Part shown: one piece after another, positions 1 through 64,000 of the stretch
How the letters are laid out: each line of letters starts with the position of its first letter
Numbering within the stretch: the first letter of the stretch is position 1
DNA from: an uncultured Acidimicrobiia bacterium
GTDB lineage: Bacteria; Actinomycetota; Acidimicrobiia; IMCC26256; JAENVU01
Direction: 5' to 3'
Assembly: GCA_963765075.1 (NCBI GenBank)
Contig: CAVXVA010000001.1
Coordinates: forward strand, 769,901 to 833,900
DNA: 64,000 bases
Notes under the pieces: generated by a model
The model's input: only the letters and a program-made list of their open reading frames with translations
Told to the model about the DNA's origin: nothing
The model's database searches: none
Made by a program: the position numbers and the translations under genes

Positions 1-159
1 GTCGATGAACGCGTCGGGCGTGAACAGCGCCTCCCAGCGGGTCCAGTCCTTGTCGTCGACCGCAAACCCGTAGGAGACGACAAGGTCGCCGATCGCGAGC
101 ATGTCGCCCTGTCGCTCAGCGGACACGACGCTGCCATCGGCCGGTTCGTTCGTTCTCAT
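1..159 (-). CDS. NTF2/SnoaL-like family protein, runs off window start
   Basis: Manual translation MRTNEPADGSVVSAERQGDMLAIGDLVVSYGFAVDDKDWTRWEALFTPDAFID matches the SnoaL_4 N-terminus (Y..A.D..DW....LFT.DA); GGAG RBS upstream. Confidence 0.8.
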   Translation of the reverse strand, partial: MRTNEPADGSVVSAERQGDMLAIGDLVVSYGFAVDDKDWTRWEALFTPDAFID

Positions 160-417
160 GGTGGACTCCATTCGGGCTCGAGCTCGGGCGGGTACGCGCC
201 AATCTTGGTGGGGCGAACGCGGCCGTGCAGGTCATCGATGGAATCGCCGACCAGTCGACCCCGTGATTGACATGTCGCGTCGGCTCAAGACCGGAGCATC
301 GAACCCGACCACCGGGGCGTTCACCCGATGAGCGACCGAACCCACGGCCCCGACCCTTACAATGCGCGGGACACCCGCTCACTCGATCTGACGAGCGGTC
401 TGGTGGAGGGGTACGAC

Positions 418-1132
418 ATGGCAGGAGACACGCCGGCCGGTTGGTATGGGGACCCGATGGGCCGCTACGAGCACCGCTACTGGAACGGCTCGGTATGGAC
501 CGAGAACGTCGCGACGAGCGGTCAACAGGCCGTCGACCCGATCGCATCCGTTCCCACGGCGGCGGATGCGGGTGCGAGCGCCGTCGTCGCGGACTCGTCG
601 CCCACCGCTGAAGGAACGGCACCACCGATCGCGGTCTTCTCCGCGACGGCGCCGAGTGTGATGGCGCCGGTGCCGCCGGTACCGCTGAAGGTGTGCCCGC
701 ACTGCCGCGCGCAGAGCACGACGGCGGGTGCGGTCTGCCCGCACTGTGGGGGGAACTTCGTCAAGAAGAAGAAGTGGCCCTGGGTGCTCGGCGCCATCTT
801 CCTCCTCATGGTGGTCGGATTCGTAGGGTGCGTCGCGGTGGTGGGGACCGTCGCGTCCAAGGCCGTCGACGCGCTCAATGCCGAACAAGCCCGTCACGCG
901 ATCACGCCCCGTCAGTTCGCGTCCGTGCAACTCGGCTCATCCCGCACTGACGTGATTCAAGAGCTCGGAAAGTCGCCGCAAAACGCGCAGGAGTTCGCCC
1001 AGGAGGGAGTGCTCGATGGCAACCCCATCAACTCGTCCTGCATCTACTACAACAAGGTCAACGGGAACTTCGGCGACATCTATCAATTTCTGCTTTCAGA
1101 ACGACGCGCTGGAATCGAAGAGCTCGTATTAG
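418..1132 (+). CDS. DUF2510 + zinc-ribbon membrane protein with BLIP/BamE-like C-terminal domain; frameshift near 1088
   Basis: PAGWYGDPMGRYEHRYWNGSVWT (DUF2510), CPHC..CPHC, TM helix, ITPRQFASVQLGSSRTDVIQELG; removing one T gives YQFCFQNDALESKSSY* ending at 1132. Confidence 0.75.
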
Positions 1133-1258
1133 CTGATCTGGCCCACGGCATTGAACCCGGTCCCCCCACGACTCACCGGCCCGTGGCGAGCGAGAGAAGA
1201 TGCCGCTGATGATTCGTCGGGACATTGGTGTGGTGCTCGTCCTGGTTGGCGCTGCTTG

Positions 1259-2301
1259 CTATGAGCGTGGCGCGATTGGAATCTCGTCGAGGGTCTGAGG
1301 ATCGCTCGGCAACTCGTTGATACGTGCGCCTCGACACACGTTCCCGATTGGGCGGCGGGCTCCACCATCGACAATCCAGACCTGGCGCAGACCATTGAGT
1401 CTCAGCAGCGTGCCGGTCTTGGGGATGCGCGGCGCCCCATCGAACCCATGGGACGGAATCTTGATAGGAGCGTCGGCCGCGACGTCGAGACCGCGAAGCG
1501 CATCGTGATCGCGCACTCGATATACGGCGCCACCGGAGGAGAAGTAGAGCCGACCCGGCCCTCCTTCGAAGGCCCGTTCCTGAAAGAGGAGGCCGTCGGT
1601 GGCGCGAGATCGATCCCTGTGTAGTCCTCGGCCGACACCGGAATGTACGAGGTGAAGCCCATCAGTGCGAACTCCTCCGGGCTCGGGAAACCGACGTGTG
1701 CACCACCACGAATGATCGCGACTTCGGGCAACGCGGTGACACCGATGAGCGCACCTTCGGCGTATGGCGAGAACTTCTGCTCCCAACGTGTTCCCGGCTC
1801 ACATGGGCCCGACGGACTCGTCGTTGCCTTGTCGCCACCACCGTTGTCCCACGGTCTCAGCACCACGAGAAACAGCGCATCGCGCGCAAACCCAACGAGG
1901 GCAGCGATCCATGGCCACCGGCGCCTGTTGCCCATAATCTCCGCAGGTCGCGGCTGAGGCGCCGCGACCGGCGTTGGCCGCGCGGGGGAAATCAGCACGC
2001 GGCCGGGGGCATTCGGCGGTGCGGGGATGTCGGCGGCTCGCATTCCAAGGGGCGGAGGTAGACCGACCGTGGGAGTGGTCGGCGGCGCCAGCCCGACGGG
2101 AGCGGGGCTTCGAATCGGCATTGGCGCACCGCACTCGCGGCAGAACTGGAGCCCGGCCGCAACTGAGTGTCCGTTTGCACAGGTGACCGCGACGCCGCCG
2201 ACAGTCGGCTCACTGCGATCGAAGACGGGCTCGCCACATGTTCGGCAGAAACGTTCGGCATCTCCGACCGGGTGGCCGTTCCCGCATACGGTCGAGGTCA
2301 C
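1259..2301 (-). CDS. Double zinc-ribbon membrane protein; frameshift near 1600
   Basis: Two C.NGH...FC..CG ribbons, Pro-rich linker and TM; C-terminus continues in the ORF 1259..1786 frame (LFQERAFEGG...EIPIAPRS). Confidence 0.65.
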
Positions 2302-2306
2302 GCGTC

Positions 2307-3416
2307 CTACTTCTTCCGGATGATCTCGGCCTTGAGGACCTTGAACTTGGGCGCGGTGGTGTTGCCGCCGATCTGCGTGTCGTAGCTGTACGAACCCTCG
2401 GAGCGGACCCAGACCCTCACGACGTCGTTCTGGTCCACCCCGGCGAGCACCGGACAGTTCGAAGCTCCATCACCGGAGGAGAAGATCGCATTGTCGCCCG
2501 CGTATTCGAAGGTGTATTCATGCTCCCGGGTGTCCCAGTAGCCCCGGAACGAGCAGGCACCCGTCGCCGCGTCGTACTGCGTGATCTCGGTGACCATGAT
2601 GAACACCTGGCCGTTGAACGCGTCGGGGTCTTTGACGATCGCGTCGACGTTGACCGGTTGTGCGCCAGCCAGTTCGGCATCGTTCTGGGCCTGGGCACAA
2701 GTCCCGATCTGGATCGCCAAGGCACCCGCGTCGGTCAGGCCGTTCCAACGGACCTCGTTACCGGCGATTGCCCGGTTGGCCGCATCTTGGGCGGCGATCG
2801 ATCCGCTCGCGACCTGAGGGCACAGTTCGCCGACCTTGGCTTGGATCTCCTGCAAGAGCAGCGCCGGGGGAATCGTTGTGGTGGTCGTGGTCGACGACGA
2901 AGTCGAGGTCGACGTCGAACCCGCCGTCTTGGACCGGAATACCCGTGGACTCGCCTTCTCGTCGTTGGCATTCCCAATCGCGGCCACCGCGGCCGCGAGT
3001 CCGACAACGACGGCGACCGCCGCCAGCCCAACCACGACCGGGCGTCGATACCAGACACGCGGAGAACGACTCGGCGTGCCCGTGCCCGTGTCCGCGACAA
3101 CTGCAGCTGGTGGCGCCTGCATTGTCACTTCGGGCGGCGGCGGAGCGGCGGCGTGCGGGTCACGGCTGACCGCACCCCCGTCCGAAACATGCTCGGACCA
3201 CCCGCTCGGCGTCAGGTACCGGTACTCGTGACGACCGGTGGGATCCGGCAGCCAACGGCCGCCGCCAGTCTGCTCGGCAGCGGCAACACCCGCCAACGGC
3301 GCGGCCGCCTCGGCGGTGTCGCTCGATTTCACCGCCCCAAGGGTCAATGCTTCACCGCACTGCCCGCAGAACCGGCTTCCCACCGGATTCTCGTGACCGT
3401 TCTTGCACGAAGTCAT
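2307..3416 (-). CDS. Zinc-ribbon + DUF2510 membrane protein with OB-fold-like extracellular domain
   Basis: CKNGHENPVGSRFCGQCG, WLPDPTGRHEYRY, TM, Ser/Thr linker, DVVRVWVRSEGSYSYDTQIGGNTTAPKF. Confidence 0.8.
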   Translation of the reverse strand: MTSCKNGHENPVGSRFCGQCGEALTLGAVKSSDTAEAAAPLAGVAAAEQTGGGRWLPDPTGRHEYRYLTPSGWSEHVSDGGAVSRDPHAAAPPPPEVTMQAPPAAVVADTGTGTPSRSPRVWYRRPVVVGLAAVAVVVGLAAAVAAIGNANDEKASPRVFRSKTAGSTSTSTSSSTTTTTTIPPALLLQEIQAKVGELCPQVASGSIAAQDAANRAIAGNEVRWNGLTDAGALAIQIGTCAQAQNDAELAGAQPVNVDAIVKDPDAFNGQVFIMVTEITQYDAATGACSFRGYWDTREHEYTFEYAGDNAIFSSGDGASNCPVLAGVDQNDVVRVWVRSEGSYSYDTQIGGNTTAPKFKVLKAEIIRKK

Positions 3417-3588
3417 CGACTGCCTGCCCCAGGATCAAACAACGAGACCAACTGGCCCATCGACCGAAAAACTACGCGCCCGTTGGGCGGTTGCGTAGAG
3501 CCGATCGGCCCTAGTCGCGCGCACCTTGACTTGCGGAAGTTCCAATACAGGATTTCGGGCAATGAACTTGAGGGCGATGAAGCGACCT

Positions 3589-3798
3589 TTACATTCCGGA
3601 GTCTGCGGCGCCGGCGACGATCCCCTGTTCGACGGCCCATCGGGCCACACCGACCCGGTTCGACACGCCGAGCTTCGTGTAGATGTGCTGGATGTGGTGA
3701 TCGGCGGTCTTCGCCGAGATGAACAGGCGGCGAGCGATCTCGCTGGTCGTGAGCCCTTCGGCGACGACGCTCACCACCTCAAGCCCACGTCGGGTCAA
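3589..3798 (-). pseudogene. C-terminal LuxR HTH fragment
   Basis: VAEGLTTSEIARRLFISAKTADHHIQHIYTKLGVSNR with no intact N-terminal domain. Confidence 0.65.
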
Positions 3799-4087
3799 GC
3801 TTCCGACGGTTTGGCTACGCGGCGTTGTTCGAACTGGACGTGCACGCGTCGAGCTGGTCCCGGGCGTACGAGCCGGCGGCGTTGAGGTCGAGCGAGCCGC
3901 CGCGCACCCGGCATTCGACCTGCGCGTCTGCTCTCAGCCGTGCGTCGAGCCGGACGGCAAGTTCGGCAAGTGCCGGCACATGCTGCACGCCTGCCTCCTC
4001 GACGCGTGATCGCCGCGCACAACATCCCCGCGGGGACATAGGCCCCGACCTGCTCGAGCACCTCGGGCACGGAGGCGACGGTGATGA

Positions 4088-4536
4088 TCAGCTGGGCCAC
4101 GTCGCGTGAAGCTCGTTCCGCGGTGTCCGAGGCCCGACGTCATGTCGGCGAAGCCCTGTCGGAGCCGGGCACCGAGCATCCGGTCGACCAGCGGTGCCAA
4201 CCGACCCTCGAGGACGAACTCGGAGTCGTAGCGGGTCGTACCCGCTCCGAGCGCCGTGAGCACGTGTCGCCGAGAGCTCCGCAGCAGACCCATCGGGAGG
4301 TCGATGCCGTACTCGATCAGCCGGCCGTGCTCGTTCACCCGGACCGTCTCGCGTTGGCGGATCGTGAGCCGCGGGAGCAGCCGCACCTTCATGACGATCG
4401 GTGTTCCGACCTCCCACGTGGTCCGGCACGCGATCGTGAAGGTGTTCCACTCGGGGTACGCGTCGACGTCGGTCACGACGCGCCAGACGACCTCCGCCGG
4501 TACGTCGATCGTCAGTGTCGAGCTGGTCTGCATCAT
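4088..4536 (-). CDS. SRPBCC (START-like) family protein; 3' end uncertain
   Basis: IDVPAEVVWRVVTDVDAYPEWN motif. Confidence 0.75.
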
Positions 4537-4561
4537 CGTCTCTTACCCATGCGGTTGCCGG

Positions 4562-5188
4562 TCAGGCTTCGGGCGCGAGGTTGGCGAAGGCGTCGATCCG
4601 GTCCCGGTCGTTGTCGATCGGGCTCGCCTCAGGTCGCCGATTGCCCTTGACGATGTAGTCGTCGGCGAACTCCGGGTGGACCTCGCCCGTGTCGTCCAGC
4701 ATCCAGACCGGCGCCATCCGGCGCGGCACGGTCACCACGCCGGGATCGTCGTAGGTGCCGAACAGGCGGTCCCACACCGGCGAGGTGACGCCGAAGTTCC
4801 GCATCGGCGCACCGAAGTGGTGATGCAGGTGATTGCGTCGCGCCCACCGCCCGTACCGGCCCCGAGGTGGATGCGTATGCGTCCGCCGGTGCGCGATCTC
4901 GTAGCCGAAGTACGTGGAGATCATCCCGGCCGTGTACGCGGTCGCCCGTCGACGACCCACCACCGCAACCGCGATCGGGTACGTCACGGCCGTCGTCACC
5001 GCCGCCGAGGCGAGCTTCTTCGAGGCGGGCGAGAAGTAGGTGACGTCGGCGTGGTGGGAGAGGTGCTCGACCGACGCCAACCCCTTCCCCCGCATCTCGT
5101 GCATCGCGCCACGGTGCAGTCCGTATTCGACCGCGGTCCACGACGCCGCGCCGGCAATGGCTGCGGCGAGGCCCGAACGGAGTGTCAT
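4562..5188 (-). CDS. Sterol desaturase / fatty acid hydroxylase family
   Basis: His boxes EYGLHRGAMH, HLSHH, YEIAHRRTH, HLHHH and NFGVTSPVWDRLFGT. Confidence 0.9.
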   Translation of the reverse strand: MTLRSGLAAAIAGAASWTAVEYGLHRGAMHEMRGKGLASVEHLSHHADVTYFSPASKKLASAAVTTAVTYPIAVAVVGRRRATAYTAGMISTYFGYEIAHRRTHTHPPRGRYGRWARRNHLHHHFGAPMRNFGVTSPVWDRLFGTYDDPGVVTVPRRMAPVWMLDDTGEVHPEFADDYIVKGNRRPEASPIDNDRDRIDAFANLAPEA

Positions 5189-5306
5189 CTCCCCAGGATC
5201 GCGCACGGGACGGCCCCGTGTCACCGTCGAAGTGACCTTCGCCCCTGGCTGCGCGCACCCGCCGGTGGGTACGGTCACGGTCGGCCGTCGGCGAAAGAGA
5301 GTCCCT

Positions 5307-6980
5307 ATGCGATCGGCTCGCGTACTCCTCACCCTCGGCGCGCTCGCACTGCTCACGGGATGCTGGACGGTCCCGGGCGCCGGCCCGCAGCGCTCGGGTC
5401 ACAACCCCGCCGAGCAGGAACTCACCATCACGAACGTCGCGAGCCTGGAGCCGGACTGGACCTGGCAGGCGGAGTGGCCGACCTTCCGCGCGGTGCAGGA
5501 CCCGATCGTCACCACCGCCGGGGTGCACGTGAGCGTGGGCCACAAACTTGTGACGCTCGACCCGGTCACCGGCGCCGAGCACTGGCGCGCGGTGCTCTAC
5601 GACGCGGGCACGGCCGCCCAGATCCCCATCGCTGCGTCCAAGCCCGCATTCGATCGCGGGCAGGTGCTCGTCTCGGTCGGCGTGTACCGCAACTTCGTAC
5701 CCGGGACCGGCACGCGCAGCTACGACGCGATCACGGGGGCGAACCTTGGCGACGTCGCGCGGAGTGCCATCGAAGTTCCGGTGCCGAGAGGCGGAGACGT
5801 CGTCGGCACCTATGGCGACATCATCGGCACGGGGCTCGGCGTGGTCGGCTACTTCGTCACCGACCGCGACGACCCGTCGAAGAGTTGGACCGCGGTGCTC
5901 ACCGTCTACGGCTCGGGCGGGGCCAGTGCGATCGCCGGACCCGCGGTGGCGGGTGATCGGTTCTTCTTCGCCTACGGCACCACGCTGTACGCGTACCCAC
6001 TCGACCAACCGTCGGGGTGCGGACCGCTGACGCCCGGCTCGTCGTTCGTGGTGTGTCCGCCGCTCTGGAGTGAGACCTTCGGTGACGGGCTGACGCCGCC
6101 CGTCCTGAGCGGCGACGGATCGGTCCTGGTCGTCGCCGACGCCGGACGCGTCGTCGCGCTGGACCCCACGACTGGCGCGCGCCTCTGGACCGGTGACCTC
6201 CCGAACACCGACGCGCCGGGCGCGCGCCCGTCGATCGACGACGACCACGTCTTCGTGACGAGCGGCGGAACCCTCAGCGCGTTCGCGCGTGACGGCTGCA
6301 GTGGATTCGACACGTGCACTCCGCGCTGGACCGCCGACACCGGTGGCGCGGTGGCGACCCAGCCGGCCGTGGCGGGCGGGGTCGTGTACACCGCGACGAC
6401 GAGCGGGCAGCTTCGAGCCTTCCCGGCCTCGGGGTGTGGCGGTGCGAGCTGCACACCGCGATGGCAGCACGATCTCGGCGTCGAGATCACCGGTGCGCCC
6501 ACAGTCTCCAACGGGAGACTGTTCGTCGGGACGGTCGACGGTCGGCTGATCTCGTTCCGGCCGTCGGGCGCCGGCATCGTTCGCGGCCCGATGTCGGGAC
6601 GCGGTACGTCGACGGTAGACAGTTCCGGTGGACGCCCCATCCTTCGATCCAGTTCGAACGGCACGTTCGACGCCCCGACCCTCGGCGTCGGGACCTACAC
6701 CTTCACCACGGCGGACACCGGGACCCAGCGCTACCTCGCGCTCGACCTCGTGACCGGCGAGGGTTCACTCCGGGCGACGGCCGGACCGTTCGTCTCCGGC
6801 ATCTCGGGGGTCGACCTCACCGTGAACAACGGCACCGGCGCGTTCGCGGGGAGTTCGGGCACACTCACCCTCGAGGGTTACACCCGCACGGAGCTGAACT
6901 GTCGCCCGACCAACCCACCCAACCTGTTCTGCGACTGGAACGAGACCGCGACCCTGACGGGATCCATTCAGCCGGCATGA
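5307..6980 (+). CDS. PQQ-like beta-propeller lipoprotein
   Basis: Lipobox LLTGC; GPQRSGHNPAE; repeated ALDP.TG..LW and PAVAGG.VY blades. Confidence 0.85.
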   Translation: MRSARVLLTLGALALLTGCWTVPGAGPQRSGHNPAEQELTITNVASLEPDWTWQAEWPTFRAVQDPIVTTAGVHVSVGHKLVTLDPVTGAEHWRAVLYDAGTAAQIPIAASKPAFDRGQVLVSVGVYRNFVPGTGTRSYDAITGANLGDVARSAIEVPVPRGGDVVGTYGDIIGTGLGVVGYFVTDRDDPSKSWTAVLTVYGSGGASAIAGPAVAGDRFFFAYGTTLYAYPLDQPSGCGPLTPGSSFVVCPPLWSETFGDGLTPPVLSGDGSVLVVADAGRVVALDPTTGARLWTGDLPNTDAPGARPSIDDDHVFVTSGGTLSAFARDGCSGFDTCTPRWTADTGGAVATQPAVAGGVVYTATTSGQLRAFPASGCGGASCTPRWQHDLGVEITGAPTVSNGRLFVGTVDGRLISFRPSGAGIVRGPMSGRGTSTVDSSGGRPILRSSSNGTFDAPTLGVGTYTFTTADTGTQRYLALDLVTGEGSLRATAGPFVSGISGVDLTVNNGTGAFAGSSGTLTLEGYTRTELNCRPTNPPNLFCDWNETATLTGSIQPA

Positions 6981-7017
6981 GCGGCCGCGTGCGGGTCGCC
7001 GGCCGTCACGGCCCCAC

Positions 7018-7767
7018 TTATTCCGGCGGTGTCGGCTCGTGGTCGCCCGAACGAACGACCGTCGGCATGGGAATCAATCCTTCGGCAATGCCCAACATGA
7101 CGGCCTGCAGCTTCGTGTGCACACCCAACTTGATGAAGACGTGCTTCAGGTACCCCAGCACGGTGTGTTCACTGAGGAAGAGCGCTTCGGCGATCTGGCG
7201 ATTCGAGAGTCCGGCCGACGCGAGTCGCAACACTTCAGTCTCACGAGACGTCATCTCCATGTGCGGTGTCCGCCGGTCGGTCGGCCCGACGCATGGCGCC
7301 AACCCGGGATCACCGATCGTCCGGCGCCGATCCTCGAGCGTCACACCGCCATCGGCCACGGCCCGAATCATCGCGAGCAGTTCATCGACGGCCTGCCACT
7401 TGTGGACGAACCCGGCCGCGCCGACGTCGAGCGCAGTGAGGGCGTTCGCCGCAGTCGAGTGCGTCACGATCACCACCGCGACATCGGGACAGAGCGCTCT
7501 CAGGCCGTGAGTCGTGGCAAGGCCGTCGATCCCCGGGAGATCGAGCGCGACCAGTGCCACCGTCGGCGGATCGGTTGCCGCGATCTGAGGGCCTCTTCGC
7601 CGGAACACGCGCTCCGACGAGTGCCAAACCGGGCTCGGCGGCGAGGAACCGCCCGAGCACGTCGGTGAAGAGAACCTCGTGGTCGACGAGGAGGAGGCGG
7701 ATCGGCCGCGGACCGAGTGACGCTGACGCGGGGTCGCTCTGAATCGGTGACGGCTCGGCAATTCCAT
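7018..7767 (-). CDS. NarL/LuxR-family response regulator; frameshift near 7590
   Basis: IRLLLVDHEVLFTDVL in one frame, then DLPGIDGLA...MTSRETEVLRLASAGLSNRQIAEALFLSEHTV. Confidence 0.8.
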   Translation of the reverse strand: MELPSRHRFRATPRQRHSVRGRSASSSSTTRFSSPTCSGGSSPPSPVWHSSERVFRRRGPQIAATDPPTVALVALDLPGIDGLATTHGLRALCPDVAVVIVTHSTAANALTALDVGAAGFVHKWQAVDELLAMIRAVADGGVTLEDRRRTIGDPGLAPCVGPTDRRTPHMEMTSRETEVLRLASAGLSNRQIAEALFLSEHTVLGYLKHVFIKLGVHTKLQAVMLGIAEGLIPMPTVVRSGDHEPTPPE

Positions 7768-7917
7768 GCCGTCGTTCTGCCTCGACCATCGCTGCCTCCC
7801 TGCATAGGCACCTCTGGAAAATCGCGTTCGTGATGACGACCGCGATCGGTTGTGACTTCACGGGTGACGCTACACACGCGTGCGCCGACCGTCGACTCTC
7901 GTGCGAGTGAACTGCGT

Positions 7918-7950
7918 CACCCCCGTTCGAGAACCCCTCGAACGGGGGTG
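7918..7950. promoter_or_regulatory. 14-bp perfect inverted repeat in divergent promoter region (candidate operator)
   Basis: CACCCCCGTTCGAG-AACCC-CTCGAACGGGGGTG between the regulator and the PKD gene. Confidence 0.45.
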
Positions 7951-8063
7951 GCCGTTCGGCTCTATTTCCCGCAAGATCGTCGGCATAGACCTTCCGGTGG
8001 CAGGACCGTCGAAGGGAGTCAGTCCTCACCGGGATCGATGCGCAAGATCTGAAAGGGCGGAAC

Positions 8064-10825
8064 ATGAAGGAATCTTCAGTAATGCGGCACGTGGCCGGAC
8101 GACCGGTCCGGGGATGGAGTGCGTTCCTTACCGTGATCGCAATGATCCTCGCGTTGGTGGGGCCGTCGCCGGTCTCGGCCAATGTCATCGCGACCACCGG
8201 GCAACTGATCAAGATCAGTCCACCTGCCGACGTTCTCCAGTCCGGCTTCTGCTCGCCCGACAAGGTGTTCACCTTCGACGAGCAGCAGGGCGTCACACTC
8301 GGTGCTGATGTTCGGGTCGACTACAAGACGCCCGGCTCGTACACGGCCTACGCCGGGAATCCGATCCCTACGTGCCGAGCGGCACCATCGTGGACAGCCA
8401 CTTCCTCGACAGCAACCTTGCCAGTTGCGGAGGAAACCCGAACCGCGAGGGCACCTGGACGTTCTCGCAGGACATCCTCGGCGTCATCGTGGCCCGTCCC
8501 CGCCTCGTCGGGAGCGACTATCTCGGTTCGCCGACGACGGTGTACCCGGGCAGTGTTCCGTCGCGCGAGTTCGACTTCGGGAGCGGAACGTCGGCCGACT
8601 TCGTGCAAATCATCGACGCGCGCACGATCACGTGAAGCTGCAGACTCCGTATAGCAACGCGGATCAGATGCGCGTGCTCACGAAGCACAACGTGGCCCCG
8701 GTCCCGAATGCCGGAGGACCGTACGTCGGCACCGAGGGATCGCCGGTCGCGCTCGAGCGGCACGGCCACCGATGCTGATGCCGACGCCATCACCAAGTCG
8801 TGGACCTTCGCGTGGCCGGGGAGCCCGGGAGTGTCGTGCACCACGACCGGGACGACCACCCTGACTCCGACGATCACGTGCAACGACGACGCACTGGTCA
8901 CGGCCACGCTGTCGGCGAGCGACGGCTACCACCCCGCCGTGACCTCGATCGCGAACGTCACGATCGAGAATCGCAATCCCACGATCAGCTCGGTCACGGT
9001 CCCGACCGCGCCCGTCGCACTGGGCGCATCGGTGAACCTCAGCTCGATCTTTGCCGACGCGGGTTCCCACGACACGCACACCGCGTCGGTCGCGTGGGGT
9101 GACACGACGATCTCGGCCGGCATCGTCAACGAGTCCGGTCACTCGGTCACCGCTTCGCACATCTTCGCCACGCCGGGCGTGTACTCGTTGACCCTCACGG
9201 TCAACGACGACAACGGCGGCACGGTGTCGGTCGGCACTGCGGACGTCACCGTGGTCGGTCCGCCGACGGCGAGTGCGGGCGGTCCGTACAACGTTGACGA
9301 AGGTACGGGGATCTCGCTCGTCGGTTCGGCGAGCGGAAGCCTGCCGCTCACCAAGAGTTGGCTGTTCACGCCCGGGCCTTCCGATGTCGGGACCACATGT
9401 CTCGACTCGGGCAGCACCACGTTGACACCGACCATTTCGTGCAACGACGACGTGGTGGTCGGTGCAACCTTGACCGTGATCGACGGGGTCAACGCGCCCG
9501 TCGTGTCGTCCTCGAGCATCGCGGTGACCAACGTCGCTCCCGTGCTCGGGGCACTCACTGCGACGGCCGGTCCGATCATCGTCGGCCAGCCCGTGACGGT
9601 TGGTGGATCGTTCACCGATGCCGGAGTGAACGACACGCACGGCTCCACCGCCGACTGGGGCGACTTGACCACATCAGCGGGGCTCGTCTCGGAGAGCGGC
9701 GGATCCGGTTCGGTGTCGGCGACCCATTCGTACTCGACGCCGGGCGTCTACACGGTGGCCGTCGACGTCAACGACGGCGACGGTGGCATCGCCACGCGGA
9801 CCATCACCGTCCACGTCAACACGCCGCCGACGGCGAACGCCGGTGGGCCCTATGTCGGGCCGGAAGGCTCGACCCTCAGCCTCACGGGCACCGCGGCGGA
9901 TGACGACTCGGACGCGCTGACCAAGTCGTGGTCCTTCGCGCAGGTGGCTGATGCCGGTACCACCTGCACTCCCACCGGAACCGCGACGCTGACCCCGACC
10001 ATCACCTGCGACGACAACGCAGTCGTACTGGCGACCCTCTCGGTCTCCGACGGCGTCAACCCGCCGGTGGCGAGTGTCGCCACGGTCACGTTCGGCAACG
10101 TTGCACCCGCAGTAGGTGCCTTGACCGTCGCTCCGTCGATCCAAGTGGTGGGCACGAGCGTGTCGGCGTCGGCGAGCTTCAGCGACGTCGGCACCCACGA
10201 CACCCACACGGCGACGATCGACTGGGGCGACGGATCATCCTCCGCCACGGTGACCGAGTCGGCCGGTGCCGGGAGTGCGACAGGATCTCACGTTTACGCC
10301 GACGCCGGGATCTACACCGTCACTAAGACGGTCACCGACGACAACAGCGGTGCCACGACGGTGTCCAATAGCGTCGTCGTCTACGACCCGACCGCACCCT
10401 CGGTCACGGCGAATGGCAACTTCACCTCGCCGTCGGGTGCGTTCACGCCGGATAACTCGGGCGACCCCAACGTGGTCGGTACCGCGGACATCGACTTCCT
10501 GGCGAGGTACCAGCACGGCGACACCGTGCCCACCGGTCACGGTGCGTTCCGGTTCAATGCAGCTGGGCTCACGCTCGACTCGACCGGCTACTTCTGGCTG
10601 ATCGTGACTCCGGAGGGGAACGAAACCTTCTTCCGGGGCACTGGCAACGTCAACGGCGGGTCCGGCTACGAGTTCCTCGTGTCGGGTATCGACGGCAGCC
10701 CGGACCTCGTACGCATCAAGGTCTGGCAGACCTCGACGGGTGACGTCGTCTACGACAGCCAGCCCGGTGCAGCGGACGACGCGGATCCCGTGTTGCCGCT
10801 TACCGGTTCCTTGAACATCCACTAA
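8064..10825 (+). CDS. Secreted multi-PKD/Ig-like repeat protein; about three frameshifts in the 5' part
   Basis: Signal peptide; repeated PTANAGGPY.G.EG and DTHTATIDWGDG...H.Y..PG.YTV units; pieces 8064..8654, 8372..8635 and 8708..10825 join. Confidence 0.85.
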
Positions 10826-10856
10826 TCCCTAACCGGCGTGCAGGCGCCGCAATGTT

Positions 10857-10910
10857 GCGAGTCCCGGTCCTCAGCCCGAGCCCCCAGCCCGGCCAAGGAC
10901 CGGGACTCGC
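10857..10910. terminator. 15-bp stem hairpin with C-rich loop between convergent genes
   Basis: GCGAGTCCCGGTCCT...AGGACCGGGACTCGC. Confidence 0.55.
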
Positions 10911-11163
10911 TGTGCCGGTGATCATCACCGCGCGCGATCGTCGCGACGCTCCCGCGTCCGCACGTTCCCCATCAGTGCCAGGAGCACTCCGGCTCCGACC
11001 AAGGCCGCGCCGATGGCGAGGCTCGCGGCATCGAGTTGAGGGATCATCCCCTTGGGCCTGTCATCGGTCCGAGGATTGGTCACCGGACCATTCTCGTCGA
11101 CGTCACGGACGGGACCTACTTGCGGTGCGAACCTCGGTGCATCGGCGAAGCGCGACCGGCCTC

Positions 11164-12450
11164 CTACAGGGCGCCGGCGTCCATGTCGCTCGAGAGCACC
11201 TTGTCGGCGTTGTCGGAAACGGCGTAGCCGCGGGCGAGGCCCTGGCTCGGGTTGGCCGGCAGCTCACGCAGCGGTTCGGCGAGCTCGGCCACCGTGGGGC
11301 CGACCTTCTGCGCCAGCGGAACCAGCGCCTCGAGGTCGAAGTCGTACAGGTCGGCCACATTGGTCGCGAGGATCTTGTGCATCACGTCCGGCGCGAGCTC
11401 GTGGAAACGGGACCGGATCGCCTCGCGCGAGTGCGGGTAGGTGCCCTCGTCGTGGGGGTAGTCACTCCCCCACATGAAGCGGTCCTCGCCGACGAAGCTC
11501 ATCGCCTTGGCGTCGGCCATGCCCGGTTGGCTCACCCCCATCCAGCAGTTCTGCGCGAATGCTTCCGACGCGAGGAGTGATCCCTTGCGTTCGTCGGCGG
11601 TGTAACGGATCTCACCGACGGCGCCACCGCTCCGGATCGACTTCATCATGCCGTCCATGTGGGCGATGAGACCGGGCAGCCACGCACAACCGTTCTCGGT
11701 CATCACGAACTTGAGGTTCGGGAACCGATCGAAGACGCCCGACAACACCAGCTGCACGAACGGCCGCTGCGAGTAGAAGCCCGCTTCCATGATGTAGAGC
11801 AGCATCGACGTCGGGTACTTGCCGTAGTCGGGCACGCCGGTGCCGCCGTGGGCGTTGACCGGAATCTCGAGGTCTTCGATGAGCTTCCAGAGCCGGTCGT
11901 ACTCGGGGTCGTACAGCGGCTTGACCCACTTCACGTCGGGCGGGATCGCGGGGAGGAGGATGCCGCCGCGGAGGCCGTTCTCCTTGATCCAGATCGCGTC
12001 GGCGATGGCGTCGTCGATGTCGTTGAGGAAGATCTGACCAACACCGGCGCGGCGCTCGGGGAACTCGTTGCACCAGTCCTTGAGCCACCGGTTGTGGGCG
12101 CGGATTCCGGCGAGGCGGTGCTCGTAGTCCTCCGGCGGGGGCGGCGGCGCGAAGAGCACGAAGCTCGGGAAGAACGGCGGGACGGTGTTCGGGAACACCA
12201 CCTCGCCGACGACGCCGTCGGCCTCCTGCTGCTCGTTGCGCATCTCGTCGTCCCAGTTGCGCTTGCGGCGGTCGTCACCGGGCGCGAGGTCCTTGTAGGG
12301 GTTCTTGTACTTGTTCCGCCAGGCGTCGAAGTCCTCGAGGTAGGCCTGGTCGAGGTACTCGCGGTAGGTCGCATGCGACGCGCCGGCGTGACTATCCGAC
12401 GAGATGATCGTGTAGTGGTCGGCCGGGGCCGACGGTGCAGCGACAGTCAT
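11164..12450 (-). CDS. Amidohydrolase_2 family protein
   Basis: IISSDSHAG, PVNAHGG, FDRFPNLKFVMTE, FMWGSDYPHDEGT. Confidence 0.92.
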   Translation of the reverse strand: MTVAAPSAPADHYTIISSDSHAGASHATYREYLDQAYLEDFDAWRNKYKNPYKDLAPGDDRRKRNWDDEMRNEQQEADGVVGEVVFPNTVPPFFPSFVLFAPPPPPEDYEHRLAGIRAHNRWLKDWCNEFPERRAGVGQIFLNDIDDAIADAIWIKENGLRGGILLPAIPPDVKWVKPLYDPEYDRLWKLIEDLEIPVNAHGGTGVPDYGKYPTSMLLYIMEAGFYSQRPFVQLVLSGVFDRFPNLKFVMTENGCAWLPGLIAHMDGMMKSIRSGGAVGEIRYTADERKGSLLASEAFAQNCWMGVSQPGMADAKAMSFVGEDRFMWGSDYPHDEGTYPHSREAIRSRFHELAPDVMHKILATNVADLYDFDLEALVPLAQKVGPTVAELAEPLRELPANPSQGLARGYAVSDNADKVLSSDMDAGAL

Positions 12451-12610
12451 GGACGACTCCTTCGGTCGGAGAGTGAGCGGACCCTCAAGCCGCGCCACTG
12501 TATGTCTCGATCGGCACCTCGCAACGAAGCGCCGCAATGTCAGCGGCCATCGTCATGATCTACGCGGGTGCCCGCAGCATGAGTCGGACATCCAAGCGCG
12601 CTCGACAAGC

Positions 12611-14974
12611 TCACCCACGGTTGTTCCGCCTCCCTGACGTCACCGGCGGTCGGGTCGCGTCGAGGAGCACCCGACGCTCGGCCGCGCCGATCACCGCTCG
12701 GGCCCGGCCGACCGCGTCGGGATTCACCGATACCGACGTGATGCCATACCGAACCAGGTGCTCCGCGAACTCCGGATGCGTCGACGGCGCCTGACCGCAC
12801 AGCGACGACGTGATCCCCGCTTCGCGCGCCGCCACGATGATGCGTTCGATCGCGTCGAGCACCGCGGCGTCGGACTCGTCGAAGAGCTCGGCGCAGATCT
12901 CCGAATCGCGGTCCACGCCAAGCACCAGTTGCGTCAGATCGTTCGAACCGATCGAGACCCCGTCGACGCCGAGGGCCGCGTACTCCGGGATGCGCATCAC
13001 GACCGACGGCACTTCGGCCATCACCCAACGATGCAGTCCACGGTGATCTCCGAGAGGGCTGGCGTCGACGAGTTCGAGGCATGCTTCGAGTTCCCAGCGC
13101 GTCCGCACGAACGGGATCATGAGATGCAGGTTGGGCGTCTCCTCGCGCACCCGTGCCAGAAGCTCGAGCTCGAGGGCGAAGAGATCGGGCTCACGCACGT
13201 ATCGGTAGCAGCCGCGGTATCCGATCATGGGGTTCGCTTCAACGGGTTCGTACTCGTCGCCACCTCTCAGGTTGCGGAACTCGTTCGTCTTGAAGTCAAT
13301 GGTCCGGTATACAACGGGTCGAGGCGCGAAGGCGCGGGTGATCTGCAACAAGGACCCGGACATGCGTGCCAGGAATTCATCGCGCCCACCACGGGCGAGA
13401 AGGTGTCGAGGATGCTCTCCGCCCAGGGCGTCGGCGATCATGAACTCCGCGCGCAGCAGACCAACGCCGTCGACCGGGAGCGCCGCAACCTCATGGGCAT
13501 GATCGGCGATCGCGAGGTTCGCGTAGACGAGCGTCCCTAGTGGTGTCGCGTGGTCGGCAGCCCCATCCTCGCTCGAGGTTGGCCGTGCGACAGAAGTCGT
13601 TCTCGCGTCGAGCGCCGCCGTCACATCACGCGCGTAGATCACGCCGGCGGCACCGTCGACGGTGACCAACTCGCCGTCGCGCAGAACTTCGGTCGCACGC
13701 CGCACGCCGACGACGCATGGGACGCGCAACTCTCTGCTGGCGATCGCCGCGTGACACGTCACGCCGCCCCCTTCCGTGACCAGGGCCGCAGCGCGGCGCA
13801 TCGTCGGAACCCAGTCGGGTGAGGTCATCGGCGCAACGAGCACCTCTCCTGCCTGCAGCCGCGACGCTTCCGCGGCGGATCGCAGGATCCGCACCCGGCC
13901 CGCGACGATCCCCGGCGCCGCCGCGAGGCCGGTCGCCAAGGGATTGCCGAGACTGGCTCGGCCCACGCGTTCGCCCGCATCGTCCTCCAGCGTGGTGATC
14001 GGCCTGGATTGGACGAGCGCGACCTTCCCTCCCTCGATGGCCCACTCGATGTCCTGCGGCGAGCCGTAGTGCTCTTCGACGCGCCGAGCCAGACGGGTGA
14101 GTTCGAGCACTTCGTCGTCGGAGAGCACGCTCACCGCGCCGACATCCGGCTCCAGCTCCACTCGCCGATCACCCCGGTCCGCGCGAACGAGCATGAATGT
14201 CTGGTGGCCGATGTGCGTTTCGAGTACACGCGGCCCGTCCTTGGCCACGATGTAGGTATCGGGCTGCACTGCGCCGCTCACGACGACCTCGCCGAGCCCA
14301 CGCGCGGCCTCGATGACAACGTGCGTACGTTCGCCGGTCGCGGGATCAGCCGTGAACATCACGCCTGCTCGTTCGGAGTCCACCATCCGCTGCACGACAA
14401 CGGCGATGGCCGGCTCGTCGGTGAGTCCCTGGGCGACTCGGTACGCGAGCACCCGCTCGCCGAAGAGCGAGGCCCAACAATCGACGACCCGCTCGACCAG
14501 GTCGTCGTCACCCGCCACATTGGTGAACGTTGCATTCATCCCGGCGAAGGACGCCGAGGCGGCGTCCTCAGCCGTGGCCGACGATCGCACCGCGACCCTC
14601 GTATCGGGGCCGAGATCGTGGTAGGCGGCAAGCAACGCTGCCCGTAGGTCGCTCGGCAACGGAGTCTGTTGCACGAGTCCGCGAGCGCGTTCCGAAACCT
14701 CTCGCAGCGCGGCCGGGTCGGCGACGTCTACATCAGCGACCAGCGCGAGCAACTCTTCGCGCACTCCCGCAGCCTCGATGGCGGACAAGTACGCATTCGC
14801 GACGACGACGAATCCGGGCGGTACCGCGAATCCAGCCCTGACGAGCTCGCCGAGGTTCGCGCCTTTACCCCCGGCCCGGTCGACGTCGCTCCGGCCCACG
14901 TCGCCCAGTTGGACTATCGCCGCTTCGGGTGGGGTAAGCCGCCCGACGAGGGGCGGCGATGCATTCGAATCCAT
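12611..14974 (-). CDS. ppsA: Phosphoenolpyruvate synthase
   Basis: [21 protein letters not shown], phospho-His motif [36 protein letters not shown]. Confidence 0.95.
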
Positions 14975-15148
14975 GATCGCGACCTGACCAGGTTCGCATG
15001 CCCATGCACAGAGACGAAAGACCCAATCAGGGTCGGACAAGATCAACGGCTCCCCCCTGCAACGAGGGCGACCCAGCCGCGTTTCACAACATGGAGCAGT
15101 ACGCGAACCAGCGCGTCGAAGGCGACCACCCAGGCGGTCGCGGACGAG

Positions 15149-15985
15149 TCACCCCGAAAGAATTTCTGCGATGGCATTGGCGCTGCTCACCACGGCGAGC
15201 GCAGTGGCACCACCCATCGCGACGTGGCCAACACGCTGCGCCGCTCGCTTCTCGACAATGGCCTCAACCCTGCCACGCGAGATCGCCCTGCCAACGACAT
15301 AGACAGCGGCACAAAGGAACAACGGGGGCACCACGAAGACGACCAACGCGGCGTGGGCGGCGATGCTGGCAGGTCGTCGGCTCATCATCGGCAACCCGGC
15401 GTCGAGACGGGCCGCGAGCGCAGTGAATGTCACACCGAACAACAAGGCCGTCAACGTGACGAGCGTTACCGCGAGCCAGGTCGGCTCGAGCAGCGTGAAG
15501 TCACGATTGTCTGGCGATATTGCATCGGCGACGCCGACGGTTCCCAGCAACAACACACCGACGATGATCCCGGCCGGTCCAGCCGCGTCAGGCAACCACC
15601 GTCTGACCACGATGAAGAGCAGCGCTGCGAGAAGCCCAGCGAACACGCCTACGAACACGACCACTGCGACGGTTCCGCCGGTCGTGATCTCGCCGACGAT
15701 CTCGTCCGCGTCGGTGACCGCGCCCTGCGATCTCGGACCGGACGTGCCAGCCAGCACCCGCATCACCAACCTTCCACCGAGGCCCGGTACCAACGCGCCC
15801 GCGAAGATCCCCGCCGCCGTCAACGCGGCGAGCGTGCGAAGTCCGTCCCGAGCTGCCTCGCCCGCCTCGTAGGTGCGGACGCGTTGAGCAAGCAGTGGCA
15901 GCCGCCACCAGCGCCACGCGATCCAAACCGCAGATCCCACCGCCGCAGCACCGAGCACCACGACCACAACATTCGCAGCACGCAC
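15149..15985 (-). CDS. Multi-pass membrane protein
   Basis: Several TM helices; GLGGRLVMRVLA...GEITTGGT; GGAGG RBS. Confidence 0.75.
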   Translation of the reverse strand: MRAANVVVVVLGAAAVGSAVWIAWRWWRLPLLAQRVRTYEAGEAARDGLRTLAALTAAGIFAGALVPGLGGRLVMRVLAGTSGPRSQGAVTDADEIVGEITTGGTVAVVVFVGVFAGLLAALLFIVVRRWLPDAAGPAGIIVGVLLLGTVGVADAISPDNRDFTLLEPTWLAVTLVTLTALLFGVTFTALAARLDAGLPMMSRRPASIAAHAALVVFVVPPLFLCAAVYVVGRAISRGRVEAIVEKRAAQRVGHVAMGGATALAVVSSANAIAEILSG

Positions 15986-16379
15986 GACTCAGCCTCCGTG
16001 CCACCTGCCGGCTAACTCAAGCCGTGCATGCAGTCGTGACCGACGCGGCCTTGCTGATGGCCAACCCAGGTCGGCGCAGGCGACCTTGTTCGCATTCGAC
16101 GGCAGCGACAAGTCGTCGACCGCGACCGAACCGCGATCGATCCGGCGGCGATCCCGGCGACATTTCGTGCGCGGTGCCATTGCTGCCCCCTTGGGTATCG
16201 GTGATCCCTGCCGCGGCCGTTGCCAGCTCGGCCCCGGCAGATCTGCCGGCCTGTACACGAGGACAGACGAGCGGCAACGGCTACCGGGTGACATGCTGCC
16301 CCCAAGGACCAGCCCACCTTGCGCTAATGCCCCAGAGCCCTTCGGCCCTACCGTGGCCCTCCGTGCGCGGGATAGCGTC

Positions 16380-17197
16380 GATAAATGGGCAACTCGAGCG
16401 GGCGGCCAAGAACACCATCTGCCGCTATTACGGCGACGCGAAGGTCACCGTCGAGATCGACCCGGGATCCGAGATCGACGCGGCGCGGGTTTCGGTCGAG
16501 GCCTACGGTGACACCTGCGCGTCGATCGATGACATCGGCGAAGAGGCGCTGTTCTGCACCGGGGGCCTCCCAGCGGAGGGACTGACCGGCCAGATCGTGT
16601 GGACCGACGACGAACACACACTCTTCGTGGTCTACAACTTCGGCGATACCGCTCCGTCGAAAGACATCCCCCTCGAACTCAGCGCGCCGCCTTCAGACCT
16701 GAACCGGGACCACAGTGCACTCCCGCGTCCGGCGCGTCGTGGGCCAGGAGTCACCCGACCGCCACCCACCCCGCCCAATCCGCTCGCGCGCCACAGAAAC
16801 GGCTCGTTGGATCTTCGGCGATCGCTACCGGACGTCGTAGCTGATCAGCATCTCCTTGATGCCGTTGATCAGGTGGGACGTGCCCGGTGACGGCTTCCGG
16901 CTGAATTTCCGCGTCTATCTGCCTGGTCCCGAAGTTCTGTCACCGGACACCGTCGAGCGCTTCGTCCCGCGAGTCCTCCCGACCCCGAAGCGCGCCGAGG
17001 CACCTATCACCCTGGTGTTCGCGATCTACGTGCTGCAGGCCTTCCTGCTACGCATCGCATCTAGGTTCGACGGTTCCGAAGACCGCAGCGGAAGCGCCGC
17101 ATGGGGTCCCACCATTGCGACGCTTGCACTCACTTCCGCGCTGGCGCACTACGTGATCGCTGCGCTCAGCGAAGTGGGCGTCCGCCCGTTCGCCTGA
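16380..17197 (+). pseudogene. Gene debris: secreted/lipoprotein fragment, DUF1214-like C-terminal fragment, membrane fragment
   Basis: ICRYYGD...IDDIGEEALFC; DGFRLNFRVYLPGPEVL; no coherent starts. Confidence 0.4.
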
Positions 17198-17225
17198 CGC
17201 GATCGGGACCCAACAGACGGTCGGG

Positions 17226-17984
17226 TCAGGCGAGACCTCGTGCTGCCCAAGCTCGGGCGCTCAGCGTGAATGGTGTTGCCGGCAGCATGGCGCGGCATTG
17301 TTCGCGGAGCTGGACTCGCCCGGTGGCGTCGAGTGCTGCGACGTAGCTGCCGGCGGGGCCTACCCCAAGGGTGAAGGGCTCCCACCACGCTTCGAAGGTC
17401 GAGTGCTCGACGGTGATCGAGAGCGCGGTTTCCTCAATCGTGCGCAGTCCAGCTTCTCCCAAGAGTTCGGCGAGATGACCTTGGCGCGCTCCAGCGAGGC
17501 CAGACTCTCCTTCGCAGTCGCGATCGAGCTCGCGTGCCGCGTTCCAGAACAGAGCGAGTGGTCCTTCGCCGCCTTGATGATCCCAGACACACGCGGCGAC
17601 GACTCCTCCTGGGCGGGTCACCCGGGCCATTTCGCGCAAACCCGCGACGGGGTCATGCATGAAGTGAACGACGAGTTGCGCGAGGGTGGCATCGAAGACC
17701 CGGTCCTCGAACGGGAGCTGTTCGGCGGTCGCTCGCCTCACGTCGACCGCGGGATAGCGCGCGTGCGCCGCGGCCACGAAGGTGTCAGAAGGATCGACGG
17801 CACCGACCGCGGTTGGTCCCAGGCGCTTGACGAGTTCGGCAGTCAAGGCGCCCGGGCCGCATCCCACATCGAGGACATGTAGTCCGTGGATGACCGCGGC
17901 GAATTCTGCGAAGGCGGGCGCGAGCGGCGCGGAATACCTGCCCATGAATCGGTCGTAAGCATCGGCAGCGACCGCGAAACTCAC
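17226..17984 (-). CDS. Class I SAM-dependent methyltransferase
   Basis: AYDRFMGRYS, VLDVGCGPGALT, AEQLPFED. Confidence 0.9.
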   Translation of the reverse strand: MSFAVAADAYDRFMGRYSAPLAPAFAEFAAVIHGLHVLDVGCGPGALTAELVKRLGPTAVGAVDPSDTFVAAAHARYPAVDVRRATAEQLPFEDRVFDATLAQLVVHFMHDPVAGLREMARVTRPGGVVAACVWDHQGGEGPLALFWNAARELDRDCEGESGLAGARQGHLAELLGEAGLRTIEETALSITVEHSTFEAWWEPFTLGVGPAGSYVAALDATGRVQLREQCRAMLPATPFTLSARAWAARGLA

Positions 17985-18398
17985 GGAACGGACACTACTG
18001 CTCCGTGTTATTGAACGCGGCCGGCATGAGTCATTCGATTGCAGCGCAGCGTCGACGCCCTCGGCCGAGGCCGTCGGGAGTCCCAAGGAACACGATCAGC
18101 CCATCCCGGAAGCTCCACCATGCCGAAGACGTCGCGGTAGAACGCGATCGCGCGATCCTGCTTCCACGACGAGAAAATGAACGTGACGGACCCCGATCGA
18201 CGTCATCACGGTCCCCTCCGAGCCTTCGGCCTACCGCATCAGGGTATGCGAGGGGACTGCCCTGAACCCCGGCTACACCGAACTCGCCGACACGATCTGA
18301 ACCCGAAACCGGACGGACTTCGGTTCACCGTGGCCCGACCCGAATCAACGCAACAGTGCCAGGTCGACGAAGGCAGGGTCGCGGGTAGCGTGAGGTGC

Positions 18399-19100
18399 AT
18401 GACCGACGATGCGATGTCGCCTTCGATCCCGGCGAGTCCCACGATCACCTCGGTGCCGAACGGACCTCTCGTTGTGGCTGGCGGAGTACCCGTGTACCGA
18501 CGCGGCATCGTCGAGAGCGAACACGGCGAACCGCTCGCGTACGAGACCCACCAGAACCTCGGGTCCGACGACCGGGTGCTGATCTGTCGCTGCGGAGCAT
18601 CGGCGACCAAACCCTTCTGCGACTCCAGCCATCGCCAGGCCGGATTCGTGGCCGACGACACCGCGGGCGGGAGCAATGCCGACCGATCGAACGAACTCGG
18701 CGGCACAGGAATCACCGTGCGCGACGATCGCTCGGTCTGCGTGCACGCCGGCTTCTGCGGCACGCGGTTGACCAATGTGTGGAAGTCGGTCCCCGGCACC
18801 GACGAATCGACCGTACGAGCGCAGGTCATTGCCATGATCGAGCATTGCCCGTCGGGCGCGCTCACCTACCGCTTCGACGGAGCGGGCGCGGACGTCGAGC
18901 AACTGCTGCCGCAGGCGATTGCGGTCCTCGACGACGGTCCACTCTGGGTCACCGGCGGAATCCCGGTCACGACCGCCGCCGGAGAGACGCTGGAGGTGCG
19001 AAACCGGGTCACCCTGTGCCGGTGCGGAGGCTCGGCGAACAAGCCGTTGTGCGATGGCTCCCACAAGGAACTCGGATTTCGCGACTCGGGAACGGGCTGA
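18399..19100 (+). CDS. CDGSH iron-sulfur protein with central Fer4_19-like domain
   Basis: CRCGASATKPFCDSSH, CVHAGFC...CPSGAL, CRCGGSANKPLCDGSH. Confidence 0.92.
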   Translation: MTDDAMSPSIPASPTITSVPNGPLVVAGGVPVYRRGIVESEHGEPLAYETHQNLGSDDRVLICRCGASATKPFCDSSHRQAGFVADDTAGGSNADRSNELGGTGITVRDDRSVCVHAGFCGTRLTNVWKSVPGTDESTVRAQVIAMIEHCPSGALTYRFDGAGADVEQLLPQAIAVLDDGPLWVTGGIPVTTAAGETLEVRNRVTLCRCGGSANKPLCDGSHKELGFRDSGTG

Positions 19101-19149
19101 CCCGGAGTCGCTGAGCGTGTAGGCGCCGCGCCTGCCAACTCCTGAATCT

Positions 19150-19265
19150 GCTGGGCTGGGGTCGGTGAACTGCGTGACCTCACCGGAGAGCGTCATACGT
19201 GTTCTCGCTGTTTCAGCGGTCACGAACCACAACGCGCCGTCCGGACCCGCGACCATGTTCTGCCA
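19150..19265 (-). pseudogene. Vgb/streptogramin-lyase-like propeller fragment
   Basis: NMVAGPDGALWFV...RMTLSGEVTQF single blade. Confidence 0.5.
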
Positions 19266-19269
19266 CGGG

Positions 19270-19298
19270 CGCGACCTTGCGCTCATGCAACAGAGCCC
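19270..19298 (-). mobile_element. Orphan IS6-family left end
   Basis: Reverse complement GGGCTCTGTTGCATGAGCGCAAGGTCGCG is 27/29 identical to 27624..27652. Confidence 0.75.
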
Positions 19299-19310
19299 TG
19301 GGATCTACAA

Positions 19311-20012
19311 CTAGCGCAGGGTTCGGGCCGAGGCGAGGTTCGAGTAGGGCGAGAAGCCGATCGCGTTACCGGCCCGCAGCCGATAGGTGTAGGTGGTGCG
19401 CGACGACAGCTTCGTGTCCGCGAAGGACGTCGCGGTGCCCGAAACCATGGCCACCCGGGCAAACTTGCTGCAGTCGACGCCCTTGCAGCGCTCGATCTGG
19501 ATCGAGGTCTGATTGGACGAGACGTTGGTCCAGTCCAGGCGGATCGAACTGCGCGAAATCGACGTCGCGGTCACGTTGGCGGGTGCCTGCGGCGCTGTCG
19601 GCGCGTTCACCACGATCGTCACGACGCTGGGGAAGCTGTTGAGCCCGAACCCGTCGTACACCATCAAGGTGGCGTTGTACGCGCCCGGCGTTGCGTACGT
19701 GTGCGTCGTCACTTCGCCCATTCCGGTGGAGCCGTCACCGAAGGTCCAGATCCACGTCACCAATGGGTTGGGGCCCGTCGACGCGCGACCGTCGAAGGTC
19801 ACCGTGAGGGGCGCTTCGCCCGTGGAGGGGGTCGCGGTGAAGATGGCGACCGGCTCGAGCGGTGGGAAGTCGACGGCCTGCGCCGGGGCGGCAAAGACGC
19901 CTAGCGACATCGCTGCCGCAGCGATGGCAACCGCGAGCCCTCGCCACGGTCGTCGGATCCGCCGTGAGCCTCCTCGCACAACGGGATACATGGTCACGTC
20001 AATGGCCTCCAT
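19311..20012 (-). CDS. Secreted PKD + fibronectin type III protein
   Basis: Signal peptide; GEAPLTVTFDG...WTFGDG...HTYATPGAY; FN3 APANVTAT...YTYRLRAGNAIGFSPYSN. Confidence 0.88.
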   Translation of the reverse strand: MEAIDVTMYPVVRGGSRRIRRPWRGLAVAIAAAAMSLGVFAAPAQAVDFPPLEPVAIFTATPSTGEAPLTVTFDGRASTGPNPLVTWIWTFGDGSTGMGEVTTHTYATPGAYNATLMVYDGFGLNSFPSVVTIVVNAPTAPQAPANVTATSISRSSIRLDWTNVSSNQTSIQIERCKGVDCSKFARVAMVSGTATSFADTKLSSRTTYTYRLRAGNAIGFSPYSNLASARTLR

Positions 20013-20398
20013 TGTCCTCGGTTGATCGACCGCCGTGGAACGAACGATGCGCGACGGAATGACTGCATCTTCACAGGGTCTCGCGTCGTCGCCCAGGGTC
20101 GGAAGTCCCCTAGGTTCGGAGCCGAAACCCATCACGAAGTACAAGTCCCTAACGCCTTCAGTCCGACGGTCAACGGCCTCGCGCTCCACCAACACCGGCG
20201 ACGACAACCCACTGCAATCGCCGCCTGAACCACCACCGCCTGAACCACCGAATGACTTCGGCGCGCCTGGATCAGGGCGAACGCCGGACCAACTACCGTC
20301 GCGGCACGGACGAACGCACTTCAACGTCCGAGGTGCAGCAAATCTCAGCCGGATCCCACCATCGCATCGGGTTTTCTGCCACGTTTTCTGCATCCCCC

Positions 20399-20436
20399 GC
20401 CCTCGTAGCTCAGGGGATAGAGCATTGGTTTCCTAA
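20399..20436 (+). repeat. att core: 5' half of tRNA-Arg(CCT)
   Basis: GCCCTCGTAGCTCAGGGGATAGAGCATTGGTTTCCTAA identical to 32151..32188; breaks at the end of the anticodon loop. Confidence 0.93.
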
Positions 20437-20455
20437 CCTTCGGCCCCGTCACCCG

Positions 20456-20589
20456 AAGGTGCAGGTCACAGCCTCCAGCCGCAGGTCAGACCACGTTTCG
20501 GTTGACCGCCACATACCGCGAGTGACCGCCATGACCGCCCATGACGGGCACGCAACGGGCAGCACTCCGAAGGGCACGAACGGGCACGC
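20456..20589 (+). repeat. att-arm-like repeat, copy 1
   Basis: 20456..20519 is 63/64 identical to 31297..31360; followed by TGACCGC and GGGCACG iterons. Confidence 0.85.
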
Positions 20590-20959
20590 GCAATGTCCAA
20601 GAAGCCGGGACAACTCCAGATTGAATCGCCCTGGGGAAGTTGGAGGCTCCTGACCTTGGAAACGAGGATGGAGCTATGCCTACACAGGGACGGTCGGGGA
20701 AACCGACCACGCGTCGATATTCGGAGCAGGAGAAGGCCCAGGCGGTCCGGCTCGTGCGTCAGTTGCGAGCGGAGCTCGGCACGGATCATGGGACCGTGTT
20801 CCGGGTTGCTCGACAGCTCGGTTACGGGACGGAGTCGGTGCGGGCGTGGGTGCGTCAGGCCGACATCGACGAGGGCCGCAAGCCGGGAACGACGACTGGG
20901 AATGTCAACTCGGTTTGGCCCCACCGTGCTCGTCTGATTTGGCCCCACCTGGGAGCGGG

Positions 20960-21730
20960 TCAGCGGGGATTCTTGGGGCGGGTGCGGCTGGTGCGGAGGC
21001 GGTAGCTGTCGGTGCCGGTTTCGAGGATGTGGGCGTGGAACGTGACGCGGTCGATGACGGCAGCGACGAGGCGCGGGTCGGTGATGATCTGGCCCCATTC
21101 GCTGAAGGGCAGGTTCGACGCGATCGCGACGGAGCTTTTCTCGTCTCGTTCGGTGAGGACTTGAAACAACAGTTCGGCGCCTCGTGCGTCGAGTTGCACG
21201 TAGCCGAGTTCGTCGACGCAGAGCAGGTCGAGCCGGCCGTAACGGGCGATGAGGCGGGAGAGGCGCCGTTCGTCGGCGGCTTCGACGAGTTCGTTGACGA
21301 GTTGCGCGCACGTGGCGTAACGGACGCGTCGGCCGGTCTCACACGCGGCGAGGCCGAGGCCGATCAACAGGTGGGTTTTGCCGGTGCCGGAATCGCCGAG
21401 GAGCACGACTGGTTCGCCCGTGTCGAGGTACGCGCCGGCGGCGAGTGTCGCGAGGGTCGCGGGGTTGATGGTGGGTGCGGCGTCGAGGTCGAACTCGGCG
21501 AGACGTTCGATCCGCGGGAATCGGGCTTCGTGAATGCGACGGGCTTGGCGGCGTTCGGCACGGTCGTCGACTTCGAGACTGAGCGTGTCAGCCAAGAATC
21601 CGAGATACGTGGTCTTCGCGCGTTTGGCTTCTTCGGCGAGTCGGGCGTGATGGTCACGCACTGCGGGTAGGCGAAGTTCGCGGGCGGCGGCATCAACCTG
21701 CGCGGCGGATGCGGTGTCGGTGGTGGTCAT
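20960..21730 (-). CDS. istB: IS21 helper ATPase
   Basis: Walker A GDSGTGKT, Walker B LLCVDELGY, ASNLPFSEW. Confidence 0.95.
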   Translation of the reverse strand: MTTTDTASAAQVDAAARELRLPAVRDHHARLAEEAKRAKTTYLGFLADTLSLEVDDRAERRQARRIHEARFPRIERLAEFDLDAAPTINPATLATLAAGAYLDTGEPVVLLGDSGTGKTHLLIGLGLAACETGRRVRYATCAQLVNELVEAADERRLSRLIARYGRLDLLCVDELGYVQLDARGAELLFQVLTERDEKSSVAIASNLPFSEWGQIITDPRLVAAVIDRVTFHAHILETGTDSYRLRTSRTRPKNPR

Positions 21731-23262
21731 CGTGCCTCCTGGAGGAGCTGGTCGTAACGGTCAATGGAAGGTGGGGGCCGGTCGTAACGATCCAGGACGC
21801 CGATCGGGACCACGACCGCCGGTCGGTCATCAACCCGGCGGCGCGCTTCGACGATCACGATCGCCGGATCGATGACACCGACTGCGAGCGCAGCGCGGAT
21901 CCCGGCCCGGACCGCGTCAGCGGGGAGTTGCCGATGTGCGAGGAGCACCTCGACGAGCGCGCGGGTGCCGTGCTGATCACCGAGGCGGCGACGAGCCGCA
22001 GTCCAGTAGTCCTCGTGCTCCGCGCTGAACGCGCCCGCGGCGCGGGCCCGGACCAGAGCAGTCGCTCCGAGCATGGCACCGGGTTTGATCGCGAGGACTT
22101 CGAGGTAGTGGTCCAACGTGAGGCTCTCAGAGCCTTTCGCGACGAGGCGGGGATGTGATGCGACGATCCGGTTCCCATCGAACGCTTCGATCGTTTCAGC
22201 TCCCAAACGCACGTCGATGCGACGCCCGACATGGCCCACGGGCACCGAGTAGAAGCATTGACGGACACACACCCGTGCTTTGGTGTCGACCCGCGGCCGT
22301 AGCAACAACCTCGAGTCGAACGCCTCGACCGGCAACGGCCCCAAGGTCGGGGCTTCGAGAGCGAAGTGATCGCCGACGGTGATGGCCCGACCCGCGATCC
22401 GACGGAGATCATCGGCCCGGTCGCCGGCGGCGACGAGCTCGTTCAACTCGCTCATCGTGGTGACGTTCGGGACCGGGACCATGTGACGGCGCCGGAACCG
22501 GCCGACTTCGCCTTCGACGCCGCCCTTCTCGTGTGCGCCTTCGACGCCGGGCGTGCAGAAGAACGAATCGAACCCGTAATGCGACCGCAGCACGATGAAC
22601 TGGTCGGACTCGAGTCGGTCGCGGCCCTGCAACACGCGAACCACCGCCGGTTTCAAGTTGTCGTAACGGACCCGGCCCGGCACACCACCCACATGGTCGA
22701 ACGCGCGGACGTGACCATCGAAGAACGCTTGCTGTGCCTGATTCAGATACACGCGATGGAACGCCTTGCCCGACGCGGAAAGTCGGAACACAAACATCCA
22801 CCCCTCCGTCAACAAGCCGTCGAGGAAGAAACTCACCTGACCGAAATCGACTTCGGCTTCCGCGCCGAGGGGATGCGACTGCGGGACTTTCACCTCGACG
22901 AGCACCGGCGGCAACCTGCGTTTCGCGTCCGCGACATAACGCCGGACCGTCGACTCGCCGACGGTGGCGTGATGTTCAGTGACGAGACGTTGCCAGACCC
23001 GACGTGCGGTGTGACGTTGCTTGCGGGGCATCTCGCGATCCGCGATGAGCCACGCGTCGATCGTCGGTTTCTACGGCTCGAGGACCGGCGACACCCGCTC
23101 GACCGGTTTGCGCGGCGCGGGCACCGCCGACACCAACGCCTCCCGCACCGTTCGGCGATGCGTCCCGAACCGGCGGGCCAACTCGCGCACCGACACGTCC
23201 GGCTCATCGCGACGCGTCTTCCGGATCTGCTCGAACAAGACCACTCTCGACCTTCTCGTCAT
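21727..23262 (-). CDS. istA: IS21 DDE transposase; frameshift near 23070
   Basis: PRKQRHTARRVW, EAEVDFG, VRYDNLK, HEKGGVEGEVG; HTH N-terminus in ORF 23071..23292. Confidence 0.92.
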
Positions 23263-23506
23263 GAACCCCACGGTCCACGACAGGAAGGCCAACCCGACGG
23301 ACCCCCACCAGGATCAACCAGGTGGGGCCAAATCAGGCGAGCACAACCCGTTCAAGTGGGGCCAGAACAGGTGAGCACACCCAGACGACCGACGACGCCG
23401 CTCAGATCAAGGTGCTCGAGCAAGAGAATCGCGAGTTGAAGCGGACCAACGCGATTCTTCGGTCGGCTTCGGCTTTTTTCGCGGCGGAGCTCGACCGCCC
23501 ACAGAA

Positions 23507-24415
23507 GTGATGGTGGACTACATCGACGCGCATCGCGCCGAGTTCGGAGTCGAGCCCATCTGCAAAGCACTGCAGGTGGCTCCGTCCACGCACTACGCGG
23601 CGAAGTCGCGGCCCGCGTCGGCCCGGTCGTTACGCGACGCGATGTTGATCCCGATCCTTGTCGCGATCTGGATGACGAACTACCGCGTCTACGGGGCCCA
23701 CAAGCTTTGGAAAGCCGCTCGGCGTGCCGGTCATGAGATCGGCCGGGATCAATTCGCCCGACTCATGAAAGTCTCCGGGATCGAGGGTGTGAGCCGCCGG
23801 CGACGCAAGGTCCGCACCACGCGTCCGGATCCCTCTGCGCCGCGGCCGGCGGATCTCGTCAAACGCGACTTCACCGCCGAAGCTCCGAACGCGTTGTGGG
23901 TCACGGACCTGACCTACGTGCCGACGTGGTCGGGGTTCGCGTACGTGTGTTTCATCGTCGACGCGTACTCACGGATGATCGTGGGTTGGCGCGTCGCCGC
24001 GCACATGCGGACCGACATGGTCCTCGACGCGCTCGAGATGGCCCGCTGGTCGCGTGGCACCCTGCTCGGAGGACTGCGGTGTCACTCCGACGCCGGGAGC
24101 CAGTTCACGAGTGTCCGCTACGGCGAACGCCTCGCGGATCTCGGTGCGGTCCCATCGATCGGCACGGTCGGCGATTCGTATGACAATGCCCTGGCCGAAT
24201 CGGTGAACGCGCTCTACAAGACCGAGTTGATCTACGGGCCCGGCCAAGGACCATGGCGCACGGTCGAAGACGTCGAACTCGCGACCCTCAGCTGGGTGCA
24301 CTGGCACAACACCGAGCGGCTCCACAGCCACTGCAACGACGTGCCACCCACAGAGTTCGAAACCGCGTTCTACGCTGCCCAATCAGCCGCCCCCGCAGCG
24401 GTTGGAAACCAATAG
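23507..24415 (+). CDS. IS3 transposase orfB
   Basis: WVTDLTYV, HSDAGSQF, DSYDNALAES; TGATG coupling to orfA. Confidence 0.95.
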   Translation: MMVDYIDAHRAEFGVEPICKALQVAPSTHYAAKSRPASARSLRDAMLIPILVAIWMTNYRVYGAHKLWKAARRAGHEIGRDQFARLMKVSGIEGVSRRRRKVRTTRPDPSAPRPADLVKRDFTAEAPNALWVTDLTYVPTWSGFAYVCFIVDAYSRMIVGWRVAAHMRTDMVLDALEMARWSRGTLLGGLRCHSDAGSQFTSVRYGERLADLGAVPSIGTVGDSYDNALAESVNALYKTELIYGPGQGPWRTVEDVELATLSWVHWHNTERLHSHCNDVPPTEFETAFYAAQSAAPAAVGNQ

Positions 24416-24446
24416 AACGAGCCTCCACCAGACCCAGGGCGATTCA

Positions 24447-24545
24447 CACCGACGACGTCGTCGAGGCCGAAGTCGCGCTCGACGATGCGATCGCGTGGTG
24501 CACCGCACCAGAGCCGGCCCCGAGCTCCGCAAACTCGCGAAGGCC
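24447..24545 (+). pseudogene. ISL3-family transposase fragment
   Basis: EAEVALDDAIAWCTAPE..PELRKLAK resembles the ISL3 C-terminal helices. Confidence 0.5.
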
Positions 24546-24649
24546 AAGTTGGAAGCCGGCGGCGTCACACGCGAACATCACCAAGTCACGAGACTCCGAG
24601 CCCGACGCAGCTCAGTCGCGTAGGCCGATCAAGATGGAGCCTCGAGGCC

Positions 24650-25258
24650 CTACCTCGCGTCCGTCTTCGGCTCAAGGTGCGGAGCAAAGTCTGAAACATA
24701 CGAATCGAACCCAGCGCGGCGTATTGTCAGGAAGTACTTGTGCCAATATTTCCCATCCAGAAACTCGTGCTCCTTCAAACATCCTTCAACTTCAAACAAT
24801 CGTCCGCGTCCAGCTGCAATACGCTCATAGTTGAACTCGAGCATCTCCATATAGATTTGTCGAAGAGGCCAGCTATCAAAGCAATACCGCAAAAACAGCC
24901 CCACCATTTCCAGCGCCCAACCCTGCGCTTCAAATGCCGGGGCAAGGATCGTGGAAAGCCACGCCGTGCCGCTTCTCAGATCAGCGTTGTAGAGCGAAGC
25001 CAACCCGATCGGCTTTGCGTCGCTCCGCCGCACACCGAGGTATTGCACCAGAACACCCTGATATAGTGTTTGCGCAAACTGATCAGGACTCGGGGGTGCA
25101 CTTCGGAACCGCCATCGATGAATGTTCTCCGGTGCGGTACCTATAGAGAAAAGAAAATCATAGTCTCGCGGGCCAACAGGTCGGAGCGAGACCCTCGCAC
25201 CGACAAGTCTTGCCGTTACGTCAGCCCATGCTGCATCGGGAACGCTGAGGTCATCCAT
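24650..25258 (-). CDS. GNAT (RimJ/RimL-like) acyltransferase
   Basis: RVSLRPV..DYDFL, PIGLASLY, EAQGWA (motif A-like), N..., FEVEGCLKEHEFLDGKYW; ATG overlaps the ACP stop (TGATG). Confidence 0.88.
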   Translation of the reverse strand: MDDLSVPDAAWADVTARLVGARVSLRPVGPRDYDFLFSIGTAPENIHRWRFRSAPPSPDQFAQTLYQGVLVQYLGVRRSDAKPIGLASLYNADLRSGTAWLSTILAPAFEAQGWALEMVGLFLRYCFDSWPLRQIYMEMLEFNYERIAAGRGRLFEVEGCLKEHEFLDGKYWHKYFLTIRRAGFDSYVSDFAPHLEPKTDAR

Positions 25259-25504
25259 CAAACGGCGCCTGACTCGCGATACCGGTCATAAAGGTCGCCC
25301 AACGTCACAAGCGAGGACGCAAGCCGTTCCGGAACGACGGCACCTAGAGACTCCATAAGGGCGATAGTCTCAAAGAGCTGCAGGGAGTCAAGACCGATTT
25401 CCCTTACGAGTTCCGTGGACCGGCCCCAGTCACCTCGTTCAATTTGGAGCCCATCTGAAAGGATGACACAGAACTGCTCAAAGTCTCTAGGAATCGGCGT
25501 TCAC
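25258..25504 (-). CDS. Acyl carrier protein (not in ORF track; start codon appears one base out of frame)
   Basis: Open frame 25500 to 25258: TPIPRDFEQFCVILSDGLQIERGDWGRSTELVREIGLDSLQLFETIALMESLGAVVPERLASSLVTLGDLYDRYRESGAV*; GLDSL phosphopantetheine motif and TLGDL helix IV. Confidence 0.85.
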
Positions 25505-25515
25505 CTTCATCCTGC

Positions 25516-26261
25516 TTAACCTCCAGCGGCATTCGTCGCCGTGCGAATAAATTGGTCAAGTTCGGGCATGGACATTGAGGCAACCTTCGCCACAATTGGA
25601 TTCTCAAATTGATCACGAGAGTCTTCGCGTTTCCACCGTCGGCAGTAACTGCAAGGCCGACTGGATGGACAAGGCGGTAGTATCCGCTTTCAGCGGTGAC
25701 CCTGTCGGCGGGGAGACCGAGTCGTTGAGCTTCAGAGCGTTTGCTTCGGAGGAAAAAAATGTTGGGTCCGTCCCCGTCAAGTTCCTTCAACCCGCTGACA
25801 AACGCCTCGGCAGCACGCGGGTCGCTCACGGGTATTGGGAATTCCAAGCGGACGAGCCCTCCGCCGTCTCTGTCAGGATCGTTCCCAGCGAGGAGTGACA
25901 CCACCGAAATGGACATGACTCCGTACTGAACCTGCGTCTCCTTCTCCTCGCCGAAAGACCTGCCGAGCTTCACGTCAACCACCGTCGCTGCGACAACCGC
26001 GTCGGACCGCGTCGCAAGCTCGGACAGGTCAGAATATTCCTCCACGAAGAGAATAGCGCTGTTTCCCTCATCAAACGAGAAGCGATTCCATGCACCACTT
26101 GAGGGGCCTCGTGGATACGATGGAGTCGCCTGCACGTCGAGTGATCCGCTACCCGGCCGACTCTGAACACGAGTTTCCGTCTTTGAGCCGCAACCGGCAA
26201 CAATCGTTACAACGATCGGAATCAGTAGGATTCGGCTCAAAAGCGATCTGGTCAGCTTCAT
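25516..26261 (-). CDS. Lipoprotein of unknown function, possibly NTR/TIMP-like; frameshift near 25620
   Basis: MKLTRSLLSRILLIPIVVTIVAGC lipobox; YSDLSELATRSDAVVAATVVDV; alternate-frame C-terminus ENPIVAKVASMSMPELDQFIRTATNAAGG*. Confidence 0.75.
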
Positions 26262-26275
26262 TGTTCCGCCTATTG

Positions 26276-26896
26276 CTAGTATGCTTGGTTGATCCACCCG
26301 TCGATCTCGTGGGTCTCTAGGTTTAGAGGCCAAGGATAATCCACGTCACTTACCATACAAGAAGACGAGGAAGAGGTATGCCGCAGCCCAACGGTGTGGC
26401 CGAGTTCGTGGCAAGCCATATACTTCCGACCCTCCGAAGTATAGAACGTATCGTCGAATGTATAAGCTAGATTATACTTCAAAGTTTGATTAAAGCAGCC
26501 CTCAAGAGGGTCGGCGCCTGATCTCGTAGCGCCATCAGGGCAATTGACCCAAGCAAACACGCCGTTCAGGCCAAAGTCGTCGTCGTAGAGCCGAACGTCG
26601 GCGGAAGTGTTGTCTGCGTTGAACTGAATGGTTAGATTCGTCGGTGCATAGACGTTCTGCAGGGCGTCAATCGTCGATTGACGCAGAGCGTTATTGCCGA
26701 AGCTGTGAAACGAAACGCTGTGCACCGAAGGCGACCCACCACCGCCGAGAGATACTTCGTTTTGAACCACGCCGTTGAGTCGTGGGGTGGAGCCCCAGTT
26801 ATTGGCACCCGCAGTCCGCACGAACCCAAGCGAAGCCAAAGTCGTCAGGCTCGAGACTGCTGCCACCCGCTTCGAATACTTCATCTTGCTAAGCAC
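26276..26896 (-). CDS. Secreted matrixin-like metzincin metalloprotease
   Basis: Signal peptide ending AGA; HELGHTVGLRH (HExxHxxGxxH); Met-turn SCM; AGGGAG RBS. Confidence 0.9.
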   Translation of the reverse strand: MLSKMKYSKRVAAVSSLTTLASLGFVRTAGANNWGSTPRLNGVVQNEVSLGGGGSPSVHSVSFHSFGNNALRQSTIDALQNVYAPTNLTIQFNADNTSADVRLYDDDFGLNGVFAWVNCPDGATRSGADPLEGCFNQTLKYNLAYTFDDTFYTSEGRKYMACHELGHTVGLRHTSSSSSCMVSDVDYPWPLNLETHEIDGWINQAY

Positions 26897-26962
26897 GCTG
26901 TCGCTCCCTTTTGGACCTCGTGCTTGGACCCGGAAGTCCAGCTTGAGGAGAGCATCACACTC

Positions 26963-26991
26963 AAGGTACCGACCGATGGATCAGGTATCAA
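26963..26991 (-). promoter_or_regulatory. Candidate sigma70-type promoter of the protease operon
   Basis: TTGATA-17 nt-TACCTT on the minus strand. Confidence 0.5.
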
Positions 26992-27021
26992 GGGGGCTCT
27001 TCGATCTTCCGCGGGGACCTT

Positions 27022-27623
27022 GGCTCGCCGCCTGATCGGTGGGGATTGTGTCATGCCCGTCCGGGGCAGTGCATGAGGACACGGGTCGGGTAGTTGTCGG
27101 CGTTGCGGAACCCGCAGCCGATCCGCTTGACGTGTTTCACCTTGCGGTTGAGTCCCTCGGTGCACGCGTTGGTGATTCCGAGTTCGAACGACGCGATGAT
27201 CGGGTCGTGCCAGCGGTCGAGAGTGTGACCGAGCCGGACGAGTTCGTCGATGCCCGAATCCGCAAGCAAGCCGAGCAGGCGTCCCCACCGTCCGATCGAC
27301 GGCACGTCCCAACACGCACGCGCTTCTTCTTTCACGAGGTACGCGTAGCCGATCTCCCCGTCGGGGTCTTCGGGTCCGGTGAGCGCGGTGAACAGTCGGT
27401 CGTGTTGAGGGTCAGTGAGTCGCTCGTGTGCCTTGAGCAGCAGGTGGCGGGCGCGCCACACGTCGTCGATCTTGCGGCCGCGGCGCCGGTGGATCGCCCA
27501 CGCGTTGCGGCGGCGGATCTCATCGATCGCTTGGTGAAACAACCGCAGGGCATGGAACTTGTCCAACACCACAATCGCGTGGGGCAGCCACTGCCGGACC
27601 GCGGCGCGGAACGGTGCACACGC
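27022..27623 (-). pseudogene. ISL3-family transposase 3' part with terminal IR, truncated at the IS6 end
   Basis: LPHAIVVLDKFH, TNACTEGLNRKVKHVKRIGCGFRN; GGCTC end at 27022. Confidence 0.85.
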
Positions 27624-28032
27624 GGGCTCCGTTGCATTAGCGCAAGGTCGCGTCGGCCGGTGAGGGTGGCGGGATGAGGCCTCGCCGTTCCCGTCCGGTC
27701 CCCGTAGTGGGCCTGACCCGGTTTGCCGGACACCTTGGTTAGGCCGCTTCTGCGGTCGTGTGGTGGTGCAGTTTGGCTTCGTGTTCGGCGGGCGGGCAAT
27801 ACCCGATCGCGGAATGCAGACGACGCCGGTTGTAGAAGACCTCGATGTAGTCGAACACCGCGCGGCGAACCTGGTTGCGCGTCGCCCATGACTGCCGGTA
27901 GATGCATTCGATCTTCAACGACGCGAAGAAACTCTCCGCGACCGCGTTGTCCCAACATTGGCGTGGCCGCGACAGTGACTGGACCATCTCGTGTTCGCCG
28001 AGCAGGTCGGTGAAGCCGCGGCTCGTGTATTG

Positions 28033-29483
28033 GGCGGATTCAAGTGGTCGTCGCAACGCTGGCTTGTTGGTGGGAGCGTAGGTGTTCGTCGAGGGCTTCG
28101 GCCGGGGTGCGCCATCCGAGGATCTTGCGGGGTCGCGTGTTGAGCGCGGTGGCGACTGCCGCGAGTTCTTCGGCGGTCCAGCGTGAGAGGTCGGTGCCTT
28201 TGGGGAAGTACTGGCGCAAGAGCCCGTTGGTGTTCTCGTTGGTGCCGCGTTGCCAAGGCGAATGCGGGTCCGCGAAGTAGACCGCGATGTCGGTCTCGAC
28301 CGTGAACGCGGCGTGCGCTGTGAGTTCCTTGCCGCGATCCCAGGTCAACGACCGGCGGAGCTGTTCGGGCAGTGTCGTCATCGTCGCGGCGAGAGCGTTC
28401 TTCATCGAGACGGCTCCGTAGCCGGCAAGAGGGGGACCGTTCTTCGTGCGGGCGATGATGCCGTAGCCGTCTTCGCGTGGGAGGTGGACGAGCATCGTGA
28501 ACCGGGTCGTGCGTTCAACCAGCGTGCCGATCGCGGAGCGTTCCAGGCCGATGATGAGGTCGCCTTCCCAGTGGCCGGGAACCTTGCGGTCGGTGACTTC
28601 AGCGGGCCGTTTGCCGATCATCACGTCGGGGGTGACGTGCGCCCAAGATTTCTGTCGTGTCCGGCCCCGCGGGACCCGCAGCGCCCGGCCGGTGCGCAGA
28701 CATGCGACCAGCTCACGCTGTAGCGCACCGCGACTCTCGACGTAGAGGGCCTGGTAGATCGCTTCGTGGCTGATCCGCATGGACTCATCGTCAGGGAAGT
28801 CGTCTTTGAGACGCTGCGAGATCTGCTCAGGGCTCCAGCCCTGCACCCATCGGCGGTCTCCGCGATGCGGCTTGTTGCGACCCTTCCATGGGCCGGTTGC
28901 TGGGCCTTCGATCACGGTCCCGTCCGCATTGTGCAGCTTTCCCGAGAGGCGATCCTGCACGTAGCCGCGCAGTTGCTCGTTGGTGATGAGCTTCGCGGTC
29001 TTCGGGCGTCGAGCAACCAGTTCAGCTTTCCATTGGGCGACTGACGCTCGATACTCGAGGTTGCCGCCACGAGTCGCCGCGTTGCGCCGCAACTCGCGCG
29101 AGATCGTCGACGGTGAACGTCCCAACCGACGAGCGATCTCTCGCACCCCGAGCCCCTGGGCTCGGAACATCGCGATGTCCTCACGTTCGGAGAACACCAG
29201 GTATCGGCCAGTGAGCGGGGCAAGATCCATCGGTGCCATTCCACCACCATGGCGGAACCACCGGCCGCCAACCGCCTGCGAGACACCAACCGCGATCGAC
29301 GCGTCCTCGCTCGTGATCCCCTTAGCGATCTCACGCCAGAACTCCCGCTCCACCTCTCGACGATGTGACGGAGCGCCCGGCGACTTCATCGCCGACCTGC
29401 CCGTCAACTCTTTCATCCACCCCGCTGGCCGTCCCATCAACACCTCCATGATCGAAGTGTTGCGACCACCAGTTGAACTCGGT
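28033..29483 (-). mobile_element. IS30-family element
   Basis: IRs GGCGGATTCAAGTGGTCGTCGCAAC and GTTGCGACCACCAGTTGAACTCGGT, flanked by TTG on both sides. Confidence 0.88.
28040..29437 (-). CDS. IS30 transposase
   Basis: LGRSPSTISRELRRN, WSPEQIS, GHWEGDLIIG, LTWDRGKE, PWQRGTNENTNGLLRQYFPKG. Confidence 0.95.
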   Translation of the reverse strand: MGRPAGWMKELTGRSAMKSPGAPSHRREVEREFWREIAKGITSEDASIAVGVSQAVGGRWFRHGGGMAPMDLAPLTGRYLVFSEREDIAMFRAQGLGVREIARRLGRSPSTISRELRRNAATRGGNLEYRASVAQWKAELVARRPKTAKLITNEQLRGYVQDRLSGKLHNADGTVIEGPATGPWKGRNKPHRGDRRWVQGWSPEQISQRLKDDFPDDESMRISHEAIYQALYVESRGALQRELVACLRTGRALRVPRGRTRQKSWAHVTPDVMIGKRPAEVTDRKVPGHWEGDLIIGLERSAIGTLVERTTRFTMLVHLPREDGYGIIARTKNGPPLAGYGAVSMKNALAATMTTLPEQLRRSLTWDRGKELTAHAAFTVETDIAVYFADPHSPWQRGTNENTNGLLRQYFPKGTDLSRWTAEELAAVATALNTRPRKILGWRTPAEALDEHLRSHQQASVATTT

Positions 29484-30079
29484 TTGACTGCCACGGTCGG
29501 AGTGGAACATCGCACCCGGTGCGGGCCGACGGTTCGTGATCGCCATGCGGAGCGCGTCGCAGACCAACGATGCGCGCATGTGCTCGGCCATTGCCCAACC
29601 GACCACGCGTCGCGACGCCAAGTCGATCACCGTCGCCAAGTAGAGCCAGCCTTCCCACGTGCGGATGTAAGTGATGTCACCCACATACACGCGGTCCAGC
29701 TCGACCGAGTCGGGTGCGAAGTTCCGTTTCAGGAGATCCTGCCCAACGACTGCCGGATCAGAGATCGTGGTTGTGATCCACCGCCGTGGTGCGCAACCCA
29801 CCAGGCCATCCTGGCGCATGATCCGAGCGACCCGTTCCCGTCGCACACACACGCCCCGATTGGCGAGTTCGCGATGAACTCGCGGCGACCCGTAGACCCC
29901 ACGAGATTCCTCGTGGACCTTCCTGATCCGTTCGAGCAGTGCGAGATCCGCGACCGTGCGCGCCGATGGAACATGGTGGTGCCACTCGTAGAAAGCGGAC
30001 CGGGAAACCTCGAGCAACCCGCACGCCTTCGCGACGTTGCGGTGCTCCACCTTCTCCGCCTCGATGAACGGATACACGC

Positions 30080-30388
30080 TCACCGGGTCTCCCTCGCGAA
30101 GAAAGCCGTCGCCCGTTTCAGAATGTCGCGCTCTTCGCGCAACACCCGGTTCTCCTTGCGTAACTGTGCGAGCTCGTCGAGCTGCGCGCTCGTCAACCCC
30201 TCACGTTGGCCGTCGTCGATGTCGGCTTGTTTCACCCAGGCGCGAACCGCGGTCTCCGTCAGATCAAGATCGCGTGCGACGCTCGCCACCGTGGCAGCCG
30301 GCTGGCGGACCAGCTCAACCACCTCAGCTTTGTACTCCTTGGTGAACGACCGACGCGGACGCTTCGTTCGTCCCATCGTCTCCATCAT
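30080..30388 (-). CDS. IS3 orfA
   Basis: RRSFTKEYKAEVV...VARDLDL...ELAQLRKENRVLREERDILKRATAFFA. Confidence 0.92.
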   Translation of the reverse strand: MMETMGRTKRPRRSFTKEYKAEVVELVRQPAATVASVARDLDLTETAVRAWVKQADIDDGQREGLTSAQLDELAQLRKENRVLREERDILKRATAFFARETR

Positions 30389-30917
30389 GCTGAACATCCT
30401 TCCAGGGGTAAACCCCTGATCGCAGATGTCCGTCAAACCCGGTCACGCCCATAGTTCCGAGTTCGGCGTTCAAGGGCTTTCGGTTCCCACCGGAGATCAT
30501 CGTCCTCGCCCTGCGCTGGTATCTGCGGTACGGACTGTCGTATCGCGACGTCGAAGAACTCCTGGGTCAGCGTGGGATCGAGGTCGATCACGTCACGATC
30601 TACCGGTGGGTCCGGCACTTCACACCGCTCCTCGCCGATGCGGCCGGGCCCTGTCGACACACGGTCGGTAACCGTTGGTATGTCGACGAGACCTACGTCA
30701 AGGTCGCCGGCCGCTGACGGTACGTCTACCGGGCCGAAGCCCGGCTGCGTCCGATGCGCGGACTCAAACGCGACCGCACTGCCCGAGTGATTGTCCGTGG
30801 TCATGCGCTGATACAGAACATCCGCCGCGGGCACCGGGGAGTCAACTGAGCGTCGGCGGACGGCCAAGTCTGACAACGGGTGGGCCTTTGGGGACGCAAC
30901 CCCGCGACATCCGCCGG

Positions 30918-31130
30918 TCAGGTGCTCGGCGACGAACGCCGTCGTCTCCAACGATCGATCTCGGAGCGCGACCAAAGCTTGCACCGTCCGCGGCCCATGT
31001 CCACGACGGGACGGGGCATATCGGGGTACCGGCGCTGGTAGCCACTGACGGTGTTTGCCTGCGCCAAACCGAGCATCTCCGCTACCGCATGCGAATCGAT
31101 CAGTTCGTCGACATCAACTCGTCGCCCCAT
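30918..31130 (-). CDS. AlpA/excisionase-like winged-HTH protein
   Basis: ELIDSHAVAEMLGL...MPRPVV...KLWSRSEIDRW. Confidence 0.8.
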   Translation of the reverse strand: MGRRVDVDELIDSHAVAEMLGLAQANTVSGYQRRYPDMPRPVVDMGRGRCKLWSRSEIDRWRRRRSSPST

Positions 31131-31137
31131 GAAGCTC

Positions 31138-31186
31138 AGCCTATAAGTGTTGACTGACCCGAGACGGTGAGCCTATACTTGTAGGC
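31138..31186. promoter_or_regulatory. Divergent promoters with operator-like repeats
   Basis: Plus strand TTGACT(31150)-18-TATACT(31174); minus strand TAGGCT 7 nt before the HTH ATG; repeats AGCCTATAAGTGT and AGCCTATACTTGT; palindrome GCCTA-n6-TAGGC. Confidence 0.65.
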
Positions 31187-31296
31187 ATTCAAGCGTAAGG
31201 CCCCGGCGGTGCTGGAATGTCGCACGACCGCGTGATACTTCGACACAGACCCGGGGACCGGCACGGGTCGCGCTTCCTGCGCCGCGCTGCGATCCA

Positions 31297-31404
31297 AAGG
31301 TGCAGGTCACAGCCTCCAGCCGCGGGTCAGACCACGTTTCGGTTGACCGCCACATACCGCCATTGACCGCAATGACCAGCCATGACCGGCACGAACGGGC
31401 ACGC
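31297..31404 (+). repeat. att-arm-like repeat, copy 2
   Basis: Direct repeat of 20456 onward, ending GGCACGAACGGGCACG. Confidence 0.85.
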
Positions 31405-31473
31405 TGACCACGTCGAGCGAACCGCTCGTCAACACCGCGCTGATCGACGGGTCGCACATCTAGGATCCTGGGC

Positions 31474-31704
31474 ATGGCCTACGAACGCATCACCGTCGAC
31501 CCGGCCCAAATGGGTGGGCTCCCATGTATCCGTGGGATGCGCATCACCGTGGGCACGATCGTGGGCCAGCTGGGTGCCGGCCGCACGATCGATGAAGTCC
31601 TCACCGACTACCCATATCTCGAACACGGCGATGTACTCGCCGCGTTGGAATACGCGGCGGACGCAGTGAGCGAACGCTAGCTTCCGCTGACCCGCCCCGC
31701 GTGA
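31474..31704 (+). CDS. DUF433 antitoxin (VapB45-like); TAG at 31678 shortens it
   Basis: RITVDPAQMGGLPCIRGMRITV...DYPYLEHGDVLAALEYAA; reading past TAG gives LPLTRPA* overlapping the toxin GTG. Confidence 0.88.
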
Positions 31705-31963
31705 GGTTTCTCGTCGACGCAAACCTCGCGCCGCGCATTGCATCGGCGCTCACGGCCAGCGGGCACGACGCGATCCACGTGTTCGATGCGGGCCTCGCCA
31801 CGGCCTCCGACCGCACGATCCTCGAAGCTGCGTTCGCCGGGAATCGGATCATCGTTTCGAGCGACGCCGACTTCGGTACGCTGCTGGCCGAGTACGACCG
31901 TCAGAAGCCATCGATCGGACGCGGATCCGTGTCCGTCGCCTTCCGATCCTCCGCGGCGCGTAA
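31701..31963 (+). pseudogene. DUF5615 PIN-like toxin (VapC45-like), internally deleted
   Basis: MRFLVDANL...GHDAIHV...ASDRTIL...IIVSSDADFG; C-terminal RIRVRRLPI is out of frame. Confidence 0.8.
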
Positions 31964-32150
31964 CCACCAGGGAGGCCTGTGCTTGAGCGCGTTCGCGAAC
32001 GACACGGTCATCGCGATCGGGTGTTCGTGAGGCGTTTCGCGAGTACAACGCGCATAGATCAGGCACGGAGCAACAATCCGACCGGGTGCAACCACATCGA
32101 CCACGGGCACGAGCTCCAGCGATGTGACCGGTAGCCTCGAAACTTAGAAC

Positions 32151-32223
32151 GCCCTCGTAGCTCAGGGGATAGAGCATTGGTTTCCTAAACCATGTGCCGC
32201 AGGTTCGAATCCTGCCGAGGGCA
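32151..32223 (+). tRNA. tRNA-Arg(CCT)
   Basis: Acceptor stem GCCCTCG/CGAGGGC-A, D arm, anticodon loop TTCCTAA, T arm GCAGG-TTCGAAT-CCTGC; CCA not encoded. Confidence 0.97.
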
Positions 32224-32266
32224 CCGGCCGCACCCGCGGCGATGAACACCGAGAGGGATCTCGCTC

Positions 32267-32710
32267 GTGACGATCTTCAGCCACGTCGGCCAGTGCATAC
32301 GGAACGTCGAGCGCGCCCGGGCCTTCTATACCGAGGTCTTCGGCTTCGAGGAAGTCCTCGACATCGACGTGAGCGGATCGCAGTCCGCCACGCTGCTCCG
32401 CCTGCCCGAGCCAGTCACGCTGCAGGCGGTCTATCTCCGCCGCGACGGCCTCGTGCTCGAACTCCTCGCCTTCACCGAACCGGCGCCGCTCGTGGCGGCC
32501 GACCGGTCGATGCACGAACCCGGTCTCACCCATCTCTCGTTCGGCGTCGACGATCTCGACGCAACGTGCGCCGCGGTCATCGAGCATGGCGGCGAAGTGC
32601 TCACCGAATCACGTCTGCCCACCGCAGTGTTCGTACGCGATTGCGAAGGCCAACTGATCGAGCTCCTCGCCGGCGATACGTTCGCCCGCCGGCTGCACGA
32701 ACCGAACTGA
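32267..32710 (+). CDS. VOC/glyoxalase family protein
   Basis: FSHVGQCIRNVERARAFY, GLTHLSFGVDDLD, FVRDCEGQLIEL. Confidence 0.9.
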   Translation: MTIFSHVGQCIRNVERARAFYTEVFGFEEVLDIDVSGSQSATLLRLPEPVTLQAVYLRRDGLVLELLAFTEPAPLVAADRSMHEPGLTHLSFGVDDLDATCAAVIEHGGEVLTESRLPTAVFVRDCEGQLIELLAGDTFARRLHEPN

Positions 32711-32764
32711 ACGTCCCGGTGTGCTCACCCGCGCCCGATGCCCGCGCCGGATACGGTCCGCGCC

Positions 32765-33590
32765 ATGGCTGACGACGACACCCCGCCCGCCCTGACCGAC
32801 GCCGAGAAAGCCGCACGGTCTTCCAGCTTCGGTGGAATCGCCGACCAGTACGAACGGTACCGGCCGGGACCTCCCGTCGCCGTGGCGGAGTGGTTCCTCC
32901 CCGAGCCCATCGACTGCGCGGTCGACCTCGGCGCGGGTACCGGTGCGTTGACCCGACACCTCATCAACCGCGCGGCGACCGTCGTGGCGGTCGAACCCGA
33001 CGACCGGATGCGCGCGGTGCTGGAGACGCAGGTGCCCGAGGCGCAAGCCCGCGCCGGGCGCGGGGAGGAAATCCCCGTCGCCCGACGCGTCGGCCCAAGG
33101 GGTGTTCGCATCATCGTCCTGGCACTGGATGGACCCGGTTCCAACCCTCGCCGAGATCCATCGCGTCCTCGCGCCGAACGGCGTGTTCGGCGCGGTGTGG
33201 ACCGGACCGGATCCCGACGGGCCCTTCATGCAACAGGCGGCTGCGCTGCTCGCGCAACAACGAGACCGCGACGCCGAAGGCGCTGCGCTCGCCGGGTCGC
33301 TCACCGCCGGCGGTGCCGGGCCCGGCACCGCCGACCATCTGGAACTCCCCGTCGGCGTTCCGTTCGGTCCCGTCGAGTCGGAGACGATTCGCTGGGACAT
33401 CGCGCTGAACGCCGACGAGTTGATCGGGCTGCTCGGCACGTTGAGCTGGATCATCCTGCTGCCCGACGAAACCCGCGAGCGCACGTTCGCCACCGCACGA
33501 CACCTTCTCGGAGAACTCCTCGGCATCGAGGGCGATGTGACCGTCGACGTCGCGTACCGTTCCGCAGCGTTCCGAACCCGACCGATGTAG
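32765..33590 (+). CDS. Class I SAM methyltransferase; frameshift near 33085
   Basis: SFGGIADQYERYRP, VDLGAGTG, then SSWHWMDP..LAEIHRVLAPNG. Confidence 0.85.
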
Positions 33591-33600
33591 AGGGGAACCT

Positions 33601-34803
33601 GTGATCGACCGAGACATCGACCTCCTCGACGGCGAGTTCTATGCGAACGACCCGTACCCGACCTACGCCTGGATGCGTGAGCACGCGCCCGTCTACTGGG
33701 ACGCCACCAACGAGCTGTGGGGCATCTCACGCTACGACGACATCGTCGAGATCGAAAAGCACAAGGAACGGTTCATCAACTCCGATCAGGCCAAAGGCGG
33801 CTACCGACCCAACATCCCCGCCGATGGGGCCATCATCGGCCTCGATGACCCGATGCACCAGCGCCGCCGCGGCCTCGTGGCCCGCCGCTTCACGCCGAAG
33901 GCCGTCGCGGTCTGGACCGACGACATCCGCGCCAAGGTGAACACCCTCCTCGACGGAGTCGAGGCCGCCGGCGGGCACGCGGAGATCGTCGGAGACCTCG
34001 CGGCCCCGCTCCCCGCGATGATGATCGGCAAGCTCCTCGGCTTTCCCGACGATGCCTGGCCCTCGCTGCAATCGTGGTCGGAGCGCACCATCGCGCTCGG
34101 CGGCGGCCCGCGGTACTTCAACGACGACGGCATCGTGGCGGCCATGGAGTTCGCCCAGGCGTCCTCGGATCTCTACGACACCAAGCGCGGGTGTCCGATG
34201 GACGACGTCATGAGCGTCTGGACCGAAGCCCAGATCGGCGGCGAGCCCCTCAGCCGCGACGACGTGATCGCCGACAGCCTGCTCCTCCTCGACGGAGGCG
34301 CGGAGACGACCCGCACGGTCATCGCCCGCACCATGCTCAATCTCATCGCGAACCCCCACGAGTGGGAGAAGCTTCGCGCCGGGGCCGACCTCACCATCGC
34401 GGTCGAGGAGTTCATCCGCTACGTGTCACCCGTCCACAACATGTGTCGCGTCGCCGTCGAAGCCACCGACATCGCCGACACGACGATCCCCGCGGGTCAC
34501 CAGGTCATCCTCTTGTACGGCTCGGCGAACCGCGACGAACGCCACTTCACCGAGCCGGAACGCTTCGACGTGACCCGCTGGCCGAACCAGCACATCGCCT
34601 TCGGGTTCGGGACCCACTTCTGTCTCGGCACATCACTCGCGCGCCTCGAGATTTCGATTTTCTTCGAGGAGCTGTTGCGGCGCGTGCGGAGTCTGGCGAT
34701 TACGCCCGGCACCGCGCCGGAAGAAATGCCGAACGCGTTCGTCTACGGTCTCGCCGCCGCGCACCTCGATCTCGACTTTGCGTCCCGCGCCGTAGGCTCG
34801 TGA
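33601..34803 (+). CDS. Cytochrome P450, CYP142/CYP125-like
   Basis: LLLDGGAETT I-helix, EEFIR, heme motif FGFGTHFCLG. Confidence 0.95.
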   Translation: MIDRDIDLLDGEFYANDPYPTYAWMREHAPVYWDATNELWGISRYDDIVEIEKHKERFINSDQAKGGYRPNIPADGAIIGLDDPMHQRRRGLVARRFTPKAVAVWTDDIRAKVNTLLDGVEAAGGHAEIVGDLAAPLPAMMIGKLLGFPDDAWPSLQSWSERTIALGGGPRYFNDDGIVAAMEFAQASSDLYDTKRGCPMDDVMSVWTEAQIGGEPLSRDDVIADSLLLLDGGAETTRTVIARTMLNLIANPHEWEKLRAGADLTIAVEEFIRYVSPVHNMCRVAVEATDIADTTIPAGHQVILLYGSANRDERHFTEPERFDVTRWPNQHIAFGFGTHFCLGTSLARLEISIFFEELLRRVRSLAITPGTAPEEMPNAFVYGLAAAHLDLDFASRAVGS

Positions 34804-36587
34804 CGTATCGACCTGATCTTCTCGCCCTCCCCGAACGACTCCGCATGACTACCGCCAGTCGATGGTTCGGTCGCGCCGCGGTCGCCACCTTCGTCGCGGT
34901 CTTGTTGGTCGGCGTGGTCGCCGCGGCCAACCACGGCGGCACGCCACCGAACGACGACGAGGCACTCATCGACCTTCAGGTCTTCGACGTTGGCGCCCAC
35001 ACCCCACTCGTCGGCTCCTATGAGCGCTTCGGTGGCAATCAACCCGGACCGCTCGTCTTCTTGCTCCTGGCCGCGCCGTACCGGATCATCGGTGAGGGCC
35101 CGGCGGGCCTCGGCGTCGGCGCCGTGCTCCTGACTGCGGCGTGCGTCGCCGGATGCGTCGTGATCGCGGTCCGACGCGGCGGTCTCCTCCTCGGCGTCTG
35201 GACCGGGCTCCTTCTCGCGATCCTTTTGCTCGCCCGCGGCGCCGAGCTGCTGACGAGCCCGTGGGGACCGAACGTGCTGCTGACGGCGTTCGCGCTCCTG
35301 GTGTTGCTCATCTGGGAGTACGCCTGCGGCACCGACGGCGCGCTCCCGTTCGCGGCGGCGACCGCCACCCTGTTGGCCCAGAGCTGGGTCGGCTCGGCGA
35401 TCTTCGTCGCTGCGCTCGGTGGCCTCGCATTCGGCATCGCCCTCACGCGGCTCGTCCGGCATCGTCGGGGCCCCGCACCGCGAGCCCCCGGCACATTCCG
35501 CGCGCTCATCCTCACCGGTGTGGTGCTCGGGGTCCTCTGGCTGCCGCCCGTGGTCGAGCAGTTCACCCGCGATCCGGGGAACCTCACCGAACTCGCTGCG
35601 ATCCGCCACGATGCCGGTCCCAGCCTCGGGCTCCGCGACGGGTATCGCGCAGTCGCGCTCGAGTTCGGGATCGACGCGCCGTGGCTGACCGGCAAGATCC
35701 CGACCCCTCCGTTCAGCCCGACGGTCGCCCTCGATGAGGGATCCGGGGTCCCGGTCGCGCTCATCGTGTTCGTGGCCGCCGCCCTCATTGCCGCGCGGCG
35801 CAGGGCCCGCTCGGCGAACTGGTTGAACCTCGTGGTGTCCATCACGATCCTCGCAGCGATCGTTTCCCGGGCGCTGGTCTTCGGTGATTTGTTCGTCTGG
35901 ATCGCCGAACCGGACCGAGTCGTCGGAATGCTCTGCTGGTACGCGGCCGGCTATTCGCTCGTGGCCGCGGCCCCGTTCCCGGCGCAGCGACGGGTCGCTC
36001 GATTGGCGCTCCCGATCATCACGGCGGGTCTCGTCGTGGTCGCCGTGGCGCTCGCAATCAATACTGCGCGCGCTACCAACACGGTGGATCGACCGTCGCG
36101 TGCGGCCGCCCTCCTCGCCGACCAGGCGCTGGCGGCACGCCCCGAGCTCGAGAACCCGGTGCTCGTGACGTCGACCGCGCGCGCGACGGATCGTTCCCCG
36201 ACCACCTGCTGCGCCCCCGTCGTCGCGTCGATCCTGACGCGGGCCGGGTTCGATGTGGTCGTCGAGCGCGACCAGGCCAACCGCTACGGTCCTCACCGCG
36301 CCCGGCCGGGGCGCGCACGTTCCGAACTCCTGATCACGTCGTTCCGGGGGGAGGGCGCGCCGCGCCGGGCCGGCTACCGGCTGGTCGGGACCGCCGACCA
36401 ACTCGGGCGCGCCCAGCGAGCAAGGCTCCGGCGCATCGACGAACGACTCACCGAACTGGTCGGACCCGATCCCAGCCTCCCCGAGCTCGCCGAGGCACAG
36501 TCGCGCAATCCCGAAGCCAGGAGGCTGCTCACGGAGAAGGGACGAATCGGCGAAGGCGAGCAACTCGCGCTCTACCGCCGGGACTAG
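34800..36587 (+). CDS. Multi-pass membrane protein, GT-C-like
   Basis: DDEALIDL...PLVGSYERFGGNQPGP, many TMs, LWLPPVVEQF. Confidence 0.7.
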   Translation: MTYRPDLLALPERLRMTTASRWFGRAAVATFVAVLLVGVVAAANHGGTPPNDDEALIDLQVFDVGAHTPLVGSYERFGGNQPGPLVFLLLAAPYRIIGEGPAGLGVGAVLLTAACVAGCVVIAVRRGGLLLGVWTGLLLAILLLARGAELLTSPWGPNVLLTAFALLVLLIWEYACGTDGALPFAAATATLLAQSWVGSAIFVAALGGLAFGIALTRLVRHRRGPAPRAPGTFRALILTGVVLGVLWLPPVVEQFTRDPGNLTELAAIRHDAGPSLGLRDGYRAVALEFGIDAPWLTGKIPTPPFSPTVALDEGSGVPVALIVFVAAALIAARRRARSANWLNLVVSITILAAIVSRALVFGDLFVWIAEPDRVVGMLCWYAAGYSLVAAAPFPAQRRVARLALPIITAGLVVVAVALAINTARATNTVDRPSRAAALLADQALAARPELENPVLVTSTARATDRSPTTCCAPVVASILTRAGFDVVVERDQANRYGPHRARPGRARSELLITSFRGEGAPRRAGYRLVGTADQLGRAQRARLRRIDERLTELVGPDPSLPELAEAQSRNPEARRLLTEKGRIGEGEQLALYRRD

Positions 36588-36590
36588 CGA

Positions 36591-36645
36591 AAAACGAGGA
36601 CGAGCCCATGCCCGGGCAGGGTGGGCATGGGCTCGAGTCCTCGTG
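36591..36645 (-). terminator. Hairpin with U-tract on the minus strand
   Basis: ACGAGGAC-TCGAGCCCATGCCC-loop-GGGCATGGGCTCG-TCCTCGT-TTTT. Confidence 0.65.
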
Positions 36646-36695
36646 GAGGACAATACAGGGCCGGGAAGGGTCGAGTCCTGCCGGGCAGGCAAACG

Positions 36696-38231
36696 TCACA
36701 CGCCGTTGCGCGTTCTCAGGCATTTCTCGGCCGCCCGCTTCGCGGCAGTCTGGACCGCCCGCCGAGCCATCTTCGCAGTGACGTCGTCCTCGTTCAGCTC
36801 GAGGAGCGCGGTGATTTCGGGCGATTGGACGATGTCGAGCGCGAAACAACTCGCCGTCGACACCGGCGCACCGGCGTCGTGCGCCTCTTCGGCGATGCCG
36901 GCCTCGAGTTCGCCATGGATATCGAGGAGATCACCGGCTTTGGTCAGTGCGGCGTCGGGCGACGCCAACGTCGATTTCACCCCGGGATCGCACGAATCGA
37001 TGGTCAGCGCCTTCCCGCGAGTACCGATCGTGGCCATGCCCGACGGCAGTGCGGCTGACCACAGCTTCAGTCGGCCGGCGAGATCGCGCTGACCCGAGGC
37101 CGTCCTCGCCTCGACCGCGACTCGGATGCACGTCGTGGCGTTCGCGCGGTAGGTGAGCATGCGACCACCCGCCCACTTCGACGCAACTCCGAGGGCGTCG
37201 CCGGGCGGGAGCCTCGACGCCAACACCAGATACAGATCGAACGCACCGAAGGACTCCACCTTGTCGATCCGTTTCTCGCCCGACTTGACTTTCGGGTCGG
37301 CCACGCGGAACGGCTTGGCATCGGTCAGGGACGCGCTCGGCTCGATGAACAGCTTCTGGGTGAAGACGCCGTGCCGGAACGCGCGATCGACGTTCGCGTT
37401 TCCCCCGTCGGCCGCGAGCACGTCCAACACGGGCGGCCCGTAGCGGTACGGCGCGGAGAACTGCAGATCGACGATCGCGGGAACGTCCTCGGTACCCGAT
37501 TCGAACGTCTCGGTTTCGCGTTCGAACTCCTTGCGATACTTCGCTCGGTCGGCCCGGCTCAGCGTGTTTGCGTACCGATCTTCGATCCGCACGGCGTCGC
37601 CCTCGATCACGGCGCGCAACGCTTCGGACGAGCCCTCAGGATCCTTCGCGACTCGATCTTCGAGCTTGGTCAGGTCGAAGTGTTGATCCTGGAGGACATG
37701 CGTGAGCTCGTGGGCGAGGGTAACCCGACGGGCCGGGTCGGGCGTGCCGGTTCCCCGCACGACGACCTCCTCGCGATCGGGTGAGTAGTACGCGAGCACC
37801 CCTGACTGCTGTTCCTGATCGATCGACTCGAGGAGATCGACGGGTCCGGTGAGGAGTCCCGCGGCCCGCAGACTCTCGGTCAATCGGTCCAGCTTGGCGC
37901 GACGGCGCTTGCTCGGCTTCGGATCGACGCCGACTTCCTTCTTGAAGGCGCGTTCGCTCAGGAATCGCACCGGTACCGCATGTTTGAACGGGAGCCCGCG
38001 CAGCCGCGACACCGTCGCCGGGAGGTCGCCGAGACGGACATCCCACTTCGCCGGGTACTTCGAGTCGGAGGTGAAGACGTCGAACCGGATCAAGCTCGCG
38101 ATGAACGCCATCACGACCACTACCGCGGCGACGATAATCACCAGGGATCGTCGGTCCCGCGATCGCCCGGGCGGCGGGAACTCCGCCGGCGGGGTGCTGG
38201 TCTCGATGTCGATGTCGGCGTCGATGGCCAC
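36696..38231 (-). CDS. Membrane-anchored zincin-like metallopeptidase
   Basis: N-terminal TM; LRGLPFK; LAHELTHVLQDQHF...EGDA. Confidence 0.8.
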   Translation of the reverse strand: MAIDADIDIETSTPPAEFPPPGRSRDRRSLVIIVAAVVVVMAFIASLIRFDVFTSDSKYPAKWDVRLGDLPATVSRLRGLPFKHAVPVRFLSERAFKKEVGVDPKPSKRRRAKLDRLTESLRAAGLLTGPVDLLESIDQEQQSGVLAYYSPDREEVVVRGTGTPDPARRVTLAHELTHVLQDQHFDLTKLEDRVAKDPEGSSEALRAVIEGDAVRIEDRYANTLSRADRAKYRKEFERETETFESGTEDVPAIVDLQFSAPYRYGPPVLDVLAADGGNANVDRAFRHGVFTQKLFIEPSASLTDAKPFRVADPKVKSGEKRIDKVESFGAFDLYLVLASRLPPGDALGVASKWAGGRMLTYRANATTCIRVAVEARTASGQRDLAGRLKLWSAALPSGMATIGTRGKALTIDSCDPGVKSTLASPDAALTKAGDLLDIHGELEAGIAEEAHDAGAPVSTASCFALDIVQSPEITALLELNEDDVTAKMARRAVQTAAKRAAEKCLRTRNGV

Positions 38232-38506
38232 CCTCGTTCCTCCTGCCCGAGGCCGTCTCGGTCCAGGCGTATCGGCGTGCGGAAACCGACACCTGAGCGT
38301 CGTGCGACGTCGCCGCGCGATTCAGGTCAGATCCCACCGAATGGGCGCGCACTCAGGTCGAGATCGCGTCGATGTGCTGTTCCGGTCGGACCACCATTGT
38401 GGCATCGGCGGCCAGGCCGAGCGTGGAGCCCGAGCAGCAGCTCGCCACGGCGTGAGCGACACCGAACGACGGGCTCGACCCCACGCGGGCCTGACAGACT
38501 CGCCGA

Positions 38507-40003
38507 ATGGAGAGCACAGCCCTTGCGGTTCCCGCCGTCTACTGCTGGCCACAATCCGGTCTTCCCGGCGAGGCCATCGGTGTGCACGCCGCCGGGCCGG
38601 CGGTGCCGGCCCAGGTGATCGTGGCCCGCATCGGCGCCCGTCGAGAACGCGTGTGGACCGGCGCGATCGACCTCGTGCCGCACGACATGCCGGCCGACGC
38701 CGCCGCCCACGGTTGCGGGTGGCCCGCCGCAATCGAGATCCCGATCGGTGACGACTGGCGGAGCGGCTACTACGAGGTGACGCTCCGCACCGACGCGGGC
38801 CGCATCGCCCACGAAGCCGTCGCGTTCTTCGTGGTCCGCGCGGCAACGGTCGACCCGACCCGTCCGCTGCTCGCGCTCTGCACCAACACCTACAACGCGT
38901 ACAACGACATCGGCGGGCGCAACCTCTACGAGGGCGGCACGCAGGTCTCGTTCCAGCGCCCGATGGCCAACGGTCTGCTCCGGAAGCCGGCCGGACCGGG
39001 TGAACGCGTCACGGTGTTGCACCCGCCCGACCGCCAGAACCGCGCGCACGTGAAGTACCTCGTGACCCACCAGTTCACTCAGTGGGGTGGCTCGGCGGGC
39101 TGGCCCAACTACGAACTGCCGTTCATCCAGTGGGCCGAGCGCAACGGGTACGAGATCGATTACGCGCTCAACGCCGACCTCGAAGATCCGACGATGCTCG
39201 ACGGGCGACGCCTCTACCTCTCGGTGGGTCACGACGAGTACTGGTCCGGGCCGATGCGCGACACCGTCGAGGCCTTCACCGCGGCGGGCGGCAACGCGCT
39301 CTTCCTCTCCGGGAACACGTCGCTCTGGCAAGTCCGCATCGAAGACGACGGCGCGACGATGATCGGCTTCAAGGATCGCTTCGAACGCGACCCGGTCTTC
39401 GGTACCGATCAGCAGGCCGACCTCACGTCGTTCTGGTCCGATCATCTCGTCGGCCGACCCGAGAACCACATGACCGGCGTGAGCTTCGTGCGCGGTGGCT
39501 ACCACCGCATCGGCGCCACCGTGGCGTCAGGGTCCGGCGGCTACACCGTGTATCGGCCGGAGCACTGGGTGTTCGAGGGCACCGACACGACCTACGGCGA
39601 CCTCATCGGCCGTGACTCGGTGATCGTGGGGTACGAATGCGACGGGTGTGACTTCACCATGCACAACGGCGTGCCCAACCCGACGGGATCCGACGGGACC
39701 CCGGCCGACTTCCAGATCCTTGCCTTGACTCCGACCGAGCATTTCAACCGCACCAACGCACCCCGCCCACCGCGCGCCGACGTGATGAGCGAGGTGGAGT
39801 TCATCGCGTGGCGCGTGTTCGGCGACAAGGGTCCCGACGGCGTTGCCGCGCTCGAACACGGCCATTGCATGATGGGGGTCCACGAACCGGGCGGGTTCGT
39901 CTTCACCGCCGGCACCACCGACTGGGTGTGGGGCCTGACCGGGAAGGACCCGACCGTCGAACAGATCACCCGGAACCTGATGGACCGAGGCATCGCACCA
40001 TGA
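38507..40003 (+). CDS. N,N-dimethylformamidase beta subunit family (DUF6605)
   Basis: WRSGYY, TYNAYN.GGRNLY, VSFQRP, SVGHDEYWS, GYECDG, VFTAGTTDW. Confidence 0.85.
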   Translation: MESTALAVPAVYCWPQSGLPGEAIGVHAAGPAVPAQVIVARIGARRERVWTGAIDLVPHDMPADAAAHGCGWPAAIEIPIGDDWRSGYYEVTLRTDAGRIAHEAVAFFVVRAATVDPTRPLLALCTNTYNAYNDIGGRNLYEGGTQVSFQRPMANGLLRKPAGPGERVTVLHPPDRQNRAHVKYLVTHQFTQWGGSAGWPNYELPFIQWAERNGYEIDYALNADLEDPTMLDGRRLYLSVGHDEYWSGPMRDTVEAFTAAGGNALFLSGNTSLWQVRIEDDGATMIGFKDRFERDPVFGTDQQADLTSFWSDHLVGRPENHMTGVSFVRGGYHRIGATVASGSGGYTVYRPEHWVFEGTDTTYGDLIGRDSVIVGYECDGCDFTMHNGVPNPTGSDGTPADFQILALTPTEHFNRTNAPRPPRADVMSEVEFIAWRVFGDKGPDGVAALEHGHCMMGVHEPGGFVFTAGTTDWVWGLTGKDPTVEQITRNLMDRGIAP

Positions 40004-41142
40004 CCGTCGGCGTCGATGGAACCTTCGACCCGAAGTTCGCAGAGCTGGCCGACCTTCTGGGCGCGAGCATCGAGAGTGGTGCCGACGTCGGCGCGTCGGT
40101 CGCGGTGATGATCGAAGGGGAACCGGTCGTCGACATCTGGGGCGGCTGGGTCGACACCGAACACACCGCCCCCTGGGTCGAGGACACGATCGTCAACGTG
40201 TGGTCCACGACCAAGACCGTGACCGCGCTGGCGGCACTGATGCTCGTCGACCGCGGTCTGCTCGATGTCGATTCGCCGGTGGCGCGCTACTGGCCTGAGT
40301 TCGCCGCCAACGGCAAGGACGCCATCCTGGTCCGACACCTGTTGTCGCACACGTCGGGAGTGTCGGGGTGGGACCAGCCCATCAGCGCGGACCAAGTGTT
40401 CGACCCGATCGGGTCGTCTGCTCTCCTCGCCGCGCAGGCCCCGTGGTGGGAGCCCGGCACCGCCTCGGGCTACCACCTGTTCGCCTACGGGCATCCAATC
40501 GGCGAACTCATCCGCCGGGTCGACGGCCGTGGGCTCAAGCAGTTCGTGGCCGAGGAGATCGCCGCACCCCTGGGAGTCGACTTCCAGATCGGCGCGGTGG
40601 AAGCCGACTGGCCCCGCATCTCGAACGTCATTCCGCCGACCCACGTCGACTTCAGCGGCGCAGCCATCGACCCCGACGGCCCGGCGGTGAAGACCGCGCT
40701 CGGGCCCTACATGGCGCCGGTGGCGGCGAACTCTGCCGCGTGGCGGCACGCCGACATCGGCGGCGCGAACGGCCACAGCAACGCACGTGCCGTCGCCCGG
40801 CTCCAGCACGTGGTGGCGAACGGCGGCGAGCTCGCCGGTGTCCGCCTCCTCTCCCCCGCGACCATCGACCTCATCTTCCGCGAGCAGGCGAACGGCACCG
40901 ACCTCGTGCTCGGTATCCCGCTGCGCTGGGGCATCGGGTACGCGCTTCCGGAGACCCGGACGTTCGCCTACGTGCCCGACGGTCGGATCTGCATGTGGGG
41001 CGGCTGGGGCGGCTCGATGATCATCGTCGACACCGAGCGCCGCATGACGTTCGCGTACATGATGAACCGGATGGAATCCCGGATCATCGGCTGCCCGCGC
41101 AGCGAAGCGTTGATCCGCGCCACCTACCGCGCCCTCTCCTGA
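40000..41142 (+). CDS. Beta-lactamase-family serine hydrolase/esterase
   Basis: SxxK STTK, LLSHTSG, WEPGTASGYH, WGGWGGS. Confidence 0.92.
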   Translation: MTVGVDGTFDPKFAELADLLGASIESGADVGASVAVMIEGEPVVDIWGGWVDTEHTAPWVEDTIVNVWSTTKTVTALAALMLVDRGLLDVDSPVARYWPEFAANGKDAILVRHLLSHTSGVSGWDQPISADQVFDPIGSSALLAAQAPWWEPGTASGYHLFAYGHPIGELIRRVDGRGLKQFVAEEIAAPLGVDFQIGAVEADWPRISNVIPPTHVDFSGAAIDPDGPAVKTALGPYMAPVAANSAAWRHADIGGANGHSNARAVARLQHVVANGGELAGVRLLSPATIDLIFREQANGTDLVLGIPLRWGIGYALPETRTFAYVPDGRICMWGGWGGSMIIVDTERRMTFAYMMNRMESRIIGCPRSEALIRATYRALS

Positions 41143-41175
41143 CCATCGTTTCCCCCAACCTCCGAAGGACACGCC

Positions 41176-42153
41176 ATGACTCGACTCGGCTACCAAATCC
41201 CGAACTTCACCTACCCCGGCGTCAGCGATGCCGACCTCTTCGCCACGGTGGCGGCCCAGGCGGCCGCCGCTGATCGCAGCGGCTTCGACACCGTGATGCT
41301 GATGGACCACTTCTACCAACTGCCGATGCTCGGCGACCCCGATTCCTACATGCTCGAGTGCTACACGACGCTCGGCGCACTCGCGCGGGAGACCTCGAAC
41401 GTGCGCCTCGGTGCGCTGGTCACCGGCAACACCTACCGCAACCCGGCGCTGCTCGCGAAGATCATCACGACGCTCGACATCGTCTCCGGGGGTCGAGCGC
41501 AACTCGGCATCGGCGCCGGCTGGTTCGATGTCGAACACCACTCGCTCGGCTTCGAGTTCAACACGTTCACCGAACGGTTCAAGAAGCTCGAAGAAGCGCT
41601 CCAGATCATCCTGCCCATGTTGCGCGACGAGCGGCCGACGCTCGAAGGCGACTACTACCAAGTGCGTGACGCGATCAACCAGCCCGCGCCCCTGTCGCGG
41701 ATTCCCGTCATGATCGGCGGATCGGGCGAGAAGAAGACGCTGCGGCTGGTCGCGCAGTATGCCGACGAGTCGAACCTCACGTCGAGCCCCGAGGAGCTGC
41801 CGCGCAAGCTCGAAGCGCTCGCCGGCCACTGCGAGGCGCTCGGCCGCGACCGCAGCGAGATCAAAGTCTCGCAAGCGTTCAACGTCGTACTCGCGGAGAC
41901 CCACGAGCAGGCCTTCAACGAGTTCGCCGACGCCCTCGCGATCCGCAACATCGATCTGCGCAACGGCGACCCCGAGTTTCGGAAGATGATCGAAGGTCTG
42001 GTGGTGCTCGGTGATCCCGATGAGGTCGGCGAGCGGCTGAGCAGCGTGATCGGCCTGGGCCTCGACGGCATCACGGTCTCGGCACCGGCCAACGGCTGGA
42101 TCCCCGGTCGCGTCGAACTCCTCGGCGAGGTCGCCACCAAAGCCCTCGGCTGA
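41176..42153 (+). CDS. LLM-class F420-dependent oxidoreductase
   Basis: MDHFYQLP, LVTGNTYRNPALLAK, GRAQLGIGAGW, IGGSGEKKTL. Confidence 0.92.
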   Translation: MTRLGYQIPNFTYPGVSDADLFATVAAQAAAADRSGFDTVMLMDHFYQLPMLGDPDSYMLECYTTLGALARETSNVRLGALVTGNTYRNPALLAKIITTLDIVSGGRAQLGIGAGWFDVEHHSLGFEFNTFTERFKKLEEALQIILPMLRDERPTLEGDYYQVRDAINQPAPLSRIPVMIGGSGEKKTLRLVAQYADESNLTSSPEELPRKLEALAGHCEALGRDRSEIKVSQAFNVVLAETHEQAFNEFADALAIRNIDLRNGDPEFRKMIEGLVVLGDPDEVGERLSSVIGLGLDGITVSAPANGWIPGRVELLGEVATKALG

Positions 42154-42166
42154 CCCGACCCACCTA

Positions 42167-42218
42167 CGAACTTGCGTCAATAACCCCCGCGATCGCGGGG
42201 GTTATTGACGCAAGTTCG
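42167..42218. repeat. Perfect 52-bp palindrome (REP-like)
   Basis: CGAACTTGCGTCAATAACCCCCGCGA|TCGCGGGGGTTATTGACGCAAGTTCG. Confidence 0.9.
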
Positions 42219-43335
42219 GGTTGAGGGCGTCGATCAGGGCGCGGTTGCGGCTGCTCTGCCACCGGGGGATGACGTGGTTCATCACGTACCCGAACGCGAT
42301 GCCCGACTCCGGGTCGGCGAAGCCCAATGACCCCCCGGTGCCGAAGTGACCGAAGGCGCCCGGGTTCGGGCCGAACGGTCGACGAGGTGTGGTCGGCTTG
42401 AACCCGAGACCGAACGTGACCGCTTCGCCGAGCGTCGGGCAGAAGCCCTCCGACTGCGCCCGGGTCGCCTCGGCCAACATGTCAGGCGAGAGCAGCCGGT
42501 CGGGTTCGAGCAACGCGGCGTAGATCCGCGCCACACCCGTCGCAGTGCCGTGGCCGTTCGTCGCGGGGACCTCGGCCCTGCGCCACTCGGGCGTGTTGAC
42601 GACCCCGGCCGAGCAGTAGCCCGGCGGATTGAAGTAACTCATGAACGTCATCCGCGCATCGCCCTCGAGCGTGAACGGGTCCGGGAGATCACCCGGCTGC
42701 TCCCAGAGGAGCTCCGCACACCGGGCCTGGTCTGGGTCGGGAACACCGAACCACACGTCGGCGTCGAGCGGTTCGGCCACGGCCCGCAACTGCGCGCCGG
42801 GCCGGTCGCCGGTCACCCGGCGCACGATTTCACCGATCAAATGGCCGTACGTGTTGGTGTGATAGCTGTGCCGAGTGCCCGGCTCCCACCACGCCGGAGT
42901 CGCCGCGAGCGCGGCCGTCATTCGGTCCCACGACCACAGATCGTCGTTGGTGAGTCGCTCGGCAATCGCGGGGACACCCGCGCGGTGACACAACGCGTGT
43001 CGGACCGTCGCGCGTTCCTTGCCGCCCACCGCGAACTCGGGCCACACCGACGCGATGGGATCGTCGAGCCCGATCCGGCCGGCGTCGATCAGGCGCAGCA
43101 GCGAGATCGCGACGAGGGCCTTGCCCACCGAATAGAAGTCGACGATCGTGTCGGGCTGCCAGGGTTGCGTCCGGGCACCGTCGATCCACCCGCCGATGAG
43201 ATCCACGACCACCTCACCGTGCTGGAGGACACACACGGCACCGCCGACCTCGCCCCGATCCGTGAAGTTGGCCGAGAAGGCCGAGCGAACCGCGGCGAAC
43301 TGTGGGGCGCACTGTCCCGAGATCGGCGTCTCCAC
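42202..43335 (-). CDS. Beta-lactamase-family serine hydrolase
   Basis: SVGK, LCHRAG, WEPGTRHSYH, FGHFGTGGS. Confidence 0.92.
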   Translation of the reverse strand: METPISGQCAPQFAAVRSAFSANFTDRGEVGGAVCVLQHGEVVVDLIGGWIDGARTQPWQPDTIVDFYSVGKALVAISLLRLIDAGRIGLDDPIASVWPEFAVGGKERATVRHALCHRAGVPAIAERLTNDDLWSWDRMTAALAATPAWWEPGTRHSYHTNTYGHLIGEIVRRVTGDRPGAQLRAVAEPLDADVWFGVPDPDQARCAELLWEQPGDLPDPFTLEGDARMTFMSYFNPPGYCSAGVVNTPEWRRAEVPATNGHGTATGVARIYAALLEPDRLLSPDMLAEATRAQSEGFCPTLGEAVTFGLGFKPTTPRRPFGPNPGAFGHFGTGGSLGFADPESGIAFGYVMNHVIPRWQSSRNRALIDALNPNLRQ

Positions 43336-43342
43336 GCGGCGG

Positions 43343-43996
43343 CTATTCCTCCCCCGGCAGGCTGATGCTCCGTCCGACGTCGAGTGCCGACACTCCCTCC
43401 GGTCCGATCACTTCGACGATCGGCTCGGGTCGGTCGTCGAATTCGGTGCGCAGGGCCCGACTCATGGTCGCGTGCATCTCGTAGAGCGCGGTGATGTAGG
43501 TGAGTTCGAGGATCTCTTCGTCGGAAAGGTGCGACTTCAGTGCCGCGAAGACGTCGTCGGCCACGCGGCCTCCGTCGAACGCGAGCGCATCGGTGTATGC
43601 GAGCACCGCGCGCTCAACGGGCGAGAAGCACTCCGCGACCTGCCAGGCGGGAATCGCCGCGATCTTCGCTTCGCTCATCCCGATGGCCCGACATGACTTG
43701 CAGTGTTGAGAGAAGACGAACTGGCTCCCCCGCGCCCACCCGACACGGGTCTGACCGAGTTCACGCAGGATCGGGTCGAGGTGCCGCTTCGGGCTCTGGT
43801 ACAGGCCGAACCCGTCGACACAGTGCTGGAGGATGTCGGGGACGAGTGCGAACACCGGCCACCAGTCACCCGTCGTGCCGGTCGCGGTCCCCGGATCGCG
43901 GACGGGGTCCCGATCCGGACCGAAGAGCAAGTCGTACATGATCGTCACGATCGGCGCGTTGGACTCGTCTCGTGGCACCTGGCGCAGTCGGGGCAT
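43343..43996 (-). CDS. Carboxymuconolactone decarboxylase/AhpD-like protein
   Basis: LDPILRELG, FSQHCKSC, FSPVERAVLAYTD, LSDEEILEL. Confidence 0.85.
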   Translation of the reverse strand: MPRLRQVPRDESNAPIVTIMYDLLFGPDRDPVRDPGTATGTTGDWWPVFALVPDILQHCVDGFGLYQSPKRHLDPILRELGQTRVGWARGSQFVFSQHCKSCRAIGMSEAKIAAIPAWQVAECFSPVERAVLAYTDALAFDGGRVADDVFAALKSHLSDEEILELTYITALYEMHATMSRALRTEFDDRPEPIVEVIGPEGVSALDVGRSISLPGEE

Positions 43997-44020
43997 GGGG
44001 TCTCTCTCTTCTCTCGTCAG

Positions 44021-44072
44021 CGAACGTGCGTCAATAACCGACCCGAACGGGAGGGATATTGACGCACGTTCG
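44021..44072. repeat. Second 52-bp REP-like element
   Basis: 16-bp arms CGAACGTGCGTCAATA and TATTGACGCACGTTCG. Confidence 0.85.
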
Positions 44073-44081
44073 GGGTTGGTG

Positions 44082-45332
44082 TCATCGGCGGCCGAGCTCG
44101 GACGTCTGATGCGCGGAGGCTCGACGGCCGAACCGAACGAGCAGGAGCACGTCGTAGGTGGCCTTACCCAAGCCGGCGATGAGGAGCGGCCAGCCGAAGG
44201 AACTCGCCTTCAACAGGGCGCCGGCGAGGAGCGGGGTCGTCGCCGACGCGAGACTGCGCGGCACGTTCGTGACGCTCGCCGCGGCGGCCCGTTCCTCGGG
44301 CGTCACCACTGCCATGACCAATGCCTGGCGGGCGGGCACGTCCATCTGGGAGAACAGCGAACGGATCAGCAGGCACGCAATCGCGATCCCGGCCGACGGC
44401 GCGAACGCGGCCAGCGCGAGAAACAGATTGGCGGGAAGATGCGTGAACACCATGGTCCGCACCAATCCGATCCGTTGCGACAGCGGACCCGCGAGCAATT
44501 GCGAGAATGCACTCAAGAGACTCACGGCGAAGAAGATCGCGGCGGTATCGGTGGTCGAGAGATCGAACCGCAAGTTCAACCACACGACGAGCAGTGACTG
44601 CACCACGAACCCACCCGCGGCGGCATCGATGCAGAAGAGGGCCGCAAGTTCGAACACGGTCCGGCGAGACTGCGCGAGCGGCTTGCGTTCGACGTGGGCG
44701 ACGTCGGTGGCCGCGTGCTCGCGTCGGAGCCCGCGATAGATGAACCAGATGACCACGGCGACCGCGAGGTACAGCGAGAAACTGCTGCGGAGGGTGTCGA
44801 TCTTCGAGAACCCGCCCCACTCGGCAATCGACTCGGGGAGCCCGGACGCCAACGCGCCGAACGCACCCGCAAACGCGCCACCGAGGTTGTAGACCGCGTA
44901 CAAGCGAGGGCGATCGAGATCCTCGACGTGCCCGGCGAGGAACGCCTGCTCGGTCGGCAGGAACACGCTGACGTCGCCGGCCGACGGGTTGAGCGTGCCC
45001 ACCACCGACACCACGATCAACGCCCAGAAGGCGGTCACCGCGAGGAAGCCGATGCCCGTCGCGATCATCAGGAGACTGGCGCCGAGCAACAGCACTCGAA
45101 GTTCGCGGCGGTGGGCGATGAGACCGACGCCGAGGGTCAACGCCGCGGACCCCAGCAGTGTCCCCGTGACGATGGCACCGATCTGAAGCGGTGAGAACCC
45201 GAGCGCGGTGAGGTAGACCGCGAGGATCACGCTGACGAATCCGTCGGCGAACCCGCGGAGCGCTCGGGCAATCACGACGCGCGGGACGTCGACCGTCGCC
45301 GAGTCAGGCAGGAGACGCCGCAGCAGGTTCAC
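44082..45332 (-). CDS. MFS transporter
   Basis: RALRGFADGFVSV, GTLNPSAGD, SQMDVPARQ; many TM helices. Confidence 0.9.
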   Translation of the reverse strand: MNLLRRLLPDSATVDVPRVVIARALRGFADGFVSVILAVYLTALGFSPLQIGAIVTGTLLGSAALTLGVGLIAHRRELRVLLLGASLLMIATGIGFLAVTAFWALIVVSVVGTLNPSAGDVSVFLPTEQAFLAGHVEDLDRPRLYAVYNLGGAFAGAFGALASGLPESIAEWGGFSKIDTLRSSFSLYLAVAVVIWFIYRGLRREHAATDVAHVERKPLAQSRRTVFELAALFCIDAAAGGFVVQSLLVVWLNLRFDLSTTDTAAIFFAVSLLSAFSQLLAGPLSQRIGLVRTMVFTHLPANLFLALAAFAPSAGIAIACLLIRSLFSQMDVPARQALVMAVVTPEERAAAASVTNVPRSLASATTPLLAGALLKASSFGWPLLIAGLGKATYDVLLLVRFGRRASAHQTSELGRR

Positions 45333-45453
45333 CGGCCGAGAGTACCGGCGGCGCTCCTCGGCCGCCCTCCCGCCACCGTCGAGCGGGCGGGGGGTGGGGT
45401 GTTCGGCATAGGTTGCGGCCGTCCAAGATGAATCGCGCTCGAAAGGCCCGTCG

Positions 45454-45834
45454 ATGACCAACGAAGAGATCGTCAACACGTTCATGGCCCGGATCACCGC
45501 CCTGGATTTCGACGGTGCCCTCGAACTCGTCGCCGACGACATCGAGTACGACAACGTGCCGATGGGTCCGGTGCACGGACCCGACGGGATTCGCGGCGTT
45601 TTCGCCCAACTCGACGGCACCGTCGACAAGATGGAATGGGTGATCCACCGCCAGGTAGCGAGTGGAGACCTCGTGCTCAACGAACGCACCGATCGTTTCG
45701 GCGCGGGCGACAAGTGGGCCGACCTGCCGGTCGCCGGCGTCTTCGAGGTGCACGACGGCAAGATCACGCTGTGGCGCGACTACTTCGACCTGACCAAGAT
45801 GATGACCGAGATCGGCGCGCTCACCGCCGGGTGA
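45454..45834 (+). CDS. Limonene-1,2-epoxide hydrolase family
   Basis: YDNVP, VLNERTDRF, GKITLWRDYFD. Confidence 0.92.
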   Translation: MTNEEIVNTFMARITALDFDGALELVADDIEYDNVPMGPVHGPDGIRGVFAQLDGTVDKMEWVIHRQVASGDLVLNERTDRFGAGDKWADLPVAGVFEVHDGKITLWRDYFDLTKMMTEIGALTAG

Positions 45835-46734
45835 ACCGATACCAATCGCACGACGAGGACAGCGGGCGCTGGACCGACTTCCCGTTTCGGCGCGGCGACA
45901 TCGTTATCAGCACGCGGTCGAAGAGCGGTACGACCTGGATGCAGATGATCTGCGCGCTGCTGATCTTCCAGACCGCTGAGTTCCCGGCGCGACTGACCGA
46001 ACTCTCGCCCTGGCTCGACTGGCTCGGCACCCCGCGAGAGGACGTCGTCGCCCGCCTCGAAGCGCAGACCCATCGTCGGTTCATCAAGACCCACACACCA
46101 CTCGACGGGATCCCACTCGACCCGCGGGCGACGTTCATCGTCGTGGCGCGCCACCCCCTCGACGCCGCAGTGTCGGCGTATCACCAGGGCGCGAATCTCG
46201 ACCGCGCCCGCCTGGCGGAACTGACCGGCAACCCGTCGCCACCTCAGCCGGCGGAGCGTCCGTCCGCGCACGACTGGCTCGTCGACTGGATCGCCGCCGA
46301 CGTCGATCCCCGGACCCACCTCGACTCCCTTCCCGGGATCGCGCACCACCTCACCGACGCGTGGGCGCATCGCGACGAGCCGAACATCGTGCTCGTTCAC
46401 TACGACGACCTCATTGCCGAGCTCGACGAGCAGATGCATCGCGTGGCCGACGCGTTGCGCATCAGAGTCGCGACCCGACGCGTGGCCACGACTCGTCGCC
46501 GCGGCAGGCTTCGGAGCCATGCGGGCGAACGCCGAGTCGTTGGCCCCTGACCCGGCCGACATTCTCATCGACCGCGCGGCCTTCTTCCGCGGCGGTCGCT
46601 CCGGCGCGGGCCGGTCCCTGCTCACCCCGGACGAGCTCGACGGTTATCACGCGCGCATCGCGAGGCTCGTCCCGAAAGATCTCGCAGCGTGGCTCCACGA
46701 ATCTCCGGGGGAAGGAACTGGCCGTGATTTCTGA
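45831..46734 (+). CDS. Sulfotransferase; frameshift near 46470
   Basis: DIVISTRSKSGTTW (PAPS binding), RFIKTH, VARHPLD, FFRGG. Confidence 0.88.
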
Positions 46735-47014
46735 CAAGGTCCTTTTGCATGGAGGGAACGACATCAAGCCGGTCACGTGCCATCAGCACGAGCGATCACG
46801 CACGGTTCGTTCCACCGAAGCGAGCCAGTTTCGAACGGTGTGCGGGCTGGTGAGATGGACCACGGTCACCTGTGAGTAGGTGGGATCGCTCGACCCATCG
46901 ATCACCGGCGACCAGGGGCGCCAACTTCTTCCGCAGACCCGGTCGGGGACGTATGTGACGACCGACCGGGCAAAGCGGCCCGCGGCGGCGGTCCGCGTCG
47001 GTCAGGCTGGGGGC

Positions 47015-47659
47015 ATGAGCTCTCCCGACACTCGACTCGTCGTCATCCGTCACGGCGAGTCCATGGCCCAGGTCAACGGCATCATCTCCGGTCACGACAC
47101 CTGCGTCGGCCTGTCCGACCTGGGTCGGGCCCAGGCCGGCGCGCTCCGCGACCGACTCGTGACCACCGGCGAACTCACCTCGCCCGACCTCGTGTACACC
47201 AGCAACCTGCATCGGGCGGTCGAGACGGCCGACATCATCGCCCCCGCGTTCGCCGACGCGCCCCGCGTCAACGACTGCGAGTGGTGTGAGATCCGGGCCG
47301 GCGTGGCCGAAGGCCTCACCTACGAGGAGTTCCGCGCGCAGCACAAGGGCGTCGAAGGCTCCGACGATCCATACCGCGGTCGCACCCCGGAAGGTGGTGA
47401 GAGCTGGGAACAGTTCTACGAGCGAGCCGGTGCCCGTTTGCGGCGCGTCGCCGATGAGCACCCCGGCGAACGGATCGTGGTGGTCGCGCACGGCGGGATC
47501 GTCGCGGCGACGTTCGTCGCGCTCGGCAACCTCCCGTCGCGCATGGCCACCGACATCGCCTACGAGACCCTCAACACGTCGATGACCGAATGGCGCTGGG
47601 CCGGGTCAGAGTGGCGACTCGTGCGGTTCAACGACGCCGCGCACCTCGCCGCGATGTAG
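47015..47659 (+). CDS. Histidine phosphatase family protein
   Basis: IRHGES, VVAHGG, RFNDAAHL. Confidence 0.92.
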   Translation: MSSPDTRLVVIRHGESMAQVNGIISGHDTCVGLSDLGRAQAGALRDRLVTTGELTSPDLVYTSNLHRAVETADIIAPAFADAPRVNDCEWCEIRAGVAEGLTYEEFRAQHKGVEGSDDPYRGRTPEGGESWEQFYERAGARLRRVADEHPGERIVVVAHGGIVAATFVALGNLPSRMATDIAYETLNTSMTEWRWAGSEWRLVRFNDAAHLAAM

Positions 47660-48900
47660 GCCCCGCATCCGATCCGCGATCGCGATGGCCCCGACGGCCG
47701 CCAGGACGGCCAGCACCGGTTCGATCGCGTAGCGATACCGCGGCATCCCCCAGAAGATGACCGCGAAACAGAGCCAGTTCGTCGCGACGAGCGCGACCAA
47801 CCCGCCAAGCGCTCGGCGGCCGCGACCGCGGCGCATCGTCAATGCCCCGATCCCGACGATCAGCAACCCGCCGCCGATGAACCAGCCAATGGCGGATGCG
47901 GTCTTGGCGATCTGCACCGTCGTGCGTGACACGGCGGCGCGGTAGGGCGGACCGACGTTCTTCCGCGTGCTGTAGTGCGCCACGTAGGTGGGCGTGCGGT
48001 ACAGCTCGTAGCTGTACCGCAGCGTCGTGCGGACCACGTCGGTGGGATGGTTGCGAATCAGCTCGAGGCCGAGCGCGTAGCCCCGCCGATTCATCGTGAC
48101 CTCGTCGAGGCCGCGCAGCGGCGTGAACTCGGGCTCGACGTAGCGATAGCCGTGCTCACGATGCGCCAAGTAGAAGTTGAGTCCGCCCGACGTCGAGAGG
48201 CCCGAGCCGCGGCCGACCACCACCTCGTTGCGGAGGTACCACGGGACGGCGACGAGTCCGGCCGTCACCGCAACGACTGCAGTCAGCGGCACGATGCGGC
48301 GCCAGTTCGTCATCCCCACGCGTATGAGCACCGGCACCGCCAGCACGAAGAAGATGCTCTCCGGCCGGACGAGGATCGCGACGCCGTAGATCGCGCCGAC
48401 GCCAATTGCCCGGCGCAGGGTGAACGTACGACACGTCATCGACCACACGACCAGGAGCAGCGCGATCTGGAGATGTTCGCTGGCCAGCACGGGCGCCCAC
48501 AACACGAACGTCGGAAGCACGGCGACGATCCCGGCAGTGACGATCGCGGTGCGGCGACCCAACCCGATACGAATCGTGAACCAGGCCGAGAGCGGAATCG
48601 CCGCGACCGATACGAAGACGTTGAGCAGACTGAGCCAGCGGTCCGACTGCCAGATCCACAGGCCCAGACCGAGGAAGGCGGGGTACCCCGGAGTGCGGAA
48701 CGCGGTGGTCACTCCCCCACGGGTGTACACGCCGTCGGTGATCCAGCGGATCGCGATGCTGCGATAGCCGAGGAAGTCCGACACCGGTTCGGGGTGGGCA
48801 ATCCACCACCAGCCCACCCGGAACACCAGACCGAGCGCCGTGATGATCAGAAGGGTGCGGACGCCCGAGTGATCGAGTGCCGCGCGGAGCGAGGTGGGTT
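47606..48900 (-). CDS. GT-C/ArnT-like membrane glycosyltransferase; start uncertain
   Basis: PVSDFLGY, AFRTPGYPAFL, LASE, LVRPE, PWYLRN, PRYRYAIEP. Confidence 0.75.
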
Positions 48901-49328
48901 CAGCGCTGGGCGCGCGCCTCGGCCTCGGCTTTGAGTCCGGCGGCGAACTGATCGAACGAGGGCTGGAGATCGGGCATCTTCTTCGCCACCATTCCGAGCA
49001 TCGGCCCGGTGAAGACTTCACGCATGGTGAACGCCGTCTGGTTGGGCGTGGTTCCCACGAGAGTGAACGTGCGTACCCCCTTGAACAGGCCGAGGGGCAT
49101 CCCACCGGTCCAGGTCATCACCCGGTTCGGCTCGACGATCGCGACCTTGACCGGAAACGCCCGCCCCGGGTTGACCTTCGAGAACAGCTTGACTTTGCCG
49201 CCCGGAGTGATCGCACCCTCGATCTTCTCGACCCCCGAATCCCAGCGCACATAGCCCGGGGCGTCCGCGAGGACCTCCCAGACGATGTCGGCCGACGCTT
49301 CGATCGTGGCGGTGGCGATGTACTCCAT
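48900..49328 (-). CDS. SRPBCC family protein
   Basis: IEASADIVWEVLAD...WDSG; FAAGLKAEAE. Confidence 0.88.
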   Translation of the reverse strand: MEYIATATIEASADIVWEVLADAPGYVRWDSGVEKIEGAITPGGKVKLFSKVNPGRAFPVKVAIVEPNRVMTWTGGMPLGLFKGVRTFTLVGTTPNQTAFTMREVFTGPMLGMVAKKMPDLQPSFDQFAAGLKAEAEARAQR

Positions 49329-49429
49329 GTCGGAATCCTCCGGTCGGGATCAGCGTTGCGTACCGTACGCGACTCGGCCCGGCAGGAGCGACTAGACAGT
49401 CCGGGTCCCGTTCCCCCTCGGAGGACCCC

Positions 49430-50641
49430 ATGCCTGAAGCAGTGATCGTCTCGACCGCCCGTAGCCCCATCGGCCGAGCCAACAAGGGCTCACTCGTCGA
49501 TGTCCGCCCCGACGATCTCGCCTCGACGATCGTGCAAGCGGCCCTGGCCAAGGTGCCCCAACTCGACCCGACGACGGTCGAAGACCTCATGATCGGCTGT
49601 GCCCAGCCCGCCGGTGAGCAGGGCTACAACCTCGGGCGTGTCGTGGCGCTCCTCGCCGGGCTCGACGAAGTTCCGGGCACGACCGTCAACCGCTACTGCT
49701 CGTCGTCGCTCCAGACGATCCGGATGGCCGCGCACGCGATCAAGGCCGGTGAAGGTGACGTGTTCATCGCCGCCGGCGTCGAGTGCGTGAGCCGGTTCGA
49801 CAAAGGCCGCTCCGACGGTGGCCCCGGCACGACCAACGACCTCTTCTCCGAGGCCAGGGCCCGCACCAAGGCGCGCCAGGACGCGGGCGCGCCGGTGTGG
49901 ACGCCCGGTGGCGGACTCGCCGACGTGTACATCGCGATGGGTCAGACCGCGGAGAACGTCGTGCAGTCCGAGGGCGTGACCCGGGAAGAGATGGACGAGT
50001 TCGCCGCTCGCTCACAGCAGCGCGCGGTCGAGTCGCAGAACAACGGGTTCTTCGAGCGCGAGATCATCCCGATCACCCTGCCCGACGGCACCGTGATGAC
50101 CAAGGACGACGGCCCGCGCGACGGCACCACCGCGGAGAAGCTTGCGCAACTCAAGCCCGTGTTCCGCCCCGACGGTTCCGTGACCGCGGGCAACGCGTGC
50201 CCGTTGAACGACGGCGCGGCGGCGGTGATCGTGATGAGCGACACCCGTGCAAACGAGCTCGGCATCACGCCGTTGGCGCGAGTCGTGTCGAGCGGCGTCT
50301 CGGGCCTCAACCCCGAGATCATGGGCCTCGGCCCGATCGGCGCCTCCCGCCAGGCACTGGCGCGAGCGGGGCTGACGATGGACGACATCGACCTCGTCGA
50401 GATCAACGAGGCGTTCGCGGCACAGGTCATCCCGTCGGCGAAGCACCTCAACATCCCGATGGAGAAGCTCAACGTCCACGGTGGTGGCATCGCGCTCGGC
50501 CACCCGTTCGGATCCACCGGCGCCCGCATCATGACCACGCTGATCAACGGTCTCGAAGACGGCAACGGCCGCTACGGGCTCGAGACCATGTGCGTCGGTG
50601 GCGGCCAGGGCATGGCCATGATCATCGAACGCCTCCGCTGA
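49430..50641 (+). CDS. Acetyl-CoA C-acyltransferase (thiolase)
   Basis: NRYCSSS, EINEAFA, GGIALGHPFG, MCVGGGQG. Confidence 0.95.
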   Translation: MPEAVIVSTARSPIGRANKGSLVDVRPDDLASTIVQAALAKVPQLDPTTVEDLMIGCAQPAGEQGYNLGRVVALLAGLDEVPGTTVNRYCSSSLQTIRMAAHAIKAGEGDVFIAAGVECVSRFDKGRSDGGPGTTNDLFSEARARTKARQDAGAPVWTPGGGLADVYIAMGQTAENVVQSEGVTREEMDEFAARSQQRAVESQNNGFFEREIIPITLPDGTVMTKDDGPRDGTTAEKLAQLKPVFRPDGSVTAGNACPLNDGAAAVIVMSDTRANELGITPLARVVSSGVSGLNPEIMGLGPIGASRQALARAGLTMDDIDLVEINEAFAAQVIPSAKHLNIPMEKLNVHGGGIALGHPFGSTGARIMTTLINGLEDGNGRYGLETMCVGGGQGMAMIIERLR

Positions 50642-50667
50642 CCCGCCCTTCACCGTCCTCAGCCGAA

Positions 50668-50749
50668 CCAACCCGCGGAGCGCACCCCCTGGGGTGCGCA
50701 ACTGGCGCGGCTATCGCACCCCAGAGGGTGCGATAGCGGCGCGGGTTGG
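50668..50749. repeat. Branched double-hairpin intergenic element
   Basis: Outer stem CCAACCCGCG/CGCGGGTTGG enclosing two related CGCACCC..GGGTGCG hairpins. Confidence 0.75.
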
Positions 50750-50758
50750 GGACGGGGG

Positions 50759-52210
50759 TTAGGAGAGGTGGTCGCGGAGGGTGCGTTTGCGGACTTTGCC
50801 CATGGGGTCCCGGGGAAGTTCGTCGACGAACTCGACGCGGCGGGGGGCCTTGTAGCGAACGAGGCGGTCGCGGGCGAACGCGACGACCTCCTCGGCGGTC
50901 AACGGTGACCCGGCGTCGAAACCCGGTGCCGGTACCACCACGGCCACCACGATCTCGCCGTACTCGGCGTCGGGCAACCCGATGACCGCGACCTCTTCGA
51001 TCGCCGGGTGCATCACCAGCACCGCTTCGACCTCGGCGGGATAGACGTTGGCACCGCCCGTGATCACCATGTCCTTGCGCCGGTCGACCACGAACAGGTA
51101 CCCGTCGTCGTCGAGATACCCGAGATCCCCGAGGGTGGCGAGGTTGCCGCGGTAGACCGACTCCGTGAGTTCGGCGTCGCCGGCATACCGGAAACCGCGA
51201 CCCCAATCCGAGCCGATGTAGACGAGGCCGACGTCGCCCGGTGGCAACTCGGCACCGTCGTCATCGAGGATCTTGATCGTCGATCCGGGGGCGGCGCGGC
51301 CGACACTGCCGGGTTTGGCCAACCACTCGGCCGCGGTGATCATGGTGCCCATCGTCTCGGTCCCGCCGTAGGTCTCCCACACGGCACCGGCGGGGAAGAA
51401 CTCGATCACCTCGTGCTTCAGGCTCGGCGCGCACGGCGCGGAACCGTGCAGCAGCCGCTTGATCGACGACACGTCGGCGGCGGCCTTGACCTCGGCGGCT
51501 GCGCTCATGAGTCGGTAGAGATGCACGGGCGCACACCAGGAGTACGTGGCGCGTTCGCGTGCGACGGCCGTGTACCACTCGGCCGCATCGAAGTGATCGA
51601 GGATCACGGAGGTGTGACCGAGCAGCAATCCGCTGTGGGGACCACTGAACCCGGCGATGTGGTGCAGCGGTGAGCCGGTGATGTTGACCTCGTCGGGCGA
51701 GTCGAGCCCGTAGGCGGTGTAGTACCGCACAAGCCCATCGATGCTCGCGACCGGGTCGACCGGCGGCCGCAGGACCGCCTTCGGGCGACCGGTGGTACCG
51801 GACGTGTACGCGCGCAACGTCACGTAGTCGGGCGGGGCATCGACCATCGGCTCGACCGATGCCCGTGCGAGGGCATCGGCGAAGTCGGGGAGACCCGTCT
51901 CGTCGAGCAAGAACGCGACGTCACCGTCGGTGCAGAAGTACTCGCGTTCGTCTGCGGTCGCACCGCTCGGGATCGGGACGATCTCGGCGCCGAGTCGAGC
52001 CGCCGCCACCGCCGCGACGAACCACTCGGGACGATTTCCCAGCGCCATACCCAGCCGCGCATCGGCACCGACACCACGCGCCCGGAGCACCTGCACGCCG
52101 CGGGCGATCAGAGTGTCGAGTTCGCCGTAGGTGATCCTCCGATCACCGTGGACCAAGGCAACCTTGTCGGGCCGGTCGACCGCGTGGACCGCGACGCCGT
52201 ACCCGGACAC
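50759..52210 (-). CDS. AMP-dependent acyl-CoA synthetase
   Basis: YTSGTTGRPK, YGGTE, GDLGYLD, DRRKDMVITGG, GKV. Confidence 0.93.
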   Translation of the reverse strand: MSGYGVAVHAVDRPDKVALVHGDRRITYGELDTLIARGVQVLRARGVGADARLGMALGNRPEWFVAAVAAARLGAEIVPIPSGATADEREYFCTDGDVAFLLDETGLPDFADALARASVEPMVDAPPDYVTLRAYTSGTTGRPKAVLRPPVDPVASIDGLVRYYTAYGLDSPDEVNITGSPLHHIAGFSGPHSGLLLGHTSVILDHFDAAEWYTAVARERATYSWCAPVHLYRLMSAAAEVKAAADVSSIKRLLHGSAPCAPSLKHEVIEFFPAGAVWETYGGTETMGTMITAAEWLAKPGSVGRAAPGSTIKILDDDGAELPPGDVGLVYIGSDWGRGFRYAGDAELTESVYRGNLATLGDLGYLDDDGYLFVVDRRKDMVITGGANVYPAEVEAVLVMHPAIEEVAVIGLPDAEYGEIVVAVVVPAPGFDAGSPLTAEEVVAFARDRLVRYKAPRRVEFVDELPRDPMGKVRKRTLRDHLS

Positions 52211-52218
52211 GGGAACTC

Positions 52219-53124
52219 CTACGCCCCGTACGCCGGAGTCGGGGCCGGCGCCTCGGCCAACAACCGCCGAACGACCGGGCCGACCTCGGCGGGTTCCCAC
52301 CGGGACCCTTTGTCTTCCTGGGGTCCGTGCGCCCAGCCGTCGGCCACCGAGATCATCCCGCCCTCGACCTCGAAGACCCGTCCGGTGACGCCGGCGGAGT
52401 CCGCCGAACCAAGCCAGACCACGAGCGGCGCGATGTTCTCGGGCGCCATCACATCGAACGCGCCGTCCTCGGGCGCCGCCATCGTGTCGGCGAACACGGC
52501 TTCGGTCATGCGCGTGCGGGCGGCGGGGGCGATCGCATTCGCAGTCACGCCGTACCGACCGAGCTCGGCCGCCTCGACCATGGTCAGGCCGGCGATACCC
52601 GCCTTGGCCGCGCTGTACGCACCCTGGCCGACGCTGCCCATCAGCCCCGCACCCGACGACGTGTTGATCACCCGAGCGTCGACGACTTCACCGTTCTTCT
52701 GTTGCTCGCGCCAGTACGCGGCCGCGAACCGAGTCGGCGCGAAGTGGCCTTTCAGGTGCACCCGAATCACCGCGTCCCATTCCTCTTCGGAGGTGGTGAC
52801 CACCATGCGATCCCGCAGGAACCCTGCGTTGTTGACGAGCACGTCGAGCCGCCCGAACGCGTCGATGGCGGTCTGAATCAGCCGCTGGGCGCCGGCCCAG
52901 TCGGCGACGTCGTCGCCATTGGCGACGGCCTCACCACCCATGGCTCGGATCGCCTCGACCACCTCGCCCGCGGGTCCGGTCGAACCGCCACTGCCGTCGG
53001 ATTCAGCACCGAGGTCGTTCACCACGACCTTGGCGCCCTGGCGGGCGAACTCGAGCGCGTGGCCCCGGCCGATGCCGCGTCCTGCGCCCGTCACGATCAC
53101 AACTCGGTCGTCACAGATCCCCAT
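52219..53124 (-). CDS. SDR oxidoreductase
   Basis: TGAGRGIG, NNAG, YSAAK. Confidence 0.93.
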   Translation of the reverse strand: MGICDDRVVIVTGAGRGIGRGHALEFARQGAKVVVNDLGAESDGSGGSTGPAGEVVEAIRAMGGEAVANGDDVADWAGAQRLIQTAIDAFGRLDVLVNNAGFLRDRMVVTTSEEEWDAVIRVHLKGHFAPTRFAAAYWREQQKNGEVVDARVINTSSGAGLMGSVGQGAYSAAKAGIAGLTMVEAAELGRYGVTANAIAPAARTRMTEAVFADTMAAPEDGAFDVMAPENIAPLVVWLGSADSAGVTGRVFEVEGGMISVADGWAHGPQEDKGSRWEPAEVGPVVRRLLAEAPAPTPAYGA

Positions 53125-53131
53125 AGGCGGG

Positions 53132-56168
<3,037 letters not shown>

Positions 56169-56174
56169 GCCGGA

Positions 56175-57011
56175 GTGCATTTCGGCATCACGATGTTCGC
56201 GACTGATCAGACGATGGACCCGAGCGAGCTGGCTCGGGAGGCCGAAGCCCGCGGGTTCCATTCGCTGTACCTGCCCGAACACACCCACATCCCGATCTCG
56301 CGGCGCACCAAGCCGCCGACGGGTGGCGAGGTGCTGGCCGAGGAGTACAAGCGCACCCTCGACCCACTGATCGCGTTGAGTGCCGCCGCCGCCGTGACCG
56401 ACACCATTCTCCTCGGCACCGGCATTTCGGTGGTCGCCCAACGCGAACCGATCGTGACCGCCAAAGCCATCGCGACCCTCGACCGCATCGCCGAGGGCCG
56501 CTTCGTCTTCGGCATCGGGTTCGGTTGGAATGCCGATGAGATCGAGCACCATGGCATCGCCATGCCCGACCGGCGCGAGGTCGTGCGCGAGCACATCCTC
56601 GCGATGCGGGCACTGTGGCGCGACGACGTCGCCGAGTACCACGGTGAGTTCGTCGACTTCTCGGCCTCGTGGTCGTGGCCCAAGCCGACGCGACCTGAAG
56701 GCCCACCCATCCTCATCGGCGGCGCGGCGGGACCCAAGCTGTTCGCCCACATCGCCGAGTACGCCGACGGTTGGATCCCGATCGGCGGCGCCGGCATCCG
56801 CGCCGCGCGGGACGATCTCCGGCGCGCCTGCGACGAGCACGGCCGCGACGCCGACACCCTGCGCATCGTTCCGTTCGGGACCGTGCCCGACCAGGGGAAA
56901 CTCGAGTACTACGCGTCGCTCGGGATCCGCGAAATCGTCCTGCGCGTCGAAGGCGGAACCCGAGACCAGGTACTCCTGATCCTCGACGAGTACTGCACGC
57001 TCCTCGGTTGA
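56175..57011 (+). CDS. LLM-class F420-dependent oxidoreductase
   Basis: PEHTHIP, LDPLIAL, GRFVFGIGFGWN, YADGWIP. Confidence 0.92.
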   Translation: MHFGITMFATDQTMDPSELAREAEARGFHSLYLPEHTHIPISRRTKPPTGGEVLAEEYKRTLDPLIALSAAAAVTDTILLGTGISVVAQREPIVTAKAIATLDRIAEGRFVFGIGFGWNADEIEHHGIAMPDRREVVREHILAMRALWRDDVAEYHGEFVDFSASWSWPKPTRPEGPPILIGGAAGPKLFAHIAEYADGWIPIGGAGIRAARDDLRRACDEHGRDADTLRIVPFGTVPDQGKLEYYASLGIREIVLRVEGGTRDQVLLILDEYCTLLG

Positions 57012-57030
57012 CCCTTCGGTAGGGTGCACC

Positions 57031-57660
57031 ATGAGCGCACGTCCAGCCGTGGCCGAGATCGTGGTCGCCGATGAACCCGGCGCGTGGGAGCGAGCGGGGT
57101 TCACGATCACCGACGAGAACACCACCCGCATCGGGGCCATCGCGATCCGGCTCGTCGGCCGCGGCCAGGGCAAGGGAATCGTCGGCTGGGCGTGGTCCGA
57201 CCTTTCGGGCGAGGGACCGATCGACGGCCTGGCCACCACATCGGCACGCCCCGGTTCGCTCCGACCGACGGCCCACGACCTCGGAGTCACGATCATCGAC
57301 CACGTTGTGGTGGTCACGCCCAACCTCGAACGCACCGTGCCCGAGTTCGAGGCCCGCCAACTGGAGGTTCGCCGAGTCCGCCACACCGATCAGTACGGCC
57401 CGGCCTTCCGTCAGGTGTTCTTCCGCGGCGGCGAGACCATCATCGAACTCATCGGACCCGATGTTCCTCGCGAGGGCGACGACCGCGACGCGCACTTCTA
57501 CGGATTGGCATTCACCGTCGAAGACCTCGGGGCCACCGCGGCGCGACTCGGCGACCGTCTGAGCCGCATCAAAGACGCGGTCCAAGATGGCCGCCAGATC
57601 GCCACACTCCGACACGAGGCCTTCGACATCTCCGTGCCGATCGCGTTGATGAGCGCCTGA
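57031..57660 (+). CDS. VOC family protein
   Basis: IDHVVVVTPNLERT, QVFFRGGETIIEL, KDAVQDGRQIATL. Confidence 0.85.
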   Translation: MSARPAVAEIVVADEPGAWERAGFTITDENTTRIGAIAIRLVGRGQGKGIVGWAWSDLSGEGPIDGLATTSARPGSLRPTAHDLGVTIIDHVVVVTPNLERTVPEFEARQLEVRRVRHTDQYGPAFRQVFFRGGETIIELIGPDVPREGDDRDAHFYGLAFTVEDLGATAARLGDRLSRIKDAVQDGRQIATLRHEAFDISVPIALMSA

Positions 57661-57684
57661 GCGTCGCGGCGACGCTCGGCACCG

Positions 57685-58512
57685 TCACTCGGCGGTGAAG
57701 AGGTAGCGCAGGCCTTCACCGACGGCCCGGTAGCCGATCGCACGGTAGATGCCGTTCGACGTCGGGTTCTCCAGGTCGGTGTACAGCACGCAACGCAGGT
57801 CCGAATCGATCGCGACCCGAGACATGCCGGCCACCAAGGCACTCGCGTACCCGCGCCCTCGGTGGGTCGGCGGCGTGTACACCGGGCCGACGCGGACGAC
57901 CCGCTCCAAGGGAGCCGTGAATCCCGCGGCCGAGACCGGTTCGCCGTCGACCCAGACCCACAACTGTCCGGCGTCGATCCGGCGTGCCACCCCGCCGGCG
58001 ACACCTAGCGTCGGTTCGCCGATCTCGGCGGCGAACGCGGTGAAGCACTGCACGAGGAAGTCGACGTGCTCGCGGGTCGCGCGTTGTACTCCGCCCGGCG
58101 CGTCGTGATCGACGAGATCGTCGAGCAGATACAACCGTTGCCCCAGCGTCGGTCGGGCGCTGACGCGAGTCCGTTCGGACCACGCGCCGGCGAAGGCCGC
58201 CGCGGTCGCGGCATCGCCGTCGACGCCCGGGAGTTGTGCACCGGTGTCGCTGATCCGATGCGCGACCGCCGCGACAACCTCGGGCCGCATCGGCGTGACC
58301 GCCGCGTGAAAGGTGTTGGGCGACTGGAACACCACGCCCACGACGTCCATGCCGACCGACGCAATCCAGTACCGGCCGGGTTCGGGCACCGCGACCCGGG
58401 CGTGCAGCAGTGTGAGGATCAGGTTGTGGGCGACGGGATCCGACCCCAGGAACGACGCAGCCGTCGTGAGGACCCGACCCGGATCATTAGTTGCCTCGAC
58501 GACGACGTCCAT
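57685..58512 (-). CDS. GNAT acetyltransferase
   Basis: VGPVYTPPTHRGRGYA, LYTDLENPTSNGIYRAIGY. Confidence 0.92.
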   Translation of the reverse strand: MDVVVEATNDPGRVLTTAASFLGSDPVAHNLILTLLHARVAVPEPGRYWIASVGMDVVGVVFQSPNTFHAAVTPMRPEVVAAVAHRISDTGAQLPGVDGDAATAAAFAGAWSERTRVSARPTLGQRLYLLDDLVDHDAPGGVQRATREHVDFLVQCFTAFAAEIGEPTLGVAGGVARRIDAGQLWVWVDGEPVSAAGFTAPLERVVRVGPVYTPPTHRGRGYASALVAGMSRVAIDSDLRCVLYTDLENPTSNGIYRAIGYRAVGEGLRYLFTAE

Positions 58513-58527
58513 GATCCTCCGGCCCGG

Positions 58528-59484
58528 TCAGGTCAATGAGTATGACCACGCGACTCGCGTCTTGTCTCGCGAATATCCCTGCCCCTCGTACAGCGCCAGC
58601 GCGCCGGAGGGGTTCTCGGCATCGACGTCGAGTGCGGCAAAGTCCAACCCTTCCTGCGCGAACGCTGCGGCCGTCGCACTCAGCAACGACTTCGCGACAC
58701 CACGACCGCGCCACGGCCGGAGCACGCCGAGCTGGTGCGTCCAGCCTTCCTTGAAGCCCAAGCCCGGCCAGTCATCGGGGTGAAGCGCATTCAGCGCGTA
58801 GCCGACGACCTGGTCGCCATCTGTGGCCGTGAACGAACAGTCGGCCCGGAAGTTGCGATGACCGGTCACCCAGCGATTCCACGTCTCGGGGTCGAGTTCG
58901 CTCGCCGCGAAATGGTCGCGGAAGGCTTCATTGTGCGCGGCCCGTACGACCTCGTCGACCAGAGGGTCGAACGGCCGAATCTCGATGCCGCCGGCACGCG
59001 CCACCGGCGCCGGGGTGCCGGCGAGTGGCCGCCGCATCTCGAAGTAGTACCGGTGTGGCGAGAACTCGAAATCGTCGAACAGTTCGTTGCGCACCGTGTC
59101 GGTCTCGGACGCCGAGACTTCGAGCCAGGCGGGGACATTCGCGGCGGACCCAGCCGCGATTTCCCGGCCGCGCTGCATCTGCCACTCGAGCAGTTGGGTC
59201 CCCAATCCGTTCTTCCGTGCTCTCGGCACCACGGCGCCATCGAGCAGGACGCGCGCCTGGCGCGGGCTGGGGATCGACCAGACCATCCCCCAGGCGACCA
59301 CCACGCCGTCGGCGAACGCCAACCGACCGTCGAGCCGAGGATCCACGTAGGACAGATCGAGTTGCTCCTCCAGGTCATCCCGTCCGAGAACCTCCCCCGT
59401 CCGGTCCACCGCCTCGATCTCGCGCAACGCGTCCACCCAGGCGTCCAAATCCCCAGCCCCCGGCGCCCGCCACTGCACGTCCAT
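58528..59484 (-). CDS. Tandem-domain GNAT acetyltransferase
   Basis: [11 protein letters not shown] and [26 protein letters not shown]. Confidence 0.9.
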
Positions 59485-59490
59485 CCAGGC

Positions 59491-60645
59491 CTACAACCGC
59501 TCGATGATCGTCACGTTCGCCTGCCCCCCACCCTCACACATCGTCTGCAGGCCGTACCGGCCACCGGTGCGTTCGAGTTCGTTGAGCAGGGTGGTCATGA
59601 GCCGGACGCCGGTCGCGCCGAGCGGGTGGCCCAGCGCAATCGCACCGCCGTTGACGTTCACCTTGGCGAGGTCGGCGCCGGTCTCCTGCGCCCAGGCGAG
59701 TACCACCGACGCAAAGGCTTCGTTGATCTCGACGAGGTCGATCTGATCGAGCGTCATCCCCGACTTCTCCATGGCGTACGCCGTGGCCGGGATCGGCGCC
59801 GACAGCATGAAGATCGGGTCCGCGCCACGCACCGACAGATGGTGCACGCGGGCCCGCGGCTTCAACCCGTGACGGGCGACGGCGGCTTCGGAGGCGATGA
59901 GCATCGCGCTCGCCGCGTCGGAGATCTGCGATGCCATGGCCGCGGTGATCCGGCCACCTTCGACGAGCGGCGACAGCGACCGGATCTTCTCCCAGTTCGG
60001 GTTCGCGCGGGCCTTCGTCGAAGGTGGCGTCACCCAACGGGACGATCTCGCGCTCGAACCGCCCTTCGGCGCGGGCCCGGATCGCCCGTTCGTGGGACTC
60101 GACCGCGAACTCTTCCATCGCCTCGCGGGTGATTCCCCACTTCTCGGCGATCAGTTCGGCCCCGCGGAACTGCGACACCTCTTGGGTCCCGTAACGATCG
60201 ACCCAACCCCTGCTCGTCGAGAACGGGTCGGTGAAGCCGAACTGCTCCGCGACGGTCATCGCCGCGGAGATCGGGATCATGCTCATGTTCTGGACGCCAC
60301 CGGCGACGACGAGGTCCTGCGTGCCGCTCATGACTCCCTGCGCGGCGAAGTGCACGGCCTGTTGGGACGAGCCGCACTGCCGGTCGATCGTCGTGCCCGG
60401 CACCTCCTCGGGGAGACCCGCCGCGAGCCAACAGGTGCGGGCGATGTCGCCGGCTTGCGGACCGATCGCGTCGACGCAGCCGAACACGACGTCGTCGACG
60501 GCCGCCGGATCGAAGTCGTTGCGGGCGACCAGTGCTTTCAACACGTGGGCGCCGAGGTCGGCCGGGTGGACCTGGCTCAGCGCACCCCCGCGCCGGCCCA
60601 CCGGGAGTCCGCACCGCGTCGACGATGAAAGGCGCTCCGGTGCAT
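59491..60645 (-). CDS. Thiolase, FadA6-like; frameshifts near 60000 and 60600
   Basis: [48 protein letters not shown]. Confidence 0.88.
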
Positions 60646-61634
60646 CGTGGTCCTGCTCCTCCGGTTGGTCGGTGTCGTCAAGGATCGCGCGGGCGACGCG
60701 GTCGCGGTGCCAGGCGGCATCGCCCCAGGCTCCCGCCAGCGCCCAGGCGCGCTTCATCCACAGGTGAAGGTCGTACTCGTAGGAGTACCCGATCGCGCCG
60801 TGACACTGCAGTGCGGCACGCGTGGCCGCGAGTCGCGACGTCGGCGGCCTGGGCCTTGGCCATCGACACGTGCACCGGCGCGCCCGCATCATCGGTCGAG
60901 AGTGAGAGCGCGGCACGGTAGACAAGTGGCGCAGCGAACTCGATGCCGATCCGCACGTCGGCCAGGTGGTGTTTGATGGCCTGGAACGAACCGATCGGCA
61001 CGCCGAACTGGTTCCGGTCGGTGACGTACTCGACGGTCATGTCCAACAGGTTGCGGGCGAGGCCGAGGAGCTGGGCCGAATAGCCGAGGTTGCCGCGCCA
61101 GAAGGCCCGTGAGAGTTCGGTCGGGGTCAGGGGTCGTGACTCCACCGCGCCGGTGAGCAACGCCACCCGGCGCGCACCGTCGACCGATTCCTTGGCCACG
61201 AGTTCCGCGCCGGGTCGGAGCGCCACTACCGGATCCGGGTCGAGCCGAATGAGGATGTCGGACGCGTCGGCCCACGGGATCAACGGGTCGCCCACCGTGA
61301 CCGTCGACGCACCGGTCGCCACCCCCGGGTGGTCGGGGGCAACCAGCGGCGCACCCACGAGGACGTGCTCGACGAACGGTTCCGGCAGCGCCGCCCGACC
61401 GGCTTCCTCGGCAAGCAGCACGACGTCGAGCTCGGTGAGGCCGAGTCCGCCATCGGCTTCGGGGACCAGCGCGCCGAGCACGCCCATCTCACCCAGCGCA
61501 CCCCACGCCGCGCCGCTGCGACCGTCGGCGTTGGCCCAGGCCGCCCGCACGATGCTGGGCGGGCACTCCTTGGCGAGCAGATCTCGGACCGCGTCCCGGA
61601 ACGCGAGCTGATCGTCGGTGAATGCGAACTCCAC
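60640..61634 (-). CDS. Acyl-CoA dehydrogenase, FadE32-like subunit; frameshift near 60830, 3' end uncertain
   Basis: FAFTDDQLAFRD, RNQFGVPIGSFQAIKH, LQCHGAIGYSYEYDLHLW. Confidence 0.85.
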
Positions 61635-61638
61635 GGGC

Positions 61639-62782
61639 CTACTTCCTCGGGAGTCCGAGCACGCGCTCGGCGATCACGTTGCGTTGGATCTCGTTGGTCC
61701 CCGCGTAGATCGGACCCGACAAGGCGAACTCGTAGCCCTTCATCCAGCTGCTCTCCAGCTCGGCCTCGAAGCCGAACAGGTCGAGCGCGGTCTCGTGGAG
61801 CTCGACGTCGAGCTCGGACCAGAAGACCTTGGTGAGACTCGACTCGACGCCTGGCGGATCGCCGTCGATCACCCGGGTCACGGTCTGGAGGGTCTGGAGC
61901 CGGTACGCCTCGGTGTCGATGTAGGCCTGGGCGACGCGACCCCGCAATGAGCCGTCGACCGCGTCGGGCCCGCGCTCGCGATACAACGCGACGAGCCGGT
62001 CGGCCGTCGCCATGAACCGGCCCGGGCTGCGCAAGGGTGAGGCCGCGCTCGGACCCGGTGGTCGCCATCGCGACGCTCCAACCCTGGTCGACTCCGCCGA
62101 GCACGAGATCGTCGGACACGAGCGCGTCCTCGAAGAACACTTCGGCGAATCCTTCGTCGCCATCGAGGCGACCGAAACCGCGCACCGTGACGCCCGGGGT
62201 GTCGAGTGGCACGAGGAAGTAGGTCAGACCTCGGTGGCGCTCCGCAGTCGGATCGGTTCGGAACAGCCCGAACAGGTGCGTGCAGAACGCGCCGCGGGTC
62301 GTCCAGGTCTTCTGGCCGTTGAGGCGCCAACCGCCCGCCGCGTCGTCGCGGGTCGCGGTCGATCGGATCCCCGCGAGATCGCTGCCGGCGTCGGGCTCGG
62401 ACCAGCCCTGGCACCACGATTCCTCACCGCTGGCCATCGTGGGCAAGAAGCGCCGCTGCTGCTCGGGCGTGCCGAACTCGAAGATCGTCGGGGCAAGGAG
62501 GAAGATGCCGTTCTGGGTGACCCGCTGCGGCGCGGCCGCCCGGTAGTACTCCTCCTCGAAGATCAACCACTCCCACAGGCTGGCGCCGCGCCCGCCGAAC
62601 TCCTCGGGCCAGGACACGACCGCCCAGCGGGCGTCGAAGAGTCTCCGTTCCCACTCCAGGTGGCGGGCGAACCCCTCGGCCGTATCCCCGCTGGGGAGCG
62701 GCTCGGCAGGGACGTTCGCAGCCAGCCAGCCTCGGACTTCGTCGCGGAAGGCCTGTTCCGACGGGCTCCAGGTCAGGTCCAT
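61639..62782 (-). CDS. Acyl-CoA dehydrogenase, FadE31-like; frameshift near 62030
   Basis: WCQGWSEPDAGSDLA, LNGQKTW, IYAGTNEIQRNVIAERVLGLP. Confidence 0.88.
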
Positions 62783-62970
62783 GGTGACTCCGCGGGCGAG
62801 ATCATGCGGCGGCGACGCTACCCGACACCCAAATCGGATCCCCGGCCGGACCCGCCGATCCGCCATCGCCGAACCGTGGTGATTGGCAGTTTCTGCGCTA
62901 TTTGCACCTTTCACGCAGAATCGGCAAGACTCCGGCTCCCGCTGGGCGGCGGGATCGGGAGGGTAACCAC

Positions 62971-64000
62971 ATGAAACGCATCCGGGTTCGGTTGGTCGCG
63001 GTACTCGTAGTGATCGTCAGCGGTCTGGCGCCGGCAGTGATCGTGCCGACTCCGGCCACTGCGCTGTCGGATCCGACGATCCCCTGGCTGACGCTGAATC
63101 GCACCATCACCTCCCAACCATGGGGTGGCAGCACCACGAAGGCCTTCGACCTCGAGGGGTCGGCCTACCTGCATTTCGACCACACACTCTGGGTGGTCGA
63201 CGATCAGCGCGACGCCGCGTACGAGATCGACCCCGTCACGGGGAAACTGCTCCACTCGATCACGCAGGCGTCGTTCGCCGGCGCCAAGCCGTTCGGCGGC
63301 ACCGCACCGCTCGCCGGCACCTCCCGCGCCGACAGCTTCTCCTCGGTTGCGTACGACCTCATCAACGACACGCTCTACATCTTCTCGGGGAACTGCTGTG
63401 GCGTCGCTCCCTTCGACCCGGCGGTGTTCCGGCTCACCCGCAACGCCTCGGGCGTCTTCACCGTCGACTCGTACCAACCGCTGCCCGAAGGCACCGATGC
63501 GTCGGCGGCCGGGGTCGTCCTCGGCGGCAAGCTGTACTTCGGCAAGGGCCAGAAGATCCGTACCTACGACTACGCGACGAACACCATCGGCGCCAACATC
63601 ACGATCACGGGCGCCGGCACGGCCATCAACGGTATGGCCTTCGCCGACCCTGACACCGACACCATGCTGGTGACGACGGCGGACAACACACTGGTCAAGG
63701 TCGACGCCGCGACGTGGAGTGCAGTGCCGGGTTGGAACTTCGACCTCGCGCCCTTCGGGATCCTGAATCCGACATCGGTCGAGGTCGTCGGCGATCGACT
63801 CTTCATCACCGACGGGTACGACGCTCGCCCGGCCGGCGACCCGTTGAAATACGCAATCTTCGTCCTCGACCTGGCCCAAGCGCCGCCGGTGACGGCGTCG
63901 TTCGAACCTCACGTGACCAGAGGCGCGAGCCCGCTGCTGGTGTGGTTCATCGACCACAGCATCCGCGCCGACACCCACGCATGGAATTTCGGGGATGGAG
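62971..64000 (+). CDS. Secreted beta-propeller + PKD protein, runs off window end (not in ORF track)
   Basis: MKRIRVRLVAVLVVIVSGLAPA signal; DLEGSAY...LWVVDD...YEIDPVTG; ends GASPLLVWFIDHS...WNFGDG; GGGAGG RBS. Confidence 0.85.
   Translation, partial: MKRIRVRLVAVLVVIVSGLAPAVIVPTPATALSDPTIPWLTLNRTITSQPWGGSTTKAFDLEGSAYLHFDHTLWVVDDQRDAAYEIDPVTGKLLHSITQASFAGAKPFGGTAPLAGTSRADSFSSVAYDLINDTLYIFSGNCCGVAPFDPAVFRLTRNASGVFTVDSYQPLPEGTDASAAGVVLGGKLYFGKGQKIRTYDYATNTIGANITITGAGTAINGMAFADPDTDTMLVTTADNTLVKVDAATWSAVPGWNFDLAPFGILNPTSVEVVGDRLFITDGYDARPAGDPLKYAIFVLDLAQAPPVTASFEPHVTRGASPLLVWFIDHSIRADTHAWNFGDG

Follow-up and report, generated by a model that had tools for sequence, protein, structure and literature searches.

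The region described here is probably a degenerate copy of a conserved four-gene cassette, carried by mobile elements, that joins two older two-gene units. The first unit, a metzincin and the lipoprotein encoded downstream of it, is of an already known kind: in gene pairing and predicted fold it is like the Mtz-Tim pair of Listeria. The second is a SpeG-like GNAT with a dedicated acyl carrier protein (ACP). The cassette is found on mobile DNA of soil and sediment actinobacteria, and G167, G514 and G330 hold intact copies.

Cassette layout in the window

Four collinear minus-strand reading frames, for a metzincin, a lipoprotein, an ACP and a GNAT, occupy positions 24650-26896 of the window, the whole 64,000-nt stretch of Acidimicrobiia DNA that was analysed. 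The features are as follows.

20398-20436, plus strand: left border of the island, 39 nt identical to the tRNA-Arg 5' half (partner at 32150-32188)
23322-24415, plus strand: IS3-type element on the GNAT side of the cassette (rve transposase; ALIL frameshift pseudoknot at 23471-23584)
24650-25258, minus strand: GNAT acyltransferase of 202 aa, Acetyltransf_3 family (Pfam match)
25258-25500, minus strand: ACP frame with GLDSL (PP-binding match below the cut-off; homologous ACPs adjoin the GNAT elsewhere)
25516 (approximate)-26261, minus strand: lipoprotein with lipobox IVAGC and an NTR/TIMP-like OB domain (open reading frame, family profile, homologue model)
26276-26896, minus strand: secreted, minimal metzincin of about 200 aa (open reading frame, signal peptide, HELGHTVGLRH, conserved Cys-Met turn)
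26963-26991, minus strand: putative promoter TTGATA-17-TACCTT (weak consensus match only)
27051-27572, minus strand: ISL3 transposase fragment on the promoter side of the cassette (DDE_Tnp_ISL3, profile positions 79-240 of 240 only)
32150-32225, plus strand: tRNA-Arg(CCT), including the right copy of the 39-nt repeat (tRNA and exact repeat)

The first-pass annotation had described four packed, AT-rich genes forming the only coherent cargo of a tRNA island, and this picture holds. Only 14 nt separate the metzincin stop from the lipoprotein ATG, and the ACP stop overlaps the GNAT start as TGATG. GC content is 0.55 across 24650-26896 against 0.65 in each flank and 0.667 window-wide, with 27/60 at 24841-24900. 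The island spans about 11.8 kb, is full of insertion sequences (IS) and is bordered by the 39-nt exact direct repeat of tRNA-Arg. In the content scanned between the repeats the four genes are the sole non-transposase cargo; the rest is IS material (IstB/IstA, two IS3-type elements, the ISL3 fragment and IS30). The promoter proposed earlier stands less firmly: its sequence is present at 26991-26963, but the TACCTT -10 element agrees with the consensus at just 3/6 positions and a promoter consensus scan passed over it, returning for the region one promoter-like site, on the opposite strand, against 0.7 expected.

The window copy is probably decaying or mis-assembled. Lipoprotein and ACP frames are both present, as annotated, but the lipoprotein is frameshifted and the ACP frame contains no ATG, GTG or TTG upstream of its Ser. 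The shift falls near 25620-25630 and leaves the last ~30 lipoprotein residues in another frame: positions 10-200 of the family profile align in one frame (E 2e-39) and positions 206-229 in a second (25689-25519), which ends in TAA just ahead of the ACP ribosome-binding site. Uninterrupted, the lipoprotein reading frame runs for about 90 aberrant codons into the ACP, to 25404. The ACP frame opens four codons ahead of helix 1, and its candidate start is an ATT at 25494-25492 with AGGTGA 6 nt upstream; the G167 homologue has an ATG at the equivalent place. An ATG at 25510 behind GGAGG is out of the ACP frame and reaches a stop after seven codons. No ligase, PKS or NRPS lies inside the tRNA-Arg island. 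With no ligase, a frameshifted lipoprotein and an ACP lacking a canonical start, the window copy probably has no activity, provided that the defects do not stem from assembly, and we regard it as probably a relic.

Recurrence and evolution of the cassette

The same four genes occur in five further lineages from two classes, so their linkage is not due to chance. The order metzincin-lipoprotein-GNAT-ACP is found in G167, beside a serine recombinase and VapB (L063 and L064 are 95.7% identical to it), and in G514, next to a TrwC relaxase and an HTH_17 protein. G330 has metzincin-lipoprotein-ACP-GNAT with a convergent FAAL, L067 has metzincin and lipoprotein followed by a GNAT-ACP fusion protein, and L070 has metzincin-lipoprotein-GNAT. 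All copies sit in mobile contexts, marked by IS in the window, a recombinase in G167 and a relaxase in G514; protein searches of phage and plasmid collections with the window or G167 metzincin returned no match. These lineages, together with GNAT-ACP fusions, support the original proposal that a dedicated ACP and GNAT form one module with an exported protease and its partner.

The linked proteins have diverged deeply, and linkage is the exception. Window and G167 proteins are 39% (metzincin), 31% (lipoprotein) and 37% (GNAT) identical. In a 42-row metzincin tree the six GNAT-linked rows form one side of a branch (SH-aLRT 92), and GNAT linkage requires one change, a count as low as this occurring in 0/500 shuffles. 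The neighbourhood search suggested at first pass gave a divided answer: linkage to protease and lipoprotein recurs, but in only 5/49 metzincin-lipoprotein loci with at least 800 nt past the lipoprotein, three of the five being one lineage, and neither gene lies near the GNAT in any of 19 GNAT-centred genome loci. Among metagenome metzincin loci, 4/80 are GNAT-linked.

The two units could be independent ones that came together a single time on a mobile element, to be co-inherited since then as hitch-hiking cargo, a reading that we consider unlikely. Both units are far commoner apart, every copy has a mobile context, and the copy in the window is probably decaying. The linked GNATs are consistent with descent from one origin, a one-clade topology having a p-AU of 0.85, and recurrence may accordingly reflect one ancestral juxtaposition inherited on mobile DNA instead of repeated selection. 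Against mere hitch-hiking, the order of metzincin, lipoprotein and GNAT/ACP, with its short or overlapping junctions, is kept across 22-43% identity and two classes, and persists despite one swap of GNAT and ACP and one fusion.

A metzincin with a TIMP-like lipoprotein

The metzincin is predicted to be a secreted, prodomain-less zinc protease of the MMP fold. HELGHTVGLRH in the window protein is the HExxHxxGxxH zinc-binding motif, whose residues H, E, H and H do not vary in family alignments of 15 and 42 rows. An SCM motif follows the zinc site and corresponds, at sequence level, to the Met-turn; its C is invariant and its M nearly so in the same alignments. Pfam Peptidase_M10 matches marginally (25.0 bits, cut-off 24), covering residues 152-182 only. 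Foldseek with an AlphaFold model (pLDDT 79) returned 211 chains at E<=0.001; the matches listed are MMP or karilysin catalytic domains throughout, the best among them being MMP-11 (1hv5; E 4.4e-7, TM 0.54-0.66).

The lipoprotein resembles NTR modules in fold. Its window copy has no Pfam family, TIMP (PF00965) included, and an Atlas search gave a lead only (0.77), to a cluster with TIMP in 13% of members. For a model of the intact G167 homologue (pLDDT 75), NTR modules fill the first seven VIA ranks (Z 9.9 to 6.1), among them agrin NtA (9.9), the PCOLCE NTR (7.8), N-TIMP-3 (7.8), the meteorin NTR (7.0) and TIMP-1 (6.5); Foldseek recovers the same NTR families weakly. With N-TIMP-3 (3cki), TIMP-1 (1uea) and agrin NtA (1jb3) it shares an OB-type NTR fold (Z 9.9 to 6.5 over 105-114 aligned residues), and like a TIMP it is paired with an MMP-fold protease. 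Unlike a TIMP, it has a lipidated Cys ahead of this domain, with a linker of roughly 80 residues between them, offers no free N-terminal Cys for zinc, and is 7-14% identical. A canonical zinc-chelating TIMP (I35) was considered and rejected: the only N-terminal Cys is that of the lipobox, some 80 residues ahead of the NTR domain, and the domain itself starts without one.

Gene order and modelling both point to a pairing of the two proteins. A lipoprotein homologue lies directly 3' of the metzincin gene in 65/80 metagenome loci, and in 10/24 phylum loci, where flanks extend just 1.5 kb. The modelled G167 complex reached an ipSAE of 0.90 against 0.00 for the best control, in a test whose mark is reached by 58/80 solved complexes and 2/110 mismatched pairs. 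Runs had at least 94% of contacts in common, with partner pLDDT of at least 90. In the model the NTR domain and the linker preceding it lie over the catalytic His/Glu cleft, and the interface takes in metzincin H124, E125, H128 and H134. Part of this passing result may be memory of solved MMP-TIMP complexes. The lipoprotein may be a membrane-anchored inhibitor or guardian of the protease, or a cleavable partner as in Listeria.

No described system was thought to share this architecture, which is right for the four-gene whole but not for its protease-lipoprotein half, already published as Mtz-Tim of Listeria monocytogenes. That report (Boichis et al. 2021, PMC8235301) describes a secreted metzincin adjoining a predicted TIMP-like lipoprotein, near integrases, transposases and recombinases, with Tim cleaved about 50 residues from its N-terminus, ahead of the TIMP-like domain. 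Similarly, our G167 model puts the segment just before the NTR domain in the protease cleft. The cassette differs in being in Actinomycetota and in having no cI/cro regulators. Neither 'acetyltransferase' nor 'acyl carrier' occurs in the main text of PMC8235301, which places the GNAT-ACP extension outside the Listeria system as that text presents it.

A second parallel is karilysin of Tannerella forsythia, an MMP-like protease co-transcribed with the OB-fold lipoprotein inhibitor potempin A, which, according to PMC9890683, blocks the active-site cleft and guards the producer's surface. Both systems combine a bacterial MMP-like protease with an OB-barrel lipoprotein. However, potempin genes lie upstream of their protease genes and the cassette's lipoprotein gene downstream, and the potempins of the same source are outer-membrane lipoproteins of 98-132 residues, whereas the cassette partner is NTR-like, has 210-310 residues and belongs to monoderms.

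A GNAT family with its own carrier protein

The GNAT belongs to a large SpeG-like family. It matches Acetyltransf_3 (PF13302; 42.8 bits, cut-off 25.4, E 1.1e-10), the solved proteins nearest to it in sequence are SpeG spermidine N-acetyltransferases (E 7e-12), and the family numbers 862 representatives at E<=1e-30. Acetyltransf_3 is also the only Pfam family at E<=1, and the GNAT is unmatched by the HlyC, LuxI and N-acyl amino acid synthase families. NCBIfam yields SpeG, PseH and RimL models only, every one below its cut-off, and the L067 GNAT has a sub-threshold Acetyltransf_8 row.

Carrier proteins accompany these GNATs closely. An adjacent ACP is present in every cassette copy read, and the homologues in G167, G330, G514 and L067 adjoin the GNAT. 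The carrier-protein Ser motif, (D/E)S(L) at the start of helix 2, is GLDSL in the window, G167 and L067, GFDSL in G514 and GVESL in G330; against a Pfam PP-binding (PF00550) cut-off of 20.8, scores are 18.7 for the window, 19.2 for G167, 18.8 for L067 and 21.0 for G514, while the G330 ACP has no PP-binding match. Clear fusions to a PP-binding domain are found in 4/10 long GNAT-family members scanned, with the GNAT first in P0034 and P0050 and the carrier first in P0045 and P0046. An ACP-like reading frame directly follows the GNAT (E<=0.011) in 10/19 GNAT loci, two of which had supplied seeds for the ACP profile.

Some of these pairs also have a ligase. FAAL homologues are encoded close to the GNAT in 5/19 GNAT loci and in G330, six loci in all; the best NCBIfam rows for these homologues are FAAL and MbtM, all below cut-offs, and they resemble fatty-acyl and not amino-acid ligases. 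An adjoining ligase is found in only one of six cassette lineages and a FAAL in 0/80 metagenome metzincin loci, and a single FAAL-like gene of G000 sits on a different contig. The claim that nothing nearby explains the ACP is therefore true of the island, but relatives carry a FAAL/MbtM-like ligase beside the pair, and a GNAT family with a dedicated carrier, as seen in the fusions and nearby ligases, accounts for it.

Most GNAT-ACP pairs occur in contexts unrelated to the protease. Their neighbours are often envelope-related, in a survey made without a control (sulfotransferase, sulfatase, MauE, and membrane or secreted proteins). G010 has a Kelch-repeat lipoprotein ahead of GNAT-ACP-ACP-FAAL, and in the L012 cluster TldD/PmbA peptidases adjoin GNAT-ACP.

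Proposed acyl transfer and its acceptor

We propose that, once the carrier protein is phosphopantetheinylated, a FAAL/MbtM-type ligase would load it with a fatty acyl group. Some relatives encode such a ligase beside the pair; for the window copy it would be encoded elsewhere or missing. The cytoplasmic GNAT would then move the acyl group from acyl-S-ACP onto a primary amine. We infer the direction of transfer, the fatty acyl donor and any tie that links the acceptor to the envelope or the protease pair. A plausible acceptor is an amine of the envelope or cell wall, or a small amine; the protease or lipoprotein itself is an unlikely one, and the absence of any functional tie between GNAT-ACP and the protease pair is about as unlikely. 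The compartments differ, GNAT and ACP being cytoplasmic and protease and lipoprotein exported, which counts against functional coupling. Of the two mechanisms raised at first pass, protein acylation and an acylated signal, the computed evidence singles out neither.

The mycobactin set offers a precedent: the FAAL MbtM charges the ACP MbtL, and MbtK, a GNAT-fold lysine N-acyltransferase, acylates an aliphatic amine. The cassette differs in its Acetyltransf_3, SpeG-like GNAT and has no siderophore assembly line, and the window has no ligase. HlyC and ApxC, which acylate Lys of an exported protein in an acyl-ACP-dependent manner, draw on the housekeeping ACP, and the proteins they modify are exported through type I secretion; the cassette GNAT has no HlyC-family match and has a dedicated ACP.

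Protein lipidation, in which the GNAT would use acyl-ACP in the cytoplasm, ahead of export, on a Lys or the N-terminus of the pre-protease or lipoprotein and so activate or anchor it as HlyC does for RTX toxins, is unlikely, though several observations speak for it. The operon is tight, with its TGATG overlap, and the four-gene linkage is kept over deep divergence; SpeG enzymes acylate aliphatic primary amines; and the Kelch-repeat lipoprotein of G010 stands ahead of a GNAT-ACP set. Two metzincin positions carry a clade-specific Lys, K occurring in 4/5 linked rows and, among the 37 unlinked ones, in 5% and 3%, but shared ancestry alone predicts as much. Besides the missing HlyC match in Pfam and the mostly unrelated contexts of GNAT-ACP pairs, substrates with export signals would need to cross the membrane already acylated.

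It is more doubtful still that an acyl- or aminoacyl-carrier and the GNAT modify a wall or membrane amine, letting the producer tolerate its own wall-active protease. Candidate amines, just as doubtful, would be those of polyamines, of lipid head groups or of the diamino acid in a peptidoglycan precursor. Such a self-protection logic is seen in lysostaphin and its Fem-like immunity factor, and the Dlt carrier system is a parallel for carrier-based envelope modification. The GNAT is SpeG-like and the neighbours of other pairs are often envelope-related, but the nearby ligases look fatty-acyl and not amino-acid, the wall as target of the metzincin is a supposition, and we know of no carrier-dependent GNAT that modifies peptidoglycan precursors. 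Listeria Mtz-Tim alters cell-wall properties, according to PMC8235301, which favours this reading.

Similarly doubtful is a small molecule, an N-acyl amine, amino acid or peptide made by FAAL, ACP and GNAT, that would serve as a signal or metalloprotease modulator and work with, or be processed by, the protease. The triad parallels mycobactin acylation by MbtM, MbtL and MbtK, with the MbtM model among the best ligase matches, and GNAT-ACP lies beside peptidases in the L012 cluster. Carrier-dependent GNATs are known in natural-product pathways: SbzI, according to PMC11685415, draws on an acylated carrier protein rather than on CoA, though it is likened here by function, with another acyl group and acceptor. 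Precursor peptides and further tailoring genes are, however, absent from every cassette copy (G167, G330 and G514 read), no exporter is linked, and the protease is extracellular while synthesis would be cytoplasmic.

Very unlikely is the reverse role, with the GNAT loading a short acyl starter onto the carrier and not unloading it: GNAT-ACP loading didomains exist in some polyketide synthases and fusions in both orders resemble them, but the fully read G167, G330 and G514 loci contain no ketosynthase or other downstream enzyme, FAAL-type ligases next to the pair already supply a loader, and the GNAT sequence is closest to N-acetyltransferases.

Significance

These results extend the pairing of a metzincin with a TIMP-like lipoprotein, studied so far in Listeria, to Actinomycetota, uncultured Acidimicrobiia among them, where it is common and where its binding is backed by an in-silico complex. 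They also define a large family of SpeG-like GNATs, apparently not studied before, whose members have their own carrier protein, are often fused to it and often have a FAAL, which implies a widespread carrier-dependent N-acylation chemistry. One metzincin clade kept both units together on mobile elements over deep divergence. We know of no carrier-dependent route of protein lipidation described in Gram-positive bacteria. It is an unlikely but specific conjecture that the GNAT, with its private ACP, fatty-acylates the protease or the TIMP-like lipoprotein before export and that lipidation targets the pair to the membrane or switches it on; if true, the cassette would amount to an actinobacterial form of toxin activation, spread by mobile elements. 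The cassette makes it possible to test whether a protease-inhibitor pair, or the target of that pair, is lipidated or otherwise acylated by bacteria.

A four-gene cassette is the coherent cargo of a tRNA island

Four collinear minus-strand frames occupy 24650–26896: METZ (a secreted metzincin), LIPO (an NTR/TIMP-like lipoprotein), ACP (a carrier protein) and GNAT (an acyltransferase).

Features of the cassette and its border
26276–26896, minus strand: METZ, 206 aa, signal peptide, HELGHTVGLRH motif
ATG start at 26261, minus strand: LIPO, lipobox IVAGC
25258–25500, minus strand: ACP frame, 80 codons from stop to stop, GLDSL motif
24650–25258, minus strand: GNAT, 202 aa
23471–23584: ALIL pseudoknot, an IS3-type frameshift site adjoining the cassette (Rfam RF01497, 95 bits)

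The METZ stop lies 14 nt from the LIPO start, and the ACP stop overlaps the GNAT start as TGATG. GC content is 55% in the cassette, 65% in both flanks and 66.7% across the window. The first-pass annotation had described four packed, AT-rich genes; the frames, packing and low GC largely held, and its count of 27/60 GC for 24841–24900 is exact, but two of the four genes, LIPO and ACP, are irregular. The letters of its proposed promoter are present, although the −10 match is poor and a consensus scan did not report it.

Family searches recognized the four proteins unevenly. In Pfam, GNAT matched Acetyltransf_3 (E 1e-10), ACP scored 18.7 bits against PP-binding (cut-off 20.8), METZ gave a marginal Peptidase_M10 match over 30 residues only, and LIPO matched no family. 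NCBIfam returned nothing above its cut-offs for the four beyond these assignments. Searching plasmids with the cassette DNA, and phages and plasmids with the METZ protein, gave no match. A word-indexed protein search recovered only the self-match for GNAT (1 of 187 candidates) and LIPO (1 of 3771); this method was too insensitive, and we used profile and locus searches in its place. All counts below come from profile searches over all six frames.

The island spans 11.8 kb. Both ends carry a 39-nt exact direct repeat (20398–20436 and 32150–32188) corresponding to the 5' half of tRNA Arg-CCT, the sole tRNA of the window. The cassette is the only coherent cargo, as first proposed, because the scanned remainder consists of insertion sequences: IstB/IstA, two IS3-type elements, one of which carries the ALIL pseudoknot, an ISL3 fragment and an IS30. 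The reported absence of a PKS, NRPS or ligase near the cassette extends across the whole island. A second direct repeat of 100 nt and 92% identity (20453–20552 and 31294–31393) lies inside these borders. Its left copy begins 17 nt past the tRNA fragment; its right copy ends about 750 nt before the tRNA, with a DUF433 gene (31474–31680) and a second small ORF (31701–32030) in between, so the island ends are not simple att sites. Immediately beyond the left border, a minus-strand gene (19311–20393) encodes a secreted PKD and fibronectin-III protein.

Two genes of the window copy are irregular

LIPO appears in two frames. The family profile matches positions 10–200 in one frame (E 2e-39) and then ends; the conserved C-terminal helix (positions 206–229) is found instead in another frame, 25689–25519, which terminates in TAA immediately before the ACP ribosome-binding site. 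This second piece is weak alone (E 0.2, 24 residues) but is collinear with the first and similar to the C-termini seen in intact relatives. Without a shift, the LIPO ORF would run through about 90 aberrant codons into ACP. The ACP frame, in turn, holds no ATG, GTG or TTG upstream of its serine. An ATG preceded by GGAGG lies in a different frame and meets a stop after seven codons. The only in-frame candidate is an ATT, with AGGTGA six bases upstream, at the position of the ATG in the homologue from genome G167. Either ATT serves as a rare start codon, or the start has been lost, or the sequence is in error.

The genome is an assembly of 8 contigs, 93.6% complete. Among the public sequencing runs listed with matching sequence, none is an RNA run; six DNA runs contain small shares (0.08–0.14). 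Four of these gave six short contig pieces covering 24839–25377 and 26061–26679; five match the window exactly, and the sixth, of 34 nt, differs at 3 letters. None crosses the suspect sites at 25480–25700. Intact copies are found in G167, G514 and G330, three other genomes that carry the cassette.

METZ and LIPO resemble a protease and its TIMP-like partner

Structure models identify the first half of the cassette. By Foldseek (probability 1.0), the METZ model (pLDDT 79) resembles karilysin and the catalytic domains of MMPs (best match E 4e-7, TM 0.54–0.66), and the family retains the zinc motif, four cysteines and the Met-turn and has no prodomain. The intact G167 LIPO homologue is modeled as an OB barrel (pLDDT 75). 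In a comparison with 48,161 chains, NTR modules took all seven top places: agrin NtA (Z 9.9), PCOLCE (7.8), N-TIMP-3 (7.8), meteorin (7.0) and TIMP-1 (6.5), along with complement C4 and C3. The protein Atlas and Foldseek weakly agree. LIPO is not a canonical TIMP, because it has no free N-terminal cysteine before the NTR domain. In three of four compared GNAT-linked LIPO proteins (loci L039, L067 and L070), the NTR domain carries an inserted helical hairpin of some 50 residues, which is missing from 39 of 40 unlinked homologues, the window copy and the G330 copy.

METZ and LIPO are predicted to bind each other. Across three runs the G167 complex model scored 0.90, and none of three controls scored above 0.00. 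Of 80 solved complexes, 58 reached that mark, as did 2 of 110 mismatched pairs. At least 94% of contacts were common to the runs, partner pLDDT was at least 90, and the interface includes catalytic His and Glu residues and the segment immediately before the NTR domain. The pass may owe something to solved MMP–TIMP complexes, and the model supports binding rather than proving it.

This arrangement is known from Listeria Mtz–Tim. There, mobile elements encode a metzincin that is secreted and Tim, a TIMP-like lipoprotein; cleavage of Tim falls about 50 residues after the N-terminus, and the pair affects the cell wall (PMC8235301). The cassette shares the secreted metzincin, the TIMP-like lipoprotein and the mobile DNA with that system. 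The pair is likewise analogous to karilysin–potempin A (PMC9890683).

GNAT and its carrier form a second unit

GNAT belongs to a large family: 862 representatives pass E≤1e-30, and the number rises to 5747 at E≤1e-3. Its nearest relatives by sequence are SpeG polyamine N-acetyltransferases (E 7e-12), and neither GNAT nor ACP has an export signal. A profile search found 19 genome loci, none with a METZ or LIPO homologue. An ACP-like ORF directly follows GNAT in 10 of the 19 (E≤0.011), two of which also supplied seeds for the profile, and three further loci have DSL motifs with weaker scores. GNAT/PP-binding fusions were clear in 4 of 10 long family members scanned, two in each order. Fusions in both orders, together with adjoining ACP-like ORFs, indicate that GNAT and carrier are a natural pairing.

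Five of the 19 loci have a FAAL-like (fatty acyl-AMP) ligase close to GNAT; its best NCBIfam rows are models for fatty acyl-AMP ligase and for MbtM, which loads an ACP, and all score below cut-off. Other neighbors vary (sulfotransferase, sulfatase, TldD/PmbA, MauE). The first-pass annotation had called the ACP unexplained; the fusions and the FAAL-like ligases of relatives now account for it.

Individual loci add further detail. The window's own genome has a single detected FAAL-like gene, on a different contig (C8:133846–135285, E 2e-35, 677-aa open frame). A genome of the same genus (G010, loci L003/L020) encodes on one strand a 423-aa Kelch-repeat lipoprotein, GNAT, a degenerate ACP-like ORF without the serine, ACP and FAAL. 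Four syntenic Microthrixaceae loci (L007, L012, L013 and L016) place before GNAT–ACP a conserved membrane protein (about 285 aa) that matches no Pfam family, and after it TldD/PmbA-type metallopeptidase genes, a second and unrelated peptidase association of the pair. Several carriers after GNAT in these loci and L017 have CxDSLDL-type motifs; the serine is lost in L017 (CRDELDL) and L007 (CRDATDL), and such copies may be degenerate or may not serve as carriers. In both L017 and L020, one degenerate and one intact copy stand in tandem.

The four-gene linkage occurs in six lineages

GNAT is rare in the window's relatives (4 of 41 genomes, including its own). METZ homologues occur in 23 of 401 genomes of the class and in none of 17 of the window's own family. 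Two of the 23, G167 and G330, carry the whole gene set: G167 as METZ-LIPO-GNAT-ACP beside a serine recombinase and a VapB-like antitoxin, and G330 as METZ-LIPO-ACP-GNAT, accompanied by a glycosyltransferase and a FAAL in convergent orientation. A phylum-wide sample contained METZ in 21 of 401 genomes (E≤1e-8), a tally that counts three unpublished genomes (G413, G429 and G730) whose loci we excluded from locus reading and which support none of the other claims. This sample added G514, of another class, where the order METZ-LIPO-GNAT-ACP is flanked by genes for a TrwC relaxase and an HTH_17 protein. Metagenomes yielded 118 METZ relatives; of the best 80, 65 have a LIPO homologue directly downstream and 4 have GNAT after LIPO. 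Loci L063 and L064 share 95.7% identity with G167, in L067 GNAT is fused to ACP in one protein, and L070 has GNAT divided between two frames.

Cassette lineages thus total six, and the linkage persists at identities down to 22–43%. It is a minority state, found in 5 of the 49 METZ-LIPO loci whose downstream sequence extends for 800 nt or more. METZ-LIPO pairs number 72 of 98 under a rule that the LIPO start must follow the METZ match end, an undercount because the rule misses overlapping pairs such as L050, L075 and L076. Another metagenome locus, L066, has METZ followed by two LIPO homologues about 900 nt apart (1028–1672 and 2576–3214) and no GNAT.

The cassette was first presented as a single module unlike any described system. 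That interpretation holds in part. The four genes are genuinely linked, one clade conserves the linkage, and searches of open-access literature found no description of the whole or of its GNAT-ACP family; half of it, however, is already a known kind of system, the METZ-LIPO half matching Listeria Mtz–Tim.

One ancient fusion of the METZ-LIPO and GNAT-ACP units, rearranged later, would be the simplest history. In a 42-row METZ tree, a single branch separates the six linked rows from the rest (SH-aLRT 92, one change), and the tree's long branches call for caution. Linked GNATs split in a FastTree and a quick IQ-TREE tree (3 changes), and a constrained one-clade tree reached higher likelihood (p-AU 0.85). 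Linked GNATs are therefore compatible with one clade, and we dropped repeated, independent GNAT recruitment. We also discarded clade-specific residues of linked METZ and LIPO as evidence, these being indistinguishable from shared ancestry.

The cassette may couple a protease pair to an acyl relay

The best reading of GNAT-ACP is an acyl relay, in which a ligase would load the carrier and GNAT would transfer the acyl group onto a primary amine. The GNAT/carrier fusions, the private carrier and the FAAL/MbtM-like neighbors argue for it. Mycobactin synthesis uses MbtM–MbtL–MbtK, which the proposed ligase-carrier-GNAT relay parallels. A second parallel is SbzI, a GNAT reported to depend on a carrier protein (PMC11685415).

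Simple co-carriage of the two units, with no functional tie between them, is a real alternative. Under the acyl-relay reading, candidate acceptors would be METZ or LIPO before export, a small molecule, or a cell-wall or envelope amine whose acylation would confer self-protection.
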